DNA from: an uncultured Planctomycetota bacterium | GTDB taxonomy: Bacteria > Planctomycetota > Planctomycetia > Isosphaerales > Isosphaeraceae | Direction of reading: 5' to 3' | Assembly: GCA_963823665.1 (NCBI GenBank) | Contig: CAWGMQ010000006.1 | Coordinates: 1,280,001-1,344,000 of the forward strand | DNA length: 64,000 nt | In this document: positions 1-64,000 of the stretch, one piece after another | Position numbering within the stretch: position 1 is the first letter of the stretch | Layout of the letters: every line of letters starts with the position of its first letter | The notes under the pieces: model-generated | The model's input: only the letters and a program-made list of their open reading frames with translations | What the model was told of the DNA's origin: nothing | Databases searched by the model: none | Translations under genes and position numbers: made by a program

Positions 1-96
1 CGCACGCCGCGTTGGGATCATCCGCTGGTGTGGACACTGCTTCTGGGCGTGCTCTGCCTCGAGTGGGTTCTCCGGCGGCGACGCGGCTTGGCGTGA
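1..96 (+). CDS. 3' end of a membrane-anchored protein (partial, runs off the window)
   Basis: Frame 1 reads RTPRWDHPLVWTLLLGVLCLEWVLRRRRGLA*, a WD..P-TM-EW..RRR.GL C-terminal anchor common in planctomycete membrane proteins. Confidence 0.7.
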   Translation, partial: RTPRWDHPLVWTLLLGVLCLEWVLRRRRGLA

Positions 97-259
97 CGTT
101 GCTCGCCGCTGGATCGAATCGATCATTCGGGGACCGTGAGATCGGCATCGGTGAATTTTCTGGCGCTGTGCGGTGCCTTGAACGCCGGGCTCGGCGGGGA
201 TACGCTGGCCCGGGTTGTCCTCTTCAAGGCGTTCGCTACTTCGCAGGGGCATCAGATCC

Positions 260-3109
260 ATGAAATGCGCCATGTTGATCGTTCTGGCGACGGTGGTCGC
301 CATTGCGGGACTCATGCCCGGCGGCGGCGTGACTGCGCAAACCAGTTCCGGCGGCCAGGATCGCGCGCGCTCGACCGCTGCGGGGCGGGAGGCGACTGAG
401 AAAGGTGGGGCCAAGAACGCAGCGCGGGATGGGCAATCTGGCGCCGTTGCGAAGCCGGCTAGCGAGCAGGGTCCGCTCATCATTCAGGCCGACGTGGTTG
501 ATGCAGACGGTCGCGCTGCGGCCGGGGCTGAGATCATTGCCCAGGTGACCTATTCGCGCGGACCCGGCGACATCGAGATGATCTCGGAGCGGGCGAAGAG
601 CGACGGCAACGGCCATGCGCGGTTCGAGCTGGCGCGGCAGCGCACGGGATCGAGCTCCTATTATGCACGCGTCTGGGCCTACCAGGAAAAATGGGCCGTT
701 GCGATGTCCAACAACATCGTGCTCGGCGGAAGAACGCCGCCGCCCGTCGTTCGATTGACACTTGATCGACCGTCGGACAGGACCATCACGATCGTCGGCG
801 TGGATCAAATGCCGGTCGTGGGACTGCGGGTGGCGCCGGTTGTGCTGCGGAAGGCAGACGGGCGGCTTGCCTGGTTCACGATTCCCGAGAAATGGGTCGA
901 GCGATTGACGGTGACGACGGACGCCAAAGGCGTGGCGACGCTCACGGGGTTGGCCGCGAGCATTGTGCCCCTGTCGATACGCGTCGCTGGCTCGCAGTTG
1001 GCACCGCACACGCTGGCGCTCGATGAACCTCAGGGGAAGGGGTATGTTCTCAAAGTCGGTCGGCCCGGGCGCCTGGTTGGTGTGGTTCGCACGGAGGCGG
1101 GTGAGCCGCTGGGTGATATTCCGGTCGAGGTGTGGGTGCGGGGTGCGGGCGCGGTGGCGGGTGACCCAGTTCGCCGTCGGATCACACCCGACGAGGTCGT
1201 GCGGCTCGATCATGGCCCGATCAAGAGCGGACCTCAGGGTACGTTTCAGACGCCGCCGGCCTTGCTGGGAGGCTCGACTTATCGTGTATCGATCGGGCGC
1301 GACGGGTACGTGCCTTTTGTTTCGGATTGGATCAGGCTGGATGACGAGCGAACGAGCTTGCAGCCGATCAGGCTGCGGGCGCTCAGGAATTTGACGGGCC
1401 GGATCGAGGACGGGCAAGGCCGGGCGATCGCGGGGGCGCGTGTTTTCCTGCCGGTGTACGGGGCGGCGACGACGACGGATGCGGACGGGCGGTTCGTGCT
1501 CGCCGGCATCACACCCGTCAAGACGGTTCTCGTGGCGGAGCATGCGGGGTTCCGGGTCCACGGCTGGGTGATCGATCCAGCGGCGAAGGCGGAAGCCAGG
1601 GTGTTCAGATTGGCGCAAACGAGCGAGGCCGCGCCGGTCATGAAGGCGCTGGCTGATCCTATCTCGCCTGAGGAATCACGGGCTCTGGCGGATCGCCTGC
1701 TCGCGCCGTACTTGAAGCACGATCCGCAAAAGGATGACGAACGAACCCGACTCGCGGCGATTGCCAGTCTGGGGGAGTTTGATCCGGACCACGCGATCGA
1801 GCTGCTGCGAGCGGGCGAGTTTCACGAAGCGGACGGGGGGTATGGGAGAACCCAAGGAGCGGTGGCCGTCAGTCTGGCGAAGCGCGATCCGGCACGCGCC
1901 GCGGAGCTGGCGCTAGTGCAGCCGCTGACGGTCAGGACCGGCATACTGGAGACAGTCGCCGCGGCGCTTCCCGCTTCAGAACGCGACCGGCGGTGGACGC
2001 TCCTGGAACAAGCGACGGACTTGTTCAAGAATGCGGGAAAACCGGCGAATCGGCAGGTGCAGCTCACGCTGGCCTCAAAGCTCGCCGAGCAATGGATGGA
2101 CCTGGGGGAGCGCGATCGCGCCCGGGCCGTGCTCGCTCTGGGGAAGGCGATTGTCGACGCTCCATCGGCGCCGCCCCAGGACATTTTTCTGGCGGCACTC
2201 GCGCGGGTCGAGCCCGAACAAGCCCTTGAGCGGCTGCAGAAGCTGCCGCGTCCTTCAGCTAACGTGGGAGTCACGATCTTCTACGATTACGCGGCGACAA
2301 TCGCGGCCGAGATCGCGACCGAACAACCCGCGGAGGCGGTGCGAGTGTTCAATCTGTGGGAGCGAGCGGGAGTTCAGTGGGCCACCAACGGTCGTGTGAT
2401 GCAGATGAGTCGTCGGCTCGCGCAGGTCGATCCGGAGCGTGCCCGCGGGTTTGCGGCATCACAGCGGGGCCCGGCCGAGCGGGCCTTGGCTTGGGCGTGC
2501 GTGGCGCTCGGGCTGGAGCGCAAGAAGGACAAATCGGGCGCAAGCGAGGCGATCGATCACGCGATTGGCGAAATCGATCGACTGCGGGAATCGGGGCCTG
2601 GCTCTGATCCGGTTGTCGTCTTGGCTACGGTGCGCTTGATTTATCCGACGAATCCAGCCGTGCTGATCCTGCCGGTCGTTGAGATGGTTGCGCCGGATCG
2701 ACTGGCAGATGTCTACTGGAGGGCCGTGGCGCTTCATCCGGCGCTCGAGAAGGAGAAGAGGGGGCAGCTTGAGTATTCCTATATTGGGTCCGAGTGCATC
2801 TTGCTGGCTCGCTACGACCGCGAGGTGGCCGCTGCTCTATTCGGGCCGATCGACGATTACCTCCGCTCGCTGGCGACCGGTGATGGGCCCGGCAACGAAT
2901 TCAATCTGGGAGCCCTTCTGGCCAAAGGGTGCATCGACCCCGGCGCCGCGGTGACGCTTATCGAAGCCCTGGCAACGGGCGAGTATGACCGAGCGAATCC
3001 GGCGCACGCGGCAAAGCTTCGACTCGCCGAGATGCTCGGCTTGCCCTCCGAAGAGCGATGGCGGCGATTGTGGCGGTCGATGAATGGGCAGGTTCCTCTC
3101 GACGACTGA
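260..3109 (+). CDS. Secreted protein with carboxypeptidase-regulatory-like beta-sandwich repeats and a helical C-terminal region
   Basis: ORF 215..3109; the ATG at 260 gives a signal peptide (MKCAMLIVLATVVAIAG). Repeats such as LTGRIEDGQGRAIAGARV...TTTDADGRFVL. Confidence 0.8.
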   Translation: MKCAMLIVLATVVAIAGLMPGGGVTAQTSSGGQDRARSTAAGREATEKGGAKNAARDGQSGAVAKPASEQGPLIIQADVVDADGRAAAGAEIIAQVTYSRGPGDIEMISERAKSDGNGHARFELARQRTGSSSYYARVWAYQEKWAVAMSNNIVLGGRTPPPVVRLTLDRPSDRTITIVGVDQMPVVGLRVAPVVLRKADGRLAWFTIPEKWVERLTVTTDAKGVATLTGLAASIVPLSIRVAGSQLAPHTLALDEPQGKGYVLKVGRPGRLVGVVRTEAGEPLGDIPVEVWVRGAGAVAGDPVRRRITPDEVVRLDHGPIKSGPQGTFQTPPALLGGSTYRVSIGRDGYVPFVSDWIRLDDERTSLQPIRLRALRNLTGRIEDGQGRAIAGARVFLPVYGAATTTDADGRFVLAGITPVKTVLVAEHAGFRVHGWVIDPAAKAEARVFRLAQTSEAAPVMKALADPISPEESRALADRLLAPYLKHDPQKDDERTRLAAIASLGEFDPDHAIELLRAGEFHEADGGYGRTQGAVAVSLAKRDPARAAELALVQPLTVRTGILETVAAALPASERDRRWTLLEQATDLFKNAGKPANRQVQLTLASKLAEQWMDLGERDRARAVLALGKAIVDAPSAPPQDIFLAALARVEPEQALERLQKLPRPSANVGVTIFYDYAATIAAEIATEQPAEAVRVFNLWERAGVQWATNGRVMQMSRRLAQVDPERARGFAASQRGPAERALAWACVALGLERKKDKSGASEAIDHAIGEIDRLRESGPGSDPVVVLATVRLIYPTNPAVLILPVVEMVAPDRLADVYWRAVALHPALEKEKRGQLEYSYIGSECILLARYDREVAAALFGPIDDYLRSLATGDGPGNEFNLGALLAKGCIDPGAAVTLIEALATGEYDRANPAHAAKLRLAEMLGLPSEERWRRLWRSMNGQVPLDD

Positions 3110-3128
3110 TCATGATCAGGTGATTGGA

Positions 3129-4610
3129 TCAATGTGCCCTTTCTTTGGCCTGGCGCTGGAGGGTGAAATCCAGGTTCTCGATGTTGGTTTGGCCGGGCTG
3201 GATGTCGAGGAGTTTGATCACCTGAGGTTTGGGATACGCGAAGCCTTCGGGCAGGCTGTTGAAGTAGAGCTTTGCGCGGCCTGAGGGGAGGCGGAGCTGG
3301 TATTTGCCGTCTGCCTTGGTGAAATCGTCATCGAGGCCTGGGCTCGGCCCGGTTTCGCTGTCGACGACTGCCGAAATGGCGGCGCCTTCCACGGGCTTGC
3401 CGTCGGGATCGAGCACACGGCCGGATACGAGTGTGCCGGTCTCCATCCGCAACGTCAGGTGCGGGTCGTGCTCGGGCTTGACTAGCTGATTCTCGAGCGG
3501 TCGAAACGTGCCGAGGTTTTTCGAATCACTCACAGAGAGAACGAACTCGATCTGCGGGACGCCGTGAAGCGCGAACGTTCCATTTTCGTCAGTTAACGCG
3601 CGGAACTGGCTCAGGTAGTAGATCTGACGTTCAGGCGGAGGTGAGAGTCGCGCGACGACTTCAACGCCGGCGGCGGGTTTACCGTCGGGCGAGAGAACTC
3701 GGCCGGAAACGAGGCTCTCCGTGGAGATAGTCAGTTGGATCGGCTGATCGAAGGTTTTGCCCTCGTTTCGCCACTGGGCTTCGGCGAGCCCGTCGCCGTT
3801 GGTTACCAACGTGAGCCTTCCGCTTGTAGGGACATCGCTGAAGTGAATTCGACCTTGTGCGTCGGGTCGGCAGTCGAAGCGTTCGGGCAACGCGGTGTCG
3901 AGACCGGGAAAGTTGTCTTCGCGCGGGAACGACTCGTAATCGAAGAAGTCGGGTCCGGTGATCACGTGGAGGACGCGCGTGCGAACAATCACCTTCGTGG
4001 GGTCATAGCCTGCGGGCACCGTCACCTTTCCTTCTATCGAGCGCGACGGCTCGAGCCTCACGCGGCCTCCCGAGTTGAATGGAGCGCGGTTCGTCCACTT
4101 GGCGGCGCGGGCGGTGCCGATCAAGCGGCCCGGCACGCGTGCGTAGATCCAGCGATCGAAGTTGCCGGATTCGTTGCTGAAGATCGCGTCGGAGCAGAGA
4201 GCCCTGCCGTGTTCGTCTGTTGTGAATGGGCCCGATCGAACGTACCGGCCTTTAACGCTGCCGGTCTGCTGAAAGAGAAAAACTTCCGCGTTCGGCACCG
4301 GCTTGCCCTGGGCATCCACGCAGAGGACGTTGACCTTTGGGGTCGTTGGTTGAGAGGTTTGCGGTGACGCTGGGTTGGCGCTTGCGGGCTGAGATTTCGG
4401 AGAGCTTGCCGGCAGCGCGGCTGGCGCGGCCGGAATGCCTGTCGGGGTTGATGTAGCAACCCCGGCCACGAGGGCCAGCATGATCAGACTAAATGTCGGG
4501 ATCGAGCGGCGAGTCGCGTTCAGGGAGTCGACGGAAGGCTTGAATGCGGCATCGACAGGAACCACCGTGATCGCTCTCCTGAGCGACGTGAGCGCCATGA
4601 AGTGCGGCAT
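3129..4610 (-). CDS. Carboxypeptidase-regulatory-like domain protein
   Basis: 493-aa ORF with repeated VSGRVLxPDGKPxxGxxV and TDxxGxF motifs. Start uncertain. Confidence 0.8.
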   Translation of the reverse strand: MPHFMALTSLRRAITVVPVDAAFKPSVDSLNATRRSIPTFSLIMLALVAGVATSTPTGIPAAPAALPASSPKSQPASANPASPQTSQPTTPKVNVLCVDAQGKPVPNAEVFLFQQTGSVKGRYVRSGPFTTDEHGRALCSDAIFSNESGNFDRWIYARVPGRLIGTARAAKWTNRAPFNSGGRVRLEPSRSIEGKVTVPAGYDPTKVIVRTRVLHVITGPDFFDYESFPREDNFPGLDTALPERFDCRPDAQGRIHFSDVPTSGRLTLVTNGDGLAEAQWRNEGKTFDQPIQLTISTESLVSGRVLSPDGKPAAGVEVVARLSPPPERQIYYLSQFRALTDENGTFALHGVPQIEFVLSVSDSKNLGTFRPLENQLVKPEHDPHLTLRMETGTLVSGRVLDPDGKPVEGAAISAVVDSETGPSPGLDDDFTKADGKYQLRLPSGRAKLYFNSLPEGFAYPKPQVIKLLDIQPGQTNIENLDFTLQRQAKERAH

Positions 4611-4845
4611 GCGACCGGCCTTTCTTGCCAGGGCTGGCGATCATCTCCTGCATCCGGTTGAGCTGGTCCTCCGTCATTTGAGTCTGCGATTGGGGTGGCG
4701 TCAATACACCCATACGATGCGGCGATCCCGGACCGAATAGGCAGGAGCTGCGACCGGGACGGCCAGTTCGAGTTGTGTTTTCGCGCGGGAGCGCGTGAGG
4801 GGTGAATGGGGTGCCTTCACGAATCGCGCCGCGGAGCGGCGGGGA

Positions 4846-4910
4846 GAGCGTTCCCACGCGGGAGCGTGGGAACGAGTGAGGACGCACTTTCGCGGAGCGA
4901 AAGGCGACAA
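4846..4910. repeat. Cluster of two REP-like palindromes
   Basis: cgttcccacgcgggagcgtgggaacg, then ctttcgcggagcgaaaggcgacaat. A partial copy of the first lies at ~20276-20295; the second matches the reconstructed IS1182 target. Confidence 0.7.
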
Positions 4911-5073
4911 TTTGCGGGGTTGGCGGGCGCGGGCGTGGTAATGACGCGGCGAGCCACCGGTCAGCGCGACCGGGGTGACGGATCGGGCTTACGCCCAAGG
5001 TTGGAGGACGTTCGTCCCGTCCGAACCACGCTCTGACGAGCGTGGTCCGGGAATTCGGTCGGTGGCCGGTTGG

Positions 5074-5733
5074 TTACGCAATCGCCTTGCGGCGAAGGAA
5101 TCGGGAGTAGACGAGAGTTCCGGCAAAGCCGACGATGCCGAGCATGATCGAAGCCGGCTCGGGCACGGACTGGATTGTGGTCGCGCATGCCAGACCTCGG
5201 CATACCGGGTCGAAGTAAGTTGTGCCGCCGGAGTTCGGGTCAGAACCCGTTGGAAAATAAGTATACTCAACCGTCGAAGCATAATTCGGGGGACCGTACG
5301 GTTTCACGATTCCCGTCGAGTGGCCGAAATGCCAGTGATTGAACTCGAGGGAGAGGGGTGCAATATCGACCGATGTGCCACCACCCAGGTCGACGATTCC
5401 CCCGACCGACAAGTAAGTGTAGCCGTGGGCTCCGGCCCGCATCGTTTCGTAACCGCCACTTCCGAGGGTGAAGAGAAGGTTGTGGCTCGAATCATAAAAG
5501 TTGACGTCGGCGGTTGATGAAATCACCGTGCTGTTGGCAGCCGGTAGCGCGTCGAACGTCACCGTGCCGGAGAAATAGCCATCGTTAAGCGGAGCGGGTT
5601 GATTTCCGTAGCTGAACTCTCCGAATGTACCCGAGATACTCACGACCACTTCCGAAGCGTTTACCACCGGGCTGGCTAGCGAGAAGAACCCAATTGCGGC
5701 TGTCATCGCTACAGACGCTGCGTATCGTCGCAT
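5074..5733 (-). CDS. PEP-CTERM sorting domain protein
   Basis: N-terminal signal peptide; C-terminal VPEPASIMLGIVGFAGTLVYSRFLRRK. Confidence 0.9.
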   Translation of the reverse strand: MRRYAASVAMTAAIGFFSLASPVVNASEVVVSISGTFGEFSYGNQPAPLNDGYFSGTVTFDALPAANSTVISSTADVNFYDSSHNLLFTLGSGGYETMRAGAHGYTYLSVGGIVDLGGGTSVDIAPLSLEFNHWHFGHSTGIVKPYGPPNYASTVEYTYFPTGSDPNSGGTTYFDPVCRGLACATTIQSVPEPASIMLGIVGFAGTLVYSRFLRRKAIA

Positions 5734-6012
5734 GCTAGAAACTCCTGACCTACGATCGATAATCCCTCATCTCGTTTGCAATTGTTGCGAGCCGGGTGAC
5801 ATCCACCCGGTCGTGCCTGCAGGAATCGATGCTAAGAGAGCTACAACCAAACTTCGATGAGTGACGCAAAATATCATTGATCGAACATTTTTGAGTTGCG
5901 AAAAGCGAACAACTCGACGGAGCGGGAGGCGGCGGCGACGCTTTCGAACATTGTCGGTGGCGAAAAATCAACAAGGTGGACTCAGAGCCGGGAAATCCAA
6001 GGAGCAGGCAAA

Positions 6013-7389
6013 GTGAAGAGCGAGCGGTCCGTCGTGTTGGGTAGTCTCTGGGCTTTTGTGGTCGGCGGCATCAGCGGCGGCGGGATCTGGTGGATTACCA
6101 ACCAGATTGTCGTCAACGGCCGGAGCATCCTCGATCGGGCGGCGTGGCCGCTCAACACGCCTGTCCCATTCGTCGTGGTCGGTTCGGTTCTCACGGGGAT
6201 CTCCGTGCTACGAGCGAACCGAAGGGCGCAGGCGCTGCGGGAAGAGCTGCGCGGGGTTGCCGGTGAGCTGGGGCTCACCTATGAGGAGGGGGACGTCGTC
6301 GTCCCGCCGGAGGCTCGCCCCAACACACCGCTCTTTGCGGGATGGAGCCGATGCCAGAACCGCTTGAGCGGAACGAATGACGGCGCGGCTGCACAGATGT
6401 TCGACCTCACCACGGTCTCCGGGGCTGGGGACGGGACGGTAGACCGCTCATGGACGGTGGTTGTCTTTGAACAGACGCACCTGCCTGCGTTCAGTTGTCT
6501 CCCGGACGTCTGGTGGACGAAAGTCGATCGGATTCACATGTCGCCGGTCAACTTCGACCCGGAGGCCGGCGACCCGATGACCGGGCACGCCGTGGCCGAG
6601 TTTCAGTCGTCCTACCAGGTGTGCCTGCCCGGAAGGGCGACAGCTACCCAGGAGGAGGAAACCCGGCGGCTCTTCCGCGTGCCTTTGATGGCGGCCCTGG
6701 CACGACACTCGGGGTGGTTCATCCAGGCGGCCGATGGGTGTTTGGTTTTTGCCCACCGGGGGATCGCGGCTGCGGCGGAACGGGCGTCACTCTGGCGCGA
6801 GGCGGCCGAGCTGCGCCGGGCTTTTCTGGCGCGCGTGTCTTCCGCGGTCGTGTCGATCCCCCCTGCCCCGGGGATGGAGCGAGGCCGCGAGGAAAATCGC
6901 CGGGTCGGCCGGGCCGGCGGGGGTATGGCCGGCGCGGTCCTCGGGTTTTTCGGAAGCTTCATCGGGTTTGCCACGTTGATGCTGAACCGGAGGGGCGCAC
7001 CGAGCCCGTACGCGATGTTCGCATTCTTTCCCGTCATGATCGGCGGACTGGTGGTGGGCGCCGTGGTAGGCACGTGGGTGGGACGGTGGCTGGCCGACCG
7101 ATCGTATCGCCCCGCGCCCGATGGCCTACCCGCGCCGAAGATCGCCTGGGGTTGGGTCATTGCCGGTGCGTTCGGCGGCTGGGCAGTTGGAGTCGCCGTT
7201 GGGCTCACGCTGGTGACGATCATCGGCAAGCTGGTCCCGAACGGGTGGTTCCTGCCGATTGTTTTCTTTTCTCCACCGCTTCTTATTGTCGTTCTTGGTG
7301 GCGTTGCTGGCCATCGCTTCGGGCGCCGGTGGCAAGTCCGGCGGGCGCTGGAGGGGGGACGGGCGCGAGGTGTGCGGCGTGGCTCATGA
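6013..7389 (+). CDS. Hypothetical multi-pass membrane protein
   Basis: ORF 5896..7389; GTG at 6013 follows ggag. Two N-terminal and four C-terminal hydrophobic segments. Confidence 0.7.
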   Translation: MKSERSVVLGSLWAFVVGGISGGGIWWITNQIVVNGRSILDRAAWPLNTPVPFVVVGSVLTGISVLRANRRAQALREELRGVAGELGLTYEEGDVVVPPEARPNTPLFAGWSRCQNRLSGTNDGAAAQMFDLTTVSGAGDGTVDRSWTVVVFEQTHLPAFSCLPDVWWTKVDRIHMSPVNFDPEAGDPMTGHAVAEFQSSYQVCLPGRATATQEEETRRLFRVPLMAALARHSGWFIQAADGCLVFAHRGIAAAAERASLWREAAELRRAFLARVSSAVVSIPPAPGMERGREENRRVGRAGGGMAGAVLGFFGSFIGFATLMLNRRGAPSPYAMFAFFPVMIGGLVVGAVVGTWVGRWLADRSYRPAPDGLPAPKIAWGWVIAGAFGGWAVGVAVGLTLVTIIGKLVPNGWFLPIVFFSPPLLIVVLGGVAGHRFGRRWQVRRALEGGRARGVRRGS

Positions 7390-7525
7390 CAGCCGAGGGC
7401 GGCTGTCCTACATCGTAGCGCCGGTTCCGGCTCGATTGACACGATTTGCGGTTTGCACTAACATTCCGCGGCCCGACCGCGGCCGATGCCGATGAGCTGC
7501 GCGGTGATGAGGTTGGACGCTGGTC

Positions 7526-8020
7526 GTGGATTTCGAGGCCCAGGGAGTGCCCGCCGTGCGAAAGGCCGTTCCGGGACGAGCGATCTTGATCATCGTGGCC
7601 GCGACGGCCGGTTGTCAGATGACGGGCACGCGTCCGATCAACGTGCCTGGCGAGGATCTGACCGTCGATCGACTTTATCCGGCCAAATTCAATGCCGTGA
7701 AAATCGCCGTCGAAGACATCATGCACAACCACGAAACGATGCAAGAGATCGCGGGCTTCGACTATTCCCAGGGAGTGACGACATCTTCCTGGAGCTGGAA
7801 AGGCCCGTTCCACAAGGTGGCGCACCGGGATATGGAGAACCTCGGCCGCACGCTGAAGGTCAAGGTCGAGCAACAGGACGACGGCTGTCTCGTGACGGTG
7901 CGGCTGTCGACCGGGGATGCGAAGAATGACCTGGTGCAGTCGGGAAAATTTCTCGATCGGATGGGTGAATCGGTTGTCATGACGCCGGCGGCGCAGCCGG
8001 GGGCTGGACCGCGACAGTGA
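7526..8020 (+). CDS. Putative lipoprotein (possibly DUF3568-like)
   Basis: Hydrophobic stretch ending in ATAGC (lipobox-like), then a small alpha/beta domain. Confidence 0.6.
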   Translation: MDFEAQGVPAVRKAVPGRAILIIVAATAGCQMTGTRPINVPGEDLTVDRLYPAKFNAVKIAVEDIMHNHETMQEIAGFDYSQGVTTSSWSWKGPFHKVAHRDMENLGRTLKVKVEQQDDGCLVTVRLSTGDAKNDLVQSGKFLDRMGESVVMTPAAQPGAGPRQ

Positions 8021-8047
8021 TCTTGAGCGAAGGACGACACTGTATTG

Positions 8048-9874
8048 TTACAGACCGGGTGGCTTGAACATGGCTTGCCAGTCGAAGCGGATTTCGGTTT
8101 CCTTGCCGATGGCGGGTAGCCTGAAGGGCTCGAAGCTCTGGCCGCGGAAGCAGAGCCAGACGAACGATGGGGATTCGAGCGGCTCGTCGAAACGGAAGGT
8201 CACGACGTTCGGGCGGCCATCGGTGGTGAGCGTGGCGACTCGTGCGGTCATTCCGGTGAGCTTCACTTCCTCTCCCAGGGCCATCGGCCTACGGTCGCTG
8301 CGGAATACCTTGTCCAAGACGAAACTGAGGTAGCCCCAACCGGGGGTGATTTCGAGGGTGTGCTTGTCGAGGCGGCGGATGATGACCGAAGGAACTGCCG
8401 GCGCGAGGGCGCGTATGTGGCGCGGGATCGGTTTGCCGGCGGCCAACTGTCGGAAGCCGAGGTAGGCCGCATGAGCCACGCTGGGCGCATTGACGACAAC
8501 CAGCGTTTTTTCTCCGATCGCCGGGCCGAGAGGCGCATTGACATAAAGACGATGCTCGACCCAGAACGGGCCGAGCGGGCTGGTCGCCCGGCAAGGCGAA
8601 AAGAGCGGCGCCCAGATCGCATGCACGACCACGAAAAACCAGGCAAGCGCAACGGCGGGGATCCGCGACCAGAGCCTCTGAGGGGGAGTTCCCGATCGTG
8701 TGAATACAAGCTCCCAGAACTGGGCCAGCAGGCCGAACGCGCCCAGGGCGACGAACGTCAGGAGCCTGTCCATCGGCAAGGTGGCACAAACGGGAACGGC
8801 CGCGAATACCATTCCCGCGAGCCAGAATCTGGCGAGGCGATCACGCTTGAGCAACGGGGCGACGGCAACGAGTAGAAGGGCGACCAGGCCGACCGCCGAC
8901 CACCAAAAGAAGGTCGATAACGGCGGTTGCAGCACGGCACCGGTTTCGGCCGGAAGCGGGCCCCACTGGCCGAAGAGCATCAGGGGCAGGCGCTTGGCCA
9001 GGGCGGCCAGGTACGGAATGGGGTCGGTGAGGGGATCGACGTAGACGCCCACGTTTTGAACGCCGAAGCCCCACGAGTCGCGTAGCGTGCGCCAGATCAC
9101 GACGATCATGCCATAGGGTGCTAGTGCCAAACAGCCGCGCCAGCAGCCCTTGGGGTCGATGCAGAGAGCATACGCAGCGAGATAGGCACACGTGCCGATT
9201 CCTTCCTCCTTGGAGAAAAGGGCCAGGGCAAAGAGGAGCACGGCCAGGAGCGCCCCAGGAATGGAGCCATTGCGCCGCCACCGATCGTGGCAGACGAGTG
9301 CGGAGAAGCCGAAGGTCGCCGCGATCAGAACGTTGCGATTGGCGATGAATCCGACGGTCGTGCCTCGCGCATCATCGACGGCAAAGAGCAATGCGGCGAC
9401 GGCTGCGACCCACGTCGGGCCGAGCATCCGCCGGTAGAATACCGCGGCGGCGGCCACCGCGGTGGCGAGCCAGAACAGGCTGTGGGCATGCATGAGCGCC
9501 GGCGAGCCGGGCCAGAGTGCGTAATCGAGCCGGTGGGTGAGGGTGGGCACAGCCTGGAGAAACTCGGCTTTCAACGTCGGGTCGGTCCACCAGGGGAACG
9601 CGCCGATGTCCATGATGCGGCCGGTGCGCACGGGGTCGCCGCGAAAGAAGCGGAACATCTCGGATGGAGGTCCGAGCAGGTCGCGGTACGCGGAATACGG
9701 CTGCAAGACTTCGCGGTGATAAAAATCGTCGAGGATCAAGCCCGTACCCAGAGAGGGCAGACCGAGGAAGACCGCCAGCGCCGCGACGGCGAGTGGGAAA
9801 TAACGCGATCTCGGCAACGACGTGAGGATGGCCATCAGCCGCTCCGCAAGGCGTCCGCGTACTGCGCTTGGCAT
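8048..9874 (-). CDS. Polytopic membrane protein, GT-C glycosyltransferase-like
   Basis: TM followed by a GLILDD acidic loop, plus ANRN and LFSKEEG motifs and many TM helices. Start set at MPSAV (9874) because the longer ORF overlaps the next gene. Confidence 0.65.
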   Translation of the reverse strand: MPSAVRGRLAERLMAILTSLPRSRYFPLAVAALAVFLGLPSLGTGLILDDFYHREVLQPYSAYRDLLGPPSEMFRFFRGDPVRTGRIMDIGAFPWWTDPTLKAEFLQAVPTLTHRLDYALWPGSPALMHAHSLFWLATAVAAAAVFYRRMLGPTWVAAVAALLFAVDDARGTTVGFIANRNVLIAATFGFSALVCHDRWRRNGSIPGALLAVLLFALALFSKEEGIGTCAYLAAYALCIDPKGCWRGCLALAPYGMIVVIWRTLRDSWGFGVQNVGVYVDPLTDPIPYLAALAKRLPLMLFGQWGPLPAETGAVLQPPLSTFFWWSAVGLVALLLVAVAPLLKRDRLARFWLAGMVFAAVPVCATLPMDRLLTFVALGAFGLLAQFWELVFTRSGTPPQRLWSRIPAVALAWFFVVVHAIWAPLFSPCRATSPLGPFWVEHRLYVNAPLGPAIGEKTLVVVNAPSVAHAAYLGFRQLAAGKPIPRHIRALAPAVPSVIIRRLDKHTLEITPGWGYLSFVLDKVFRSDRRPMALGEEVKLTGMTARVATLTTDGRPNVVTFRFDEPLESPSFVWLCFRGQSFEPFRLPAIGKETEIRFDWQAMFKPPGL

Positions 9875-9977
9875 TGCGCGATCTCTCTGAACTGGTCTCG
9901 AATCGTGAGTTGTGTGACATTTGTCAGGGTAGCACGTGATCTCGTGCGGTGCCAGGCGGGAGCGTTTTGGGGTCAAT

Positions 9978-10466
9978 TCAACCGAGCAGATTGGCTCCTT
10001 CCTCGCTGACTCGTGTTTCGGGCTGATCCAGGACTCGGTCGACCGGCGTGGTTGTTCCGTTGCCGCCGGCGTGCGGGCGTGCGGCGGCGGCCTGGGCATC
10101 ACGCTTCAGATTGGCGGCCTCGTTTCGGGTGGCATCGGATTGGCTTGCAAGCTGGGACGGAACGAACTTGGCGGCGGCGCCGATCACTCCGGCTTGCTGA
10201 AGAGCCACTCTGGTCTTGAGCTTGGCTTCACTCAAGAGCGCGAACCAGTCGGCGTTCTGCGAGGGAGCCCAGAGATAGGCTCGAATTCTGACACTGTCGG
10301 GCTCGAGCGCCTCGACGAGGGCTCTGGGGGGCGGTTCGGCGAGGATTCCCTTGAGCGATCTGAGGGTGCGATTGATGGCGTCGATGGCATCGACGACCGA
10401 CGCATCGTTGGGGATCACGACATCGAAGTTGTTGCGGAAGCTGGGTGAAGCCGTGGCGTTGATCAT
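9978..10466 (-). pseudogene. C-terminal fragment of an MscS-family mechanosensitive channel
   Basis: INATASP...PPPRALVEALEPDSVRIRAYLW resembles the MscS cytoplasmic domain; no TM region upstream. Confidence 0.5.
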
Positions 10467-10700
10467 GGGATTCCTTCCGCGCGTGCCGCTCCCTGGCAGT
10501 GGGACTTTCGAGCAAAACTCGCGCCGACCAGGCGACGACTGCGCGGGACCTCGGTGTTTCTGTATGCTGGGGGTGAGTTACGTTCGCAGTGCGTTCGGAT
10601 TCTCGCGGTTTGGGCGAGACGCGGAGCGTCGGGAGGCGGTGTGCCGACGCGGAGCATCGACACAAGGGGGATCTGATGAGGCGCCAGGAGGTCGTTATCC

Positions 10701-12248
10701 GTGAATGAAGCGACAGAAGGAACGAGCGAGTCTGGCGCAGGGCGCGGTCTCAATCCGCGGTGGGAGTGGCCTGCGGATGAAATCAGGCGCGTTGGGTATC
10801 GCGTGGTGGACATGATTGCGGAGCATCTGTCGGCGTTGCCCGCGGAGCCCGTCTTTCGACCGGTGCCAGCGGAGCTTGCGGCTCAGTGGCTGGGTTCGGA
10901 GCCGCCGGAATCGGGTGCGGAAGTGGACGACGTGCTGGACGCGTTTGCCCGCGACATCGAGCCGTTTCCGTTCGGGAACGGGCATCCACGTTTTTATGGG
11001 TGGGTGAACTCGCCGCCGGTGGTCCTGAGTGTTTTCGCCGAGGCTCTTGCGGCGGCGATGAACCCGAGCTGCGCGGGGGGGAATCACGCCGCTGTATATG
11101 TAGAACGCGCGGTGGTGAACTGGTTCAAGCAGATCGTGGGATTTCCGCCACAGAGCATGGGGCTGCTCGTGAGTGGCGGATCGATGGCTGCGCTCACGGC
11201 GCTGGCGGTCGCGCGGCAGGTGAAATGCGGATTTGATGTGAGGGCGCGAGGCGTACAAGGAGCTCCGGCCAAGATGACTTTTTACCGGAGCGGCGAGGGG
11301 CATGGGTGCCATCAGAAGGCGATTGAGCTGCTCGGGATCGGGCACGAGAACTTTCGTATCGTGGAGCATGATCGCGCGCTGCGCATGAAGCCCGCGGCGC
11401 TTGGGGCTGGGATTGCCGCTGATCGGCAGCAGGGTAATGTTCCCGTTGCCGTAATCGCCAGTGCGGGCGCCGTGAATACCGGGGCGATCGATCCTCTGGA
11501 AGCCATTGCGGATGTGTGCGCGGAGAACAACGTGTGGCTGCATGTCGACGGGGCCTATGGGGCACCGGCCGTGCTGTCGCAGTCGTATGGCGCTCAGCTT
11601 GGGTCGCTTTCACGGGCGGACAGTCTGGCGCTCGATCCGCACAAGTGGTTGTATGTGCCGGTGGAGGCGGGGTTGGTGCTGGTGCGGGATGCGGAGGCGA
11701 TGCGCAGCACGTTCAGCCTGGTTCCTCCTTATCTCAGGACGGACGGGAAACTCGAAGGCGTGGGGGGACTGCCGTGGTTCAGCGAATTTGGGTTTCAGCA
11801 GACTCGCGGGTTTCGTGCGCTCAAGGTGTGGATGGCGTTACGCTATCATGGGCTGGCGGGATATCGCGCTTCGATTGAGCGGGACATCTCGTACGCACAG
11901 AAGCTGGCGGGGCGGCTGCGGGAATCGGGTGAGTTCGAGGTTTTTGAGCCGCAGAGTCTCTCGATCGTGTGTTTCCGGTTTGCTCCGCGTGAGCTTCGCC
12001 AGGAGGCTGAGATCGATCAGATGAACAAAGCGGTGCTGGAAGAAATTCAGCTTGGCGGGCAGATATTTCTCTCGAGCACAATGATTGATGGGAGGTTCTG
12101 GCTGCGAGCGTGTATCATCAACCATCGGGCTCAGCTCGAAGACCTGGAGACGCTCGTTGATGTTGTGACGTGCAGCGGGCGGGCGGCTCGAAGGCGAATG
12201 GGTGAAGCCGCGGGTGGGAGTGGCGCTGGCGGGAAAATGAAGAGCTGA
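10701..12248 (+). CDS. Group II PLP-dependent (aromatic-L-amino-acid-type) decarboxylase
   Basis: HPRFYGWV, SGGSMA, WLHVDGAYG, DSLALDPHKW (PLP lysine), RALKVWM. Confidence 0.92.
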   Translation: MNEATEGTSESGAGRGLNPRWEWPADEIRRVGYRVVDMIAEHLSALPAEPVFRPVPAELAAQWLGSEPPESGAEVDDVLDAFARDIEPFPFGNGHPRFYGWVNSPPVVLSVFAEALAAAMNPSCAGGNHAAVYVERAVVNWFKQIVGFPPQSMGLLVSGGSMAALTALAVARQVKCGFDVRARGVQGAPAKMTFYRSGEGHGCHQKAIELLGIGHENFRIVEHDRALRMKPAALGAGIAADRQQGNVPVAVIASAGAVNTGAIDPLEAIADVCAENNVWLHVDGAYGAPAVLSQSYGAQLGSLSRADSLALDPHKWLYVPVEAGLVLVRDAEAMRSTFSLVPPYLRTDGKLEGVGGLPWFSEFGFQQTRGFRALKVWMALRYHGLAGYRASIERDISYAQKLAGRLRESGEFEVFEPQSLSIVCFRFAPRELRQEAEIDQMNKAVLEEIQLGGQIFLSSTMIDGRFWLRACIINHRAQLEDLETLVDVVTCSGRAARRRMGEAAGGSGAGGKMKS

Positions 12249-12302
12249 ACAAGATTCGGAGCGGAGAGTTTAGCCACGGATCAGACACGGATCGAACACG
12301 GA
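12203..12302 (+). repeat. Dispersed composite repeat, copy a (truncated)
   Basis: ggagagtttagccacggatcagacacggatcgaacacgga, an 11-bp unit x3; homologous to ~13543-13582 and ~17669-17708. Confidence 0.8.
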
Positions 12303-13405
12303 GGGTCATTCCTCCACGCCCGGCCCATGGCGTCTGCTGCCATGATGGCGTCGGCCACCATGTCCGGCTCGACTTCGAATGGTTCATTGTGGATGGTTTC
12401 GCCAGGGGCTGTCGCACGGACCGCGATTTTTTGCAGGTCGTGTTTTGGCAGATCCGTCAAGCCGATCTCGGCCAATGTGATGGGCAGGCCGACCTCGGTT
12501 GCAAAGGTCAATACGCGATGCAGCACCGGGCGAGGTTGTCCTTCCAGTACGAGCTGGGCCAGTAGACCAAACGCAACCTTTTCCCCATGCAGGTAAGGAT
12601 GGGTGCCCTTGGCCGTGGTCAATCCGTTGTGAACGGCGTGGGCTGCCGCAAGGCCGGAAGACTCGAACCCGAGGCCTGACAGCAGTGTGTTCGCTTCGAC
12701 GAGTCGTTCGAGCGCTGGGGTGACGACCTGGGTTTGAACGGAGCGCAGGGCATCGGGCCCATCAGCCATCAGCGTGCGGTAACAGAGTTTCGCCAGTGCC
12801 AACGCGCTCTGGGTAGATAAGCCTCCTCGCATGTTCTTGACATGGCCTTGGGCGCACGTCTTGGCCTCGAACCACGTTGCCAGCGCATCACCCATTCCCG
12901 CCACGAGCAGCCGAGGCGGCCCGAGCGCGATGACCTGTGTATCGACCAGTACCAAGTCGGGGTTCTTGCGATAGAAGCGGGAACCTTCGACGACACCATC
13001 GTCTGAGTAGATCACCGATAGTGCGCTGCACGGGGCGTCGCTCGAGGCCACCGTCGGGCAGTTCACGACGGGCAGATTCAGATCGGATGCTGCTGCACGA
13101 GCGGCATCGAGTACCTTTCCACCGCCGGCTCCTACAACAACCTGGGACTTGTGTTCTCTGGCGGCCTGCTTGATTCGCTCGATTTCAGCCAAGGAACATT
13201 CACCGCCGAACTCATGGACTGAATAGGCGATTGCAGCTTCCGCGAAGGTGTGCTTCCAGGTTCCGGTCAGCAGTCGGATGGGCGAGCGACTCGCAACAAT
13301 CAGCGCGGGTCCGCTCAATCCCAGGCCGGCGATCTCCGCTCCAAGGACGGCGGTGGCGTTCTTTCCTTGCGTGTAGCGGCTGGGCGAGCAGAAGACGGAA
13401 AGCAT
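12281..13405 (-). CDS. gldA: Glycerol dehydrogenase
   Basis: SPSRYTQG, GAGGGKVLD, PTVASSDAPCSALSVIY, AGMGDALATWFEA, GLAAAHAVHNGLT, HGEKVAFG. ATG at 13405. Confidence 0.93.
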   Translation of the reverse strand: MLSVFCSPSRYTQGKNATAVLGAEIAGLGLSGPALIVASRSPIRLLTGTWKHTFAEAAIAYSVHEFGGECSLAEIERIKQAAREHKSQVVVGAGGGKVLDAARAAASDLNLPVVNCPTVASSDAPCSALSVIYSDDGVVEGSRFYRKNPDLVLVDTQVIALGPPRLLVAGMGDALATWFEAKTCAQGHVKNMRGGLSTQSALALAKLCYRTLMADGPDALRSVQTQVVTPALERLVEANTLLSGLGFESSGLAAAHAVHNGLTTAKGTHPYLHGEKVAFGLLAQLVLEGQPRPVLHRVLTFATEVGLPITLAEIGLTDLPKHDLQKIAVRATAPGETIHNEPFEVEPDMVADAIMAADAMGRAWRNDPPCSIRV

Positions 13406-13489
13406 GGTGCGGGTCCTTTTGCGATTGGGGTTGCCTGGTAGCCTCCCGAAGTTCTCATGGAAGAATTGTATCCCAACGGCGGGCGACTC

Positions 13490-13907
13490 TGTGGAAGAGA
13501 GCCGCGCCGGCAGAAAAATGAAGAAATAAACGAGACGAGGATCGGAGAGTTTAGCCACGGATCAAACACGGATCGAACACGGATAATACAAGAATACGTC
13601 AGGGAGTGCGGGGGTCTGGGTCGGCTGCCCCGCCCTGGACTGGATTGGAGGCTTGTCATGCGCGATGCGCGTGAAGATTTAAACAGAAGGTAACGAAGGT
13701 AACAAATAAGAAGATGGGAGCCTGAATGGCGGATCCGGCTGTGCTCCAGGGGACCAAAAAAGGCCCGGACGCAAGATTTGATGTATCGCCGGGACTTTGG
13801 GGGCGAAGAAACGGCCCGGCGCGTGCACCCGCTCGGTCAGGAACAGGCCGAGAATAACTCTTTCGAAAAGTGGGCCCTCGCTCCGCGAGGGAACGTGCCT
13901 TCGCGGA
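13490..13907 (+). repeat. Dispersed composite repeat, copy b (ends in the REP that is the IS1182 target)
   Basis: Tandem cacggat units, then ggcttgtcatgc, aacagaaggtaacgaaggtaac and cctcgctccgcgagggaacgtgccttcgcgga. Aligns by eye with 17605-17836 and 30033-30252. Confidence 0.75.
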
Positions 13908-15559
13908 GAGGCTGTCATCTTTTGGCCGCGTTGCGGTAACTCGGCCGTTGGGCCTAGTCGGCTGTGATTCACCGCTTGGTCGCTCGGTTAGTGCCGCCGA
14001 TTCACGCCAGTTCTCCAATAGCCCAGCCGTTGACGCAAACGCGCTTTCCTATTTTGTCCCTTTTTTGCAAAGTACCGCTCATTCCGCCAGTTTGCCCATC
14101 GCTGGGCGCAGTCTCCCTGCGACAACCAGGTTGTGAGCAATTGCAAACAACAATGCGACGGCGCGGCAACGCGGTTGGCCACGCACGGGCATAAACCAGA
14201 ATCCTCGATTGCGAGCCTGGGCGTTGACCCACTCGGCTGTTTGGCCTCGCAGCCGGTAGATCAGCTTCGCGGCCTCGGTCCCCATTCGGATCCGCCAAGC
14301 GGCAACCGCTTCGCTGTCGCCCTTCTTTGCGGTGTAGGGATCTTCTCCATTTGCCTGTTTCTTTTTCTCGTCTCTGATCGGCCCGTATACGATGCAGCCG
14401 CGTTGGGCCGCCTGATCGATCGAGTCCTTGGTCGTGAAGCCACCGTCAACCAATGCCTCATCCGGAATTCGTTCGTAACGCTCCTCCAACTGGTCGAGCA
14501 TGGGCGGAAGTTCTTCGCCATCGTTCCCTGCGTTGGTCACCTCCACACCCACAATCACACCGCTTTCGGTGTCTGTTGTGAATTGAACGTTATATCCCGG
14601 CCGGAATCCTCCGTCTGGAAACTTCATGATCCTCGCGTCGGGGTCGGTGGTCGAAGCACGCGCTTCCCGCCCCTTGCGGCCGTAGGACTCGTCACGTTCG
14701 CGTTGCAGCTCCTCGCACTGCCGCATCGCTTCTTCGATCCGTTGCTGTCGCTTGTTGGCGGCACGCTCCCGCGCCGCTCGCTGCCGTCGAGTCAGCTCTG
14801 CTGTGTCCTCCTCGGCCAGTTTCTTCAGCGCCTCAACCTGCTCCTTCGCCGCTTTCAGGCACTCCTCCAGGCTACCGCGACGACGAAACGAGCTCTTGCC
14901 CGCGCTGGCACGCACTCTCATTCCGTCCTGAGCGACCCGGTCCATTTTCACCAACCCGGCATGGAGCAGGGTGCCCACGATCTGCGTGAGCAGTTCGTTC
15001 AACTTCTCGCCCCCACAAGCGAGGAAGTGGGACAACATGCTGTGGTTGACGGTTACGCCGCCGCACAGCCACTGGTACGGCAGACTCCCTTGGTTCTTTT
15101 CGCACAGCCGTTCGATTTCACGGGCGCTGCCGACTCCCTTCAATGTGGCGAAAACCCGCAATCCGACCAGCAAGCGCGGGTCGGTGGCATCTCGGCCGAC
15201 ATGTCGCTCGACGGCCTTGATCTCGCCGAGCCAGGCTTTCAGATCGAGCTTGCAGACCGCCGCCCAGACGACCCGGGCCGGATGGTCGGCCTCGAGCAAT
15301 TCATCGAGCGATGCCCAGCGCATCTCGATCTGGTCGCGTACGGGACACCGCAGCCGCGGCTTGCCAGTTGGCATCGACTGGGCAGCCTGGGCGGGAGAGG
15401 GCTGATCGGGCAAGTCTTCTGGGCTAAAGAGAGGAAGTGTCATGACGCTCGTCCTGCAACACCGGGGCTGCGTGGGGCTCATGCGGCGGACTACATGCAT
15501 GGTATTAGAACGTGAACACTATACAAAATCAACCCCAACGCCGAAAAAATCACAGCCTC
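13908..15559 (-). mobile_element. IS1182-family insertion sequence, copy 1
   Basis: Terminal IRs gaggctgtcatcttttgg / ccgaaaaaatcacagcctc; flanked by gga/gga (cggag if the IRs are read one base shorter). Second copy at 30253-31904. Confidence 0.9.
14079..15443 (-). CDS. IS1182-family DDE transposase
   Basis: LDELLEADHPARVV, GVGSAREIERLC, AQDGMRVRASAG, STTDPDARIMK, GYNVQ, LVDGGF, RGQTAEWVNA. Confidence 0.9.
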   Translation of the reverse strand: MTLPLFSPEDLPDQPSPAQAAQSMPTGKPRLRCPVRDQIEMRWASLDELLEADHPARVVWAAVCKLDLKAWLGEIKAVERHVGRDATDPRLLVGLRVFATLKGVGSAREIERLCEKNQGSLPYQWLCGGVTVNHSMLSHFLACGGEKLNELLTQIVGTLLHAGLVKMDRVAQDGMRVRASAGKSSFRRRGSLEECLKAAKEQVEALKKLAEEDTAELTRRQRAARERAANKRQQRIEEAMRQCEELQRERDESYGRKGREARASTTDPDARIMKFPDGGFRPGYNVQFTTDTESGVIVGVEVTNAGNDGEELPPMLDQLEERYERIPDEALVDGGFTTKDSIDQAAQRGCIVYGPIRDEKKKQANGEDPYTAKKGDSEAVAAWRIRMGTEAAKLIYRLRGQTAEWVNAQARNRGFWFMPVRGQPRCRAVALLFAIAHNLVVAGRLRPAMGKLAE

Positions 15560-15653
15560 GGAGCGAAGGCCGACAATTGTCTTCGGCGGGCGACTCTAGG
15601 TTCCTGGTATGATCTGAGTCGACAAGCGTCTCCAACGTGGGAGAGTGGCGTCC

Positions 15654-16448
15654 ATGCCGGCTAGCCCCGTCGCACGTCCGTGGCGAAGATTCCTGCGATT
15701 CAGCATGCGGGGGTTGATCATCCTGGTGCTGATGATCGGTGCTTGGCTTGGCTGGCTCGTCCGAAGCGTTCGTATCCAGCGTGAGGCAGTTGCGGCGATC
15801 GCGAGAGCCGGTGGGGTCAAATATGACTGGGGATGGACATCCGCGGATTATGATCCAGGAGTAAAACCGTTGAAGCGAGGAAACCTCGCCGATCGCATTG
15901 GAGTCGACTATTTCGCTCACGTTACCGATGTCAGACTCTTCTGGTCGTCACAGGCAATCAATGAAGCGGTTGTGCAACTCGGGCGTCTTAACCGGGTCGA
16001 GCGAGTGATTATTCATCAGTTTCCCGTGACCGACGCCTGGGTGGCTCAGCTCAAGGGATTGACCAGCGTCTCGGAACTCGCCCTCGACGCCGTTCAATGC
16101 ACCGACGCCGGGCTGGCGCAACTGAGTGGGGTGACCAACCTATCGAAACTTGATCTCACTGGTACTGAGGTCACCGACGCCGGGCTGGCGGAACTGCAAC
16201 GGCTGACCAAACTCTCGGAACTTGTCCTGATGGGCACTCGGGTCACGGACGCTGGGCTGGTGCATCTGAAGGGTCTGAGGAACCTCACGAAACTCGACGT
16301 CAGCGCCACTCGGGTTTCCGACGCCGGGCTGAGGCAACTTCATGGGCTCACCAACCTTTCGGAACTCACCCTGTACAGCACTCTGGTCACCCGCAGGGGG
16401 GTGAAAGAGATCAAGCGGGCTTTGCCGAGCCTCACGATCAATTACTGA
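15654..16448 (+). CDS. Membrane-anchored leucine-rich-repeat protein (paralogue 1, intact)
   Basis: RPWRRFLRFSMRG + TM, then 24-aa repeats of the form LxxLTxLxxLxLxxTxVTDAGLxx. Confidence 0.88.
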   Translation: MPASPVARPWRRFLRFSMRGLIILVLMIGAWLGWLVRSVRIQREAVAAIARAGGVKYDWGWTSADYDPGVKPLKRGNLADRIGVDYFAHVTDVRLFWSSQAINEAVVQLGRLNRVERVIIHQFPVTDAWVAQLKGLTSVSELALDAVQCTDAGLAQLSGVTNLSKLDLTGTEVTDAGLAELQRLTKLSELVLMGTRVTDAGLVHLKGLRNLTKLDVSATRVSDAGLRQLHGLTNLSELTLYSTLVTRRGVKEIKRALPSLTINY

Positions 16449-16655
16449 TTCTGTTGCCTGTGCGATCGACCGCAACTCGACAGAGCGGCATTCTGAATGA
16501 TGTGAAGCAGAGGACGATCGGACGACAGTGTCGTGGGTGGTTTCTCCGATCCGTGTTTACGGATGACCTCTACATTGCTAGGATTCCCGACAAATCCCTC
16601 GGTGAGCCCGATCCTTCGGGCCGGCAAAACGGAGTGTTGGTACGGAGGAATTTGC

Positions 16656-17138
16656 ATGTCCAGAAGAACACGTGCATTTGGAGCCGTGATCATCCTGTCC
16701 TACGTCTCGCCCGTCCATCTCGCTGCTCATGATAAAGTCGGGACGGATGGACTCATCTCCAGAGTCGGCACGTATCGACTCTATCATGGGGAACTGGCGC
16801 TGAGGATCTACGAGGACAAGGGCAAGCTGAACTACGAGATCGGCAGAACCAACATGTTCTGGTGCGGGCCTGCGGAGCCCTTCATCGAAAAAGGAGCTGG
16901 GTGGTTCGCATTGGTAGAGTCACCCAAGGCGAGAGCGCCCAGAGCGATCTGGATCTTCGACGGGCGTGATCGTCTCGTCCAGATCGCATACGACCCCATC
17001 GGGAGTCGAGACGATTACTGGGGGGCGATTGAGTATGACTCGGATTCCCGTCCCTCGATTGTCACCAACGCTCCCAAGGCGGTTCGGGACCGGCTGCCGG
17101 AGTCGTTCAAGAAGAAGTTCAAGGGGAAGTCCCAGTAG
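16656..17138 (+). CDS. Hypothetical secreted protein
   Basis: ATG at 16656 after ggagg; signal-peptide-like N-terminus; within ORF 16533..17138. Confidence 0.6.
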   Translation: MSRRTRAFGAVIILSYVSPVHLAAHDKVGTDGLISRVGTYRLYHGELALRIYEDKGKLNYEIGRTNMFWCGPAEPFIEKGAGWFALVESPKARAPRAIWIFDGRDRLVQIAYDPIGSRDDYWGAIEYDSDSRPSIVTNAPKAVRDRLPESFKKKFKGKSQ

Positions 17139-17210
17139 GTAAACGAAGCTCCCTCCTGGCTTCCGATGCGGCCAGGGCGCGACACCTCAATGAGAATCGA
17201 GACTTCGCGC

Positions 17211-17477
17211 ATGCCCATTTACGGCTACAAGCGGGCGGTTGCAAACGAGGAATTCGGCTTGCTCGACCTGCGTGAGATCAGCTTCGACCTCCAGGCTGAC
17301 GATCTCCGACGCGTCTCCCGTTTCCTCGAAAGCTGCGCCGCAGAGATTGAATCGGGGCGCTGGCGGAGTAGCCACGTCCATCTGAGTTCGCTTGATCCGT
17401 CGTGGAGAGGCGGCCACCCGGACACGGACGTGATTGTGCTGAACCCCGATCCTGAACCTCCTGTCCCCTGCGAATAA
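17211..17477 (+). CDS. Small hypothetical protein, possibly an Imm32-like immunity protein
   Basis: GLLDLREISF...DLRRVSRFLESCAAEIE...HVHL pattern recalled from immunity-like small proteins. Start uncertain. Confidence 0.5.
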   Translation: MPIYGYKRAVANEEFGLLDLREISFDLQADDLRRVSRFLESCAAEIESGRWRSSHVHLSSLDPSWRGGHPDTDVIVLNPDPEPPVPCE

Positions 17478-17604
17478 GATGATGCGGAATGCCACGGGCA
17501 ACGACACGTGCGCAACTGGCTGTTGCCGAGAAATATCGAGCACTCTACCGGCGGTCATGGATTGGCGTAGGGAGCGCCAGAACCTTCGGACCGCGGCGGT
17601 CGGG

Positions 17605-17836
17605 AATTGGGGCCGCGGATGGGAGCCACGGCGGCGGGAAAAAGAAGAATTGGAGTAGAACAGGAGCGGAGATTTTAGCCACGGATCAAACACGGATCGA
17701 ACACGGATAATACAAGAATGCTTCAAGGAGTGAGTGGGTTTGGGTCAGATGCCCTGCTCTGGACTGGGGGCTTGTCATGCCAGGTGCTCCACAAGATTTG
17801 AACAGAAGAAAACGAAGATAACGAAGTAGAGTCTTC
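17605..17836 (+). repeat. Dispersed composite repeat, copy c
   Basis: ttagccacggatcaaacacggatcgaacacggataatacaagaat is identical to copy b; followed by aacagaagaaaacgaagataacgaag. Confidence 0.8.
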
Positions 17837-19549
17837 GTCCGTAAGATCTCTGCGCCGTGCGCGTCTTTTCAATGGATTATGCTGCTCTGCCAACGGCCTT
17901 TGGTATTCCATGATAGTAAAGTTGAACCGCCGCTCCCAACAGTTGGTGGCCTTTCGCGGTAACGAGCCAGCGACGGCTGCGCGGCACCTTTGCGATTAAT
18001 CCTCGTACGTGTAATCGCTTCAACATGCGACCGACCGCGTGGCTTTGACGACGCTGTTCGCCGACGTCTTTGTTGGGTACGTAGAACGCATCCCTGACAT
18101 CCGCGTTGCGAAAACCGCGGAGCACATGGTCCCCATCGAGTACCGCTTGGAAGAACCGCACGTCGGCGGAGGTGGCGGGGTTGAACCCAGCATGACTGCG
18201 GCCAAAGACAATCGCCGGCTCGGTCAATTCCTTAAGCTGGCTGTACGCCGGCGCCGGATCTTCGACCGTGGACAGAGCATCCAGGTATCGCTGATTGGCA
18301 ACCAGTGACACCTCACGGTAACGATAAAGGTTGATGACACCTTTGTTCATCGGGCACCACACCATCCGCGGACGCCCTGCACGCGTCCGTAACCGGCGCA
18401 CCCGAAATTCACGCGGATCGTTGATCACGGTCTCGATCCGCAGCATCAAGCCGAACTTATCGTACATCTTGAGCCAGTTGTTCTTCATCCGGTGTTTGAC
18501 GCGGGCACCGGGCCATCGTCCTTTCTGGCAACTCGTGAGCACCTCCCCATCGAACAGGGGATGGAATCGACGTCCCAGGAAACTCAGGATGTCTTTCGCT
18601 GAGAAGTTCACCGCGGCATGATCCAGTAGCCGCGGATAGAGACCAGCCAGCGCCGCGCGGCTGGTGAAGATAACATCGGTCGCGAACTCGGCTTGATCGA
18701 TGACCCAGTAATAACTGAGGCAGCGAAACCACCCTTCTTTTACCAATGGATTGACCCGCCGCGCTAGACGATCGAGGATCTTGACCCATTCGAGCTTGGT
18801 GAACGAGTCAGCCATCCTTTGAGCAACTCGGGGATTGTCCAAAGCGGTGAATGCGTTGTCTTGCTGTTCAAATCCCATCCGTCGCTTGGACATCTGGCGG
18901 GCCAACCACGAGTGGCCGTTGACATAAATCTGGATGGTAAACGGGAACCAGGTCGCCAGACGAATATGAATCAGATCTAACTGGGGATCGAGGAAGTAGA
19001 AGTACAAGACGCGCTGTTGTCGACGTGCGTTGACCAGGCTGGGTCGACCTTTGCCGTACTTGAGTTTGAAACTTGGACAGCACTCCATGCAGCAGAGGAT
19101 ACATATCAAACCTTCGCCAATAGGTCGTTTTCGGAGGAATTCGTGGGCGATGGCTTCCTTGCGATGAGCCCCTTGAAGGAACTGGTATTCGGCGCCGTAT
19201 CGCTGGGCAAGTCGCTTGGCGTGGCCGATCAAGATCTCGGACTGTTTCTCGGCAAAGGCCATGAAGTCACACCGGCGGATCTTAAGAATACGGTCGACGA
19301 AGGCTTCGAGCGCTGGTCCATTGCTGATGGGCAGATAGCCCTTATAGATCACCCGGTCGAAGCACGCGAGCACGGCGACGACTAGCTTGGTAAACTTGAC
19401 GACGAAGCGCGACAGCGTCTTCATGGCGTTCTCCTCCGAAGTGGCTGTTCTTGACAAACCCATTTTGGAGGCAGAACGCCGTTCTTGCCCAAGCTTTTTC
19501 AAGCGGATCGCGAAAAAGGGCAGCGCGAGGTTCTCAGAATCTGCGGAAC
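17837..19549 (-). mobile_element. Unclassified IS-like element (single ORF, imperfect IRs, 5-bp direct repeat)
   Basis: tcttc at 17832-17836 and 19550-19554. Left end gtccgtaagatctctg vs right-end reverse complement gttccgcagattctg. One ORF fills about 90% of the element. Confidence 0.6.
17877..19424 (-). CDS. Putative transposase-like protein with Rep_trans-like motifs and a C-terminal winged helix
   Basis: ATG at 19424 with a ggaggag RBS; 515 aa. Motifs CFDRVIYKGYL, DQAEFATD, KMYDK..LRIETVIN, GFRN...LKRLHVRGLIAKVPRSRRWLVT. Confidence 0.65.
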   Translation of the reverse strand: MKTLSRFVVKFTKLVVAVLACFDRVIYKGYLPISNGPALEAFVDRILKIRRCDFMAFAEKQSEILIGHAKRLAQRYGAEYQFLQGAHRKEAIAHEFLRKRPIGEGLICILCCMECCPSFKLKYGKGRPSLVNARRQQRVLYFYFLDPQLDLIHIRLATWFPFTIQIYVNGHSWLARQMSKRRMGFEQQDNAFTALDNPRVAQRMADSFTKLEWVKILDRLARRVNPLVKEGWFRCLSYYWVIDQAEFATDVIFTSRAALAGLYPRLLDHAAVNFSAKDILSFLGRRFHPLFDGEVLTSCQKGRWPGARVKHRMKNNWLKMYDKFGLMLRIETVINDPREFRVRRLRTRAGRPRMVWCPMNKGVINLYRYREVSLVANQRYLDALSTVEDPAPAYSQLKELTEPAIVFGRSHAGFNPATSADVRFFQAVLDGDHVLRGFRNADVRDAFYVPNKDVGEQRRQSHAVGRMLKRLHVRGLIAKVPRSRRWLVTAKGHQLLGAAVQLYYHGIPKAVGRAA

Positions 19550-19800
19550 TCTTCTCTGCCGGCAACAGAGAGAGGCTAGCAGGGGTCCAGGGGGCGGCAA
19601 TGAGCCCCTGGTCGCCGCATGGATGCGGCGAAATCTTGCAAGGATGCTTACCAACAGCGAGAGATATCCGCTACCGACATGTTCGAATGAAAGAGTCCTT
19701 CTGGTTTGCGGCTCCGCCGCGTTAGGAGATAAGAGTCTGAACGGCCGATTGGGCTGCGCTCTGCGCTGGCGCGACTTGCCTGCTCTGCGAACACGGGCCA

Positions 19801-20085
19801 GTGCATCTCAGCCGACTGACCACGCTCTCTACACTCGAACTCGGTGATACTCAGGTCAGCGATGCCGGGCTGGCGCATTTGAGAGGGTTAACCAACTTGA
19901 TCTGCCTCATCCTCGACAGCACGCACGTCAGCGATACCGGGCTCGCAAATCTGAAGGGGATGACCGAACTTGTTGTCCTTTACTACTCAGGTCACCGATG
20001 CTGGATTGGTGCATCTGAAGGGTCTGACCAAACTCTCTAGCCTTTATCTCAGCAACACTCAGGTCACCAACGCCGGAATGGTGGC
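19801..20085 (+). pseudogene. LRR paralogue remnant (paralogue 2)
   Basis: About four TQVSDAGLAHLRGLTNL-type repeats, frameshifted near 19985; no N-terminus. Confidence 0.8.
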
Positions 20086-20510
20086 GAAAGGGGATCGTGG
20101 GCTGCCGACATTCCTAGGGTGTCGGCTTCTCTGATGGAGCAAGACGATGAATAGTGCGGCGCCCAAGAGCCCCCAGGACGTCGCCAGCAGCATGACCCAG
20201 AGACGCCCTGAAAAACCGTGGACTAACAGTGATTGGTTCGTGACGCCTTTTCCAGGTTCGCGAAGGGCGCTACCAGGCGGGAGCGTGGGAACGAGGCGGT
20301 CGCTCCGGCGCTGTGACCTGGTCGGTTCCGGGGTCCATGTCACAAGAGGATGCGGAATGGACATCTTTCTGAAAGAGAGTCGTTGTTGTTCGGCTTGCGA
20401 GAGGACCAGATACCGGATGGCGCCCGGGGCGTTTTGTATCATTATGATCTGATAAAAGCTGGAGGATCGGGGATTCGCCGAAGTGTCCTTTACCGATGAA
20501 TGGGAAAGCG

Positions 20511-23500
20511 ATGAGCGAGCAGACCGATTTCAATCTTGCCGGTCTCGATCTGGAGATGGCCCGTCGGATCGAGGGCGTGTGCCGCCGGTTCGAGGCCGAC
20601 CGGCGCGAGGGAAAGCGGTTGGCGGTCGAGGAGTATCTCGGCGACGTCACGGAGGAGGCCCGAGCCGCGCTGCGGTGGGAGCTGGAGGCGCTCGAGCACG
20701 AGCTGCGTCGGCCGGACGAGACGGGCGCGCTGGTGGAGGCGAGCTTGGCGGCCGTTCCGCATCCTTCGACCGTTGCCGAGGCACCGACCCTGGCCCCGGG
20801 CGCGGCCCCGGCGATGCCCGTCACGGATGGAGTGGCATTTTCGGCTCATGAGGAAGTGACGGTACCGCCCCGAGACGCGGGCACGGTCGATTTCGGACCG
20901 CGTGTGCCGGCGACGCCTGGCGCGGCAGGGCCTTTGCACGTCCGCTACTTCGGCGACTACGAGATCGACCGCGAGCTGGCGCGCGGCGGCATGGGGGTCG
21001 TCTTCGAGGCACGGCAGTTGAGTCTGAACCGCAAGGTCGCGCTCAAGATGATCCTCGCCGGCCAGCTCGCCGACGATATCGACGTGAAGCGCTTTTATAC
21101 CGAGGCCGAAGCCGCGGCCAACCTCGACCATCCGGGCATCGTGCCGATCTTCGAGGTTGGACAGCATGAGGGCCAGCATTACTTCTCGATGGGCTTCGTC
21201 CAAGGGCAGAGCCTCTCGCAGCGGCTGGCGCAGGGACCACTGCCCGCTCGAGAGTCGGCCGAATTGATTCGCCGGGTCAGCGAGGCCATCGAGTATGCCC
21301 ACGGACGCGGCGTGATTCATCGGGACTTGAAGCCAGCCAATATCCTGATCGACGCGAAGGGAAATCCGCGGGTCACGGATTTCGGGCTGGCGAAGAAAGT
21401 TCAAGGGGACAGTGGGCTGACCGGGTCGGGCCAAATCATGGGCACGCCGAGCTACATGCCTCCGGAGCAGGCCGGGGGGAAACGCGGCGAGGTCGGGCCC
21501 GGGGCCGACGTGTATTCGCTGGGGGCGACGCTTTATGCCTTGCTCTGCGGCCGCCCGCCCTTTCAGGCGGCCATGGCGATGGACACGGTGATCCAGGTCT
21601 TGACCGACGAGCCGGTGCCGCCGCGGCGGCTCAATCCATCGATCGCACGCGATCTGGAGACGATCTGCCTGAAATGTCTGCAGAAGGAGCCGGCGAAGCG
21701 GTATCACTCTGCGGCGGCCCTGGCTCTAGAGCTTGCCCGGTTCCTGGCCGGTGAGCCGATCCTGGCGCGGCCGATCGGCGCACCGGCGCGGTTCTGGCGC
21801 TGGTGCCGGCGGCGGCCGGTCGTAGCTGGACTGGGCGTTGCTGTGGCGGCACTCGTGCTCTTCGTGGCCATCGCCGGCCCGCTCGTCGCAATCAGCCAAT
21901 CCCAACTCCGGACCGTGGCCGATGGCGCGCGACAGGCCGAACTAACCCGCCGGATCGAGGCGGAGAAGGCCGGGTACGAGGCAACAACCAAGGCCCTGGA
22001 GGCAGACGAAGCCCTGGTGCAATCGTACCTCAGTCAAGCGAATAGTCTTCGTCATGTGGGGCGGTTCGGCCGCCAAGGCCGCGCGCTCGAGCTACTGAAG
22101 CGGGCCGGCGGCCTGAAGAACGATACGGGCAACCTTGTCGTCAAGCTCGAAGCCGACCCGGCCGGTTTGCGTGCGGCGACGGCGAAATTCTGCGCGAGCA
22201 ACTGCCGCGACTGCGCAGCGAGGCCGGACTCTGGTTCGACGAGACTTCCATGAATGTGGTTTCCGCCACACGTTTCCCGGTCCTGGCGCGTGCTCAGAAC
22301 GGCTCGCCCAATCCCGTCATGATTTCCCGGTCGGCGCTCGCACTCAGCCACGATGACAAATGGCTGGCCTATTTACGAATCGGACCCGAAGGAGTGGACG
22401 GGCACGCCGAGCGATTCCTGGAAATCATCGAAACCAACACGGGGAGCACTCGCAGCTTGAAGGTGGGCTCTGACAACGGGATCCGATCGATCAAAGCCGT
22501 GGCTTTCGATCAGGGCGACGAGACCGTGTTGCTGGCAAGGACAGAAATGGACTACCCAGTCAGCCTGGTGTGCCGGATCGAGAAGTGGTCGCGCGTGTCC
22601 GGCAGCCTCGAGGGAACGGTCACTTTGCCGTTACCGCCGTCGCGCATTTTCGCTAACTTGCCGCCTAGCGGCCGGTTGGTCTTCAGCGCCGACAGGCAAT
22701 CGCTCTTGCACATGACCTTTGAGCCCGATACGCCGTCCTCCGTATGGGGTCTCGCCACGGGAAAGCTCGTGCGCGAATTCGAGCCCGCGTTCACCGCGGA
22801 AACATTCTTTCCGGACGGTCGCCGGATCATCGGGATGACCGGATCGAAGGTCCTTGTCCGCGACGTCAAAACAGGCGGTACGACCAATCGCTGGATGCTG
22901 CCTGATGGTCGCACCTCAATACTGGCGAACTTGAGGTTCAATCCAGGGTCCGAGCTTCGCAGCTCGTTCCAGGCGGACGCACAGAGCCTATGGGTGAGCC
23001 CGGATGGTCGATGGCTGGCGGGTTTGGGCCAGACCTTGAAAGAGAAGAATTCGCTAAAGAATCCGCTGGCCAACGTCGAGATGCCGACGACCGTCTATCT
23101 TTTTGATGCGGTCGCCGGGCAACTTCGCGCGGATTAACATCCCTGACGTCCCGAGTGGGACACCGCCTGTAGGCCCTGCTCCACAGTTGGCGTTTGACTG
23201 TGAAAGCCGTTCTCTTGCAGTGGCCACGGTCAAAAGCCTTTCGGTCTTTTCGGTTCCGCAGGGCGACTTGCTCGTCTCTGCACCATTGCCGGAGCTGAGA
23301 TTGGGGCCTGGCGCCCAATCCAGTGCGACGGAGGGAAGGCCGATCTTCGCGGTGCCCACCGGCCTGGTTTTCGCTCGCGGGGCGGCGCAGTTATTCGAGG
23401 CCATCCACCCGTCGAATATGGATGGGTCCGCCATCGACGGCTCGAGCCAGTCGGCGAAGCTTGTCGAGCAGGTCGTCCTGGCATGGGACATGACCGTTGC

Positions 23501-26099
23501 CAAGACCAAGCTAGAGGCGTATCGCCATGACGGGCCCATCCGCGCCGTCAAGATCGACCCGCGCGGACGGTTCGTCGCGAGCGCCGGCGACGAACGAATG
23601 ATCCGCGTGTGGAACCGGAGCGGGAGCCTCCGGTGGTCGGTTGGTCAACCGGGCGCGGGAAGCCTGTATTCGCGAACTGAGACGATGAGCGACAAACGAA
23701 CGCCGTGGCAAAGTGGAATCTTCGATCCGACGGGTGCGGTGGTTCTGACGCGGTTTGATGAGCGCGTCGATGTCTGGGACGCGGCCACGGGAGAGCGCAA
23801 GGGGACTTTTCCATCGGCGCTTGCCAGAAGCCCGGATCAGCGGTATCTGGTCGTTCCCGCGGGTGACGAACCCGCGGCGGCGAGCGCGATTCGCGTGATC
23901 GACCTGGCGCGCAACGCGACTGTTCTCTCGATTCCCATCGCGGACGGCAATTCGCCGGCGAGATCCGACGAGGCCGGGTTGCGTCAGCCGAACGACAAGC
24001 CGCCCCAAGTGTCGTTCAGCCCCGATTCCCGGTTCTTGATCGTGGGCGAGCGGGCGCCCAGTCAGCAGGCAGCAAGATCGCCGGCCCTTTTGATCGCGGA
24101 CCTAGCCCAGTCGCGCCTGGTCGCCCGCCTTGAAAATGGCGGTCAGTGGGCGTTCGGTCCCGCGAGCAAGGTCGTTGCCGTGCTCGATCCGATGGCCGAA
24201 AACGCGGTGCTGCGAGCCTATGAGCTAGCAACTGGACGTCTTCTGAACGAATTCAAGAGCCCGATACCCGGTTTCGCGCCGTCTCTGCCAGACGACGCGT
24301 ATCGTTCCACGTGGATTGCGCCTGACGATCGAAAAATGGCCGTGCGGCTGGAACGCGGGACGTCGGGGCAACGGGAAATGAAGTTATGCGTATGGGAGTT
24401 CGAAAACGGTCGCACGATACCCATTGACGGGGACTGGGCACCCTGGGCCTTGCGAGGCGAGCGGTGGACGTACTTTGATCAGGACGGCACTCGTCTACTC
24501 ATTTCGGGTGTCCGAAGGAATTCCATTCTAAACGTCGTCGAACTCTGGGATCTCGCCGGGCCCACGCGGCTCATGGCGACCGATCTTGAGACTCCCAAGC
24601 TTTCCAGTGCGTCGCCAAGGCTGGTGTTTCATCCGAGCCAGAGGGCATTCGTGACCATGCACGAAGTGACCTTACTCGGCCCACAAGAAAACCCGAAGCG
24701 TATCGGGGCAATTCTGTGGGATACGGCGACGGGGAAGCGTGTCGAGCAGTATCAGGGCGTTTTCCTCGAACAGACTGAAGACGGCGATTACATCCGGCTC
24801 TTCAATTCGGCTTCGACTCAGATGTCGTTCGTTTCGCTCGCGACCCACAAGGTTGGCACGGTTCCAGGGCTGCGATTTCACGCGCAGTTTGGCACACGAG
24901 GGCGTCGGACGGCCGCGTGGAGCCGGGCTGTGGCCCCGAGTCGAGCCGGTGGACGATGGCAGCTCGATCTCGTGTTGACCGATCTGGATAACGGCGGAAC
25001 TCGTGCAGTGCTTCCGGATCAAGCGGTGCTGGCTGGCGGATTCACGGCGGATGGCAAGCTGCTGGTGACGCAACCGTCGGAGAGCCCCGAATCGCTGAAT
25101 GTATGGGAGGTCGAGACGGGTAAGCTCGTGCGGGCCGTTTCCTTGCATCCCGCGTCGCGCAGGTCTGTTCAGAACGGGCTCACCGACGTTCATTTCAGCC
25201 CCGACGGGAAGCGACTGGCGTTCAACCTCAACGATCGATTCCGGGTGCTGGACGTCGAGAGCGGCCGCCTGCTCGCGATCGACGGGCGGCCCGGGCACCG
25301 GGCGGCGATCCGGGCGATCGATGTCAGCGGGGACGGAGCCCTCATCGCGTCTGCTGCGGACGATCTGGCGGTGTGCCTCTGGGAGGCTGCAGCAGGTCGC
25401 TTTGTAGCGATGCTCGAGGAAGAGGAAAGTCCCGTCGCGACCCTCGCGTTCAGCCCGGATGGCCGCAGCCTGGCGGCACGTGGTATGACCGGACGGGTGC
25501 GGGTGTGGAAACTCGATCGAACGCGGGCCGGAGATCGGGTCGCGGTCGTCGCGACGCCGGCTTGGGATACGAATTCGCTCGGACCGGCGGCTTTAGCCCC
25601 GGCAACGGCGGGCCCGGTATTCGTCTCCGGAAGCGGGCTGATCGCATTCGGCGCCGGGGATGGGACGATCTCGCTGAGGGACTCGTCGAGCGGCCGGGTC
25701 GAGCGAATTCTCAAGCCAGAATCGGGCCAGGCCGCCGTGACGGCCCTGAGCGTGCGTGCGCAAGGTGACCGACTCGCCTCGGCCGACACGGCGGGGATTG
25801 CCCGCATCTGGGACCTGGCGGCCGAGGCACCGCCCTCCCGGCTGGTCACCAATCAGCGCGAGATCCGCACGATCGCATACGCAGGGAGCGTTCTCGCAAT
25901 CGCCGGCAGCTCGCTGGAGCTTTGGGACGCGGGCACCGGAGATGAGCTCGTAACGCTGGCGGCAGACGCGCGCGCCATCAATTGCCTGGAGCTTGCAGCG
26001 GACGGGCGAATTCTGGTCACGGGTGACGATCGCGAGCTTTTGGTCCGCGACATGGGCGAGATCCGCCGGCTCATGACCGAGATCGAGCTGGGGTGGTAG
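20511..26099 (+). CDS. Ser/Thr protein kinase - TM - WD40 protein, split by two 1-bp frameshifts (~22190, ~23130)
   Basis: Kinase motifs ARGGMGVV, VALK, HRDLKPAN, DFG, GTPSYMPPEQ in 20496..22253; WD40 repeats continue in 22250..23137 and 23103..26099. Confidence 0.85.
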
Positions 26100-26440
26100 G
26101 CGTGCGGGGCTCGGGGGTGGCTCGTGGAGCGACATGGAGCGCCGATTCGCTTCGAGCCCGCAATCGGGGGCTGGCACCGGCGTCCTTGGCCGGAGCTAGC
26201 CCCCATTTGCTCCCGCTCTTGGGTTGAGCTGACGGCGCACGGCTGCCTCATCGGAGCGGGGCGTGAAGTTGCTTTCTTGAGATCAGTAACGTTCCGCTTG
26301 GCAGTTTTCAAAGCGCAATGAACCAAGTACTACCACCGTCATGTCACCGACGCTGGAATGTAAGATCTTCAGCAAGCATTGCCACGCCTGACGATCGCAA
26401 GTCGATTGGGAACTGTGCATATGCAAGGGCGCCGAGGGGT

Positions 26441-26758
26441 ATGGCAAAATATAAGGTCGAAATCAACGGTGCGAACTTTCTGATCGACATGGACGGTCGC
26501 ACCGCGAAGCACGGATTCTTCACCACACGCTTTGTTCAGGCGGCGGATCCGGCCGGCGCGGAAAACGCCGCAGTCCAAATCATCCGGGAGACCCAGAGGA
26601 TTCGTGATCTCGTCAAAAATGCTCCTGATGATCCTCCTATCATGGACGTGACGTGCGTCGTCGAGCTCGCGTCCTTCGATGGGATCGAGAACCTGGAGCC
26701 GGGCTTAGCGTGGTACGAGGAGAGCCCGAGACGCTGGTGGCAGTTCTGGAGACGCTGA
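26441..26758 (+). CDS. Small hypothetical protein with an RRWWQFW C-terminus
   Basis: ATG at 26441 after gagggg; MAKYKVEINGANFL...GFFTTRFV. Confidence 0.65.
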   Translation: MAKYKVEINGANFLIDMDGRTAKHGFFTTRFVQAADPAGAENAAVQIIRETQRIRDLVKNAPDDPPIMDVTCVVELASFDGIENLEPGLAWYEESPRRWWQFWRR

Positions 26759-26764
26759 GGGGTC

Positions 26765-28069
26765 TTACCGCTCAGATCCCGCCCCGAATCCTAGCGTTCT
26801 CAGAGCCGACTTTACGCGCGCGTTACCCTCCAGATACCCGATCCAACCGTCAACGACGATGCCGTCGCCGTTGATCAAGTAATTGAGGGGTATGGTCCCG
26901 ACGCGGTAATCCCGGGAGTAGACCTCGTTCGCCCCCGGCGAGTCGTCGAGGATGTTCGGGAAAGTGATGCCCTGCTTGCGGAGGTATTCCCGGGTGACTG
27001 CCCTGTCGTCCAAGACGTCGACTGCCAAGACCACCAGGCCCTGGTCCTTGTACTTCGCGTAGAGTGATTGAAGGTACGGCATCTCCTGGCGGCAGGGTGG
27101 GCAGCCGACACGCCAGAAGCAGAGCCACACGGTCTTGCCGCGGAAGTCCGACAGCTTGATCCGCCCTCCGTCGACCGAGGTCAAGTCGAAGTCGGGGGCC
27201 TTCGAGCCTGGCTTGAGGAGGCGGTTTTCTTCGTCCGGCAACTTCCACTGCGTCCAGCCCGTGGGGGGCGTCCAGGCGAACGTTGCGTCCGGGATCTCCT
27301 GGTCGACGGTCACCGACGACCATTGCTCGCGCGTGACGACCTCGGAGGCCACGCGGACGACTTCTTTCAGCTTCCGCGGGAGATGATCGCACTTCGACAA
27401 CCAGAGGTACCAGCTTCGCTGATGGTCCATCAGGCTGACCTCGATCTTTTCGCAGTCCTCGCCCCCGATCATTTCCGCACCGGCCTTTCGCACGGCGTCG
27501 ACGTATCGTTCGGTCGAGTCGACATGTCCGTGGAACGTGCTGGCATCCACGATCGGGAGGCCCATCTCGGCCCCCAGGAACGGCGCCTCGTGCGCGATTG
27601 AGTGCTGGCCGCGGGGAGCAGGCTTGGTCATGTACGACGTGAACCGCGTCTTTCGGCCTGCTTCCGACTCAACGACATACTGCCACTGCGGACGTCCCTT
27701 CGGCCAGTGAATCCAGAGACTGGTCCCGTCGCCGATGAGGACCCCTTCCAGTTCGCCGGAGCTCGATCGCGTCTCCATGCGGAAGAAGTTGGGTTTCTTC
27801 AGCCACACCCGGTACGTGTGGGCGGTCAGAAAGTGCCCTTCGGCCTCGCACTCGTAGCGACTGGTATAGGACAGGGATCTGGCTTGATGCATCGCCTCGA
27901 TCATTCGGTTGTACGCCGCGTGTGCGGCGGGTTCATCGGCGAAGGCTGGCGCGTCAAGACCCGCGGCGTTGACGGGCGCGGGGAGGAAGAGCCAGGCGGC
28001 TCCGGCCAGGCGGATAATCGCGGAGGCGATGCTGCTACGAGTGGTCGCCGGAATGTAAGATGGATTCAT
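26765..28069 (-). CDS. LolA-like outer-envelope domain fused to a TlpA/ResA-type redoxin
   Basis: Signal peptide; LKKPNFFRME...IGDG; C-terminal APDFDL...FWRVGCPPCRQEMP (CxxC). Confidence 0.85.
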   Translation of the reverse strand: MNPSYIPATTRSSIASAIIRLAGAAWLFLPAPVNAAGLDAPAFADEPAAHAAYNRMIEAMHQARSLSYTSRYECEAEGHFLTAHTYRVWLKKPNFFRMETRSSSGELEGVLIGDGTSLWIHWPKGRPQWQYVVESEAGRKTRFTSYMTKPAPRGQHSIAHEAPFLGAEMGLPIVDASTFHGHVDSTERYVDAVRKAGAEMIGGEDCEKIEVSLMDHQRSWYLWLSKCDHLPRKLKEVVRVASEVVTREQWSSVTVDQEIPDATFAWTPPTGWTQWKLPDEENRLLKPGSKAPDFDLTSVDGGRIKLSDFRGKTVWLCFWRVGCPPCRQEMPYLQSLYAKYKDQGLVVLAVDVLDDRAVTREYLRKQGITFPNILDDSPGANEVYSRDYRVGTIPLNYLINGDGIVVDGWIGYLEGNARVKSALRTLGFGAGSER

Positions 28070-28352
28070 GGCCGATCCCGACTCCCTATTCGTTTCCCGG
28101 CAGCAAACGGGCTCGAGCCTGTGCCAGGTGGAGGCAACCTGGCTCAGGAGCCGTCATGCGACCGGTGTGACGATCGTCGCGTTCCACGGTTCATCCGACA
28201 ATTGTAATGAGTGTCCGCTGGGCGGTCCATCCAGAAATGCGTTGATCGGGTCGCACCGACTCTGATCCTTAATTTGTAAGGAACTGATTCAGCAAGAGTA
28301 AGCCCTGAAAGATTCTGTCAGGACACACGTACAACTTGATAGGAGGACCACC

Positions 28353-29144
28353 GATGCGCCAACCGTAACGACCAGCTTTGAGATCTCTGACGTCAAACCG
28401 GCGACGGAACCGCTATCCGAGGCTCCCTACAAGCGGGCGCTTGAGGCACTGCTCACGACAGGCATTCTCCCGAACGAACGGCAGTTCCTCGAAGAGTTGA
28501 GAGGCATGCGCCGGCCGATACCCATTCCCGAACCGCCTCCGTCAATTCCGGTGGAAGCCTGCTCGAGATACCACGGGCGGCTTCTTGCCGATGTCTCTTT
28601 TCACCCGGTTGTCGCTGCCGTTCATCTTGCCTTCATGGATCACCGCCCTCTATGCCTCTCGCCCGACATCGTCTGGCTGATGATCATTCAGGGCGTCGCC
28701 AATCACATCAACGCCAACGCCGACGAACTCCGACCGAAGCTTGTCAGTCACCTGGGCAAGCCCACAATCGAAGTGCGACGGGATGATTTCGTCAAGGGTT
28801 CGCCTGAGAATCCGTGGCCGGAGGTCTTCAGCGAGTTCTCGACGCAGATCCGGGATCATGTCGGGGCGAGCATCGAGCAATTCGTCCCTGCTTTTTCTAC
28901 CACGGGTCCGGTGGAAAGAGCCGCAGCCGAGGTTGTGCTGCTCGACGGCATGCGATCGTACTTCGAGTATGTTGTCCGATTGCCAGCTGGCTTGTCCACG
29001 GCGCCGTTCCGCTGGGACTACCTCGATCGATCCTTCAACATGGAGTTCCTGGGCGGGTTCGTGGGTGTTGCTCAGGACCAGGAAACACTTACACTGCGAC
29101 CCGAAATTGGATGGGCTGTGAGAGAAGCACCGGCGGTTGGATGA
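28353..29144 (+). pseudogene. DUF4419-like protein with an internal deletion and no clear start codon
   Basis: AVHLAFMDHRPLCLSPDIVWLMIIQG, FSTTG, DGMRSYFEY joined directly to PAGLSTAPFRW...GGFVGV...LRPEIGWAV. The CGIP-containing middle is absent. Confidence 0.65.
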
Positions 29145-29312
29145 TTCGTCTCGGCGATAGTCACGGCCGATGGGAAATCGCTTTCGCCCTCCAATCCGAA
29201 CGTCCGCACAGCGCTTCCGGTCCACAAATCTGAAGGGTAGGCGATGCTGTGCGGGTGGGAAGGCGAAGGCAAGGGAGAGATTTAACCACAGTATGCTATA
29301 TTCAGCATATGC

Positions 29313-29879
29313 ATGTTTGCTCTCTCGTTCTGCGCATCTCGATCGGCGAAAAACAACGACGTCCTGGCACACCCTGACGAGGAGCCTGGGGCCAGCACCG
29401 ATCCCAAGATTTATTGCCAATGGATAAAACTTGAAATCGAATCGGATAAGAGCACTTATAAGGTTGGTGAACCGATTGAAGTAAAATATAAAATTAGAAA
29501 CGCTACAAAGAACCTGACGTTACAGGTGCGCGTCGAGTATGCCCCTCACCGCGTGGTGACATTCAAGGTGAGACTGCCCTACAGCATGACCGACCTGCCA
29601 GAGATGCCGCCGCTTGCGGGGCTTCCGAAGATTCTCGGTCCGCGCAACACTCGTTATGTCGGCCCAGAGGACGCATACACAGGAAGTTATGTCGTAAGCT
29701 CTGCAAGCGGTTCAAACTCCTTGAGGGTCGTTCCGTCGCGCCAATTCGATATGAGCGAACCACGGACATATATGGTTTCCGCTGAAGTTGATCTTGTTCA
29801 TTTCATTGACGATGGCGCCGCTGGGGCCGGCACCGTTCGGAAGACATCGAATACCATTGAAATCAAAGTTGTCGAATGA
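29313..29879 (+). CDS. Hypothetical Ig-like protein (AT-richer than flanks)
   Basis: LEIESDKSTYKVGEPIEVKYKIRN...TSNTIEIKV beta-sandwich pattern. Confidence 0.65.
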   Translation: MFALSFCASRSAKNNDVLAHPDEEPGASTDPKIYCQWIKLEIESDKSTYKVGEPIEVKYKIRNATKNLTLQVRVEYAPHRVVTFKVRLPYSMTDLPEMPPLAGLPKILGPRNTRYVGPEDAYTGSYVVSSASGSNSLRVVPSRQFDMSEPRTYMVSAEVDLVHFIDDGAAGAGTVRKTSNTIEIKVVE

Positions 29880-29995
29880 CCAAACGGATCTTATTCGTTT
29901 CGCAAACTTGCTATTTTGACGACTCAAACGGTGCGACCGTGGCTAGCCGTGCCATGTTGGAGTCGTCTGCTCGCGCGGGCTTCGCTGTCACCATG
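29876..29995 (+). pseudogene. N-terminal stub of a GT4-like glycosyltransferase
   Basis: MTKRILFVSQTCYFDDSNGATVASRAMLE; overlaps the upstream stop (atga) and breaks off just before repeat copy d. Confidence 0.45.
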
Positions 29996-30032
29996 GGGCT
30001 GGAGGCTTGTCGCCCCTGGCGCTCGAAAAGAG

Positions 30033-30252
30033 TTGAACATAAGGTAACGAAGACAACGAAGAAGAACATAAGGGTCTGAATGGGCGATCTGGCGGCGCTC
30101 CACGGAACCGACCACGGCCCGGACGCATGACGTGATGTGCAGTCCGGACGAAGCTGCGTTCCGCCGCGTGAACCTGTTCAGTCAGCAACGGGCCGAGAAT
30201 GAACTGCCTGAATGTTTGGTCCTCGCTCCGCGAGGGAGCGTGCCTTCGCGGA
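30033..30252 (+). repeat. Dispersed composite repeat, copy d (3' part)
   Basis: aacataaggtaacgaagacaacgaag...ggcccggacgca...ggccgagaat...cctcgctccgcgagggagcgtgccttcgcgga; diverged homologue of 13680-13907. Confidence 0.75.
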
Positions 30253-31904
30253 GAGGCTGTCATCTTTTGGCCGCGTTGCGGTAACTCGGCCGTTGGGCCT
30301 AGTCGGCTGTGATTCACCGCTTGGTCGCTCGGTTAGTGCCGCCGATTCACGCCAGTTCTCCAATAGCCCAGCCGTTGACGCAAACGCGCTTTCCTATTTT
30401 GTCCCTTTTTTGCAAAGTACCGCTCATTCCGCCAGTTTGCCCATCGCTGGGCGCAGTCTCCCTGCGACAACCAGGTTGTGAGCAATTGCAAACAACAATG
30501 CGACGGCGCGGCAACGCGGTTGGCCACGCACGGGCATAAACCAGAATCCTCGATTGCGAGCCTGGGCGTTGACCCACTCGGCTGTTTGGCCTCGCAGCCG
30601 GTAGATCAGCTTCGCGGCCTCGGTCCCCATTCGGATCCGCCAAGCGGCAACCGCTTCGCTGTCGCCCTTCTTTGCGGTGTAGGGATCTTCTCCATTTGCC
30701 TGTTTCTTTTTCTCGTCTCTGATCGGCCCGTATACGATGCAGCCGCGTTGGGCCGCCTGATCGATCGAGTCCTTGGTCGTGAAGCCACCGTCAACCAATG
30801 CCTCATCCGGAATTCGTTCGTAACGCTCCTCCAACTGGTCGAGCATGGGCGGAAGTTCTTCGCCATCGTTCCCTGCGTTGGTCACCTCCACACCCACAAT
30901 CACACCGCTTTCGGTGTCTGTTGTGAATTGAACGTTATATCCCGGCCGGAATCCTCCGTCTGGAAACTTCATGATCCTCGCGTCGGGGTCGGTGGTCGAA
31001 GCACGCGCTTCCCGCCCCTTGCGGCCGTAGGACTCGTCACGTTCGCGTTGCAGCTCCTCGCACTGCCGCATCGCTTCTTCGATCCGTTGCTGTCGCTTGT
31101 TGGCGGCACGCTCCCGCGCCGCTCGCTGCCGTCGAGTCAGCTCTGCTGTGTCCTCCTCGGCCAGTTTCTTCAGCGCCTCAACCTGCTCCTTCGCCGCTTT
31201 CAGGCACTCCTCCAGGCTACCGCGACGACGAAACGAGCTCTTGCCCGCGCTGGCACGCACTCTCATTCCGTCCTGAGCGACCCGGTCCATTTTCACCAAC
31301 CCGGCATGGAGCAGGGTGCCCACGATCTGCGTGAGCAGTTCGTTCAACTTCTCGCCCCCACAAGCGAGGAAGTGGGACAACATGCTGTGGTTGACGGTTA
31401 CGCCGCCGCACAGCCACTGGTACGGCAGACTCCCTTGGTTCTTTTCGCACAGCCGTTCGATTTCACGGGCGCTGCCGACTCCCTTCAATGTGGCGAAAAC
31501 CCGCAATCCGACCAGCAAGCGCGGGTCGGTGGCATCTCGGCCGACATGTCGCTCGACGGCCTTGATCTCGCCGAGCCAGGCTTTCAGATCGAGCTTGCAG
31601 ACCGCCGCCCAGACGACCCGGGCCGGATGGTCGGCCTCGAGCAATTCATCGAGCGATGCCCAGCGCATCTCGATCTGGTCGCGTACGGGACACCGCAGCC
31701 GCGGCTTGCCAGTTGGCATCGACTGGGCAGCCTGGGCGGGAGAGGGCTGATCGGGCAAGTCTTCTGGGCTAAAGAGAGGAAGTGTCATGACGCTCGTCCT
31801 GCAACACCGGGGCTGCGTGGGGCTCATGCGGCGGACTACATGCATGGTATTAGAACGTGAACACTATACAAAATCAACCCCAACGCCGAAAAAATCACAG
31901 CCTC
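30253..31904 (-). mobile_element. IS1182-family insertion sequence, copy 2
   Basis: Same IRs and identical internal ORF translations as copy 1 (offset 16345). Confidence 0.9.
30424..31788 (-). CDS. IS1182-family DDE transposase
   Basis: Translation identical to 14079..15443. Confidence 0.9.
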   Translation of the reverse strand: MTLPLFSPEDLPDQPSPAQAAQSMPTGKPRLRCPVRDQIEMRWASLDELLEADHPARVVWAAVCKLDLKAWLGEIKAVERHVGRDATDPRLLVGLRVFATLKGVGSAREIERLCEKNQGSLPYQWLCGGVTVNHSMLSHFLACGGEKLNELLTQIVGTLLHAGLVKMDRVAQDGMRVRASAGKSSFRRRGSLEECLKAAKEQVEALKKLAEEDTAELTRRQRAARERAANKRQQRIEEAMRQCEELQRERDESYGRKGREARASTTDPDARIMKFPDGGFRPGYNVQFTTDTESGVIVGVEVTNAGNDGEELPPMLDQLEERYERIPDEALVDGGFTTKDSIDQAAQRGCIVYGPIRDEKKKQANGEDPYTAKKGDSEAVAAWRIRMGTEAAKLIYRLRGQTAEWVNAQARNRGFWFMPVRGQPRCRAVALLFAIAHNLVVAGRLRPAMGKLAE

Positions 31905-32070
31905 GGGGCGAAGGCCGACAATTGTTTTCGGCCGGCGCCGATTCCTCCCGACCGGTGCTGTCGCTGATCCATCCCTTGCTATTCGGGCTAACATCTCCGA
32001 CGATGAAGAAACCAGCAACGGTCGTGCATGCGGACGTCGCCGAACACCGACTCATCAGGGAGCAGCAAGC

Positions 32071-32688
32071 ATGACGGGACGCCGCCGAGCCGTGAGGATG
32101 ATCTCGTTCGTGATGCTGATCGGCGTCCTGCGGCCGGCTCTGCCCGCATCGGCGACGCAGAAGCGTGCGCCGGAGCGGGAACTCAGGGTCGCCGGTATCA
32201 TGTTCGACTTCGACCGGAAGAACAACTGGATGACCGTCAAGGCCGACGGCGAGGATGAGCCCGTCAAGTATCTCATCGATCCCGAGAACCGGAAGCTGGC
32301 CGAGCGGCTGCAAACCGTCTTCAATGCCAGTCGGGTGAAATTGACCTACAAGGCAGAGGGCGACTCGCGGCGATTGGTCAGCATTCAGAGGCAAATCCTC
32401 AAGGAATCGGGGACAGTGACCGGCGTTGTCGTGAATGTTCACAATGACTTCTGGATAGAGGTGAAGCCCAAAAAGGGCGTCGCCGATGCGTTCGCTCCCG
32501 GTGCCAACTACAACGACGAGGCTTTCATGGCGAAACTCAAGGCGCTGCAACCGGGCGACTCGGTGACAATTCGATTCACGACCGACTTCGAGCGGCATCG
32601 CATCCTGGCACTCAGGAAGAATCTCGCCCAGGCCAAACCCAGTCCCAAGGCGAAGCAGCAAAGTGGTCCCGTCAAGGAGAAAGACTGA
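32071..32688 (+). CDS. Hypothetical secreted protein with two OB-fold-like repeats
   Basis: Signal peptide; two similar halves (W.TVKADG / W.EVKPKKG). Confidence 0.65.
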   Translation: MTGRRRAVRMISFVMLIGVLRPALPASATQKRAPERELRVAGIMFDFDRKNNWMTVKADGEDEPVKYLIDPENRKLAERLQTVFNASRVKLTYKAEGDSRRLVSIQRQILKESGTVTGVVVNVHNDFWIEVKPKKGVADAFAPGANYNDEAFMAKLKALQPGDSVTIRFTTDFERHRILALRKNLAQAKPSPKAKQQSGPVKEKD

Positions 32689-33097
32689 GGACTGTCTCCG
32701 ACCCGGTACAAAGCCTGTTGGCGGTACCCAGATCTTCCGACTGATGCGACCATGACCCCATGTGGCAGTCTGGGGGAATGATCACAGGGCGTCGAGGAGT
32801 CCGGATTGTCGCGTCGAGGGCCAGTGGCTCCGGATCGAGGCGAGGAGCAGAGAACGGAAGAGCGGCATCATCGGATCGGTAGCCACGGCCATCTCAGTGC
32901 TTTGGATCCGTCGTCGAGAGCCGAGAAGATCCACGTCTTGCCACGAAATCGGTCTTGCACGGTGTTTACCTTGACGAATCCATCGACTCGCTGGAGCGAG
33001 TGCGATCGGAGGTCTGCGTTGTTTGAGCTGGTGCCGAATGATAAGCCGCGATCCGGTTTGGGCATATGCGGACGCCACGGAAGGGTTCTGCGGGCCC

Positions 33098-33125
33098 TTG
33101 ACATATTCCCACACGGGAATATAAT
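33098..33125 (+). promoter_or_regulatory. Sigma70 promoter with overlapping palindromic operator
   Basis: TTGACA (33098-33103), 16 bp, TATAAT (33120-33125); inverted repeat ATATTCCC-acac-GGGAATAT (33103-33122). Confidence 0.85.
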
Positions 33126-33131
33126 TGGCAC

Positions 33132-33503
33132 ATGCCTCGAGCAGCGACGACGACTGATGTATTCAACGCGATTGCCGAGCCCAGGCGGCGGGAGATCATC
33201 GACGTGCTCGCGCGCGGTCAGGAGCACGCCGTGGGCGAGCTCGTCGCGAAACTCCAGATCGCGCAGCCCGCGGTGTCGAAGCACCTTGCGGTGCTTCGCA
33301 AGGTGGGCATCGTGTCGGTGAGCAAGCGCGGTCAGCTCCGATTGTATCGACTCAATTCGGCCGGGCTGAAGCCCGTGTACGAATGGGCAAAGAGTTTTGA
33401 GAAGCTCTGGGCCCATCAGCTTGACCGAATCAAGGAGCGTGCGGAGCAACGAATGCGGGAACGACTTGATTCCACAGATCAACCGAAACCCAAGAAAGGA
33501 TAG
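33132..33503 (+). CDS. ArsR/SmtB-family transcriptional regulator
   Basis: DVFNAIAEPRRREII...VGEL...QPAVSKHLAVLRKVGIV. Confidence 0.92.
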   Translation: MPRAATTTDVFNAIAEPRRREIIDVLARGQEHAVGELVAKLQIAQPAVSKHLAVLRKVGIVSVSKRGQLRLYRLNSAGLKPVYEWAKSFEKLWAHQLDRIKERAEQRMRERLDSTDQPKPKKG

Positions 33504-33505
33504 TC

Positions 33506-33958
33506 ATGACACTCGAAACGAAGACGCCCGATGCGGTTCAGGCATTTGACATTCGCAACGAGATCGAGATCGCGGCTTCGATCGAAGTAACGTTCCAGGC
33601 GGTGCTCGACCAGCTTGGACCGAGTGGCGAGATGCCCGATGGCACGCCGTTTCCGTTCAAGCTCGAGGCGTGGCCCGGCGGCCGCTGGTACCGCGACCTG
33701 GGGAACAACGCGGGGCACCTTTGGGGCCACGTGCAGGTAATCAAGCCGCCAACGCTGCTGGAGATCGTGGGTCCGATGCCCATGTCGTACCCGGCGATCA
33801 ATCACGTGCAGTATCGGTTGAAGGCGGAAGGAAGCGGGACGCGGCTGACTTTACACCACCGCGCCATGGGTCTGATCACGCCGGAGCATCGCGACGGGAT
33901 GCCCAAGGGCTTTGAATTCTGGCTGCAGGCCATCAAGAAGCGTGCGGAGCGAAAGTGA
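33506..33958 (+). CDS. SRPBCC/AHSA1-domain protein
   Basis: IEIAASIEVTF, LEAWPGGRW, GTRLTLHH; common partner of ArsR regulators. Confidence 0.85.
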   Translation: MTLETKTPDAVQAFDIRNEIEIAASIEVTFQAVLDQLGPSGEMPDGTPFPFKLEAWPGGRWYRDLGNNAGHLWGHVQVIKPPTLLEIVGPMPMSYPAINHVQYRLKAEGSGTRLTLHHRAMGLITPEHRDGMPKGFEFWLQAIKKRAERK

Positions 33959-33983
33959 AACGCCAAATGCGCGACGAGTGTGT

Positions 33984-35565
33984 CTAGTCCGCTGGCCCGA
34001 ACACTGCCGCTAGCAGGCTGCTCATCGCAAACTGGATCACTTCTCGTTCCAGCTTCATGGCCTCCCGTTCGGCCGGCGGAGCCTTTTCCTCGCATGTGTA
34101 TTCCCACGCGACGAAGACCTTCAGCTCTTCTTTGTCGTCAATTCGCTTGGTTTCGACACCATACTTGAATTTGAGCCGTGCGAGCCGGCGAATTGCGAGC
34201 AAAACGTCGGCAGTTGCCGGAAGCCAAGCTGTTTTCTTGCCGCGAACGTACGTGCGCAAGAGATACGGAAGTGCAAAGTTCGGCTCACAAGCGATCGCAC
34301 GATCAAAGCTGGATAGTGCGCGGTCGAGGTCTTGCCGGCTTATCAGCGTCAGCACTCCAGCGCAGATCGGCGTGCGCACGAACGCGGCTGAAGTTGCCCC
34401 ATCCGATCGATGTCAGCGAGCGCCCCGGTCGTATCCCCCTGTCGCCATCGGACGAGCGAACGTCGGAAGTAGGCATCGGCCTCGGCTGGTCTGAGTTTGA
34501 CTGCTTGGTCGTGATCGGCAAGAGCGAGGCTTAATTCACTTTTCTTGACGTAGACATCAGCTCGGTATTGGTAGCCACGGTGTTGCTTCGGGTGCCGCGA
34601 GATCAGAGTCGTGTAGTCGGAGATCGCACGTTCAAGTTCGCCCAGCTCCATGTAACAACGAGCACGCTTCCAGAGGATCGTAGATGGGGTCGGAATCGAG
34701 CCGTAAAGGCCGGCGGCGCGACCGAGATCTCGAAGTGCGTCATTGTACGCATTCATCTGCATCGACGCGGCGGCGCGATAGATATATGCGTCGTTCCATT
34801 GCGCCCCATGCGCAATTGCAAATGAGAGCTCATCGATTGCACCTTTCGCGTCCCCTTCCATGCCAGCGATCACCCCGCGGAATGCGCGTGCTGCCGGTTC
34901 GGCCGGTGCGAGCTCGAGAACTTCGGATACCGCGTTCTTTGCATCTGCGACAGATTCTGTATTGCCGGTCAGAATTCGCTCTAGAAGACAACTCGCCCGC
35001 TGTAACAGGACGTCGACGTTGTCGGGCTCGCGAGCGACAACATACGCGAGATCGTTGAGCGCGTCGTCATAGCGGTCCAGAGCCTGGAATACGCGGCGCG
35101 CATGCGCCGTGCGTCGCGGCTATCGGGATCGCACGTGAGCGCACTTTCGCATTCGGCCAGAGCCAACGTGTTCGCCCGGGCCCGGAGATGCGCACTTGCT
35201 CGCTGCATGTGTTCGAAGGCGCGACGGTCGGCGTCAACAAGCTCCCGGACGCGGTTTGAGCGAGCAGGTGTCGGTGCGTCAAAAATCAATTCGGCGCCGT
35301 CAACATCCAAAAAACGGGTACGTTGGGTAGGTCGTGGATCGTCCAGGAAGCCCGGGGGTGATCCACCGACGAGGTCCGGAATTACCGTTTCGCCGACTTG
35401 CGGTTTGCTGGGTTGGAAGTCCGGAGGCGCAGGTACAAGATCCTGTCCGTGCGCGTTCGAGGCAGCCGCATTGCTGAAGATCGCTGCCGCTAGCACCGCC
35501 TGTCGGACGACGGATACCGCGGACTTCAGGGAGCACCATTCCCAACGAGACACAAACTGTGCCAT
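33984..35565 (-). pseudogene. Secreted TPR-repeat protein, split by two frameshifts (~35075, ~34375)
   Basis: Three consecutive ORFs (34981..35565, 34349..34873, 33984..34379), all with TPR patterns such as AYIYRA..., AISDYT, ADAYFRRS. Confidence 0.75.
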
Positions 35566-35836
35566 TGTTCACCCCCGATGCGGGATCGGTCGCGAGATCT
35601 TCTAACAAATTGCCGGTATTTCACAAGCTCGGTGTATTGAAACGGTTACGAAACGAGAGCTCGTCATATTGTCATCGACAGTTTAGTGAAAACCGCAGAC
35701 GGCCCAGAATCGTCCTTGTCGCATCGCCAGGCGTTGGGACGGCCGATGCTATTGACCCTCCTTCGGCTAGCCGTGTGTGAGCCGTTATGATAAATCGAGC
35801 GAACGGACATCGGCCCTCTGCTCAAACGAGGCCGGC

Positions 35837-36920
35837 ATGAACGATCAAGCCAAACCTGTCCCGCGTCTCCGGCGAAGATTCCTGCGCTTTAGCGTGAGGG
35901 GGATGATTGTCCTTGTGCTCTTGATCGGGGGTGGGCTCGGATGGCTTGTCCGGTGTGCGCATTCGCAACGGGATGCCGTTGCGGCGATCCGAGCGGCCAG
36001 TGGCGCGGTCCAGTACGAGTGGGAATGGAAGAATGGGAAGGCGATCGACGCAGGAAGTCCGCCGACACCGAAATCGCTAATCGAACTGCTGGGAATCGAC
36101 TTCTTCGGTGACGTCACAACCGTGAGGCTCAACTACGCGACAATTTTGGGCCTCAATCACACGAAGGTCGATGCAGCGATCATGCGCGTCGGACTTCTGC
36201 CACGGTTGGAGAAGCTTGACCTCGAGGCCTCGACTATTGACGATGCGAAGCTGGCGAACGTGCAAGGGCTGACGGGCCTGGTGGAACTCAACTTGGTCAA
36301 CACGCGCGTCACCGATACGGGCTTGGCGCATCTGAGGCATCTGACCAAGCTCTCGAAGCTCCGTCTCGCCGGTAGTGACGTCAGGGACGCCGGACTGGCA
36401 CATCTCGGGAATCTAACCAATCTTTCAGCGCTCGGACTCCAGCTCACAAAGGTTCTCCGACGCTGGTCTTGCGCATTTGGAGAAGTTGACAAATCTCGAG
36501 GATCTTGACCTGTGGGACACCAAGGTTACCGGCTCTGGACTGGTGTACTTGAGGAAGCTGACCAAACTCTCGAAACTCAACCTCGGCCTTAGTCAAGTGT
36601 CCGACGCCGGCCTCGAGCATCTGAACGGTCTGAATCGGCTCTCAGAACTTGACCTTTCCTTCACTCAGGTCACCGACGCCGGTTTGGTTCATCTGGAAGG
36701 ATTGAGCAATCTCTCCGAACTCAAGCTCATCGGCACGAAAGTCGGCGACTCCGGGCTGAAGCATCTGGCGGGTCTGACGAACCTCGCTAAACTGGACCTG
36801 CGCGACACTCGGGTCACCGACGCGGGTTTGCCGCATCTGCAGAATCTTCCCAAGCTCCGGTACCTGCGCGTTGAAGGCTCAGATGTCACCGACCGCGGCA
36901 GATGAACTCAAGCAAGCTCG
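35837..36920 (+). pseudogene. LRR paralogue 3, frameshifted (~36455, ~36900)
   Basis: RLRRRFLRFSVRG + TM; LRRs continue in ORF 36477..36905; the DELKQA cap is in another frame. Confidence 0.8.
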
Positions 36921-37262
36921 GCCGAGTCCGGTTGGTGGTCTGGACACGGGTCGTCGACCTGGGACGAGACGCAGACCACGCGGAGCGTCGCCCCCGGAAC
37001 GATCTCGTCGGACGGCGAAAGGATCACAGCGGAGTGCGGCTTGATGTTTTGAGGTCCTCGACCAACTCTGAGAGCTCGTCGTGCTCAATAACAAGACGGG
37101 GCTGCTCGGGAACCAAGGCCCGAAATCGACCACCTTGCGTACGGTCGATCGTGATCGTCAGCGACATGCCTCAACTCCGAATCAGCCAGTCGACCGATAT
37201 CCACTCAGTCTGTGGTAACCAAGTTCCTGGTCAGCCGGCGTCCCAATGACGGGAGGGGCGGA

Positions 37263-37322
37263 AAAGGAGCGGAGGCAGACGCCCACCACTCGGGTGTCTG
37301 GCTCCTTGGGTGTCTGGCTCCT
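37263..37322. repeat. Hairpin/tandem repeat containing GGGTGTCTGGCTCCT twice
   Basis: Direct copies at 37292-37306 and 37308-37322; cagacgccc at 37276-37284 can pair with gggtgtctg. Confidence 0.65.
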
Positions 37323-37679
37323 CTGTAATCCCCTGACAAAGCGCGGGGGGACTTTGAGCGGAGTCGTCTTGCCGAGACGCTGGCATAGACTCTCGGAGAC
37401 CTGTTTTTGGAGCGAAGCGCTTCCGATTGCAACCGAGCAAGAGACAACGATCTTCGTAAAACCCTCGGGACATGGTATTGTCGGAGAGTGGCTCTGGCTG
37501 CGGGTACGAATGTTTGGCGATCACCAGAAGGGGACGTTCCAAGCGTCCGATGTGTAAAGGGTGAATATGCCCCGCGGATCAACGAACACTTGACCGTCGA
37601 ATAACGACTTACGTCAGATCCGATGTGAAGAGTTCGGACTAGAACTCAACTCTTACACTGGATGTCCATCCGGGTTCAC

Positions 37680-38218
37680 ATGGAATCACGGCAGCCCCAA
37701 TCCGCTTGGAACTCGATCTCCCGACGGAGCTGGCTCTTGGGTGCTCTGGCCGGGTGGGCCTCTGCATCAGTCAAGGCCGAAGGGAACGACGTCCTCGACG
37801 CCATTCGCACCCGAGGCAGGAACGCCGGACTCGGGGCATTCGGCATCAACAAGTCGGATCACTTCTCCGTTATCGGTGATGCACCCGAGGTCAGGTCAAT
37901 CGTTACTGGTTGGAGGTTTTCGCGCTGGATCGCGGCAGGATCAAGAATTGGGTGCCCATCCCGAAGCTGATAGTTGACGACGATTTATTCGATAAGGAAC
38001 AGACGAGAAACATCGCGTACGCTGAGAGTTGGGCGACCGTCAAAGTGCTGCTCAGTACCAAGGCCAGGCTCCCCACATTTCGCCGTTACCTGGAGACCAT
38101 CCGTTTGCGGCGCGTACCTGCTGAGCGGCTCAAGGATGTCAGGGACACGTTAGGAGATCTCGATGAGCTAGACAGGGAGGTCAAGCATTACGCGGAAACG
38201 ATGATCAGGAAGCTGTAG
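37680..38218 (+). pseudogene. DUF1570-like protein remnant (Tat-like signal, central part missing)
   Basis: SRRSWLLG N-terminus and HFSVIGDAP, then a frame change to ..DDDLFD..AYAESWA... Confidence 0.5.
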
Positions 38219-38374
38219 CGTGCGAAGCATCGTTGGCGAGGGGACTTCCGCGCGGGACGGTGTTAGCTAACACGGATGGCGATCCAGATTCGACGGTCGA
38301 TTCATCGATGAGGAGAACTTCCCTGCAAAAGGCGGGATTCTGACTCTGCTGCCCGACCTTGGGGCTGAACTCGT

Positions 38375-39246
38375 ATGTCCACCACCTTTGCCAAACCCGT
38401 CTCGCGTCCCTGGCGAAGATTCTTGCGCTTCAGCGTGCGCGGGCTGATCATCGTCGTGCTTGTGATTGGCGTTTGGCTCGCCTGGATTGTAAGGTGTGCG
38501 CGTATTCAGCGCGAGGCGGTGGCGGCGCTTCAGACCGCGGGAGGCACGGTGCATTACAACGGGGAGCGGCGCGTCCCGTGGGACGGGCCGGACGAATTTA
38601 CGATTTATGGCGCACGGCCGATGGCTCCGCCGTGGCTGATCGATCTCGTTGGCATCGACTATTTCTGCCACGTCAGCGCTGTCGAGCTCTACAGGCCGAA
38701 GTTGGCGACGAACGCAACCCTCGGTCGAATCGCTTGTATGACTCAACTTCTGGAGCTGCATATCTCCGGAGCGAGCAGGATCTATACAAGGGCGAGGCAC
38801 AGCAAAGGGTGGACCGAACTCGATACGATGAACCTCAAGCATTCGCAAATCACCGACATCGGCATGGAACATCTGAAGCGGCTGACCATGCTCTCAAAGC
38901 TTGATCTGAGCAACACCCAAATCTCCGATGTCGGACTGGCACATCTGAAAGCGCTTACTGAACTTACTTTTCTCGATTTCAGCGATAACGAAATCACCGA
39001 CTCGGGCCTGGCACGTCTTAAGCCACTGTCGAGCTCTCCGAGCTCCGGCTCAACGGCACCAAGGTCACCGACGCCGGGCTGAAGCATCTGACGGGGCTTA
39101 CCAATCTCGCGGAACTCGATGTCAGCGGCACTCAAGTCACCGTCGCCGGGGTAGAAGGACTTCAGCAAGCCTTGCCGAACTTGAAGGTCATCCGTTACCC
39201 CAACTTTTTCCCCGCTGTTATCCATGCCCGCCCGGCTCGTGACTGA
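38375..39246 (+). pseudogene. LRR paralogue 4, frameshifted (~39030)
   Basis: RPWRRFLRFSVRG + TM + LRRs; after the shift reads LSELRLNGTKVTDAGLKHL...LQQALPNLKVIR to a stop at 39246. Confidence 0.8.
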
Positions 39247-40042
39247 CGATTGCACCCGCGCGAGTTGAGCCCAGAGCCGAGCGGCCATCGACCGGCGTTG
39301 CCGAACTGGCTACATGTGTGGCTAGCCGGTGGGGTTCGACGATGGAAACCGAGCGAGCGAAGCGGCTGGCGGAATTTGTCGCTAGGGTTGGTGCGAACAT
39401 CCAAGGCGATGAGAAGGAAAGCCAGCCACGGATCGCTTGAACCCGCCAAAACGCTGGGTGTCTTTGCGTCAGGAAAAGCTCGAGAAAGGAGGAAGTGCCT
39501 CGAAACACAGAAACCTTTCATCGCGACCCTGCGGGTTAACGAATCCCGCCCGGCAGAGCCTGGCCGGCAGCCGGAAGCAAGTCTTGCGTGGGGAGGGGTG
39601 ACCCTCACTGCGAAGCGTAGACAGCGAGTCTCCATGCCATGCTATCGAGCCCCGAAATACTCATCGTGGGAGCCTCCGTTGTAGACACAAGCGGGGGCCG
39701 TGTCGACACGCCGCAATGGCCTGGCGTGTTCGGTCCTGCCGGGGTCCAAGAACATGGCGCAGGGACGCGAGGGTTGCTCGGGAACCTGAGAGCCCCATCC
39801 GTCTCCACTGACATTTCCGGCTCGGGATCCGGAATACCAACTCCCCGGCCCACGACCTCGCGTCGGGTCGCTGGGAGCGAACAGGACGCAAGGGTGGTAT
39901 CGCCACACGAAGGCAACGAAGTGCGGCGAAAGGGGCGGATGGGAGTCGGAGCGTCTCGTAGTACCGTTGAAGCCGGGGAACCACTCCGAGGGACCCGGTG
40001 GAGGGAAGGAGACGCCATGTCACACAACCGTTGGAGGGAAAC

Positions 40043-41395
40043 ATGGCGGGTGCATCGGAACCCGTGGACGTGTCCACGAAACAACAACGGATAGCGGAAC
40101 TCGCTCGGCGAAGCCCGGAGATGGGATTCACATCCCTGGGGCACTTCATCGACCTCGATTGGCTGCTCACAGCTTACTACCGGACCCGCCAAGACGGGGC
40201 GGTGGGCGTAGACGGACAAGATGGCGAGGCCTACGCAGCGAACCTGGTCCCGAACCTACGGTCGCTGCTGGAACGAGCCAAGTCCGGTACGTACCACGCA
40301 CCGCCTGTGCGGCGAGTGCATATCCCCAAGGCAGGCTCAGCGACCGAAACCCGGCCACTGGGAATCCCGACCTTCGAGGATAAAGTGCTCCAGCGTGCTG
40401 TCGTGATGGTTCTGGAGGCGATATACGAGCAGGACTTCAAGAACTGCTCGCATGGCTTCCGGCCCGAGCGATCGGCACACACTGCGTTAGAGAGCCTGTG
40501 GCAACAGACGATGAACATGAAGGGCGGATGGGTAGTGGATGTGGACATTCGTAAGTTCTTTGACACGATTGACCACGGCCATCTACGCGACTTCCTCAAG
40601 CGTCGGGTGCGAGACGGAGTGCTGCTCCGGCTCATCGGCAAATGGCTCAATGCGGGCGTCTTCGAGAACGGGTGCGTTACGCACCCCGAAATGGGGTCGC
40701 CACAAGGGGGTGTGATCAGCCCGATCCTTTCGAATATCTTCCTGCACTACGTGCTGGACGAGTGGTTCGAGCGGGAGGTTCAGCCTCGGATGATGGGCAG
40801 ATCGTTCTTGATCCGCTATGCGGACGACTTCGTCATGGTCTTCTCATGCGAGTCCGACGCACGGCGTGTGATGAATGTGTTGCCCAAACGCTTTGAGAAG
40901 TACGGCTTGACCATCCACCCGGACAAGACGCGGCTGGTGCCGTTCGAGCGGCCATCGGACCGTCCCAAACCGGAAGGCAGACCCACACGAACTCCACCAG
41001 GGACTTTCGACCTGCTGGCGTTCACCCATTACTGGGGTCGCTCCCGGCAGGGTCGCTGGGTGGTGAAGCGCAAGACGTCCAAAAGTCGATTTCGCCGCAG
41101 CCTGCGAACGTTGGCGGATTGGTGTCGCAAAAATCGCCATCAACCGCTCAAGGTGCAGCACCGGATACTAGGTCAGAAACTGCTAGGCCACTATGCCTAC
41201 TACGGAATCACCGGCAACTCCAAAATGTTGTCACGGTTTCGCAGTGGTGCCACCTGGCTCTGGCAGCACTGGCTGTCGCGCCGCGGGCGCGGCCGTCGGA
41301 TGACGTGGGATCGGTTCGCTCGTTTCCTGAAGCATAAACCGCTTCCGGCAGCGATCGCGATCCACTCGGTATGCCGTCTCGTAGCGAACAAGTGA
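40043..41395 (+). CDS. ltrA: Group II intron reverse transcriptase/maturase without endonuclease domain
   Basis: GAVGVDG, RPLGIPTFEDK, DIRKFFD, GSPQGGVISPILSNIFL, RYADD, GHYAYYGITGN. Confidence 0.93.
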   Translation: MAGASEPVDVSTKQQRIAELARRSPEMGFTSLGHFIDLDWLLTAYYRTRQDGAVGVDGQDGEAYAANLVPNLRSLLERAKSGTYHAPPVRRVHIPKAGSATETRPLGIPTFEDKVLQRAVVMVLEAIYEQDFKNCSHGFRPERSAHTALESLWQQTMNMKGGWVVDVDIRKFFDTIDHGHLRDFLKRRVRDGVLLRLIGKWLNAGVFENGCVTHPEMGSPQGGVISPILSNIFLHYVLDEWFEREVQPRMMGRSFLIRYADDFVMVFSCESDARRVMNVLPKRFEKYGLTIHPDKTRLVPFERPSDRPKPEGRPTRTPPGTFDLLAFTHYWGRSRQGRWVVKRKTSKSRFRRSLRTLADWCRKNRHQPLKVQHRILGQKLLGHYAYYGITGNSKMLSRFRSGATWLWQHWLSRRGRGRRMTWDRFARFLKHKPLPAAIAIHSVCRLVANK

Positions 41396-41442
41396 CATGA
41401 CGAGCCGGGTGCCTGAATTGGGCAAGCCCGGATCTGTGGGAG

Positions 41443-43862
41443 TCGCGAAACGAAGCTGCGGATGAGTCTGTTATGACTGGATTTGCAACCAGGACATAAC
41501 CCGATGTACGACCACCGGAACCCTACCAGGACGTGCGGCCGGAGCAATCCGACCGTGCGAAGCTCTTGGGACAACGTAACCTCACCTTCGGGTGGTTGGA
41601 TATCCCGTGAGGGAATCCGGCGACTGCGAACGCCAATGCGGTCGGGGGCCAGGGGTGGATGGCATGGCTAATCCAGGTGAACTGCCGATAAACGTCGTGA
41701 GATCCAACAAGCCAAAGGCGCTGAGAGGCTTGAACCAAAAAGGTACGTGGCCAGGTACAGTGGGATTTCCCATCCCCTGTCGTCGTCATCCGAGCCACCG
41801 GCGGAGAGGCAGAGCCTAAACCATCCGTGATTCATCCGTGGAACGTGGTAAGCCCGTCGCCCTCCCTTCGGGGTAGGACCGTCGTAAGGCGTCGCCGATG
41901 GGGCGGCGGGTGGAGGATGAGGGAGCAAGCCAATGCCGTTCGGTAGTCGATCGGATAGAGGGTGAGTCCTCCCACGGACGACATCCCCTCACCGCGAAAG
42001 CGGTGCCGACTTCCCTCAGGTGTTCCGTCACGAGAGAACCTTGGCCAACCGACTCAGGGAGACAAGCAGATATGTCGGCGGCAGAAATGCTTGCTGGTGC
42101 GGCTCCCGAGCTTACGCCCGACTGGCACTCCATCGAATGGAAGAAAGTCTGGCGCACAGTCCGTCGGCTCCAGGCGCGTATCGTGAAGGCTGTTGCGGAG
42201 GGCAGATGGAATAAGGTCAAGGCTCTGGTTTATCTGCTCACGCACTCGTTCAGTGGCCGGGCCCTGGCCATTTTGCGAGTCATCAGTAATTCGGGTGCGA
42301 AGACTCCCGGTGTGGACGGAGTTCTCTGGAACACACCGGAAGCCAAGTCGGCTGCTTTCAGCACTCTGCGTCGGCACGGTTACCAACCGCAACCGCTCCG
42401 CCGGGTGTACATTCCCAAAAGCAACGGCAAGCGACGTCCTCTCGGAATTCCCACCATGTCAGATCGAGCCATGCAGGCATTATACTTGCTAGGCCTCGAT
42501 CCCATTGCGGAATCTCGAGCCGACGGCCATTCCTATGGCTTTCGGCTGGAACGTCGTTGTGCCGACGCCCTGGAACAATCTCATATTGTCTTGGGTAATC
42601 GGAGCGGTCCAGCATGGATTCTCGAAGGGGACATCAAAGCTTGCTTTGATCGCATCAGTCATGACTGGCTCTTGACGCACGTCCCCATGGACCGGCAGTT
42701 GCTCGGGCAATGGCTGAAAGTGGGTTTCCTGGAGAAGCACGCCTGGTTCGCCACCACGGAAGGAACACCTCAAGGCGGGATCATTTCACCCGTCCTGGCG
42801 AATTGGACTCTGGATGGACTGCAACGGCTGTTGGCGGAACAGTTCGCCGAGAAGCACGGGCGACAACGGAAGTTTAAAGTCCACCTGGTCCGCTATGCGG
42901 ATGACTTCTTGATCACGGGCATCTCAAAGGAACTCCTCCGTGACCAAGTGCAACCTCTCGTGGCTCATTTCTTGAAGGAACGCGGCTTGGAACTTTCCCA
43001 CGAGAAAACCCAGATCACGCATGTGGAGGATGGCTTCGATTTCTTGGGGCAGAATGTGCGACGCTATCGCTGCGGCAAGGTGTTCACCAAGCCGTCCTTG
43101 CGAAACGTGAAGACGTTCTTGAACAAGATACAGGAAACGATCGACGGCTCGGGCAGCCTAACGGCAGGAGAGATGATCTGGCGTTTGAATCAGCAGATCA
43201 AGGGCTGGACCATGTACCACCGTTACGCGGCGAGCAAGCGCACTTTTACGTACGTGGATCACCGGATTTTCCAGAAATTGTGGCGTTGGTGTCGACGACG
43301 GCACCAGAACAAAGGCCGGAGGTGGATCAAGGAGAAATACTTCCAGCAAGACGGTTACCGCCACTGGGTCTTCACCGGTACGCTGTTTGACCAGAAAGGC
43401 CAAGGCCGGCCGATCCAGTTGATGGAAGCAGCCAAAGTGAAGATCATTCGTTATGTGAAGATCCGGAGCGACGTGAATCCCTACGATCCGAAGTGGGAAC
43501 TGTACCTGGAAGCACGACTGGGTTGGCAACTGAGCCAAACGCTGGCAGGTCGGGGTCGGATCGAATACTTATGGAAGGAACAAGAGGGACGATGCGTGGT
43601 CTGTGGTCAACCGCTGCGGATCGCAGAGGAAGACTTGCATCTCCACCATCGCATCTGGCGCAGCCGGGGCGGTTCTGGCACAGCCGACAACCTGGAGTTG
43701 TTGCATGCCAACTGTCATCGGCAGATCCATGTCCAAGAACGACTGACGAAAGCGGCCGCGTCCTGCGAGGGGCGTTCGTGAAGGCTTGAGCTGCATGAAG
43801 GGAAACTTTCACGTGCAGTTCTGAGGGGAGGGGGTGGCGGTAACGTCACCTCCTTACCCGGC
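41443..43862 (+). mobile_element. Group II intron B (chloroplast-like class), nested in intron A
   Basis: Removing 41443-43862 restores A's DVI. EBS2 AGATCC at 41700-41705, EBS1 TTCCCA at 41767-41772, DV at 43788-43821, DVI ending ttacccggc. Confidence 0.88.
42072..43781 (+). CDS. ltrA: Group II intron RT/maturase with C-terminal HNH endonuclease
   Basis: N-terminal [11 protein letters not shown]...[26 protein letters not shown]...HHR...GG...NL.LLHANCH. Confidence 0.95.
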
Positions 43863-44113
43863 CCTTGGGGGAGCGATCCCCCAAGGCGACCCGGCGAAAC
43901 CCGTGGCGATCCTCGAAGCGGTCGACGCAATGAGCGTCGAACAAATCGGCCCGATGTCGGCGGAGACAGTTGAAGCGGGGTTGGATCACAAGCGATTCAT
44001 TGAATCACCAGGCGGATGGTCCGTCGGACCAAGCGCTTTTTTTGGTATGATGGCGGTCGCAGTAGTTATCCAACCAGCACCTTCGACGCGTCCCTCTCTC
44101 AGGACCTTCAACG

Positions 44114-45651
44114 ATGCGTCCGATTTTACAAGCGCTTTCGTGCTGTCTTGTCGCTTTCGTGCAGCTCTGGCCGTCGTCAGCATCTGCGACGACGATCGAC
44201 TGGATGACATTCGAGGAGTTGGTGCTTGGGGCGGATTTCGTCGGCATCGTTGAGTGTAATCGAGCGGGCGGTATCGTTGCCGGATACTCGGTGCTCGAGT
44301 CGTGGAAAGGGCCAAGGCCCGGTAGTCACATTACCATTCGCGTCGCGGTGAACTACTGGGAGCCCCAGTTCCCGATCGCCCTCTGCGGCGAGCGATTCTT
44401 TGTTACGGCGTTCAAGCGGGCTCCGTTCCGAGTGACGAGCACAACCTCGGGCGAGCCTGTGCCACTCTGGTGGCGGAATATCCCCGCCGACTATAGCTTG
44501 CCGCTCTTTCAGGGCCGCAAGCGCCTCGCGCCCGGCGAGAAGAACGGCGCCGATTTCCAGAAGATTCGGAACGCGGCCCAGAAGCTGCTGGCCGTCGAAC
44601 CCGCGGAGCAGGACGCGGCCCTGCTGAAGTCGGTCATCGAGAAGGAGCTCAACGCCACGAGATGGGTGCTCGACCCCGACGCGGCGGATGCCAAAAAACT
44701 CCGTTTAAGACTGGCGAAGCTTAACAGCGCGGACGAGTTGGTGAGCGAACTGATTCGAACGATCGACGAGAGACCTCTCTGGGCGCACCGGGCACCCCGT
44801 AACATCCTCAGGAAGGCTGGGGGAAAGGCTGCCCTGGCGTCTCTGGAGAAGCTGCCAGTCGATCGATGCCCTTGGCAAAAATACGAGCTCGACGAGCTCA
44901 TCGCGGAGATCAGGCGGCGTGTGGAAGGGAAGGACGCCAATTCGTCGGTGGCCGTCGACTCCGACACGAAGGAGCAAGCTCCTTTGGCCCAGGAGCTGGC
45001 AGGCCTGAGAAACGCCCTGGCACAAGGAGCAGACGCAAAAGGATTTGGCGAGGCGCTCGCGACCCTCTCTCGATACGATCCCGAACCGGTCGTGAGATAC
45101 CTTGTTGCGTGGATCAATCCCAACCAAGGCTGGCGTGACAAGGACCGGGGTTACGTGCTGGGGTCGTACTTTGGCGTGCGTTGCGGCAAGGATCGGAAAA
45201 CACACTTTGCGGCTCTCACAGAAGCCAAAGACCCGTTCGTCCGAGTCGCGGGTGCAGTCTACCTGTGCTTCGAGGACGCCATTGCTGGGACGGCCGCACT
45301 CAAGCGGATGACCGCAGCCGACGGCGACCCAGGGGTGTGGGCCGCGCTGACGCTGGCCAGGCGCGGTGACAAGGACGCTGTGCCTCGCGCCCTCGAGGTG
45401 TTCCGGAGTCCTGCGCCCGGGCGCAGTCGTCGCAAGCCCCTATGGCGAGAGTCCCACACAGCAACTTGCGGAAGCGGGTGCTCGTTCTGCTCTCGAACTC
45501 AGCTCATGCAAGCGGCGCCCCACGGCCGGAGAAGACTATGGACGCAGCGAATTCCTTCGAGTCTCTCCTGACTTGGTGGAAAACACACGGCGACAAGTTG
45601 GTCCTGGACGACCCATGGCTGCCGATCTTGGAGAAACGAAAGGTCGATTGA
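44114..45651 (+). CDS. Secreted hypothetical protein with HEAT-like C-terminus, frameshift near 45430
   Basis: Signal peptide; ORF 44114..45571 turns low-quality after EVFRSP, and the natural end lies in ORF 45442..45651. Confidence 0.65.
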
Positions 45652-45703
45652 TCGCGCCTTGAAACATGGCGACATATCGACGTCACACCCACATGAGGCC
45701 GCT

Positions 45704-46125
45704 ATGTCCAGTCAAGCCAAACCCACCTCACGTCCCTGGCGAAGATTCGTGCGCTTCAGCGTGCGGGGGATGATAGTTTTGGTGCTGGTGATTGGCGTTT
45801 GGCTTGGTTGGATCGTGCGCAGGCGCGGATTCAGCGCGAGGCGGTGTCGGAGATCACACGACTCGATGGCCGGGTTGCGTATAGCTTCGAATCGGTGGAC
45901 GGGCACTGGGATACATCAGGCAAACCATGGGCTCCTGCTTGGCTTACTGATCGGCTCGGAATCGACTACTTTGGTCACATCACCGACGTGTTGCTCTACG
46001 ACAATCGAACCGGTGTCGCGGTGGCGCAGGTCGAGCATCTCACCCGACTGCAGCGACTGTCGATTGCGGACTCGCGCGACGGCGATGCCGTACTGGCGCA
46101 TCTCCGCGGGCTAACTGGTCTGTGG
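45704..46125 (+). pseudogene. LRR paralogue 5, frameshifted (~45820) and truncated
   Basis: RPWRRFVRFSVRG + TM, then ARIQREAV...LGIDYFGHITDV in another frame; ends after about one LRR. Confidence 0.8.
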
Positions 46126-46220
46126 ACGTGGGAGCGACATGGTTGGGACCGTCAATCCCTTCAGGCGAAATAAAGCGTGTTCTCAAGACAGGCGGCTCTT
46201 GGTACGACAACGGAACTCTC

Positions 46221-46663
46221 GTATATCAGAAACCGTGACTATGTTTCGTGAACTGTTAGACAACGCGGGACGCCTCGAAGCGGGTCCGTTGCAATCTGCT
46301 GCTCGCCAGCAGTTCCCATCAATCGTCGAGAAAAGCCACCTGGAACGTCGTGTGGTCGGCGACCCCGTCCCACGTGATGGCAGATACGGCATTATTGGAA
46401 TAGCTAGTTATTCACTGCGTGATCTGGGACTTCTTGATGACGTAGACGCAGCCTATGCGCTCTAGAAGGATGCAGCCAAGGTCGCCGTGTTTGATCTCAT
46501 GGAATGCAGTGAAATGAATGACGTGGGGAGATTTTTGCTGAACGCTGTGGATGTAAGGCAGACGCCGGTCGTCGAAATCTGGGACGACGGACAACTCGTT
46601 ACGTTCCAGACCGGATTGCCCATGACGCACAAAGTTTTGCAGAATGCGGGTCTCCTGAAGTAA
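46221..46663 (+). pseudogene. Hypothetical (thioredoxin-like fold?) gene with an in-frame TAG at 46463-46465
   Basis: The frame stays open after the TAG: KDAAKVAVFDLMEC...QTPVVEIWDDG...GLLK*. Start uncertain. Confidence 0.55.
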
Positions 46664-46729
46664 TGGACACCATGAGGTTGCTTCGCATTTTGAACGCCGT
46701 GCTCGTGGCGTTCGTGCTGGTCTGAATGA

Positions 46730-47140
46730 GCAAAATCACCTTGACCCCAGCGACCGGCAATCCTTGGCGATCAACAACCCGCCCGTGGAATGGTTTGCCC
46801 GGCGTCAGGCTGAACTCCAGAGGTTTGGAGTCAGGCGATGTGATCTTCCACGTCGGAGCGAAACCAGTGGCCCCGGCGTTCACGGTCCAGCGCCCAAACC
46901 GAGGCTTCTCGTTCACATGAGGAAAGACGAACCGCCCCGTCGCGTCCGTCTTGGTTTCAAAAAAGTCCGCGGAATCGGTCGAGTATCCCACTACAATCCT
47001 GGCACCGGGAACAGGTTTTCCCTGGCTGTCGCGCACCTGTCCGGCGACGCTCACTCCCGGCTTCATCACCAGCACACTCGTCATTGCGCGAGCTGTCCGG
47101 AGGCTGAGCTGACGTCGGAGGCTCGGGACGATCTGGAGCC
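46730..47140 (-). pseudogene. Internal fragment of a carboxypeptidase-regulatory-like protein
   Basis: VAGQVRDSQGKPVPGARI...TKTDATGRFVF...FHGRVVDRQGLPVAGVKV within ORF 46599..47531; the ends of that ORF look spurious. Confidence 0.65.
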
Positions 47141-47224
47141 GCGTCCGCGAACAGTTGATCGTTCTCGATGCCCATCGCTCGTGCCGTGTCGAACACCTGA
47201 GTGGTCGGCTGAATTCAGGGATGT

Positions 47225-47360
47225 CAGACACCCACCTTTTGCGGAGCGTCGGACACGCGCCGTGTGCGCGTTCGAAATGACCAGAGGCCGTGGTTCTGCG
47301 CCGAACGTTCGAGGCGCGAATGAAAGGATGCGGGGGACCGTGACAAAAGGGTGGGTGTCT
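47225..47360. repeat. Inverted repeat pair (REPIN-like); the right arm is the intron C target
   Basis: cagacacccaccttttg (47225-47241) vs caaaagggtgggtgtct (47344-47360). Confidence 0.65.
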
Positions 47361-48092
47361 TTGCGTCAGGAAAGCTCGAGAAAGGAGGAAGTGCCTCGAA
47401 ACACAGAAACCTTTCATCGCGACCCTGCGGGTTAACGAATCCCGCCCGGCAGAGCCTGGCCGGCAGCCGGAAGCAAGTCTTGCGTGGGGAGGGGTGACCC
47501 TCACTGCGAAGCGTAGACAGCGAGTCTCCATGCCATGCTATCGAGCCCCGAAATACTCATCGTGGGAGCCTCCGTTGTAGACACAAGCGGGGGCCGTGTC
47601 GACACGCCGCAATGGCCTGGCGTGTTCGGTCCTGCCGGGGTCCAAGAACATGGCGCAGGGACGCGAGGGTTGCTCGGGAACCTGAGAGCCCCATCCGTCT
47701 CCACTGACATTTCCGGCTCGGGAACCGGAATACCAACTCCCCGGCCCACGACCCCGCGTCGGGTCGCTGGGAGCGAACAAGACGCAAGGGTGGTATCGCC
47801 AAACGAAGGCAACGAAGTGCGGCGAAATGGGCGGACGGGAGTCGGAGTGCTCCGTAGTAGCAGTGAAGCGGGGGAATGGGCCCTCCCAGACCCTGTGGAG
47901 CGAAGGGGGTACCGTGTCGCGGACTGGAAGCCGGAACCACGCCGAGGGCATTGGACCTCAGAGCGCGTCACCGCGAGGCGACCAGATCGTGTGAGGGACA
48001 GCGACGCCGCGACATGACGAGCCGGATGCCTTAATTGGGCACGTCCGGATCAGTGGGAGCCCTGGCGGAGCGATCCGCCAGGGCGACCCGGC
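47361..48092 (+). ncRNA. ORF-less group II intron C (satellite of intron A)
   Basis: 47361-~47847 is nearly identical to 39464-~39951. DIV is about 100 nt (47914-48015), DV at 48019-48051, intact DVI ending gcgacccggc. Confidence 0.88.
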
Positions 48093-48109
48093 GGCAAACC
48101 CATCCGCAG

Positions 48110-48726
48110 CTCTTGATGGCCTGGGGCGTCGAGAACGGGAGCCCATCGAGCGTAAATAAAAGCTTGACCAGCGGAATTGGCGGGGGCTCCGCGGGCGGAT
48201 CGCTCGTTCCATCCGTCGCCTGCCGTCTATGTTTACGCCCAGCCCTGCCATAGGGATCGTGGCTGATCGAGTAGATGACGGGGACAGGAATTGTCGCCAG
48301 ACGGACGAACAACTCCCGAGTCGACGTCACCTCCGAGAACGTCAGAGCCTGACCGCTCCATTCCAAGAGCCCGTGGCGGGTTTGCGCGAATGCCGAGAGC
48401 TTGGCGAGCGAGTTTCGCAGCTCGGAGGCTCGGGCGCGGGCGGCCTGGAGGTAGCGTTCGGAACCGGGATTCGCCCGTCGCGTCGACGTCACCCACTTCG
48501 ACAAGTAGAAACAGACTGCCAACGCCTCTGCGATAAGGCGTACGGCGGTAGATTCTGGAAGTCCGGCGGTTTTCTTGGCGACGCCCCTTAGCTCGGACAC
48601 CAACGCGCGCAGTTCACCTGCCCGGCTCGCGACCTGCCGGTCCGAGTTCGGCGTCAAGACCTTGAGCATGCGACCTCGAAGCGCCAACATCGAGACGAGC
48701 ACATCCCAGTCGAAGCGACGGTTCAT
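48110..48726 (-). pseudogene. Hypothetical protein, 3'-truncated next to intron C
   Basis: Start overlaps the stop of the upstream gene (48723-48726); plausible sequence ends at PFSTPQAI and the ORF then runs into intron sequence. Confidence 0.55.
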
Positions 48727-51323
48727 GTTGACGCTCCTGGGTCGCGCTGATCGGCGCTGTTGACTCTTGCCTCGATCATTCTCGCGGCGTTGCGAGCACG
48801 CCCTTGGGCTAGCAGAATTTCGGCCTCCTCCGCCGTCTGTATCACGGCGTAAGCTTCGCGCGCGAAGGCGCTCGCTTTCACGTCCGGCACCAGGCCGAGC
48901 GCTTCCTCGGCGAGCGCGGCCGCTTCGGCATGAAGTTCGTGGAACGAGAGGATTTCAAGCAAATGAATCACGTCGAACGGATCTCTTGCGGCTTTTAAGC
49001 GGACGATGTCCCGTACCTTATCAATCTCGGCGACAACTGCGGATGACGGGACGTCGCGGAGGCGTTCTCGAATTCTTCCCCGGTCTTTACCGATGTCATC
49101 GTCGTATCGGTCGCGTTGCGTTTTTTGCAGATGGTCCAGAGCTGCCCGGACATACGGCGTGGCAAGCTCGGGATAGGCCGCGACCTGGTCTCCCATGAGA
49201 ACCAGCATGTCCTCCGCGAAATGCCGGTCGGGCAAGCGGCTGTATTCGGGAAGCAACTTGACGGCGATGTATCGCCTGACCTCCGGCCAGTCGCGGAAGG
49301 ACCGCCTCAGCGTGCTCAACAAATCGCGGAGGAAGGCGGTCTCCTTGGGTTGTTGCCGGTAGTATCGCTCGAACTGAATCAGGCATGTCAGCACCTTGTT
49401 GCCGCGTTCATCCCTCTGGAATCTGTAAGAAGCCAAAGCCCGGACAGCGTTCTGGTGGATGATGTAGTAATCATCGGTCAGGTATATGGTGAGCAACTCA
49501 ACGATGTCGTCGGGAATGCTTTCCGGGATGCGCGAGAGCAGTTCGCCGGCTACGCGGATCGCCCTCGACCGAACCAGCCGTGATTCGAAATTGACCAGGT
49601 GCTTGTAAAGTTGCCGAATGACGAGCGGAACCATTTCATAGGTCTCGGCGAAGCTGGTCAACGTCGTGACCATCTGCGCTTTGAGTTCGGCTTCCGCCTC
49701 GTCCTTGCTGCTCAGGCGATCGAGAAGATCCCGGACAGCACCCAGTACCGGTGCCGGGCTCAGCCTGGCCAGTTCGTCTACGATCTCGGTCAGAACGCGC
49801 TTGAGGGCTCCATAGGACGAATCCCGGTTCATTGCTTCCAGAGCGGCCATTGTACCGGCAGCGGGCGGAGGCGCGTTACGAGATTCACGGACCGTCATGG
49901 TCAGCCGGCCCAGGATGCGATCGATCCTAGCCATCCCTTCCCCGGGATAGCACTTGATAAGATCCTTCAGCTTATTGCAAATCTCGAAGCGGTGATCCGG
50001 CGAGATGTCGAGATCGCCGACTGCCAGCAACATCCGGTCGATCGCCAAGGCGGCATGCGTGGCGTAGAGGGATCGATCAAATCCGACGAAAATGCGCCGG
50101 CCTGGCCACCGCTCTCGCTCTTCATCGACACCCAGGAGCGCGAGCCTGGAATACACGTCGAGGACGACAACACGGGCCTCTACCGATGCCCCCGTCAGGA
50201 ATCCCTCAATCCTTGCCTCGATCTCCTGCGGGGAATAAGCGTACAGATGGGCAAGAAGCTGGCACGCGGCGCCATCGGCCGAGCCCCCATCGTAAAAATC
50301 GTCAGGCAATTCGAGCGAGCGCAGAAGTTCCTCTGCCAGCGGCAGGATTTGCTCAACCTCTCCTGTAAGCAGGTCCGTGGCCAGCCTGATGGCGTTGAAT
50401 CTAACCAACTTCTCCTGGCTTCTCAGTCGCGTGACAAGAGCCGCCCTTACCGCGCCGGCGTCGATCTTGAAGAGTCTGCCGAGCAGTTCGATCGTGCCGG
50501 GATAACGCGGACGCTCGTGCAGGCCGCCGATCATCGTATGGAAGCTTCCATATCCGGCGAGGGCGATGATCGAGGGCAGCGCGGAAAGCGTTGAAGTGAC
50601 TTCCTGGCCGTAGCCGATTGCGTCGGACAGCAGACCGCACGCCGTGTCGATCCCGCCCTCGACAGCTTTCAGCGCCGCCGTCATCAACTCGCTCGACACC
50701 CGTCCCCGGTGTCGGCATATCATGCGGGCGGCTTCGATGCATGAGCCGACGTAGGGACCGGCGAAGGCGTCCGCCACGACCCGGAGCGCGGCATCTGAGA
50801 AGAAGTCCGATGCCAGGTCCGCCGCCTGGACGAGCAGACCCTTGGAACGCTCGCCCTCCTGCTCAGTCCCAAAAAGGTCCAGGATGAAGCGGTTGACGGA
50901 CTCCTCGCTGGGCTGGCCGGTCTTCAATGCAATCGCTGCCGCCTCGTATTCCTGGGCCTTCAGCTCCCTTCGGCGGCCCTCGGCGGCCGCCTCCTCTTGA
51001 TCCCGCCGGTCCTTCTCGGCGAGCACTTCCCGTCCATAGTTGTCGGGCGAGATTTCGTCGTGATGCGGACAACCAATGCAGTTGCGGAGGATAAAGCTAC
51101 TCGCCTCCCAGCTCAGATGCGCCGATTCACTGAGCGTAACTCCATGCGGACAGATGACTTGAAGGTGCCCGATCGGGAGCCCGATGGCTGGGCCGAGCAA
51201 ACCCTGGGACGTCATTTCGACGCCGATGTGCCTGCACCAACGCTTTACTCGTGGCAGAAGCCGTTGATTGGCCTGCCCGATCTCGACACTCTCCGAGAAC
51301 ATCCGGTCATTATGCTCGACCAT
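48723..51323 (-). CDS. Large hypothetical HEAT/ARM-like protein with N-terminal Cys/His cluster
   Basis: 866 aa from MVEHND; WCRH, CPH, CIGCPHH; helical repeats such as VRFNAIR, VRSRAIR, IHQNAVRAL. Confidence 0.75.
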   Translation of the reverse strand: MVEHNDRMFSESVEIGQANQRLLPRVKRWCRHIGVEMTSQGLLGPAIGLPIGHLQVICPHGVTLSESAHLSWEASSFILRNCIGCPHHDEISPDNYGREVLAEKDRRDQEEAAAEGRRRELKAQEYEAAAIALKTGQPSEESVNRFILDLFGTEQEGERSKGLLVQAADLASDFFSDAALRVVADAFAGPYVGSCIEAARMICRHRGRVSSELMTAALKAVEGGIDTACGLLSDAIGYGQEVTSTLSALPSIIALAGYGSFHTMIGGLHERPRYPGTIELLGRLFKIDAGAVRAALVTRLRSQEKLVRFNAIRLATDLLTGEVEQILPLAEELLRSLELPDDFYDGGSADGAACQLLAHLYAYSPQEIEARIEGFLTGASVEARVVVLDVYSRLALLGVDEERERWPGRRIFVGFDRSLYATHAALAIDRMLLAVGDLDISPDHRFEICNKLKDLIKCYPGEGMARIDRILGRLTMTVRESRNAPPPAAGTMAALEAMNRDSSYGALKRVLTEIVDELARLSPAPVLGAVRDLLDRLSSKDEAEAELKAQMVTTLTSFAETYEMVPLVIRQLYKHLVNFESRLVRSRAIRVAGELLSRIPESIPDDIVELLTIYLTDDYYIIHQNAVRALASYRFQRDERGNKVLTCLIQFERYYRQQPKETAFLRDLLSTLRRSFRDWPEVRRYIAVKLLPEYSRLPDRHFAEDMLVLMGDQVAAYPELATPYVRAALDHLQKTQRDRYDDDIGKDRGRIRERLRDVPSSAVVAEIDKVRDIVRLKAARDPFDVIHLLEILSFHELHAEAAALAEEALGLVPDVKASAFAREAYAVIQTAEEAEILLAQGRARNAARMIEARVNSADQRDPGAST

Positions 51324-51399
51324 GATTTTCGGGCGCTCAACGAAAATGGTTGCCAAGAACCTTAGTGAACTATTTTCCACTTGATCTTTCTGACCTGCA

Positions 51400-51600
51400 A
51401 GCCATCTCTTCTGCCTCGTCCAGCGCCCGGAGGTGCTGGTGATGCTACGCTCCGAGGAATACGCGGCCATCAAGATGGATTATGATCGGATCAGCACCGC
51501 GCATTTCGCCAGGAGCTACGTGCCACCGCCCGAGATGAGCTTTGCCAAGAGCGATGCCCTGTTCCCGCCTGCGGAACTCCGCGCCGCGATCGCCGAGTTG
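51400..51600 (+). pseudogene. Possible C-terminal fragment of an AbiEii-type nucleotidyltransferase
   Basis: MLRSEEYAAIKMDYDRISTAHF...MSFAKSDALFP; resemblance recalled, not searched. Confidence 0.35.
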
Positions 51601-51725
51601 TCAGGAAGTGGCAGGCGCTGTCTCGGTCAATTCGATCGAGGAAACCGAAACTGAATCGGCGATCCGGCTGCGGAGCCTTGGGATGTTCTTTTTACGTTCG
51701 TGGTGCCGGGTCGTCTTGTGCAGGA

Positions 51726-52298
51726 TCACAGGCGGTGCGCGAAAGCTCGCAAGCGAGCAACCGTCTTAGCAAGCCCAACCGCTTCCAAGGTCGCAAGGAA
51801 TTCCTCGACAGTCCTCGGCGGGTTTTTCAGGCCCTGTCTTTGCAGCCGGGCAGCCTCACCGAACTCGTCCACGGCCGCGTCAAGTAGTTCGGAGAATATT
51901 TCGTCGGGATGCCGGACATCCACGCCGTACCGTCCAAGTGCTTCAGGCGGGAAGTCCGAGATGTTGAAGGTAATGATCAACTCAGCCTCCCCGTGGATCG
52001 CGGCGGCCAATACGTGGCGATCATCCGGATCGGGCAGAGTCAACGACGGAACCAACGCCGCGTAGCCCGTCACGAGGCAGTCTCGAACGGCACCGTCCAT
52101 GAGGGATCGGGTCCGCTCCAGGCGCTCTCGACTGAGTTTCGGGTTGTTTTTCAGGACGTTCCGCATCCACTCATCATGAATCTCGTCTGTCCACCGTGCC
52201 TGGATCAAGCTGGCCTGAGCCAGACGAACAATGAGGTCGCGTAGCGGGGCGGAGTAGAGGACGCAGGCGTCGATGATCGCCGTCGAAGGCGTGTCCAT
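51726..52298 (-). CDS. PIN-domain (PIN_3/VapC-like) toxin
   Basis: IIDACVLY, WTDEIHDEW, LPDPDDRHVLAAAI, IITFNISDFP. Confidence 0.9.
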   Translation of the reverse strand: MDTPSTAIIDACVLYSAPLRDLIVRLAQASLIQARWTDEIHDEWMRNVLKNNPKLSRERLERTRSLMDGAVRDCLVTGYAALVPSLTLPDPDDRHVLAAAIHGEAELIITFNISDFPPEALGRYGVDVRHPDEIFSELLDAAVDEFGEAARLQRQGLKNPPRTVEEFLATLEAVGLAKTVARLRAFAHRL

Positions 52299-52759
52299 CA
52301 ATAACCCATGCCCAGTTCCTGGGCTTCCGCCGTCAATTCGTCGGCGATCCGGCGGCGGGCGTCGTCATCCTTGCGTTTGTAAGCCATGAGATCGTCCAGC
52401 CGCACGCGACGGTGCTGGCCGACGAGGCGGAATGGGATCTTCCCGTCCTCCAGCAGACCGATCAGGAACGGCCGTGAGACGTTAAGCAAGTCTGCGGCCT
52501 GCTGGGTCGTCAACTCGGCCCGGACGGGGAGAAGAGTCACGCCGTGGCCCTTGGCCATCTCCGCCAGGATGTCCTTCAGAAGGCGAAAGGCAGGCATGGG
52601 CAAGGTGATATCCTCGCCCGGCTGCTCGTCACCCTGGATGTGGATTCTCAGGTCGGATTTATCCGCGCCGAGAATATGGGATAACCGTTGCAGGGATTCC
52701 CTGGCTAGCACGGTATCGGCTTCGCTCGGCGTAGTGGTTTCATGGGTCTGGGAAGTCAT
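52298..52759 (-). CDS. Excisionase-family (HTH_17) DNA-binding protein, putative antitoxin
   Basis: ELTTQQAADLLNVSRPFLIGLLEDGKIPFRLVGQHRRV; coupled to the PIN gene. Confidence 0.9.
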   Translation of the reverse strand: MTSQTHETTTPSEADTVLARESLQRLSHILGADKSDLRIHIQGDEQPGEDITLPMPAFRLLKDILAEMAKGHGVTLLPVRAELTTQQAADLLNVSRPFLIGLLEDGKIPFRLVGQHRRVRLDDLMAYKRKDDDARRRIADELTAEAQELGMGY

Positions 52760-52783
52760 GGCATCTCCTTTCGGCTCTGAAAG

Positions 52784-52832
52784 ATGTTACCATGAAACCG
52801 AAGCAAACGCAATAAGCGAAATAAGCGAAGGC
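52784..52832 (-). promoter_or_regulatory. Promoter of the TA operon with 9-bp tandem repeats
   Basis: Minus strand TTGCGT, 17 bp, TAACAT with extended TG; four 9-bp units at 52797-52832. Confidence 0.6.
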
Positions 52833-53191
52833 TTTCCCGGATATAAAACTTCCCGGTCGATCCTCGTTGGCGCGTGATGGTGCGTCTAGCGCCGGAGGTC
52901 GACGAATGATCCCGATGATGAATGTCGTCGCCTGGAACAACGTCGTTTCTTGGGTCGGGGATTCGTCGCGTGGAGCAAGATCCGGCTCGCGTGGGACCCT
53001 CACATCAACCATGGATACTGCGCCTTAAGACCCGTCCGAAGCGATCTGCTCTAAGGGACACCCGTATAGAATTCCCAGAATCGGCGGCGTCAGGCAAAAT
53101 AAACTAAGACGGGTGCCCAACACAGGTTAGAATGAAGGCGAAATCACGGCTAGCCCCGGTGGAGTGCGTCCCGAGCTAGGCGAAGCCCGAT

Positions 53192-53950
53192 TTGGATCAA
53201 CGGTGTGAAAGGTTGTTGTCTGTGAGCATTGGCGACCTGATCCGGGGGCTCTTCGTACCGCCTGGATATCAAGATGATCAACCGAGCGAGAGTCCCTTAG
53301 CCGCGCAGCGGCAAGCGCTTAAGCGAGTTTGGTCAGGCGAAAAAAAATCAGTTGGACTCGAACGCCTTCTCAGATTGAGCCTCGCCGCGATGGTATTCTT
53401 GTTGCCCTCCATCTACGTGCGGCAACTTTACGGTCGTCGCAGTTTACTCGGTCGTAAGATTGGCAGCGATTTGCTCGTAGTGATGAAGATGCTCTTGCCC
53501 TCGCTTCTGCTACTCTTTCAAACCCGCAGCGTCTTCGGGGCCGTTGTTGTGAGCTTGTTGCTCCTAGAAACGATCATTTAGGTGGCGGGAAATTTGATGC
53601 TGGCGGATATCTATGGGCACCAGTTCTCCGATCGGCGAACCTTCGTGCTATTGCTTGTGAATTATTGGGAAATAACCATTTCATTCGCTTACTTATATTT
53701 TCAAGCCGGAGTCGTGGGCAACTCCATGGCTGGAGTCCGTGCTAGCTCGACATTCATCGAAGCAATTTACTTTAGTACGGTGGTGTCAACGACCCTTGGG
53801 TTTGGCGATGTTTTTCCAAAGACCGACCTGGGCCGGATGATGCTCACTGTCCACGTATGGATGGTAGCAATTGTAATCATGACGGTCGTGAGCAGCGTCC
53901 TCGTGGATGTGCGAAAAGTCCCCCAGGATTCGTCGAACCAGACAGTCTAA
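53192..53950 (+). pseudogene. Potassium-channel-family (Ion_trans_2) protein with an in-frame TAG at 53579-53581
   Basis: Two in-frame ORFs; AIYFSTVVSTTLGFGDVFP selectivity filter. Confidence 0.8.
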
Positions 53951-54179
53951 CTCCTCGCCCAATACGGGCGCCGACCAGTGCCGTCAAAATTGTCACCGGG
54001 CGCTTCAAAACCAGCCAATTATGGGCGCTTATCGGTAGTTCAAAACCAGCCACCCCGTTCGGGTAGTTACATTGGTCAATTCAATACAGCTCTACGGTAA
54101 TCACGACTGACTGAGAACTTGCTTTGCTTGGCCGAATCGGTCTTTGACTTTTCCGGCGGAGCCGAATTGGCTCCTCATT

Positions 54180-55103
54180 TTAACGCTTCGTTGTGGTCTT
54201 GCCTCCTCCCTTTCCGCTGGCGTTGGAGCCAGATGGCGCCTTGGCTGGTTTTGAATCTGGTGGGTTCTCTTCCGACCCGGAGGGCGCTTTGGCTGGTTTT
54301 GAATTCGAACCACCATGCTCAGAGCCGGAGGGCGCTTTGGCTGGTTTTGAATCTTCAAACCCGTTTCCGCCCGAAGCCGATTGGTGCCGCAGGCGGTAAC
54401 TTCGGCCCTCCAATCGCACGAGCTCGGCATGATGCAGGAATCGATCCAAGATCGCCGTGGCACTCGGCACATCCCCGAGAAGCTTTCCCCAATCCTCGAG
54501 CGGACGGTTCGATGTCATCATCGTTGACCGTGTCTCATACCGCCGCATCACGACCTCGAAGAGACATTCACCGGAACGCCTCGGCAATTGCTTCATTCCC
54601 ATGTCGTCGATGATCAACAACTCGGGCTTCAGGTACATCGTCAGCATCTTGTCCTCCTGCCCCAACACCTGATCATGCAGGAAGTCCCGGACCAGGTCGA
54701 AGACCGAGCGGTAAAGAACCGTGTAACCGGCCTTGACGGCTTGATACCCGATCGCTTGTACGAGATGGCTCTTTCCGAGGCCGGGCGGTCCCAGCCAGAG
54801 CACGTCGCGCCCTTCGCGGAGGAACCGACAGCTCGCCAAGTCGTACACCTGCTTGCGGGGGATCGACGGGTTGAACGACCAGTCGAAGTCTTCCAACGAC
54901 TTCCGCTCGCGAAACTCAGCCGCTTTGAACCGTCGCTGGAATTGGCGATCGGCTCGCACCGCCAGCTCGTCTTGAAGGATCAGCTCAAGGAACTCGCTGT
55001 GGCTGAGGCCGTGGCCAGCGGCCTCCTGTAGGCGAATCTCCAGGCTCTCCAAGAGTCCGGAGAGCCGTAGTTGCCTCAATACATTTCTCAGTGGTTCATT
55101 CAT
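54180..55103 (-). CDS. istB: IS21 helper ATPase
   Basis: GPPGLGKSHL, LLIIDDMG, MTSNRPLEDWG, AILDRFLHH. Confidence 0.95.
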   Translation of the reverse strand: MNEPLRNVLRQLRLSGLLESLEIRLQEAAGHGLSHSEFLELILQDELAVRADRQFQRRFKAAEFRERKSLEDFDWSFNPSIPRKQVYDLASCRFLREGRDVLWLGPPGLGKSHLVQAIGYQAVKAGYTVLYRSVFDLVRDFLHDQVLGQEDKMLTMYLKPELLIIDDMGMKQLPRRSGECLFEVVMRRYETRSTMMTSNRPLEDWGKLLGDVPSATAILDRFLHHAELVRLEGRSYRLRHQSASGGNGFEDSKPAKAPSGSEHGGSNSKPAKAPSGSEENPPDSKPAKAPSGSNASGKGGGKTTTKR

Positions 55104-55182
55104 GGAGAAAACTCCTGGTGTGGTGTGGAAAATGTCGTGCTCGATCTCGATCGCCGATCACAGAATCAAAATGTCATCTCCG

Positions 55183-55251
55183 TCCCTCCCGCCTTCGCCA
55201 TCGCCTCGCCCTCACTTGAACTGGGCGAGGCGATGGCGAAGGTGGGAGGGA
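55183..55251. other. 29-bp-stem hairpin between istA and istB
   Basis: tccctcccgccttcgccatcgcctcgccc, 11-nt loop, gggcgaggcgatggcgaaggtgggaggga; one non-Watson-Crick position. Confidence 0.85.
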
Positions 55252-55393
55252 GCATCCCTCTTGCCGAGCCGGAGCTGAGCCCCGTCCCCTCTTTTTCGCC
55301 GGAAACTCGGTAGCCACTGCAACGTTGTTTGCACCGTGACCGGCGGAGGTCTGCCAAGTCGATTCAGGCACTCCCGCTCAAAGCAACTCTGAT

Positions 55394-56974
55394 TCATGAG
55401 TTGTTCCCCTCGTATCGAGATTGGAATGCGTCGCGGACAAACTGGCCATATTCACTCATTGGTCGGATCATAGGATGCTCGTTCATGAATGGCAGCAACT
55501 CTTGCTTGGGTCCCTGGCGCTTCAGGAGCGCACGGATTGTCCGGAGGCGATACTCGCCGTAACCGTGCGCAATTTCGCAAGCGTGATCGATTGCCGAGGC
55601 GAGATGCCGGCTGGAAAGGTTCAAAAGGCCGATCAACACTCGCACTCCCTCGACTCCGCGGGCTCGGATCATCGCCTCTGCCCAAGCGGTGCTCTTGGGT
55701 CCCAGCCGAGTGGTCACTCTGCGCAGAAGCCAGGCTGCCCCTTTCTCGACCCCGCTGATCTTATTGGGGTGAATCAGTTCAGGCGGTGTGCTGAAACGAC
55801 CTGGTTCCTTCCTGAGATGCACGGCGATCTTCTCCATCCGATCGTTGTAGATCGACACCAGGCGGCTGTCCCAGCGCACCCAGACGTCCCGGTCCCGGTA
55901 TTCCGGCGGCACCGCATAGTAGGCCCGCTTGACCTCAACATGGCCATCGCGGTGGACAGTGCGGCGGCCCTCGTGGAACGACGGGAATAGACCCAATGGC
56001 AACGGTACCAGTGCCTCGCGCTCGACCTCGGCGAAATGCTTGCCGACCTGGCGACGGGTGGTGCCATGGATCCGGGTGTCAGCGACGGTCAGCTCCCAGT
56101 TCAGTAGGAAAGCATTCTGCTCCTCCAGGCTGGGGAATCGCCGTGCCTTGAGAGCGTTGCTCTGGACGTAGTCGACGCTTTTTTCGACCTTTCCCTTGTG
56201 CCGAGGTGTCCGGGGTCGCGTGGGCCAGAAGACAAAGCCGTAGTGCTCTCCGAAGGAGCGGACCTTGGGATTGAGCTCGGGATCAAACCAGTCGGCCTTC
56301 GTCACGGCGGCCTTCAGGTTATCCAGAACCAACCGTCTCGGTACGCCACCGAAGTGGCGAAAGGCACTTTCAATGCAGCGAAGGAATTCATCGGTGGTCT
56401 GGCGATAGACGGCCTCGGAGTAGGCCTTGCGAGAGTGGGACAGCACGATGCGGAAGACATGGGTTCTGCGGCGCTTGCCGTCGGTTGTGTAAACCGGAGC
56501 ACCAGTGCCGAAGTCGACCTGGGCCTCCTCCCCTGGCTCACACTCAAGGCGCCGGAAGGGAAGCTCTTGTACCGGCTCGAGGCGGCGAACAAAGCGACGG
56601 ACGGTGTAGTAGCTCCCCTGGAAGCCGTGTTCGGACGAGAGATCCTGGTAAATGCGTTGGGCGCTCAGGCCCTGGTTAAGCTTGGACTGAATGATGTCTC
56701 GCCAAGGCTCGCAATCGCTGAGTCGACCGCGAGCTTGGCTGCCGCGGTCGCTGGCCGAAGCGAGTGTCGGGACAGCCGCGCTTGCTGCAATTTCAGGGCC
56801 GCTCGAGCCGGAGGGCGCAATGGCTGGTTTTGGCGCCTCTCTGGCCTGCTTGAGGTAGCGAGCGACCGTCTCACGATTGATGTCCAGCTCGATGGCGATT
56901 TGGCGCTGGGACCATCCCCTGCGATGCAGGGACAAGATAGCGTCTATCATGGCCACTTTGAGGCAATTCGACAT
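55394..56974 (-). CDS. istA: IS21 DDE transposase
   Basis: N-terminal HTH, PGEEAQVDFG, FGGVPRRLVLDNLKAAV, KGKVEKSV, HGTTRR. Confidence 0.95.
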   Translation of the reverse strand: MSNCLKVAMIDAILSLHRRGWSQRQIAIELDINRETVARYLKQAREAPKPAIAPSGSSGPEIAASAAVPTLASASDRGSQARGRLSDCEPWRDIIQSKLNQGLSAQRIYQDLSSEHGFQGSYYTVRRFVRRLEPVQELPFRRLECEPGEEAQVDFGTGAPVYTTDGKRRRTHVFRIVLSHSRKAYSEAVYRQTTDEFLRCIESAFRHFGGVPRRLVLDNLKAAVTKADWFDPELNPKVRSFGEHYGFVFWPTRPRTPRHKGKVEKSVDYVQSNALKARRFPSLEEQNAFLLNWELTVADTRIHGTTRRQVGKHFAEVEREALVPLPLGLFPSFHEGRRTVHRDGHVEVKRAYYAVPPEYRDRDVWVRWDSRLVSIYNDRMEKIAVHLRKEPGRFSTPPELIHPNKISGVEKGAAWLLRRVTTRLGPKSTAWAEAMIRARGVEGVRVLIGLLNLSSRHLASAIDHACEIAHGYGEYRLRTIRALLKRQGPKQELLPFMNEHPMIRPMSEYGQFVRDAFQSRYEGNNS

Positions 56975-57835
56975 GGTGCGGCTCCAGGAAAGGGGTCTCC
57001 CGAAAGCCTACATGTCGAATCCGCGTCTCCTCATTAGTGGCTGGTTTTGAAGCGCCCCATGGTGGCTGGTTTTGAGCGCCCGCTGTCATGCTACAAATGA
57101 GGCTTCACTATGAGCGATCAATCCGCTGGCGGACTTTCGTCTGTGATTTTTCCTTGCTGGAATCAGCTCCCCACGGCGCCTGCGCCGTGCGCACATACAG
57201 AATGAATTCTGTCGATTGATCGATATTATCGCTGGAATCGGGAATCTTTGTGAAGATATCCCGGTCGACGGCGCGTCCAGTCTGCAAAGTCGTCGCATAC
57301 TGTAGATGAGCGGGTGCGCGGCGCCGCGGCGCCATTTTGCCGCGCGCGGTCAAAAGGCTGACGGCACCTCTGTCGTGTTTCGGAGGCACCGCCAAAGTCC
57401 CGAGGGATTCCTTAACTCGGGATCGGGTTCTCGGAGTCGGAACGATATATGAGAGTCAGATCAAGATCTGAATTTGGATTTCACCGCCGCCAGTTTACAC
57501 TAGTGTACGGATGCTGGACGACCCCCTAGATATTGCCACTTATTGCCATTTTTTTCGAGGAATGCGGCGATTGCTTTGGGTGGTGTGGCTGCTCTGTAAG
57601 TGCAATAAGCGTAATCAAATCGGAATAGCGCGAGGCGTTCTTACTCGATGGCGAAATTCTCATGGCAAAGGTCAGCAAGAATTGCCATTCTCAATCGCGG
57701 GTGTTGTTCACTATGTTTTTGGGCTGTATTTTCACTGCAGTCGGAGGGAGATTCTCGGTGCCTGGTGGGGATGGAATTCCCCTCGCGCAATCCCCCCTCC
57801 GCTGCGTTCGGGGGCTGTGGGGCTGGGGCTCGCGC

Positions 57836-59399
57836 CTTTGTCCTTACCATCATTTTCTGGTGGTCATAGGTGCGCTTCCCCGGCCTTTTCCCGGCTTTTC
57901 TCGCTTCGCACCTGGTAATATCAAGCCAAGCCACACGCTGAGGTGGGGGGGAGGGATCGCGTTTCAACCGCCGGAGCCTCGGATGGACGCCTTTCTTTCA
58001 GATGCGCAGACTTGGGCCATGACCCAATTCGCCACCACTGATCTTCATGACGAACGCCGTACCAAACGACTCGTTCTGTTGGCAACGCAGATCGCCGCAG
58101 ATCCGTCCGGGAGTTTTCCTCAGCAAACCGAATCCTGGAATGATCTGAGGGCCGCATACAATTTCTTCGATTGTGAGGACGTCACCTTTCAAGCGATCGC
58201 CAGTCACCATTGGGAGCTTACCAAGAAGACAGCAGGTGAGCGTCAATTGATCATCGCAGACACGACCGAAATCGATTACGGGCCGTGCCGACAGGTCACA
58301 GGTCTTTCGCCGGTTGGTTCGGGTATCGGACAAGGCTTTCACCTTCACTCGGGTTTGATGGTTTCCCCCGAAGACGACCGGGTTCACGGCTTGGCCGGAC
58401 AACTGATCTATCATCGTCAGCGCGTTCGTAAGGGGGAGACGCGGACCGAACGGTTGCAGCGTGACGATCGCGAATCACAGATCTGGGGTGATCTTGTCAT
58501 CCAAATGGGATCCCCGCCGTCGGGAACCTCCTGGATTCACGTAGTTGATCGTGGCGCCGACGACTTTGAGTTTTTCTATCACTGCCAGCAGACAGAAACC
58601 GAATGGGTGGCGCGAGCCAAGAGCCTGATCCGGATCATTATCACGCCGGAGAGCGGGGAAACGCCGCTGAAAGCCTACTTAGGGACCCTGCCGCGGGCTG
58701 GATGTTACACGCTCAATCTGCGGGCTCGCCCCAAAGCACCGGCTCGGACGGCCAAGCTGGTGGTCGCCATCGGGGCCTTACGGATGCCGACGCCGAAACT
58801 CAAAAGCCCATTTCTGAAGCAGGTCAAGCCCGCGGCGATCCCCATGTGGGTCGTCTGGGTGCGCGAGGTAGATGCTCCCGACGGAGTGGAGGCGATCGAG
58901 TGGGTGCTTTACACTTCTTTGCTGGTGGAGGATTTTGAAGATGCTATGGCGATCGTGGGGTACTACGGGAAGAGGTGGCTAATCGAGGAGTGGCACAAGG
59001 TCCTGAAAACAGGCTTTCAGGTAGAACGTCGCCAGCTCAAGACGTGCGATCGTCTCGAAGCCATGATGGGATTGATGTCTGTGGAAGCACTGCGGTTGTT
59101 CCAGTTGAAGGGAATGGCGCGGACAGCTCCCGAGCAGCCTGCGACCGAGGTGGTACCGCCCAAATACGTGATGATGCTGAAGGTGGTGCGCAGATTGACG
59201 CCCACGACAATATTAACTGCGGGAGGATTTTTTCGGGAGTTGGCCAAGCTGGGAGGGTTCCTGGGCCGCCGCCACGATGGGGAGCCAGGTTGGATGACGA
59301 TCTGGCGGGGTTGGGACAAGCTGCAGATCATGATCCGGGCGCCGAGGCTATCATCGACGTATCTTCATCGGTATGATGAAGATGATGGTAAGGACAAAG
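57836..59399 (+). mobile_element. IS4-family (IS50/Tn5-like) insertion sequence
   Basis: IRs ctttgtccttaccatcat / atgatggtaaggacaaag; direct repeat gctcgcgc at 57828-57835 and 59400-59407. Confidence 0.9.
57983..59375 (+). CDS. IS4/Tn5-type transposase (probable 1-bp slip near 59340)
   Basis: WA..QF...LHDERRTKRL, IADTT, VVDRGAD, YGKRWLIEEWHKVLKTG, AKLGGFLGRRHDGEPGWMTIWRGW. Adding one G gives RGAEAIIDVSSSV* inside the IR. Confidence 0.9.
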
Positions 59400-59624
59400 G
59401 CTCGCGCCCCAGGCTTTATGATGTCGCCCCGGTTCGGGGCTGGGGGAGAACGCGGCGGGATTATCCACAGTTGCGCCGCGTCCGGCCATTTCGTTGCGGG
59501 CCGCGAATGAAGATCGATCAGTCGTTTGCGCTCGGTTCTTCCGGAGGAAACATGCACGATTCTACACGGATTAACTGTTTTTCGATCATTGATTGATTTT
59601 GGGATGATCAAGTGGCACAGGTAG

Positions 59625-59755
59625 CGATTATTCCTGCGCCACACGGATCGAGAAGGGCGGCAACGGGTTGCGATTGAATCGTGCGCGCCCGATTATTCCT
59701 GCGCCACACGTAAACCCAATCGCCGCAAGGCTGTGGCGCATGTGGCGCAGAAAAT
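59625..59755. repeat. 21-bp direct repeat plus an inverted partial copy upstream of a kinase gene
   Basis: cgattattcctgcgccacacg at 59625-59645 and 59690-59710; tgtggcgcagaaaat at 59741-59755. Confidence 0.7.
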
Positions 59756-59918
59756 GGGGTGTCGCAAAAGTTTTCAAGCCCGCTGCCGGCGTGCGATCAG
59801 GTCATGTGCTTCGTAAGGAAGCCCACATCGTGGTATGCTCGATGACATTGTCATGCGTCTGTGAGACGATCTTTTCGCCGCGTGAGCACCGTTTCGACCT
59901 GCCCGGAAGGGATTGGCG

Positions 59919-62900
59919 ATGAGCGGGCCTGATCCCCGTCGAGATTTTGCTGAAGAGGCGACAGGGGTGGTGGACGCGCCGGATCGGGCCGGGGGCCCTC
60001 CTTCGACTGACCCTGCCTCGGATGCCTCCGTTTCGCGGGCGGTTCCGCCGACGGCTGCCGGCTCTGCGTTAGCCGGCTCGGGGCCGGGCCCGGGTCAGGA
60101 CCAGACGATTGCTCTGAGTGGCGACGAGATCGGCCAGCGCACGCTGATCGGTCGGCTGGGAGAGAACACCGGGATCGCGGCGGAGGAAGTCAGCGTTTCG
60201 TTCGGGGATTATTCGCTGATCCGGAAGATTGCCAGCGGCGGGATGGGTGCGGTGCATCTCGCGCGGCAGAACAGTCTGCATCGGACGGTTGCCCTGAAAA
60301 CGATCCTCGCGGGGCAACTGGAGTCGGATGAGCACGTTCACCGTTTTCACCAGGAGGCTGAGCTGGCCGCGCAGCTCGACCACCCTGGGATCGTGCCGAT
60401 TTACGAGGTCGGGGAGATCGCGGGGCAGCATTACTTTTCGATGGCGTACATCGAAGGGGGCACGCTGGCCGATCGGATCAAGGATCGGCCGCTGCCGTGC
60501 CGGGAGGCCGCCGAGCTGGTCCGGCAGGTGGCGCTGGCGCTCGGGTATGCCCATCGCCAGGGGGTCATCCACCGCGATTTGAAGCCGAGCAATGTGCTGC
60601 TCGATCGAGACGGGCATCCCAAGATCGCCGACTTTGGGGTGGCGAAGCTTGTGAGTGGGATCAGCCAGTTGACGCTGACCGGGCAGGTGCTGGGCACGCC
60701 GAGCTTCATGGCACCCGAGCAAGCCGGCGGCAAGACAGACGACATTGGTCCGCCTGCCGATCTCTATGCGCTCGGGGCGCTCCTGTATTGTCTGGTCACG
60801 GGCCGTCCGCCGTTTCAGGCTGCCACGCCGGTCGAGACGCTCAGGCAGGTGATGGAGCAAGAGCCGGTTTCGCCGCGGCAGCTCAATGCGGCGGTCGGGC
60901 AGGACCTGGAGACCATTTGTTTAAAGTGCTTGCAGAAAGAGCCGGGCAAGCGTTACGAGAGTGCCGAGAGCCTGGCCGACGACCTGGGGCGATACCTGGC
61001 TGATGAGCCGATCCGGGCTCGTCCGGTGGGGAGCATCGAGCGGCTGTGGCGCTGGTGCGTGCGCAACCGGCTTGCGGCTGGGCTGCTCGGCGGCCTGGTG
61101 CTGTCGTTCGTCATGGGCTTCATGGCCGTGTCGTTTTTCGCATTCCGGGCTGGGCGAGAGGCGGCGAGCGCGCGAGCAAGTGAGCGACGGGCCAAGGATG
61201 CGCAGGAATTCAGCGAACGGCGGTGGTACGCGGCCGAGTTGGGTCTTGCCCAGCAGAACTGGGAGAATGGCGAGACGACCAGACTGCGGAGCCGGCTGAA
61301 GGCGCTGCGGCCGGCTTATCCGACTGCGCCGGACTGGCGCGGCTTCGAATGGTACTACCTGGATCGGCTCGGTCGCCTGGAGCTGCGGAGGCTCTCCGGG
61401 CATGGCGAGCCGGTCCACAGCGTGGTCTTCAACCCTGACGGCCGCCTGCTGGCCTCGGCGGGCGGCGGGCTCAATCGCGGCGAGGCGGGCTCGCTCCGGA
61501 TCTGGGATTCGACAACCGGAGCAGTAATCCACGCGTGGGCTGGGCATACGGAAAGCGCCAATTGCGTGGCGTTTTCCCCCGACGGCGGGCAACTCGCCTC
61601 CGCAAGTGGGCTCTGGAACGGCCCCGGCGAGGTCAAGCTGTGGGACACTCGCACCGCGAAGGAGGTCCGCTCGCTGGCTGGTCAGACGGCACCGGTCTGG
61701 AGCCTGGCCTTCAGCTCAGACGGCCGGCGGCTGGCTGCGGGCACCGGCGCCTATGGCGAGGGCGGACGGCCGACTGCGGGTGACGTATTGATCTGGGACC
61801 TCGCCGGTGACGCGCACGTGGTCTGCTTGCGCGGGCATACGTCCGTTGTAAAAGGCGTTGCTTTCAGCCCTGATGGCCGATGGCTGGCAACGGGGGACGC
61901 CGATGGTGCCGTGAAGGTTTGGGACGCCGCGCAGGCCAAGGTGGTGCTGTCGCTCGAGGAGGCCAAGGCAGACGTTCTGTGCGTTGCCTTCAGCCCGGAC
62001 GGCCGGCAGCTTGCCGCGGCGAGCGTGGATCGGACGATCCGGGTGTGGGATGCGAGTCTGTGGAACACGCAAACTCCTGCAGGAACCAAGCCGCGTTTCG
62101 CGTTGCAGCACAAGACCCGCGTGTACAGCCTGGCGTTCAGTCCCGATGGCCGGCGGCTCGCTGCCGGATGCCTGGATCACTCCGTGCACATCTGGGATGT
62201 GACGGCCCAGACGGAGAGTCTGACGTTTTTCGCTCATGGGGACGCCGTTCTGGGTGTGGCGTTCAGCCCGGATGGCTGGCGGCTGGCGACGGCGAGCATG
62301 GACCAGACCGTGAAGATCTGGGACGCGACAACCGATCGAAAGACAGTTCCACTGCGCGAGCATAAGGAATATCCCGCTGCCGTCTCGGGCATCGCGTTCA
62401 GCGCCGACGGCAAGTGGCTCGCGAGCGCCGGGAACGACCGGGTGGTCAGGGTGTGGGACATGGCCAGTGCCCAGTTGAGCCAGACGCTGCAAGGGCCAGC
62501 CGACACGGTCAATAGCGTGGCGTTCAGCCCTGACGGGCGGTGGCTGGCGTGTGGGAGCACGGACCGAATCGTCCGGGTATGGGATCCCGCCACCGGGCGC
62601 CTGGTGCGGACGTTTGACGGTCTCGAGTTTTCAGGCAACGGCGTGGCATTCGCGCCCAACAATCGCTGGCTTGCCTGCGCCTCGGGCGAGTGGAAGAAGG
62701 CTGGAGCGGTCACGGTGTGGGACCTCGCGACCAACCAGGAAGTGCTTTCCATGCCCGCGCGCGGCGACCCTGGCGAACGTCTGGGATACTATTCGGTCGC
62801 GTTCAGCGGCGACGGCCGGTGGCTCGCGGCCGGCTGCTACGACGCGAGCGTGAAGTTGTGGGACCTATCCACCAAGAAACTCGCGCGGGCGCTTCGCGGC

Positions 62901-64000
62901 CACACCGCAGCCGTCTTTGGGGTTGCCTTCAGTCCCGACAGCCGCCAGCTTGCCTCTGCCGGCGACGACCGGCAGGTGAAGCTCTGGGATGTCGGGACAG
63001 GCGAGGAGATCAACACGTTCGTGGGCCACGTCGACCGGGTCATGACGGTGGCGTTTTCGCCCGACGGCCGGCGCCTGGCGTCCGCCGGCGCCGAGCGTGT
63101 GGTGAAGCTCTGGGATCCGCGCACCGCGCAAGAGGTGTTCAACCTCGAGACACCCTGGACCAACGCTCATGTCGCCTTCGCGCCCGGCGGCCGACAGCTT
63201 GCAATCGGCGGTGCTCCGGAATCGTCCGATCATTCGCTGGCGATCTGGGACGCCAGGGACCGTTCGCCCGATCTGGACCTTCAGGATGAGGCAGAGAGCC
63301 GAGTTGCGTTTCTGTTCGCTCGGCCGTTGTCTGCATTCGAGGTGCGCGATGTGCTCGCGAACGACGCTTCCGTGAGCCCGGAAGTGCGGAAGCGAGCGCT
63401 GGCACTCGTCGATGGATATGGCGAAGCTCTCGCGAGACGTGAGGCCGAGGATGTGATCCAACGTGTGCATATGACCGGACTGTTTCGTTCCGAGCTCGTG
63501 GAATGGCTTCGGAGCGATCAGAGCCTACGAGAGCCGGTGCGGCGCCAGGCGCTGGCGCTGGCCGCCTCCTGGGTCGACTGCGCGTGGCATCTCGAGCTTG
63601 CGAGCCGGGCTGTCGCGCGGCGGAGAGACGCTCCAGAAGACGCCTACGGGCGAGCGTTGCAGCAAGCGGAAGTGGCGAACCGTCTTGCCCCGCACCGGGC
63701 GGCAATGCGGACAACGCTCGGAATGGCGCAATATCGCACGGGCAAGTATCGTGAGGCGGTGCGGACCCTCTTCCGCACCGGCGCAACATTGTCTGACCGC
63801 TCGACGCCGGCCGACGTGGCATTCCTGGGAATGGCCCATGAGCGGTTGGGGCAGGCCAACGAGGCACACGCTGTCTTCGAGCGCCTGCGCACGCTGCTGC
63901 GGGAACCGGCGTGGATCAATGACGGCGAGGCGAAGGAGTTCTTGCGCGAGTTCGAGGAGATGGGCAGGAACGCGGACCCGCCAGTGGGCCCCAGGCTCCG
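59919..64000 (+). CDS. Ser/Thr protein kinase - TM - WD40 - TPR protein (partial, runs off the window)
   Basis: Absent from the ORF track because it has no stop. Translated by hand from ATG 59919: IASGGMGAV, VALK, HRDLKPSN, DFG, GTPSFMAPEQ, RGFEWYYL, many AFSPDG/W-D repeats; still in frame at 64000. Confidence 0.9.
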   Translation, partial: MSGPDPRRDFAEEATGVVDAPDRAGGPPSTDPASDASVSRAVPPTAAGSALAGSGPGPGQDQTIALSGDEIGQRTLIGRLGENTGIAAEEVSVSFGDYSLIRKIASGGMGAVHLARQNSLHRTVALKTILAGQLESDEHVHRFHQEAELAAQLDHPGIVPIYEVGEIAGQHYFSMAYIEGGTLADRIKDRPLPCREAAELVRQVALALGYAHRQGVIHRDLKPSNVLLDRDGHPKIADFGVAKLVSGISQLTLTGQVLGTPSFMAPEQAGGKTDDIGPPADLYALGALLYCLVTGRPPFQAATPVETLRQVMEQEPVSPRQLNAAVGQDLETICLKCLQKEPGKRYESAESLADDLGRYLADEPIRARPVGSIERLWRWCVRNRLAAGLLGGLVLSFVMGFMAVSFFAFRAGREAASARASERRAKDAQEFSERRWYAAELGLAQQNWENGETTRLRSRLKALRPAYPTAPDWRGFEWYYLDRLGRLELRRLSGHGEPVHSVVFNPDGRLLASAGGGLNRGEAGSLRIWDSTTGAVIHAWAGHTESANCVAFSPDGGQLASASGLWNGPGEVKLWDTRTAKEVRSLAGQTAPVWSLAFSSDGRRLAAGTGAYGEGGRPTAGDVLIWDLAGDAHVVCLRGHTSVVKGVAFSPDGRWLATGDADGAVKVWDAAQAKVVLSLEEAKADVLCVAFSPDGRQLAAASVDRTIRVWDASLWNTQTPAGTKPRFALQHKTRVYSLAFSPDGRRLAAGCLDHSVHIWDVTAQTESLTFFAHGDAVLGVAFSPDGWRLATASMDQTVKIWDATTDRKTVPLREHKEYPAAVSGIAFSADGKWLASAGNDRVVRVWDMASAQLSQTLQGPADTVNSVAFSPDGRWLACGSTDRIVRVWDPATGRLVRTFDGLEFSGNGVAFAPNNRWLACASGEWKKAGAVTVWDLATNQEVLSMPARGDPGERLGYYSVAFSGDGRWLAAGCYDASVKLWDLSTKKLARALRGHTAAVFGVAFSPDSRQLASAGDDRQVKLWDVGTGEEINTFVGHVDRVMTVAFSPDGRRLASAGAERVVKLWDPRTAQEVFNLETPWTNAHVAFAPGGRQLAIGGAPESSDHSLAIWDARDRSPDLDLQDEAESRVAFLFARPLSAFEVRDVLANDASVSPEVRKRALALVDGYGEALARREAEDVIQRVHMTGLFRSELVEWLRSDQSLREPVRRQALALAASWVDCAWHLELASRAVARRRDAPEDAYGRALQQAEVANRLAPHRAAMRTTLGMAQYRTGKYREAVRTLFRTGATLSDRSTPADVAFLGMAHERLGQANEAHAVFERLRTLLREPAWINDGEAKEFLREFEEMGRNADPPVGPRL

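Follow-up and report, generated by a model that had tools for sequence, protein, structure and literature searches.

An apparently undescribed class of insertion sequences with a precise, duplication-free junction and a predicted Rep_trans-type nuclease

Introduction

The locus studied here raises the question of how a protein with motifs of rolling-circle replication initiators comes to lie in a mobile element, and by which chemistry such an element would move. An earlier note on the window, by which we mean the whole 64,000-nucleotide stretch of DNA that was analysed, had described a 1713-bp unit with imperfect inverted repeats (IRs) and a 5-bp duplication, filled by one open reading frame (ORF) with Rep_trans-like motifs. 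It suggested an IS-like element using a Rep_trans-fold tyrosine nuclease, and proposed fold searches with a predicted structure, the collection of homologues with their flanks and a search for circular intermediates. In the available text of two papers, single-strand transposition by IS91/ISCR, IS200/IS605, Helitrons and Replitrons is credited to HUH enzymes, and Rep_trans proteins are credited only with plasmid and phage replication and with ICE transfer (PMC5714925, PMC10288648). In this study, we define the ends and the junction of the element, describe the predicted fold of its protein and weigh the ways in which it may move.

Results

The element and its surroundings

The coordinates of the element are collected in Table 1. 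Its gene, P0001, is the single 515-aa ORF that the earlier note had claimed. A 562-aa version from a TTG start was rejected, because close homologues are 515 aa long and align from residue 1. Within its own 16.5-Mb genome, P0001 has one protein match, a single full copy of the element. The dispersed repeat reported at one side of the unit is present, but the element sits inside this repeat and not at its end: the repeat resumes past 19725 for about 15-20 bp, and a paralogous repeat near window positions 13660-13760 runs uninterrupted across the insertion site. The neighbouring LRR remnant was also found, at about 19800-20080.

Table 1. Features of the element and its flanks (window coordinates)
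Feature	Positions	Strand	Basis or remark
Complete insertion sequence, 1,896 bp	17830..19725	minus	Conserved termini of relatives and empty-site logic
Putative transposase gene P0001, intact, 515 aa	17877..19424	minus	Residues ~1-390 predicted TBP-like/Rep_trans, ~390-515 winged helix
Host dispersed repeat holding the element	17617..17829	plus	Paralogues at 13493-13706 and elsewhere
Left end: CTAA, 5-bp GC hairpin (19708-19720), AAC-type tail	19706..19725	minus	Conserved across families
Conserved target C directly 5′ of the element	19726..19726	minus	Flanks of relatives
Lineage-specific 5′ extension	19520..19705	minus	Holds second tcttc and ~90-bp module common to relative L213
Right end, made of the terminal bases and a subterminal hairpin (17852-17862)	17830..17876	minus	Candidate guide at -5/-4 (A, G)
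Target tetramer CTAC, host DNA outside the element	17826..17829	minus	Tetramer varies in relatives; empty-site pairs
D23, predicted metal ligand (equivalent of RepD D46, RepSTK1 D9)	19356..19358	minus	Invariant, 100/100
Q244-x-E246-x-A-x-D250, predicted equivalent of RepD R140-x-D142-x-A-x-D146	18675..18695	minus	E246 110/111, D250 109/111
K319-x-Y321-x-K323, predicted catalytic tyrosine (RepD R189-x-Y191-x-K193)	18456..18470	minus	109, 109 and 106 of 111
R329-x-E331, predicted equivalent of RepD R212-x-E214	18432..18440	minus	Both 111/111

Ends conserved among relatives

Full-length hits, 86 in all, were reduced to 75 distinct loci, 58 in 10 multi-copy families and 17 as singletons. A set of 122 genome and metagenome loci includes 64 with at least 68% identity to P0001, possibly with a few duplicates among them. 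On the ORF strand, every family starts at a constant position with a YYAR-type tetramer, after which mostly come a GC-rich hairpin and a CAACC-type tail; it stops at an equally constant position downstream of its gene, and terminal IRs are absent. Among close relatives, the left tetramer is CTAA in 48 of 51, and a C precedes it in 49 of 51, the other two being head-to-tail junctions. The tetramer 3′ of the right end is CTAA in 42 close relatives, CTAC in 5, CTAG in 5, CTAT in 4 and GTAA in 1, and the left and right tetramers are unequal in 11 of 44. The right end lies 50-55 nt past the end of the ORF in 57 of 57. The leader between the left end and the start codon measures 95-99 nt in 43 of 51 close relatives and 228-711 nt in the other 8; in the window element it is 301 nt, and a soil contig without the extra leader joins 19488 to 19706 via 13 other letters. 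The left-end hairpin is supported by conservation and by stem changes in relatives, its folding energy alone not being significant (z -0.9 to -1.5). In addition, among 49 loci at greater distance, a hairpin script that itself selects for perfect stems accepted 38.

A single precise junction

Empty alleles were sought with three flanks, and a further pair, L118 and L122, provides a fourth filled/empty comparison. L035 compared with the empty L199 shows one CTAA only. In the comparison of L131 with L190 and L197, the empty site reads TTAG, and the filled locus has CTAG on its left side and TTAG on its right side; L123 shows the same pattern against L182 and L183. The targets in the empty alleles are presumably IS21, IS3, IS66 and RHS sequences. 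The left tetramer thus belongs to the element and the right tetramer to the target, and therefore the junction is C|NTAN, without overlap. A 4-bp CTAA duplication was rejected, as the left tetramer travels with the element and the right tetramer is the sequence of the empty site. The same pairs speak against a junction at CT|AA, the Rep_trans nick position, and against a shared recombination core. The element starts with CTAA and a hairpin and sits at C|CTAN, and this single precise junction is shown to come with neither a target duplication nor terminal IRs.

These results redraw the earlier boundaries. Both tcttc pentamers are present (17832-17836 and 19550-19554), but they do not hold as a target duplication: when two 30-nt zones 1.7 kb apart in the window were drawn at random 5,000 times, they had a 5-mer in common in 60% of cases, the ends of relatives lie elsewhere, and the pentamer at 19550 falls within a 5′ extension absent from most relatives. 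The imperfect IRs could not be recovered, since none of the 25 longest among 93 inverted pairs listed runs end to end and the relatives have no terminal IRs. The pentamers and the "IRs" are internal chance matches, and the 5-bp duplication is contradicted by the filled/empty pairs and by the ends of relatives. Accordingly, the 1713-bp unit gives way to the longer one that the conserved ends delimit. The apparent paradox of Rep_trans motifs in an element with IRs and a duplication is resolved, because the IRs and the duplication are gone.

Covariation between the right end and the target

The preferred target bases at +1/+2 vary by family (CT, TT, AC, RC and AT), and the right-end bases at -4/-5 vary along with them. 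With a guide register picked after inspection and before testing, and across 11 families that are related to each other (the boundaries of c1, c2, c23, c24 and G085 follow the model, not empty sites), Watson-Crick complementarity over a 3-nt loop is 0.76, compared with 0.385 in shuffled family-target pairs (p=1e-4). When loops of 3 or 4 are allowed, it is 0.93 compared with 0.59, and after collapsing to 7 target types the end-target complementarity retains p=0.003. Alternative registers give 0.09-0.47. In the window element, A and G at -5/-4 are complementary to the target C and T. This complementarity between the -4/-5 right-end bases and target +1/+2, covarying across families, is new here, and as a pattern in sequences it suggests DNA-guided targeting.

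Predicted fold and candidate active site

Profile and sequence searches leave the catalytic domain unnamed. P0001 matches no Pfam family at E<=1, no NCBIfam model and no named family from the Atlas; PF02486 is matched by 0 of 96 members at E<=0.05; PHROGs returned one weak regulator match only (E 0.27), and a sequence search of the PDB returned only the winged helix. No DDE profile in Pfam or NCBIfam matches P0001, with the gene of a neighbouring IS1182 matched as a control. No HUH match was found in Pfam or NCBIfam and no HUH motif is conserved; the conserved tyrosine lies on a strand. Members are annotated as "hypothetical" or "ArsR family regulator".

The AlphaFold2 model has a pLDDT of 95.0 over the full length and 95.9 over residues 1-392. 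Residues ~390-515 form a MarR-like winged helix in the model (Z up to 9.1), so that structure matching and the PDB sequence match bear out the C-terminal winged helix proposed before. For the N-domain, the six best PDB chains in Foldseek are all RepSTK1 or RepDE, at modest scores (E 1.5-2.5e-3, TM about 0.3). In a comparison with 48,161 representative chains, the seven highest places go to five TBP entries, RepDE and RepSTK1 (Z 6.7-8.6). RepDE matches with Z 7.2 and rmsd 5.4 over 182 aligned residues, and RepSTK1 with Z 6.7 and rmsd 4.8 over 190. TBP outscores the Reps in this ranking, in which scores are modest; the RepDE paper, in its available text, gives Z 5.4 to TBP (PMC4797284). No RNase H/DDE or HUH chain stands among the top N-domain matches listed. 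Among the viral structural matches are TBP-like and inovirus proteins.

The motifs DQAEFATD, KMYDK and LRIETVIN occur in the order first claimed. In RepD, the corresponding residues are given as D46, R140-x-D142-x-A-x-D146, R189-x-Y191-x-K193 and R212-x-E214 in the available text of the same paper (PMC4797284). D23, E246, Y321 and E331 match RepD D46, D142, Y191 and E214 by order and spacing. The structural alignments start at residue 16 against 39 (4cwc) and 15 against 1 (4cij), and with no gap in the first strand, D23 is predicted to coincide with the first metal ligand. In the model, Y321 lies on the β-strand E316-323, and all matched motif residues lie on strands. The motif I arginine is lacking, with Q244 at the position of RepD R140, and motif II (T/SxY/ExG) is not evident among the conserved columns. 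In 111 sequences, some with as little as about 29% identity, the active-site residues are kept. Further invariant residues of the N-lobe are E114, Y141, Y143, R155, N169 and N190, and Y141 and Y143 are as invariant as the candidate Y321. According to the model, the N-domain is predicted to be a TBP-like/Rep_trans-type fold with a candidate strand-borne tyrosine and three acidic metal ligands. Together with the multi-copy relatives with fixed ends, the fold searches and the spacing and conservation of the motifs support the suggestion of an IS-like element with a Rep_trans-fold tyrosine nuclease.

A widespread and recently active family

Homologues of P0001 number 3,221 among 8,000 scored candidates, and the family comprises 6,043 clusters at 50% identity. 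Most of the homologues listed come from contigs of 1.7-2.5 kb, as expected because repeats break assemblies. Relatives occur in 15 of 61 related genomes, in 12 of 201 genomes of the phylum and in 16 plasmid records of Rhodococcus, Burkholderiales and mycobacteria; none was found among 50,697 phage records.

One complete chromosome, G156, carries 23 near-identical copies, 22 of 1,700 bp and one interrupted, and the family is therefore mobile and recently active. All 23 start with CTAG and are followed by an ACRNA-type target, with A at +1 and +5 in each, and a C stands directly 5′ of 22. Several of these junctions restore empty repeats that are present elsewhere in the same chromosome. G156 also has at least 11 mini-elements of ~175 bp with both ends. 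The genome of the window contains two-ended units of 110-330 bp resembling such minis, some with palindromic repeats that we take to be REP-like; their counts, from pattern and BLAST searches, are lower bounds.

Termination in IS91-type transposition often fails and leaves one-ended copies, and none of the 23 copies in G156 is one-ended. L134 and L135 share upstream flanks, as do L122 and L085, which insertion beside other repeated elements would explain too. Head-to-tail end junctions were seen in L033, L034, L230 and L251. They are no proof of circles, because the left end recreates C|CTAA and copies can thus insert into each other. The search for circular intermediates gave no end-to-end joint of a free circle in the contigs of four soil runs.

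Discussion

We propose that the element is an autonomous insertion sequence moved through rolling-circle copy-out by a predicted Rep_trans-type (TBP-fold, non-HUH) tyrosine nickase, a reading to which structure prediction and sequence comparison lend a probability of roughly 0.5. That a Rep_trans-type enzyme performs single-strand phosphotyrosine transfer, be it by rolling circle or by peel-and-paste, seems to us quite probable. In the copy-out mechanism, Y321 would nick with a metal held by D23, E246 and E331, and the enzyme would stay linked to the 5′ end. The left end, with CTAA and hairpin, would serve like a plasmid nick origin, and host replication would displace one strand. A second cut at the right end would release a closed single-stranded circle, which would enter a target immediately 3′ of a C, the end bases at -4/-5 pairing with target +1/+2 across a loop of 3-4 nt.

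The active strand may be approached by analogy. Rep_trans and MOBT enzymes nick at CT'AA within a hairpin loop, according to the available text of one paper (PMC9371924). The same tetramer is found here, but the junction C|CTAA lies 2 nt 5′ of that nick. The CTAA reading would favour the ORF strand as the active one, whereas a formal likeness to IS91, which has its target directly beside the downstream end and an active bottom strand (PMC13181058, available text), would favour the opposite strand. Between the two, the ORF-sense strand is probably active, by a modest preference.

The same enzyme might instead work like the IS200/IS605 transposases, by excising a single strand from the lagging-strand template, resealing the donor and inserting the resulting circle into a guide-chosen single-stranded target. 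The guide-like pairing between end and target parallels that described for IS608 (PMC3333891, in its available text), and the lack of one-ended copies in G156 agrees with such peel-and-paste movement. In addition, the ORF strand is the G-rich strand for 21 of the 23 G156 copies. This bias is confounded, however, as the longer empty target repeats share that strand in 24 of 29 cases. With the skew computed from 40 stretches of 20 kb, the share on the G-rich strand in G156 is 57% for long ORFs, 47-60% for short target motifs and 12 of 17 for minis; in G033 the skew is flat, so that the orientation test is uninformative there. Replichore bias was thus set aside as evidence for lagging-strand targeting. 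The nearest structural relatives of the enzyme are replication initiators, which also speaks against peel-and-paste, and we consider it possible but doubtful.

Other readings leave the Rep_trans chemistry altogether. The TBP-like fold could be real and the chemistry different, for instance if the acidic triad carried out hydrolytic or double-strand cut-and-paste, or if Y141 or Y143 were the nucleophile. Modest structural scores, the extra invariant N-lobe residues (E114, Y141, Y143, R155, N169 and N190) and the displacement of the junction from CT'AA would fit this. It is nevertheless unlikely, since the order and spacing of four Rep_trans motifs are preserved and the tyrosine lies on a strand, and since a unique junction that lacks both a duplication and an overlap core agrees with single-strand transfer. 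It is more improbable still that the 515-aa gene is a passenger in a unit moved by another enzyme, such as a REP-associated HUH transposase. Presumed REP-like palindromes do occur in some two-ended minis of the window's genome, and many copies lie in dispersed repeats, but this is the only long ORF family common to the copies, a nuclease-like active site is kept throughout the 111 sequences, and the end sequences change with the protein family. Finally, an element of the classical type at 17832-19554, bounded by IRs and with a 5-bp duplication, can practically be discarded: both pentamers exist, but their chance rate is 0.60, the ends indicated by relatives and empty sites are different and come without a duplication, and the listed fold matches include no RNase H/DDE structure.

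Among known systems, the Rep_trans initiators (PF02486; pT181/pC221 RepD, that is RepDE, 4cwc/4cwe; RepSTK1, 4cij; and the MOBT relaxases) resemble the element in the predicted TBP-like sheet, in the order and spacing of D...D/E...Y...E with a strand tyrosine, and in CTAA at the DNA site. In contrast, the element's protein has no sequence-level match to them, Q in place of R140, large insertions and a C-terminal winged helix, and here we deal with a chromosomal multi-copy IS with two ends, no integrase and a junction 2 nt 5′ of CT'AA. The Rep-Arvir archaeal initiators (RepSNJ2, DUF7845) also combine a TBP-fold, Rep_trans-related nuclease with a MarR-like winged helix (PMC13107129, available text). 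However, they replicate viruses and plasmids, the likeness is one of description, and DUF7845 was not matched in Pfam. IME_oriT elements are integrated and encode Rep_trans-family relaxases, but as far as the available text describes them, their recombination module is separate and the relaxase serves conjugation (PMC7563843), whereas the present element has one gene.

Like the element, IS91/ISCR, and also Helitrons and Replitrons, lack IRs and a duplication and have a tetranucleotide target abutting the downstream end, and the upstream end of IS91/ISCR carries a tetramer and one palindrome (PMC13181058, available text). Their transposase is an HUH enzyme with its tyrosine in a helix, whereas no HUH motif or fold was found here and 0 of 23 copies are one-ended. 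IS200/IS605 elements (IS608, ISDra2) and REP-associated tyrosine transposases share hairpin ends, the absence of a duplication and an apparent guide that is encoded in the end and pairs with the cleavage site (PMC3333891, in its available text). They use a small HUH Y1 TnpA, in contrast to one 515-aa non-HUH protein and a candidate guide 3-4 nt from the right end. Unlike DDE insertion sequences, the element has neither terminal IRs nor a target duplication. It behaves like IS91 or IS200/IS605 yet lacks their defining HUH enzyme, and it is Rep_trans-like yet leaves the PF02486 profile unmatched. We have filed it in none of IS91, IS200/IS605 and Rep_trans, because for each of them either the HUH or the profile comparison was negative.

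No description of such an element was found in the full-text literature searched, outside which most subscription journals lie, and the window holds a real, intact member of a large and apparently undescribed class of insertion sequences. Somewhat tentatively, this could be a new prokaryotic transposon class of thousands of protein clusters in several phyla, with an origin among the Rep_trans/TBP-fold nickases that is independent of HUH and with a target choice by base-pairing via the right end; its minis may explain some dispersed REP-like repeats. A large, recently active family has been overlooked by annotation. Now that the candidate catalytic residues, the exact ends and the target rule are defined, transposition could be assayed directly and retargeting tested with little difficulty. 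If our reading is true, retargeting would be possible by altering two to four end bases, and transposition would have an independent route that started from the other rolling-circle nuclease fold.

Target repeats and neighbouring genes

The dispersed repeats of the window are purine-rich. In G156, a complete chromosome, the resident family of related insertion sequences inserts preferentially into CACRRA repeats that are related to those of the window. These CACRRA target repeats are themselves strand-biased (24/29). One chromosome, G156:C1, carries three full DnaA matches, one of which adjoins a mini-element near 2,345,450. In G001, a further genome with relatives, a family (L097-L107) has 13 copies and the target site TAYAC|NTAY, and the genes mostly hit appear to be RHS/YD-repeat genes.

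The IS1182-family gene, located 2.3 kb from the insertion sequence, is an ordinary DDE element. Paralogues of the LRR protein type found in the window are numerous in the genome. Of the two small upstream genes, the first had no match in a Pfam search, and the Imm32 match of the second (E 0.037) is under the Pfam cut-off.

Positions of the features discussed (window coordinates unless a contig or locus is named)
Feature	Position	Strand	Remark
Dispersed repeat family	12207-12302, 13493-13706, 17617-17829		CACGGAT-type units
IS1182-family transposase gene	14079-15500	-	NCBIfam score above cut-off
Intact LRR protein	15645-16448	+	
Small gene, first upstream	16533-17138	+	
Small gene, second upstream	17166-17477	+	Weak Imm32 immunity-protein match
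Leader module, ~90 bp	~19553-19640		Common to the leader of the relative L213
Broken LRR remnant	~19800-20080	+	Same type as the intact LRR protein
Left-end hairpin motif, tandem 34-bp repeats	G033:C3:849229-855133		
Non-coding units, ~110-330 bp	L137, L141, L142, L143, L145 (G000 C4, C7, C10)		Both element ends present

Transposase and non-coding sequences

In the N-lobe of the predicted transposase P0001, residues 114-190 hold a second invariant cluster, composed of E114, Y141, Y143, R155, W159, P161, N169, and N190, which falls outside what Rep_trans motifs explain. The module in the leader of the insertion sequence has matches in many soil contigs. A triple at locus L369 is similar to the tandem left-end hairpin repeats of G033, another genome with relatives. 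Several of the short two-ended units in G000, the window's own genome, enclose a palindromic repeat, which has 67 BLAST matches in that genome. These units may link P0001 to the spread of REP-like repeats.

Follow-up and report, generated by a model that had tools for sequence, protein, structure and literature searches.

Sequence evidence for a mobile group II intron that has repeatedly nested at a single position in the branch-point hairpins of other such introns

Introduction

Why does a complete group II intron (B) lie inside another (A) in the genome of an uncultured planctomycete, and was it guided there? The initial annotation of the window (the whole 64,000-nt stretch of DNA analysed here) had read this nest as a twintron in which B homes, through EBS/IBS pairing, into a conserved site of another intron while avoiding itself. 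Introns inside introns are known, and for a landing site in DVI we found no published description. We have re-examined the architecture of the nest, mapped the pairing of B with its site by covariation, and surveyed copies, hosts and relatives of B in this and other genomes.

Results

B interrupts an otherwise intact intron

The extents first assigned to A, its DV, B and the rest of A were all right on re-examination (Table 1). As predicted, removal of B yields an intact A: an uninterrupted copy (L024) has exactly the predicted B-free sequence, and over 1979 nt it departs from the window's A at a single position. Through this empty allele the nest qualifies as a twintron, in which taking out an entire inner intron gives back the outer intron. 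Rfam matches were D1-D4-6 in A and in the neighbouring intron C, and D1-D4-7 plus Intron_gpII in B. An assembly artefact was ruled out by seven loci with differing flanks, the empty allele, other genomes and spanning contigs; the latter are two public soil-run contigs across the A|B junction (X1 record 6 and X3 record 28), from runs that may include the source sample.

The insertion had been placed at the DV/DVI junction. It lies instead inside the 5′ strand of DVI, 8 nt past DV: when the empty allele is placed on the Rfam model, DVI starts at ∼41437. The insertion point thus falls 5–6 nt into this domain and separates the two pairs that sit immediately above the bulged branch A.

Table 1. Features of the nested introns and their surroundings (positions in the window).
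Feature	Position	Strand	Basis or remark
A, 5′ part: DI–DV and first 5–6 nt of DVI	39464..41442	+	RF02005 at 39540–39754; empty allele L024
A, probable EBS1 AGACAC	39683..39688	+	Complementary to last 6 nt before A and C; loop in RF02005 alignment
A ORF, RT-maturase, 450 aa, YADD, without endonuclease	40043..41395	+	Intact, upstream of B
A DV; last 6 nt = IBS2a (−14) and IBS2 (−13 to −9) for B	41402..41434	+	
A DV–DVI linker and start of DVI 5′ strand	41435..41442	+	IBS1 = 41437–41442; −8 = T41435
B, complete, 2420 nt, CL1/IIB1-like	41443..43862	+	7 identical genome copies
B EBS2a (41699), invariant A (41700), EBS2 GATCC (41701–41705)	41699..41705	+	Covariation over 57 relatives; PMC8643678
B delta (41766) and EBS1 TTCCCA (41767–41772), hairpin loop	41766..41772	+	Fold; covariation
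B EBS3 (G), pairs with +1 C	41806..41806	+	89% Watson-Crick, 4 pair types, 35 relatives
B ORF, 569 aa, RT-maturase-HNH	42072..43781	+	Best PDB match 6ME0, E 7e-181
B DV and DVI; target-equivalent position after 43829	43788..43862	+	RF00029, 63.4 bits
A remainder: DVI with branch A, 3′ end	43863..43895	+	Rfam model of empty allele
Dispersed ∼150-bp element, inverted ends; its end is the insertion site of A and C	47218..47360	.	
ORF-less intron C, A family, uninvaded; A at −8	47361..48092	+	Site 48059|48060

The outer intron has features of class E, namely an RT-X protein without En and a 5-nt loop in DV, which are common to classes E and F (PMC3753933). It falls outside class F g2 (YADD, not FADD) and outside g3, with 31% identity to Ni.ha.I1, the one named reference compared, which matches a different Rfam model; this exclusion covers g2 and g3. 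A is En-minus and probably of class E, a label that we take from motifs and exclusion.

B resembles CL1/IIB1 introns and is predicted to pair with the DV/DVI region of its host

The B protein contains RVT_N, RVT_1, GIIM and HNH domains and matches TIGR04416 above cut-off, and thus has RT, maturase and En. Judged by score comparison, it is closest to CL1, with 606 bits against 6ME0 versus 137 against LtrA and ≤ 134 against IIC proteins. EBS1, a 5-nt EBS2, EBS2a and EBS3 were mapped by covariation across about 57–60 relatives, and for each of 13 exon positions the top covarying column was the EBS position. All four elements fit the CL1/IIB1 definition in PMC8643678 (6-nt EBS1, 5-nt EBS2, EBS2a to −14 and EBS3 to +1). 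The pairing of B with its site comprises 12 Watson-Crick pairs and one G-U, i.e. 13 contacts.

Covariation thus upheld the EBS1 named in the initial annotation, but not its six-base EBS2 AGATCC. The first base of the latter, A41700, does not vary among 57 relatives, although no more than 19 of these have a T opposite it at −8, and is therefore not a covarying EBS2 base. The fold check proposed for B placed EBS1 in a loop, but did no more than that, the MFE of the 5′ 458 nt alone being not significant (z −1.4). The CL1/IIB1 consensus ends GUGYG…AY are absent from B, all seven copies of which have TCGCG…GC; its close relatives begin TTGCG, GTGCG or CTGCG, and one CL1 intron with UUGCG…GU ends is on record (PMC7923331). 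We infer that B is a CL1/IIB1-type retroelement that is active or was so very recently.

B copies occupy one site in diverse hosts

Homing into a conserved intron site was the part of the early reading that found support, while the site position, EBS2 and self-avoidance need correction. All seven full copies of B in the genome, and the single 3′ fragment, adjoin host DV/DVI. The full copies show no difference among them in 2420 nt; their identity and the intact ORF are indirect pointers to splicing and retrohoming. Four invaded A hosts differ by 3–12 positions in about 1979 nt, two further hosts belong to a D-type family 71% identical to A, and C-type introns are also among those invaded. The 14-mer target occurs eight times in the 16.5-Mb genome, always in host introns (reversed control, 0). 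The sequences indicate that B, a mobile intron of soil bacteria, has entered the branch-point hairpins of other such introns repeatedly, each time at the same position.

Occupancy varied with the site. Five hosts in this genome with an IBS or +1 mismatch (L028, L022, L048, L043 and L047) were all empty, and one empty A with a perfect site, L024, persists. Sites with T at −8 were invaded in seven of eight cases, and ORF-less C-family hosts with A at −8 in 0 of 13. Because C scores the same as A for canonical EBS/IBS pairing with B, such pairing does not explain why these 13 copies are empty; T at −8 may be an extra determinant that pairs with A41700 or is read by the protein. The host counts come from searches, one of which scored 40 of 85 candidates while others are counts of exact patterns, and distant hosts may be missed. 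Two invaded hosts, L002 and L003, look chimeric at the site, in that an A-type DVI follows a 5′ part of C or D type, and their −1 pair, G-C in 18 of 18 uninterrupted hosts, is broken; recombination at or through B thus does occur.

Most B-type relatives keep the site

When the ends of B were tabulated across genomes, as had been suggested, most B-type junctions lay in the DVI site of host introns (20 of 28 distinct junctions outside this genome); flagged junctions of other relatives did so in 0 of 76 cases. The eight off-site junctions comprised five of a sister lineage with other EBSs, one ectopic copy and two truncated or degenerate ones. In an IEP tree (FastTree, SH-like support; rows < 430 aa or without a readable exon left out), B, L059 and L229–L231 formed one clade (support 99), and all five sit at the site, as do the three closest of 80 metagenome relatives. 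In the genome G461, a B-type ribozyme whose protein is 58% identical has most of its copies at the site; the single ectopic one (L205) lies in non-intron DNA where an IBS-like sequence is still present. The EBSs of L230 match its own site in 12 of 12 positions, EBS1 tracking host variants, and the same EBS set is kept across ribozymes 83–87% alike and two protein lineages. In G405, all 14 pattern-matched hosts are empty and the one invaded host, L203, falls outside the pattern. An unrelated ORF-less intron, L266, occupies the same position.

The junction pattern was found in five of 120 same-family genomes, two hits (L388 and L389) being chance matches; the arrangement occurred in 0 of 400 genomes from other families of the phylum and in no viral contigs, and among plasmid records none matched the junction query over 80% of its length. 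Two RNA-library runs gave contigs of relatives only, which cannot separate spliced RNA from empty alleles; one of these, X15, includes an A-like 3′ end without interruption, which may come from an empty allele in DNA.

The proposed self-avoidance applies to B's own EBSs, which mismatch B's own site at three of 12 positions, but not to its lineage. The sibling L268 (EBS2 GAACT, EBS1 TCCCCT) is found at the corresponding position in a CL1 host with 12 of 12 matches, and its EBSs also match B's own site at 12 of 12; together with L296 and L258 it rules out avoidance as a lineage trait. Because L268 fits B's own site and occupies that position in a CL1 host, B's avoidance of itself seems to be a side effect of DV sequences that are specific to each class.

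Discussion

We consider it very likely that B, as a CL1/IIB1-type intron, has EBSs tuned to the DNA segment that is most conserved in another class of introns, namely the 3′ strand of DV and the basal helix of DVI, and homes there. To judge from IIB1 biology, the B lariat–protein particle would reverse-splice into the sense strand, and the HNH domain would cut the opposite strand and prime reverse transcription. B, which leaves the upstream RT gene of the host intact, would be transcribed together with its host and would splice first, since it splits the branch helix; on sound structural grounds, A should be able to splice only after B. As B would restore the host exactly, fresh B-free host copies would arise and supply targets. 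Taken from sequence, the pattern is one of 13 predicted RNA–DNA contacts, one landing site and recent, repeated insertions into already dispersed hosts; the site is retained across related introns and genomes, with a switch of host class via compensatory EBS changes.

Could the copies stem from a single chance insertion, after which the A::B composite spread as a unit by twintron retrohoming or DNA duplication? Four of the seven copies do sit in near-identical A hosts, and PMC2882425 considers that a composite might be mobile. However, hosts vary while B is invariant, they include C-type and 71%-identical D-type introns, other genomes have different hosts, and B splits the branch helix; host diversity has already largely refuted this route, to which we give hardly any credence. 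Transfer of B between hosts by recombination or gene conversion rather than EBS-guided retrohoming could draw on the mixed hosts L002 and L003, but seems very improbable given the covariation of EBS and IBS across hosts and host classes, the precise junctions in hosts that share little flank, and the IBS-like sequence at the ectopic copy. Less remote, though still unlikely, is that intron targeting was never selected, EBS drift having fitted B to an abundant, tolerated, harmless multicopy sequence. EBSs change freely across the clade, the sister lineage left the site, and an unrelated intron such as L266 is expected at any abundant safe site; against this, one EBS set persists across diverged ribozymes and both protein lineages, and L268 changed three EBS bases yet kept its exact structural position. 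Drift shares the main mechanism of EBS-guided homing and differs only on the word 'specialised'.

Building on EBS-guided homing, one may speculate, although we hold it less likely than not, that DV/DVI is an arena in which intron parasites and their intron hosts evolve against each other: B-types would switch host class by retuning their EBSs while keeping the position, hosts would escape by a single T-to-A change at −8, the first base of the linker, so that the ORF-less C family could outnumber A while using A's still-expressed protein, and B copies would act as a hinge swapping DVI between hosts.

Several nests resemble this one in part. In the Euglena chloroplast psbF twintron, reportedly described by Copertino and Hallick in 1991, the insertion is said to lie in domain V, so that, as with B, the inner intron interrupts the 3′ catalytic region and must splice first; unlike B, these are degenerate, non-mobile organellar introns that are not known to form a homing lineage. 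Earlier known intron-homing concerns the YADD (RT) motif and domain IV; the DVI landing site differs from both and extends this list. The YADD-homing introns B.th.I3, M.a.I5, UA.I3 and P.l.I2 enter other RT genes (Tourasse & Kolsto, 2008, PMC2504315; Dai & Zimmerly, 2003, as cited in PMC2504315 and PMC4424553) and, like B, have EBSs set to a conserved motif of other retroelements, with twintrons as the result. These introns have no endonuclease and break the ORF of their host. B, by contrast, encodes an HNH domain and spares that ORF, its insertion falling in the branch helix; its HNH and its DV/DVI target, in place of RT active-site codons, put B outside that lineage. In Thermosynechococcus elongatus, TeI3 (F3) in TeI4 (F1) parallels B in having identical inner introns in diverged outer copies and independent insertions at one site, according to Mohr et al. 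(2010, PMC2882425). The inner intron there has no ORF, lies in domain IV of closely related introns and may be bypassed, while B is autonomous, enters introns of another class and divides their DVI. The closest PDB family of the B protein is that of the same TeI3/TeI4 introns. Trichodesmium Tr.e.I7/I8 shares with B a IIB1 inner intron with its own ORF, and its sequential splicing is documented; unlike B, it is a single locus with the inner intron in domain I, within a protein-coding gene (Pfreundt & Hess, 2015, PMC4649490).

As an autonomous intron present in several copies, B comes with internal controls within a single genome. If B does throttle host mobility or shuffle DVI, it would offer a testable case of introns that limit and reshape each other, as well as a natural reagent directed at other introns. 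Published intron pipelines drop or miss such nests (PMC4028801, PMC8919778), and nested introns are therefore probably undercounted.

B interrupts the branch helix of another intron

The window contains three group II introns: A, B nested inside it, and C, a member of the A family. The prediction that removing B restores A was verified by an uninterrupted copy elsewhere in the genome (L024), which reads exactly as predicted and differs from the window's A at one position in 1979 nt. Contigs from two public soil runs cover the A|B junction. The initial annotation set B at the boundary between domains V and VI (DV/DVI) of A. Its proximity to DV holds, as the insertion point is 8 nt 3′ of this domain; the exact spot, however, is within DVI. 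When L024 is aligned with RF00029, at a score of 33 bits that falls short of the gathering score (40), DVI starts near 41437, placing B inside its 5′ strand; in the same sub-threshold alignment B splits A between the two pairs immediately above the branch A.

Features of the window, with the exon-binding sites (EBSs) of B
Feature	Position	Properties
Intron A	from 39464	ORF of 450 aa; RT-maturase without endonuclease
Intron B	41443-43862	ORF of 569 aa; RT-maturase-HNH; top PDB match 6ME0, T. elongatus intron protein (E 7e-181)
EBS2a of B	41699	best complements -14; 88% Watson-Crick, all four pair types
EBS2 of B	41701-41705	best complements -9 to -13; 75-86%, all four pair types
EBS1 of B	41767-41772	best complements -1 to -6; 66-81%, all four pair types
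EBS3 of B	41806	best complements +1; 89%, all four pair types
Intron C	47361-48092	no ORF
Dispersed ~150-bp element	47218-47360, 39450-39463	inverted ends, MITE- or REP-like; plus at least 33 empty ends in the genome
Two near-identical DDE transposase genes, IS21-like pair, Tn5-like transposase	14079-15500, 30424-31845, 54180-56974, 57662-59596	

The A/C family itself lands in the inverted end of a dispersed element, so that there are three nesting levels, outside genes. The ends of this element are frequently in tandem duplicate. Genes with LRR, WD40 and carboxypeptidase-regulatory domains also occur in the window as several paralogues, some of which appear to be broken.

B recognizes a single site and has inserted repeatedly

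The genome (G000) holds seven full copies of B, with no differences among them, and one 3′ fragment. Host DV precedes all seven full copies and host DVI follows all eight. The hosts are four ORF-bearing A copies (differing at 3-12 positions), one C-type intron and two members of a family 71% like A (D-type). This resembles T. elongatus, where independent insertions were argued from inner copies that are identical although their outer introns have diverged (PMC2882425). With T at -8, the 14-mer target is present eight times, always in hosts, and is occupied in seven; five hosts with mismatches in IBS2, IBS1 or +1 (L028, L022, L048, L043 and L047) are uninvaded. At C6:911026-916201 (L028, L044, L005), an empty A copy whose IBS2 is mutated precedes a B-carrying D-type intron. 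Five introns of other classes (L017-L021) are also present; the two scored, L017 and L020, have three mismatches to the EBSs of B and are uninvaded.

We mapped the EBSs on the domain I sequences of related introns (60 distinct ones), taking for each exon position its best-complementing column. These columns match the IIB1 set given in PMC8643678, i.e. EBS1, a 5-bp EBS2, EBS2a and EBS3. The six-base EBS2 proposed earlier was thereby shortened to five: the sixth base, A41700, is invariant, and only 19 of 57 relatives have T opposite it. B forms 12 Watson-Crick pairs and one G-U pair with the A site, and, as initially noted, does not match its own equivalent site (eight Watson-Crick pairs, one G-U and four mismatches). 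At the level of sequence comparison, the data demonstrate the target contacts, the one site, repeated recent insertion and lineage retention.

The DVI site is shared by close relatives of B

Our survey comprised 66 genome loci from a protein scan and, out of its 187 metagenome loci, the best 80. Isosphaeraceae and further Planctomycetota MAGs made up most of the closest named relatives. Scanning 120 genomes of the same family at the DNA level yielded more loci. B-type introns sit in the DV/DVI of other introns at 20 of the 28 distinct junctions read from their 5′ ends (18 flagged by regex, L268 and L296 by inspection; seven G000 loci counted as four). The eight off-site junctions are five of a sister lineage with other EBSs, L205 (an ectopic copy whose target is still IBS-like) and two truncated or degenerate copies. 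Most relatives with 80-89% amino-acid identity differ in domain I (about 62% like B) and have other EBSs and other targets; the DV-site flag was raised at none of 76 distinct junctions of such introns, using a regex blind to TTA linkers with part inspected by eye. B clusters with L059 and L229-L231 in the protein tree (SH-like 99); every member of this clade is at the DV/DVI site, and the non-intron L240 is its sister. A single origin of DVI targeting followed by loss in the sister lineage would be compatible with the domain I tree.

In G461, a B-type domain I (87%) accompanies a protein only 58% identical to that of B, indicating that ribozyme and ORF were exchanged; such mosaics with a different CL1 protein lineage (CL1 being the class of B) are L313 of this genome and the inner intron of L296. 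Five genomes (G437, G435, G439, G406 and G523) carry 3′ fragments terminating at host DVI, and internally deleted, ORF-less B-type introns occupy the same site in L165 (G438) and L203 (G405). The taxon labels of L059 (Actinomycetota) and L106 (Acidobacteriaceae) may reflect transfers or misbinned contigs.

Self-avoidance, suggested initially, is not a trait of the lineage: three B-type introns (L268, L296 and L258) are inserted at this DVI position in CL1 hosts that themselves resemble B at about 83-88%. The EBSs of L268 (EBS2 GAACT, EBS1 TCCCCT) pair 12/12 on their own site and 12/12 on B's equivalent site; on the A site they score 7 + 2 with three mismatches. An unrelated 756-nt intron without an RT-length ORF (L266:2438-3193) uses this position in another CL1 host by convergence. 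A second intron-targeting lineage in B's clade inserts in the clade's own RT ORF, at the RRLQARI/VKA codon boundary (5′ junction in L286, 3′ junction in L245), and a different intron-like element, starting GTGCG, directly follows the domain V GAAA loop of CL1 hosts (L235:2029, L264:1237).

B is well supported as a real case of site-specific homing into other introns. Twintrons and such homing are established in bacteria and archaea (PMC4424553, PMC2504315, PMC2882425 and PMC4649490), and papers on plants, red algae and euglenids give sites in domain I or IV, or none (PMC7049729, PMC4476101, PMC3534033). Our literature search, made mainly in open-access papers, found no published account in which a mobile lineage homes to DV/DVI.

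Consequences for the hosts

By analogy with established IIB1 biology, B would reverse-splice into its target, its En domain would cleave the target, and B would be copied by target-primed reverse transcription. Structurally, B is predicted to part both strands of the branch helix of A, so that A splicing should require prior B excision; new A copies should come without B. The emptiness of L024 fits such B-free copies, or this copy was simply not invaded yet. The DVI basal helix is important for branching (PMC4748821). Since group IIE introns spliced hydrolytically in vitro (PMC3753933), however, a bypass is conceivable.

It is possible, if somewhat doubtful, that hosts escape B by a T-to-A change at -8 and that B copies shuffle domain VI among hosts. 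Every canonical contact is matched at 18 empty sites. Fourteen of them (13 C copies plus one fragment) carry A at -8, three are non-intron sites with C there, and one is L024. Occupancy is 7/8 with T versus 0/13 for the C copies (Fisher p 7e-5, overstated since these copies are kin, with about five sub-lineages and up to 25 differences per 700 nt). Two junctions of other genomes (L165 and L146) have A at -8, hence the block is not absolute. As to shuffling, the -1 base lies in a DVI G-C pair in 18/18 distinct uninterrupted hosts; in L002 and L003 it forms an A-C mismatch, and a C- or D-type 5′ part precedes an A-type DVI, which points to exchange of DVI between hosts at B. In three genomes (L360, L165, L146), host 3′ halves start at a palindromic junction in the DV end, and L165 has two host 3′ ends fused head to head.
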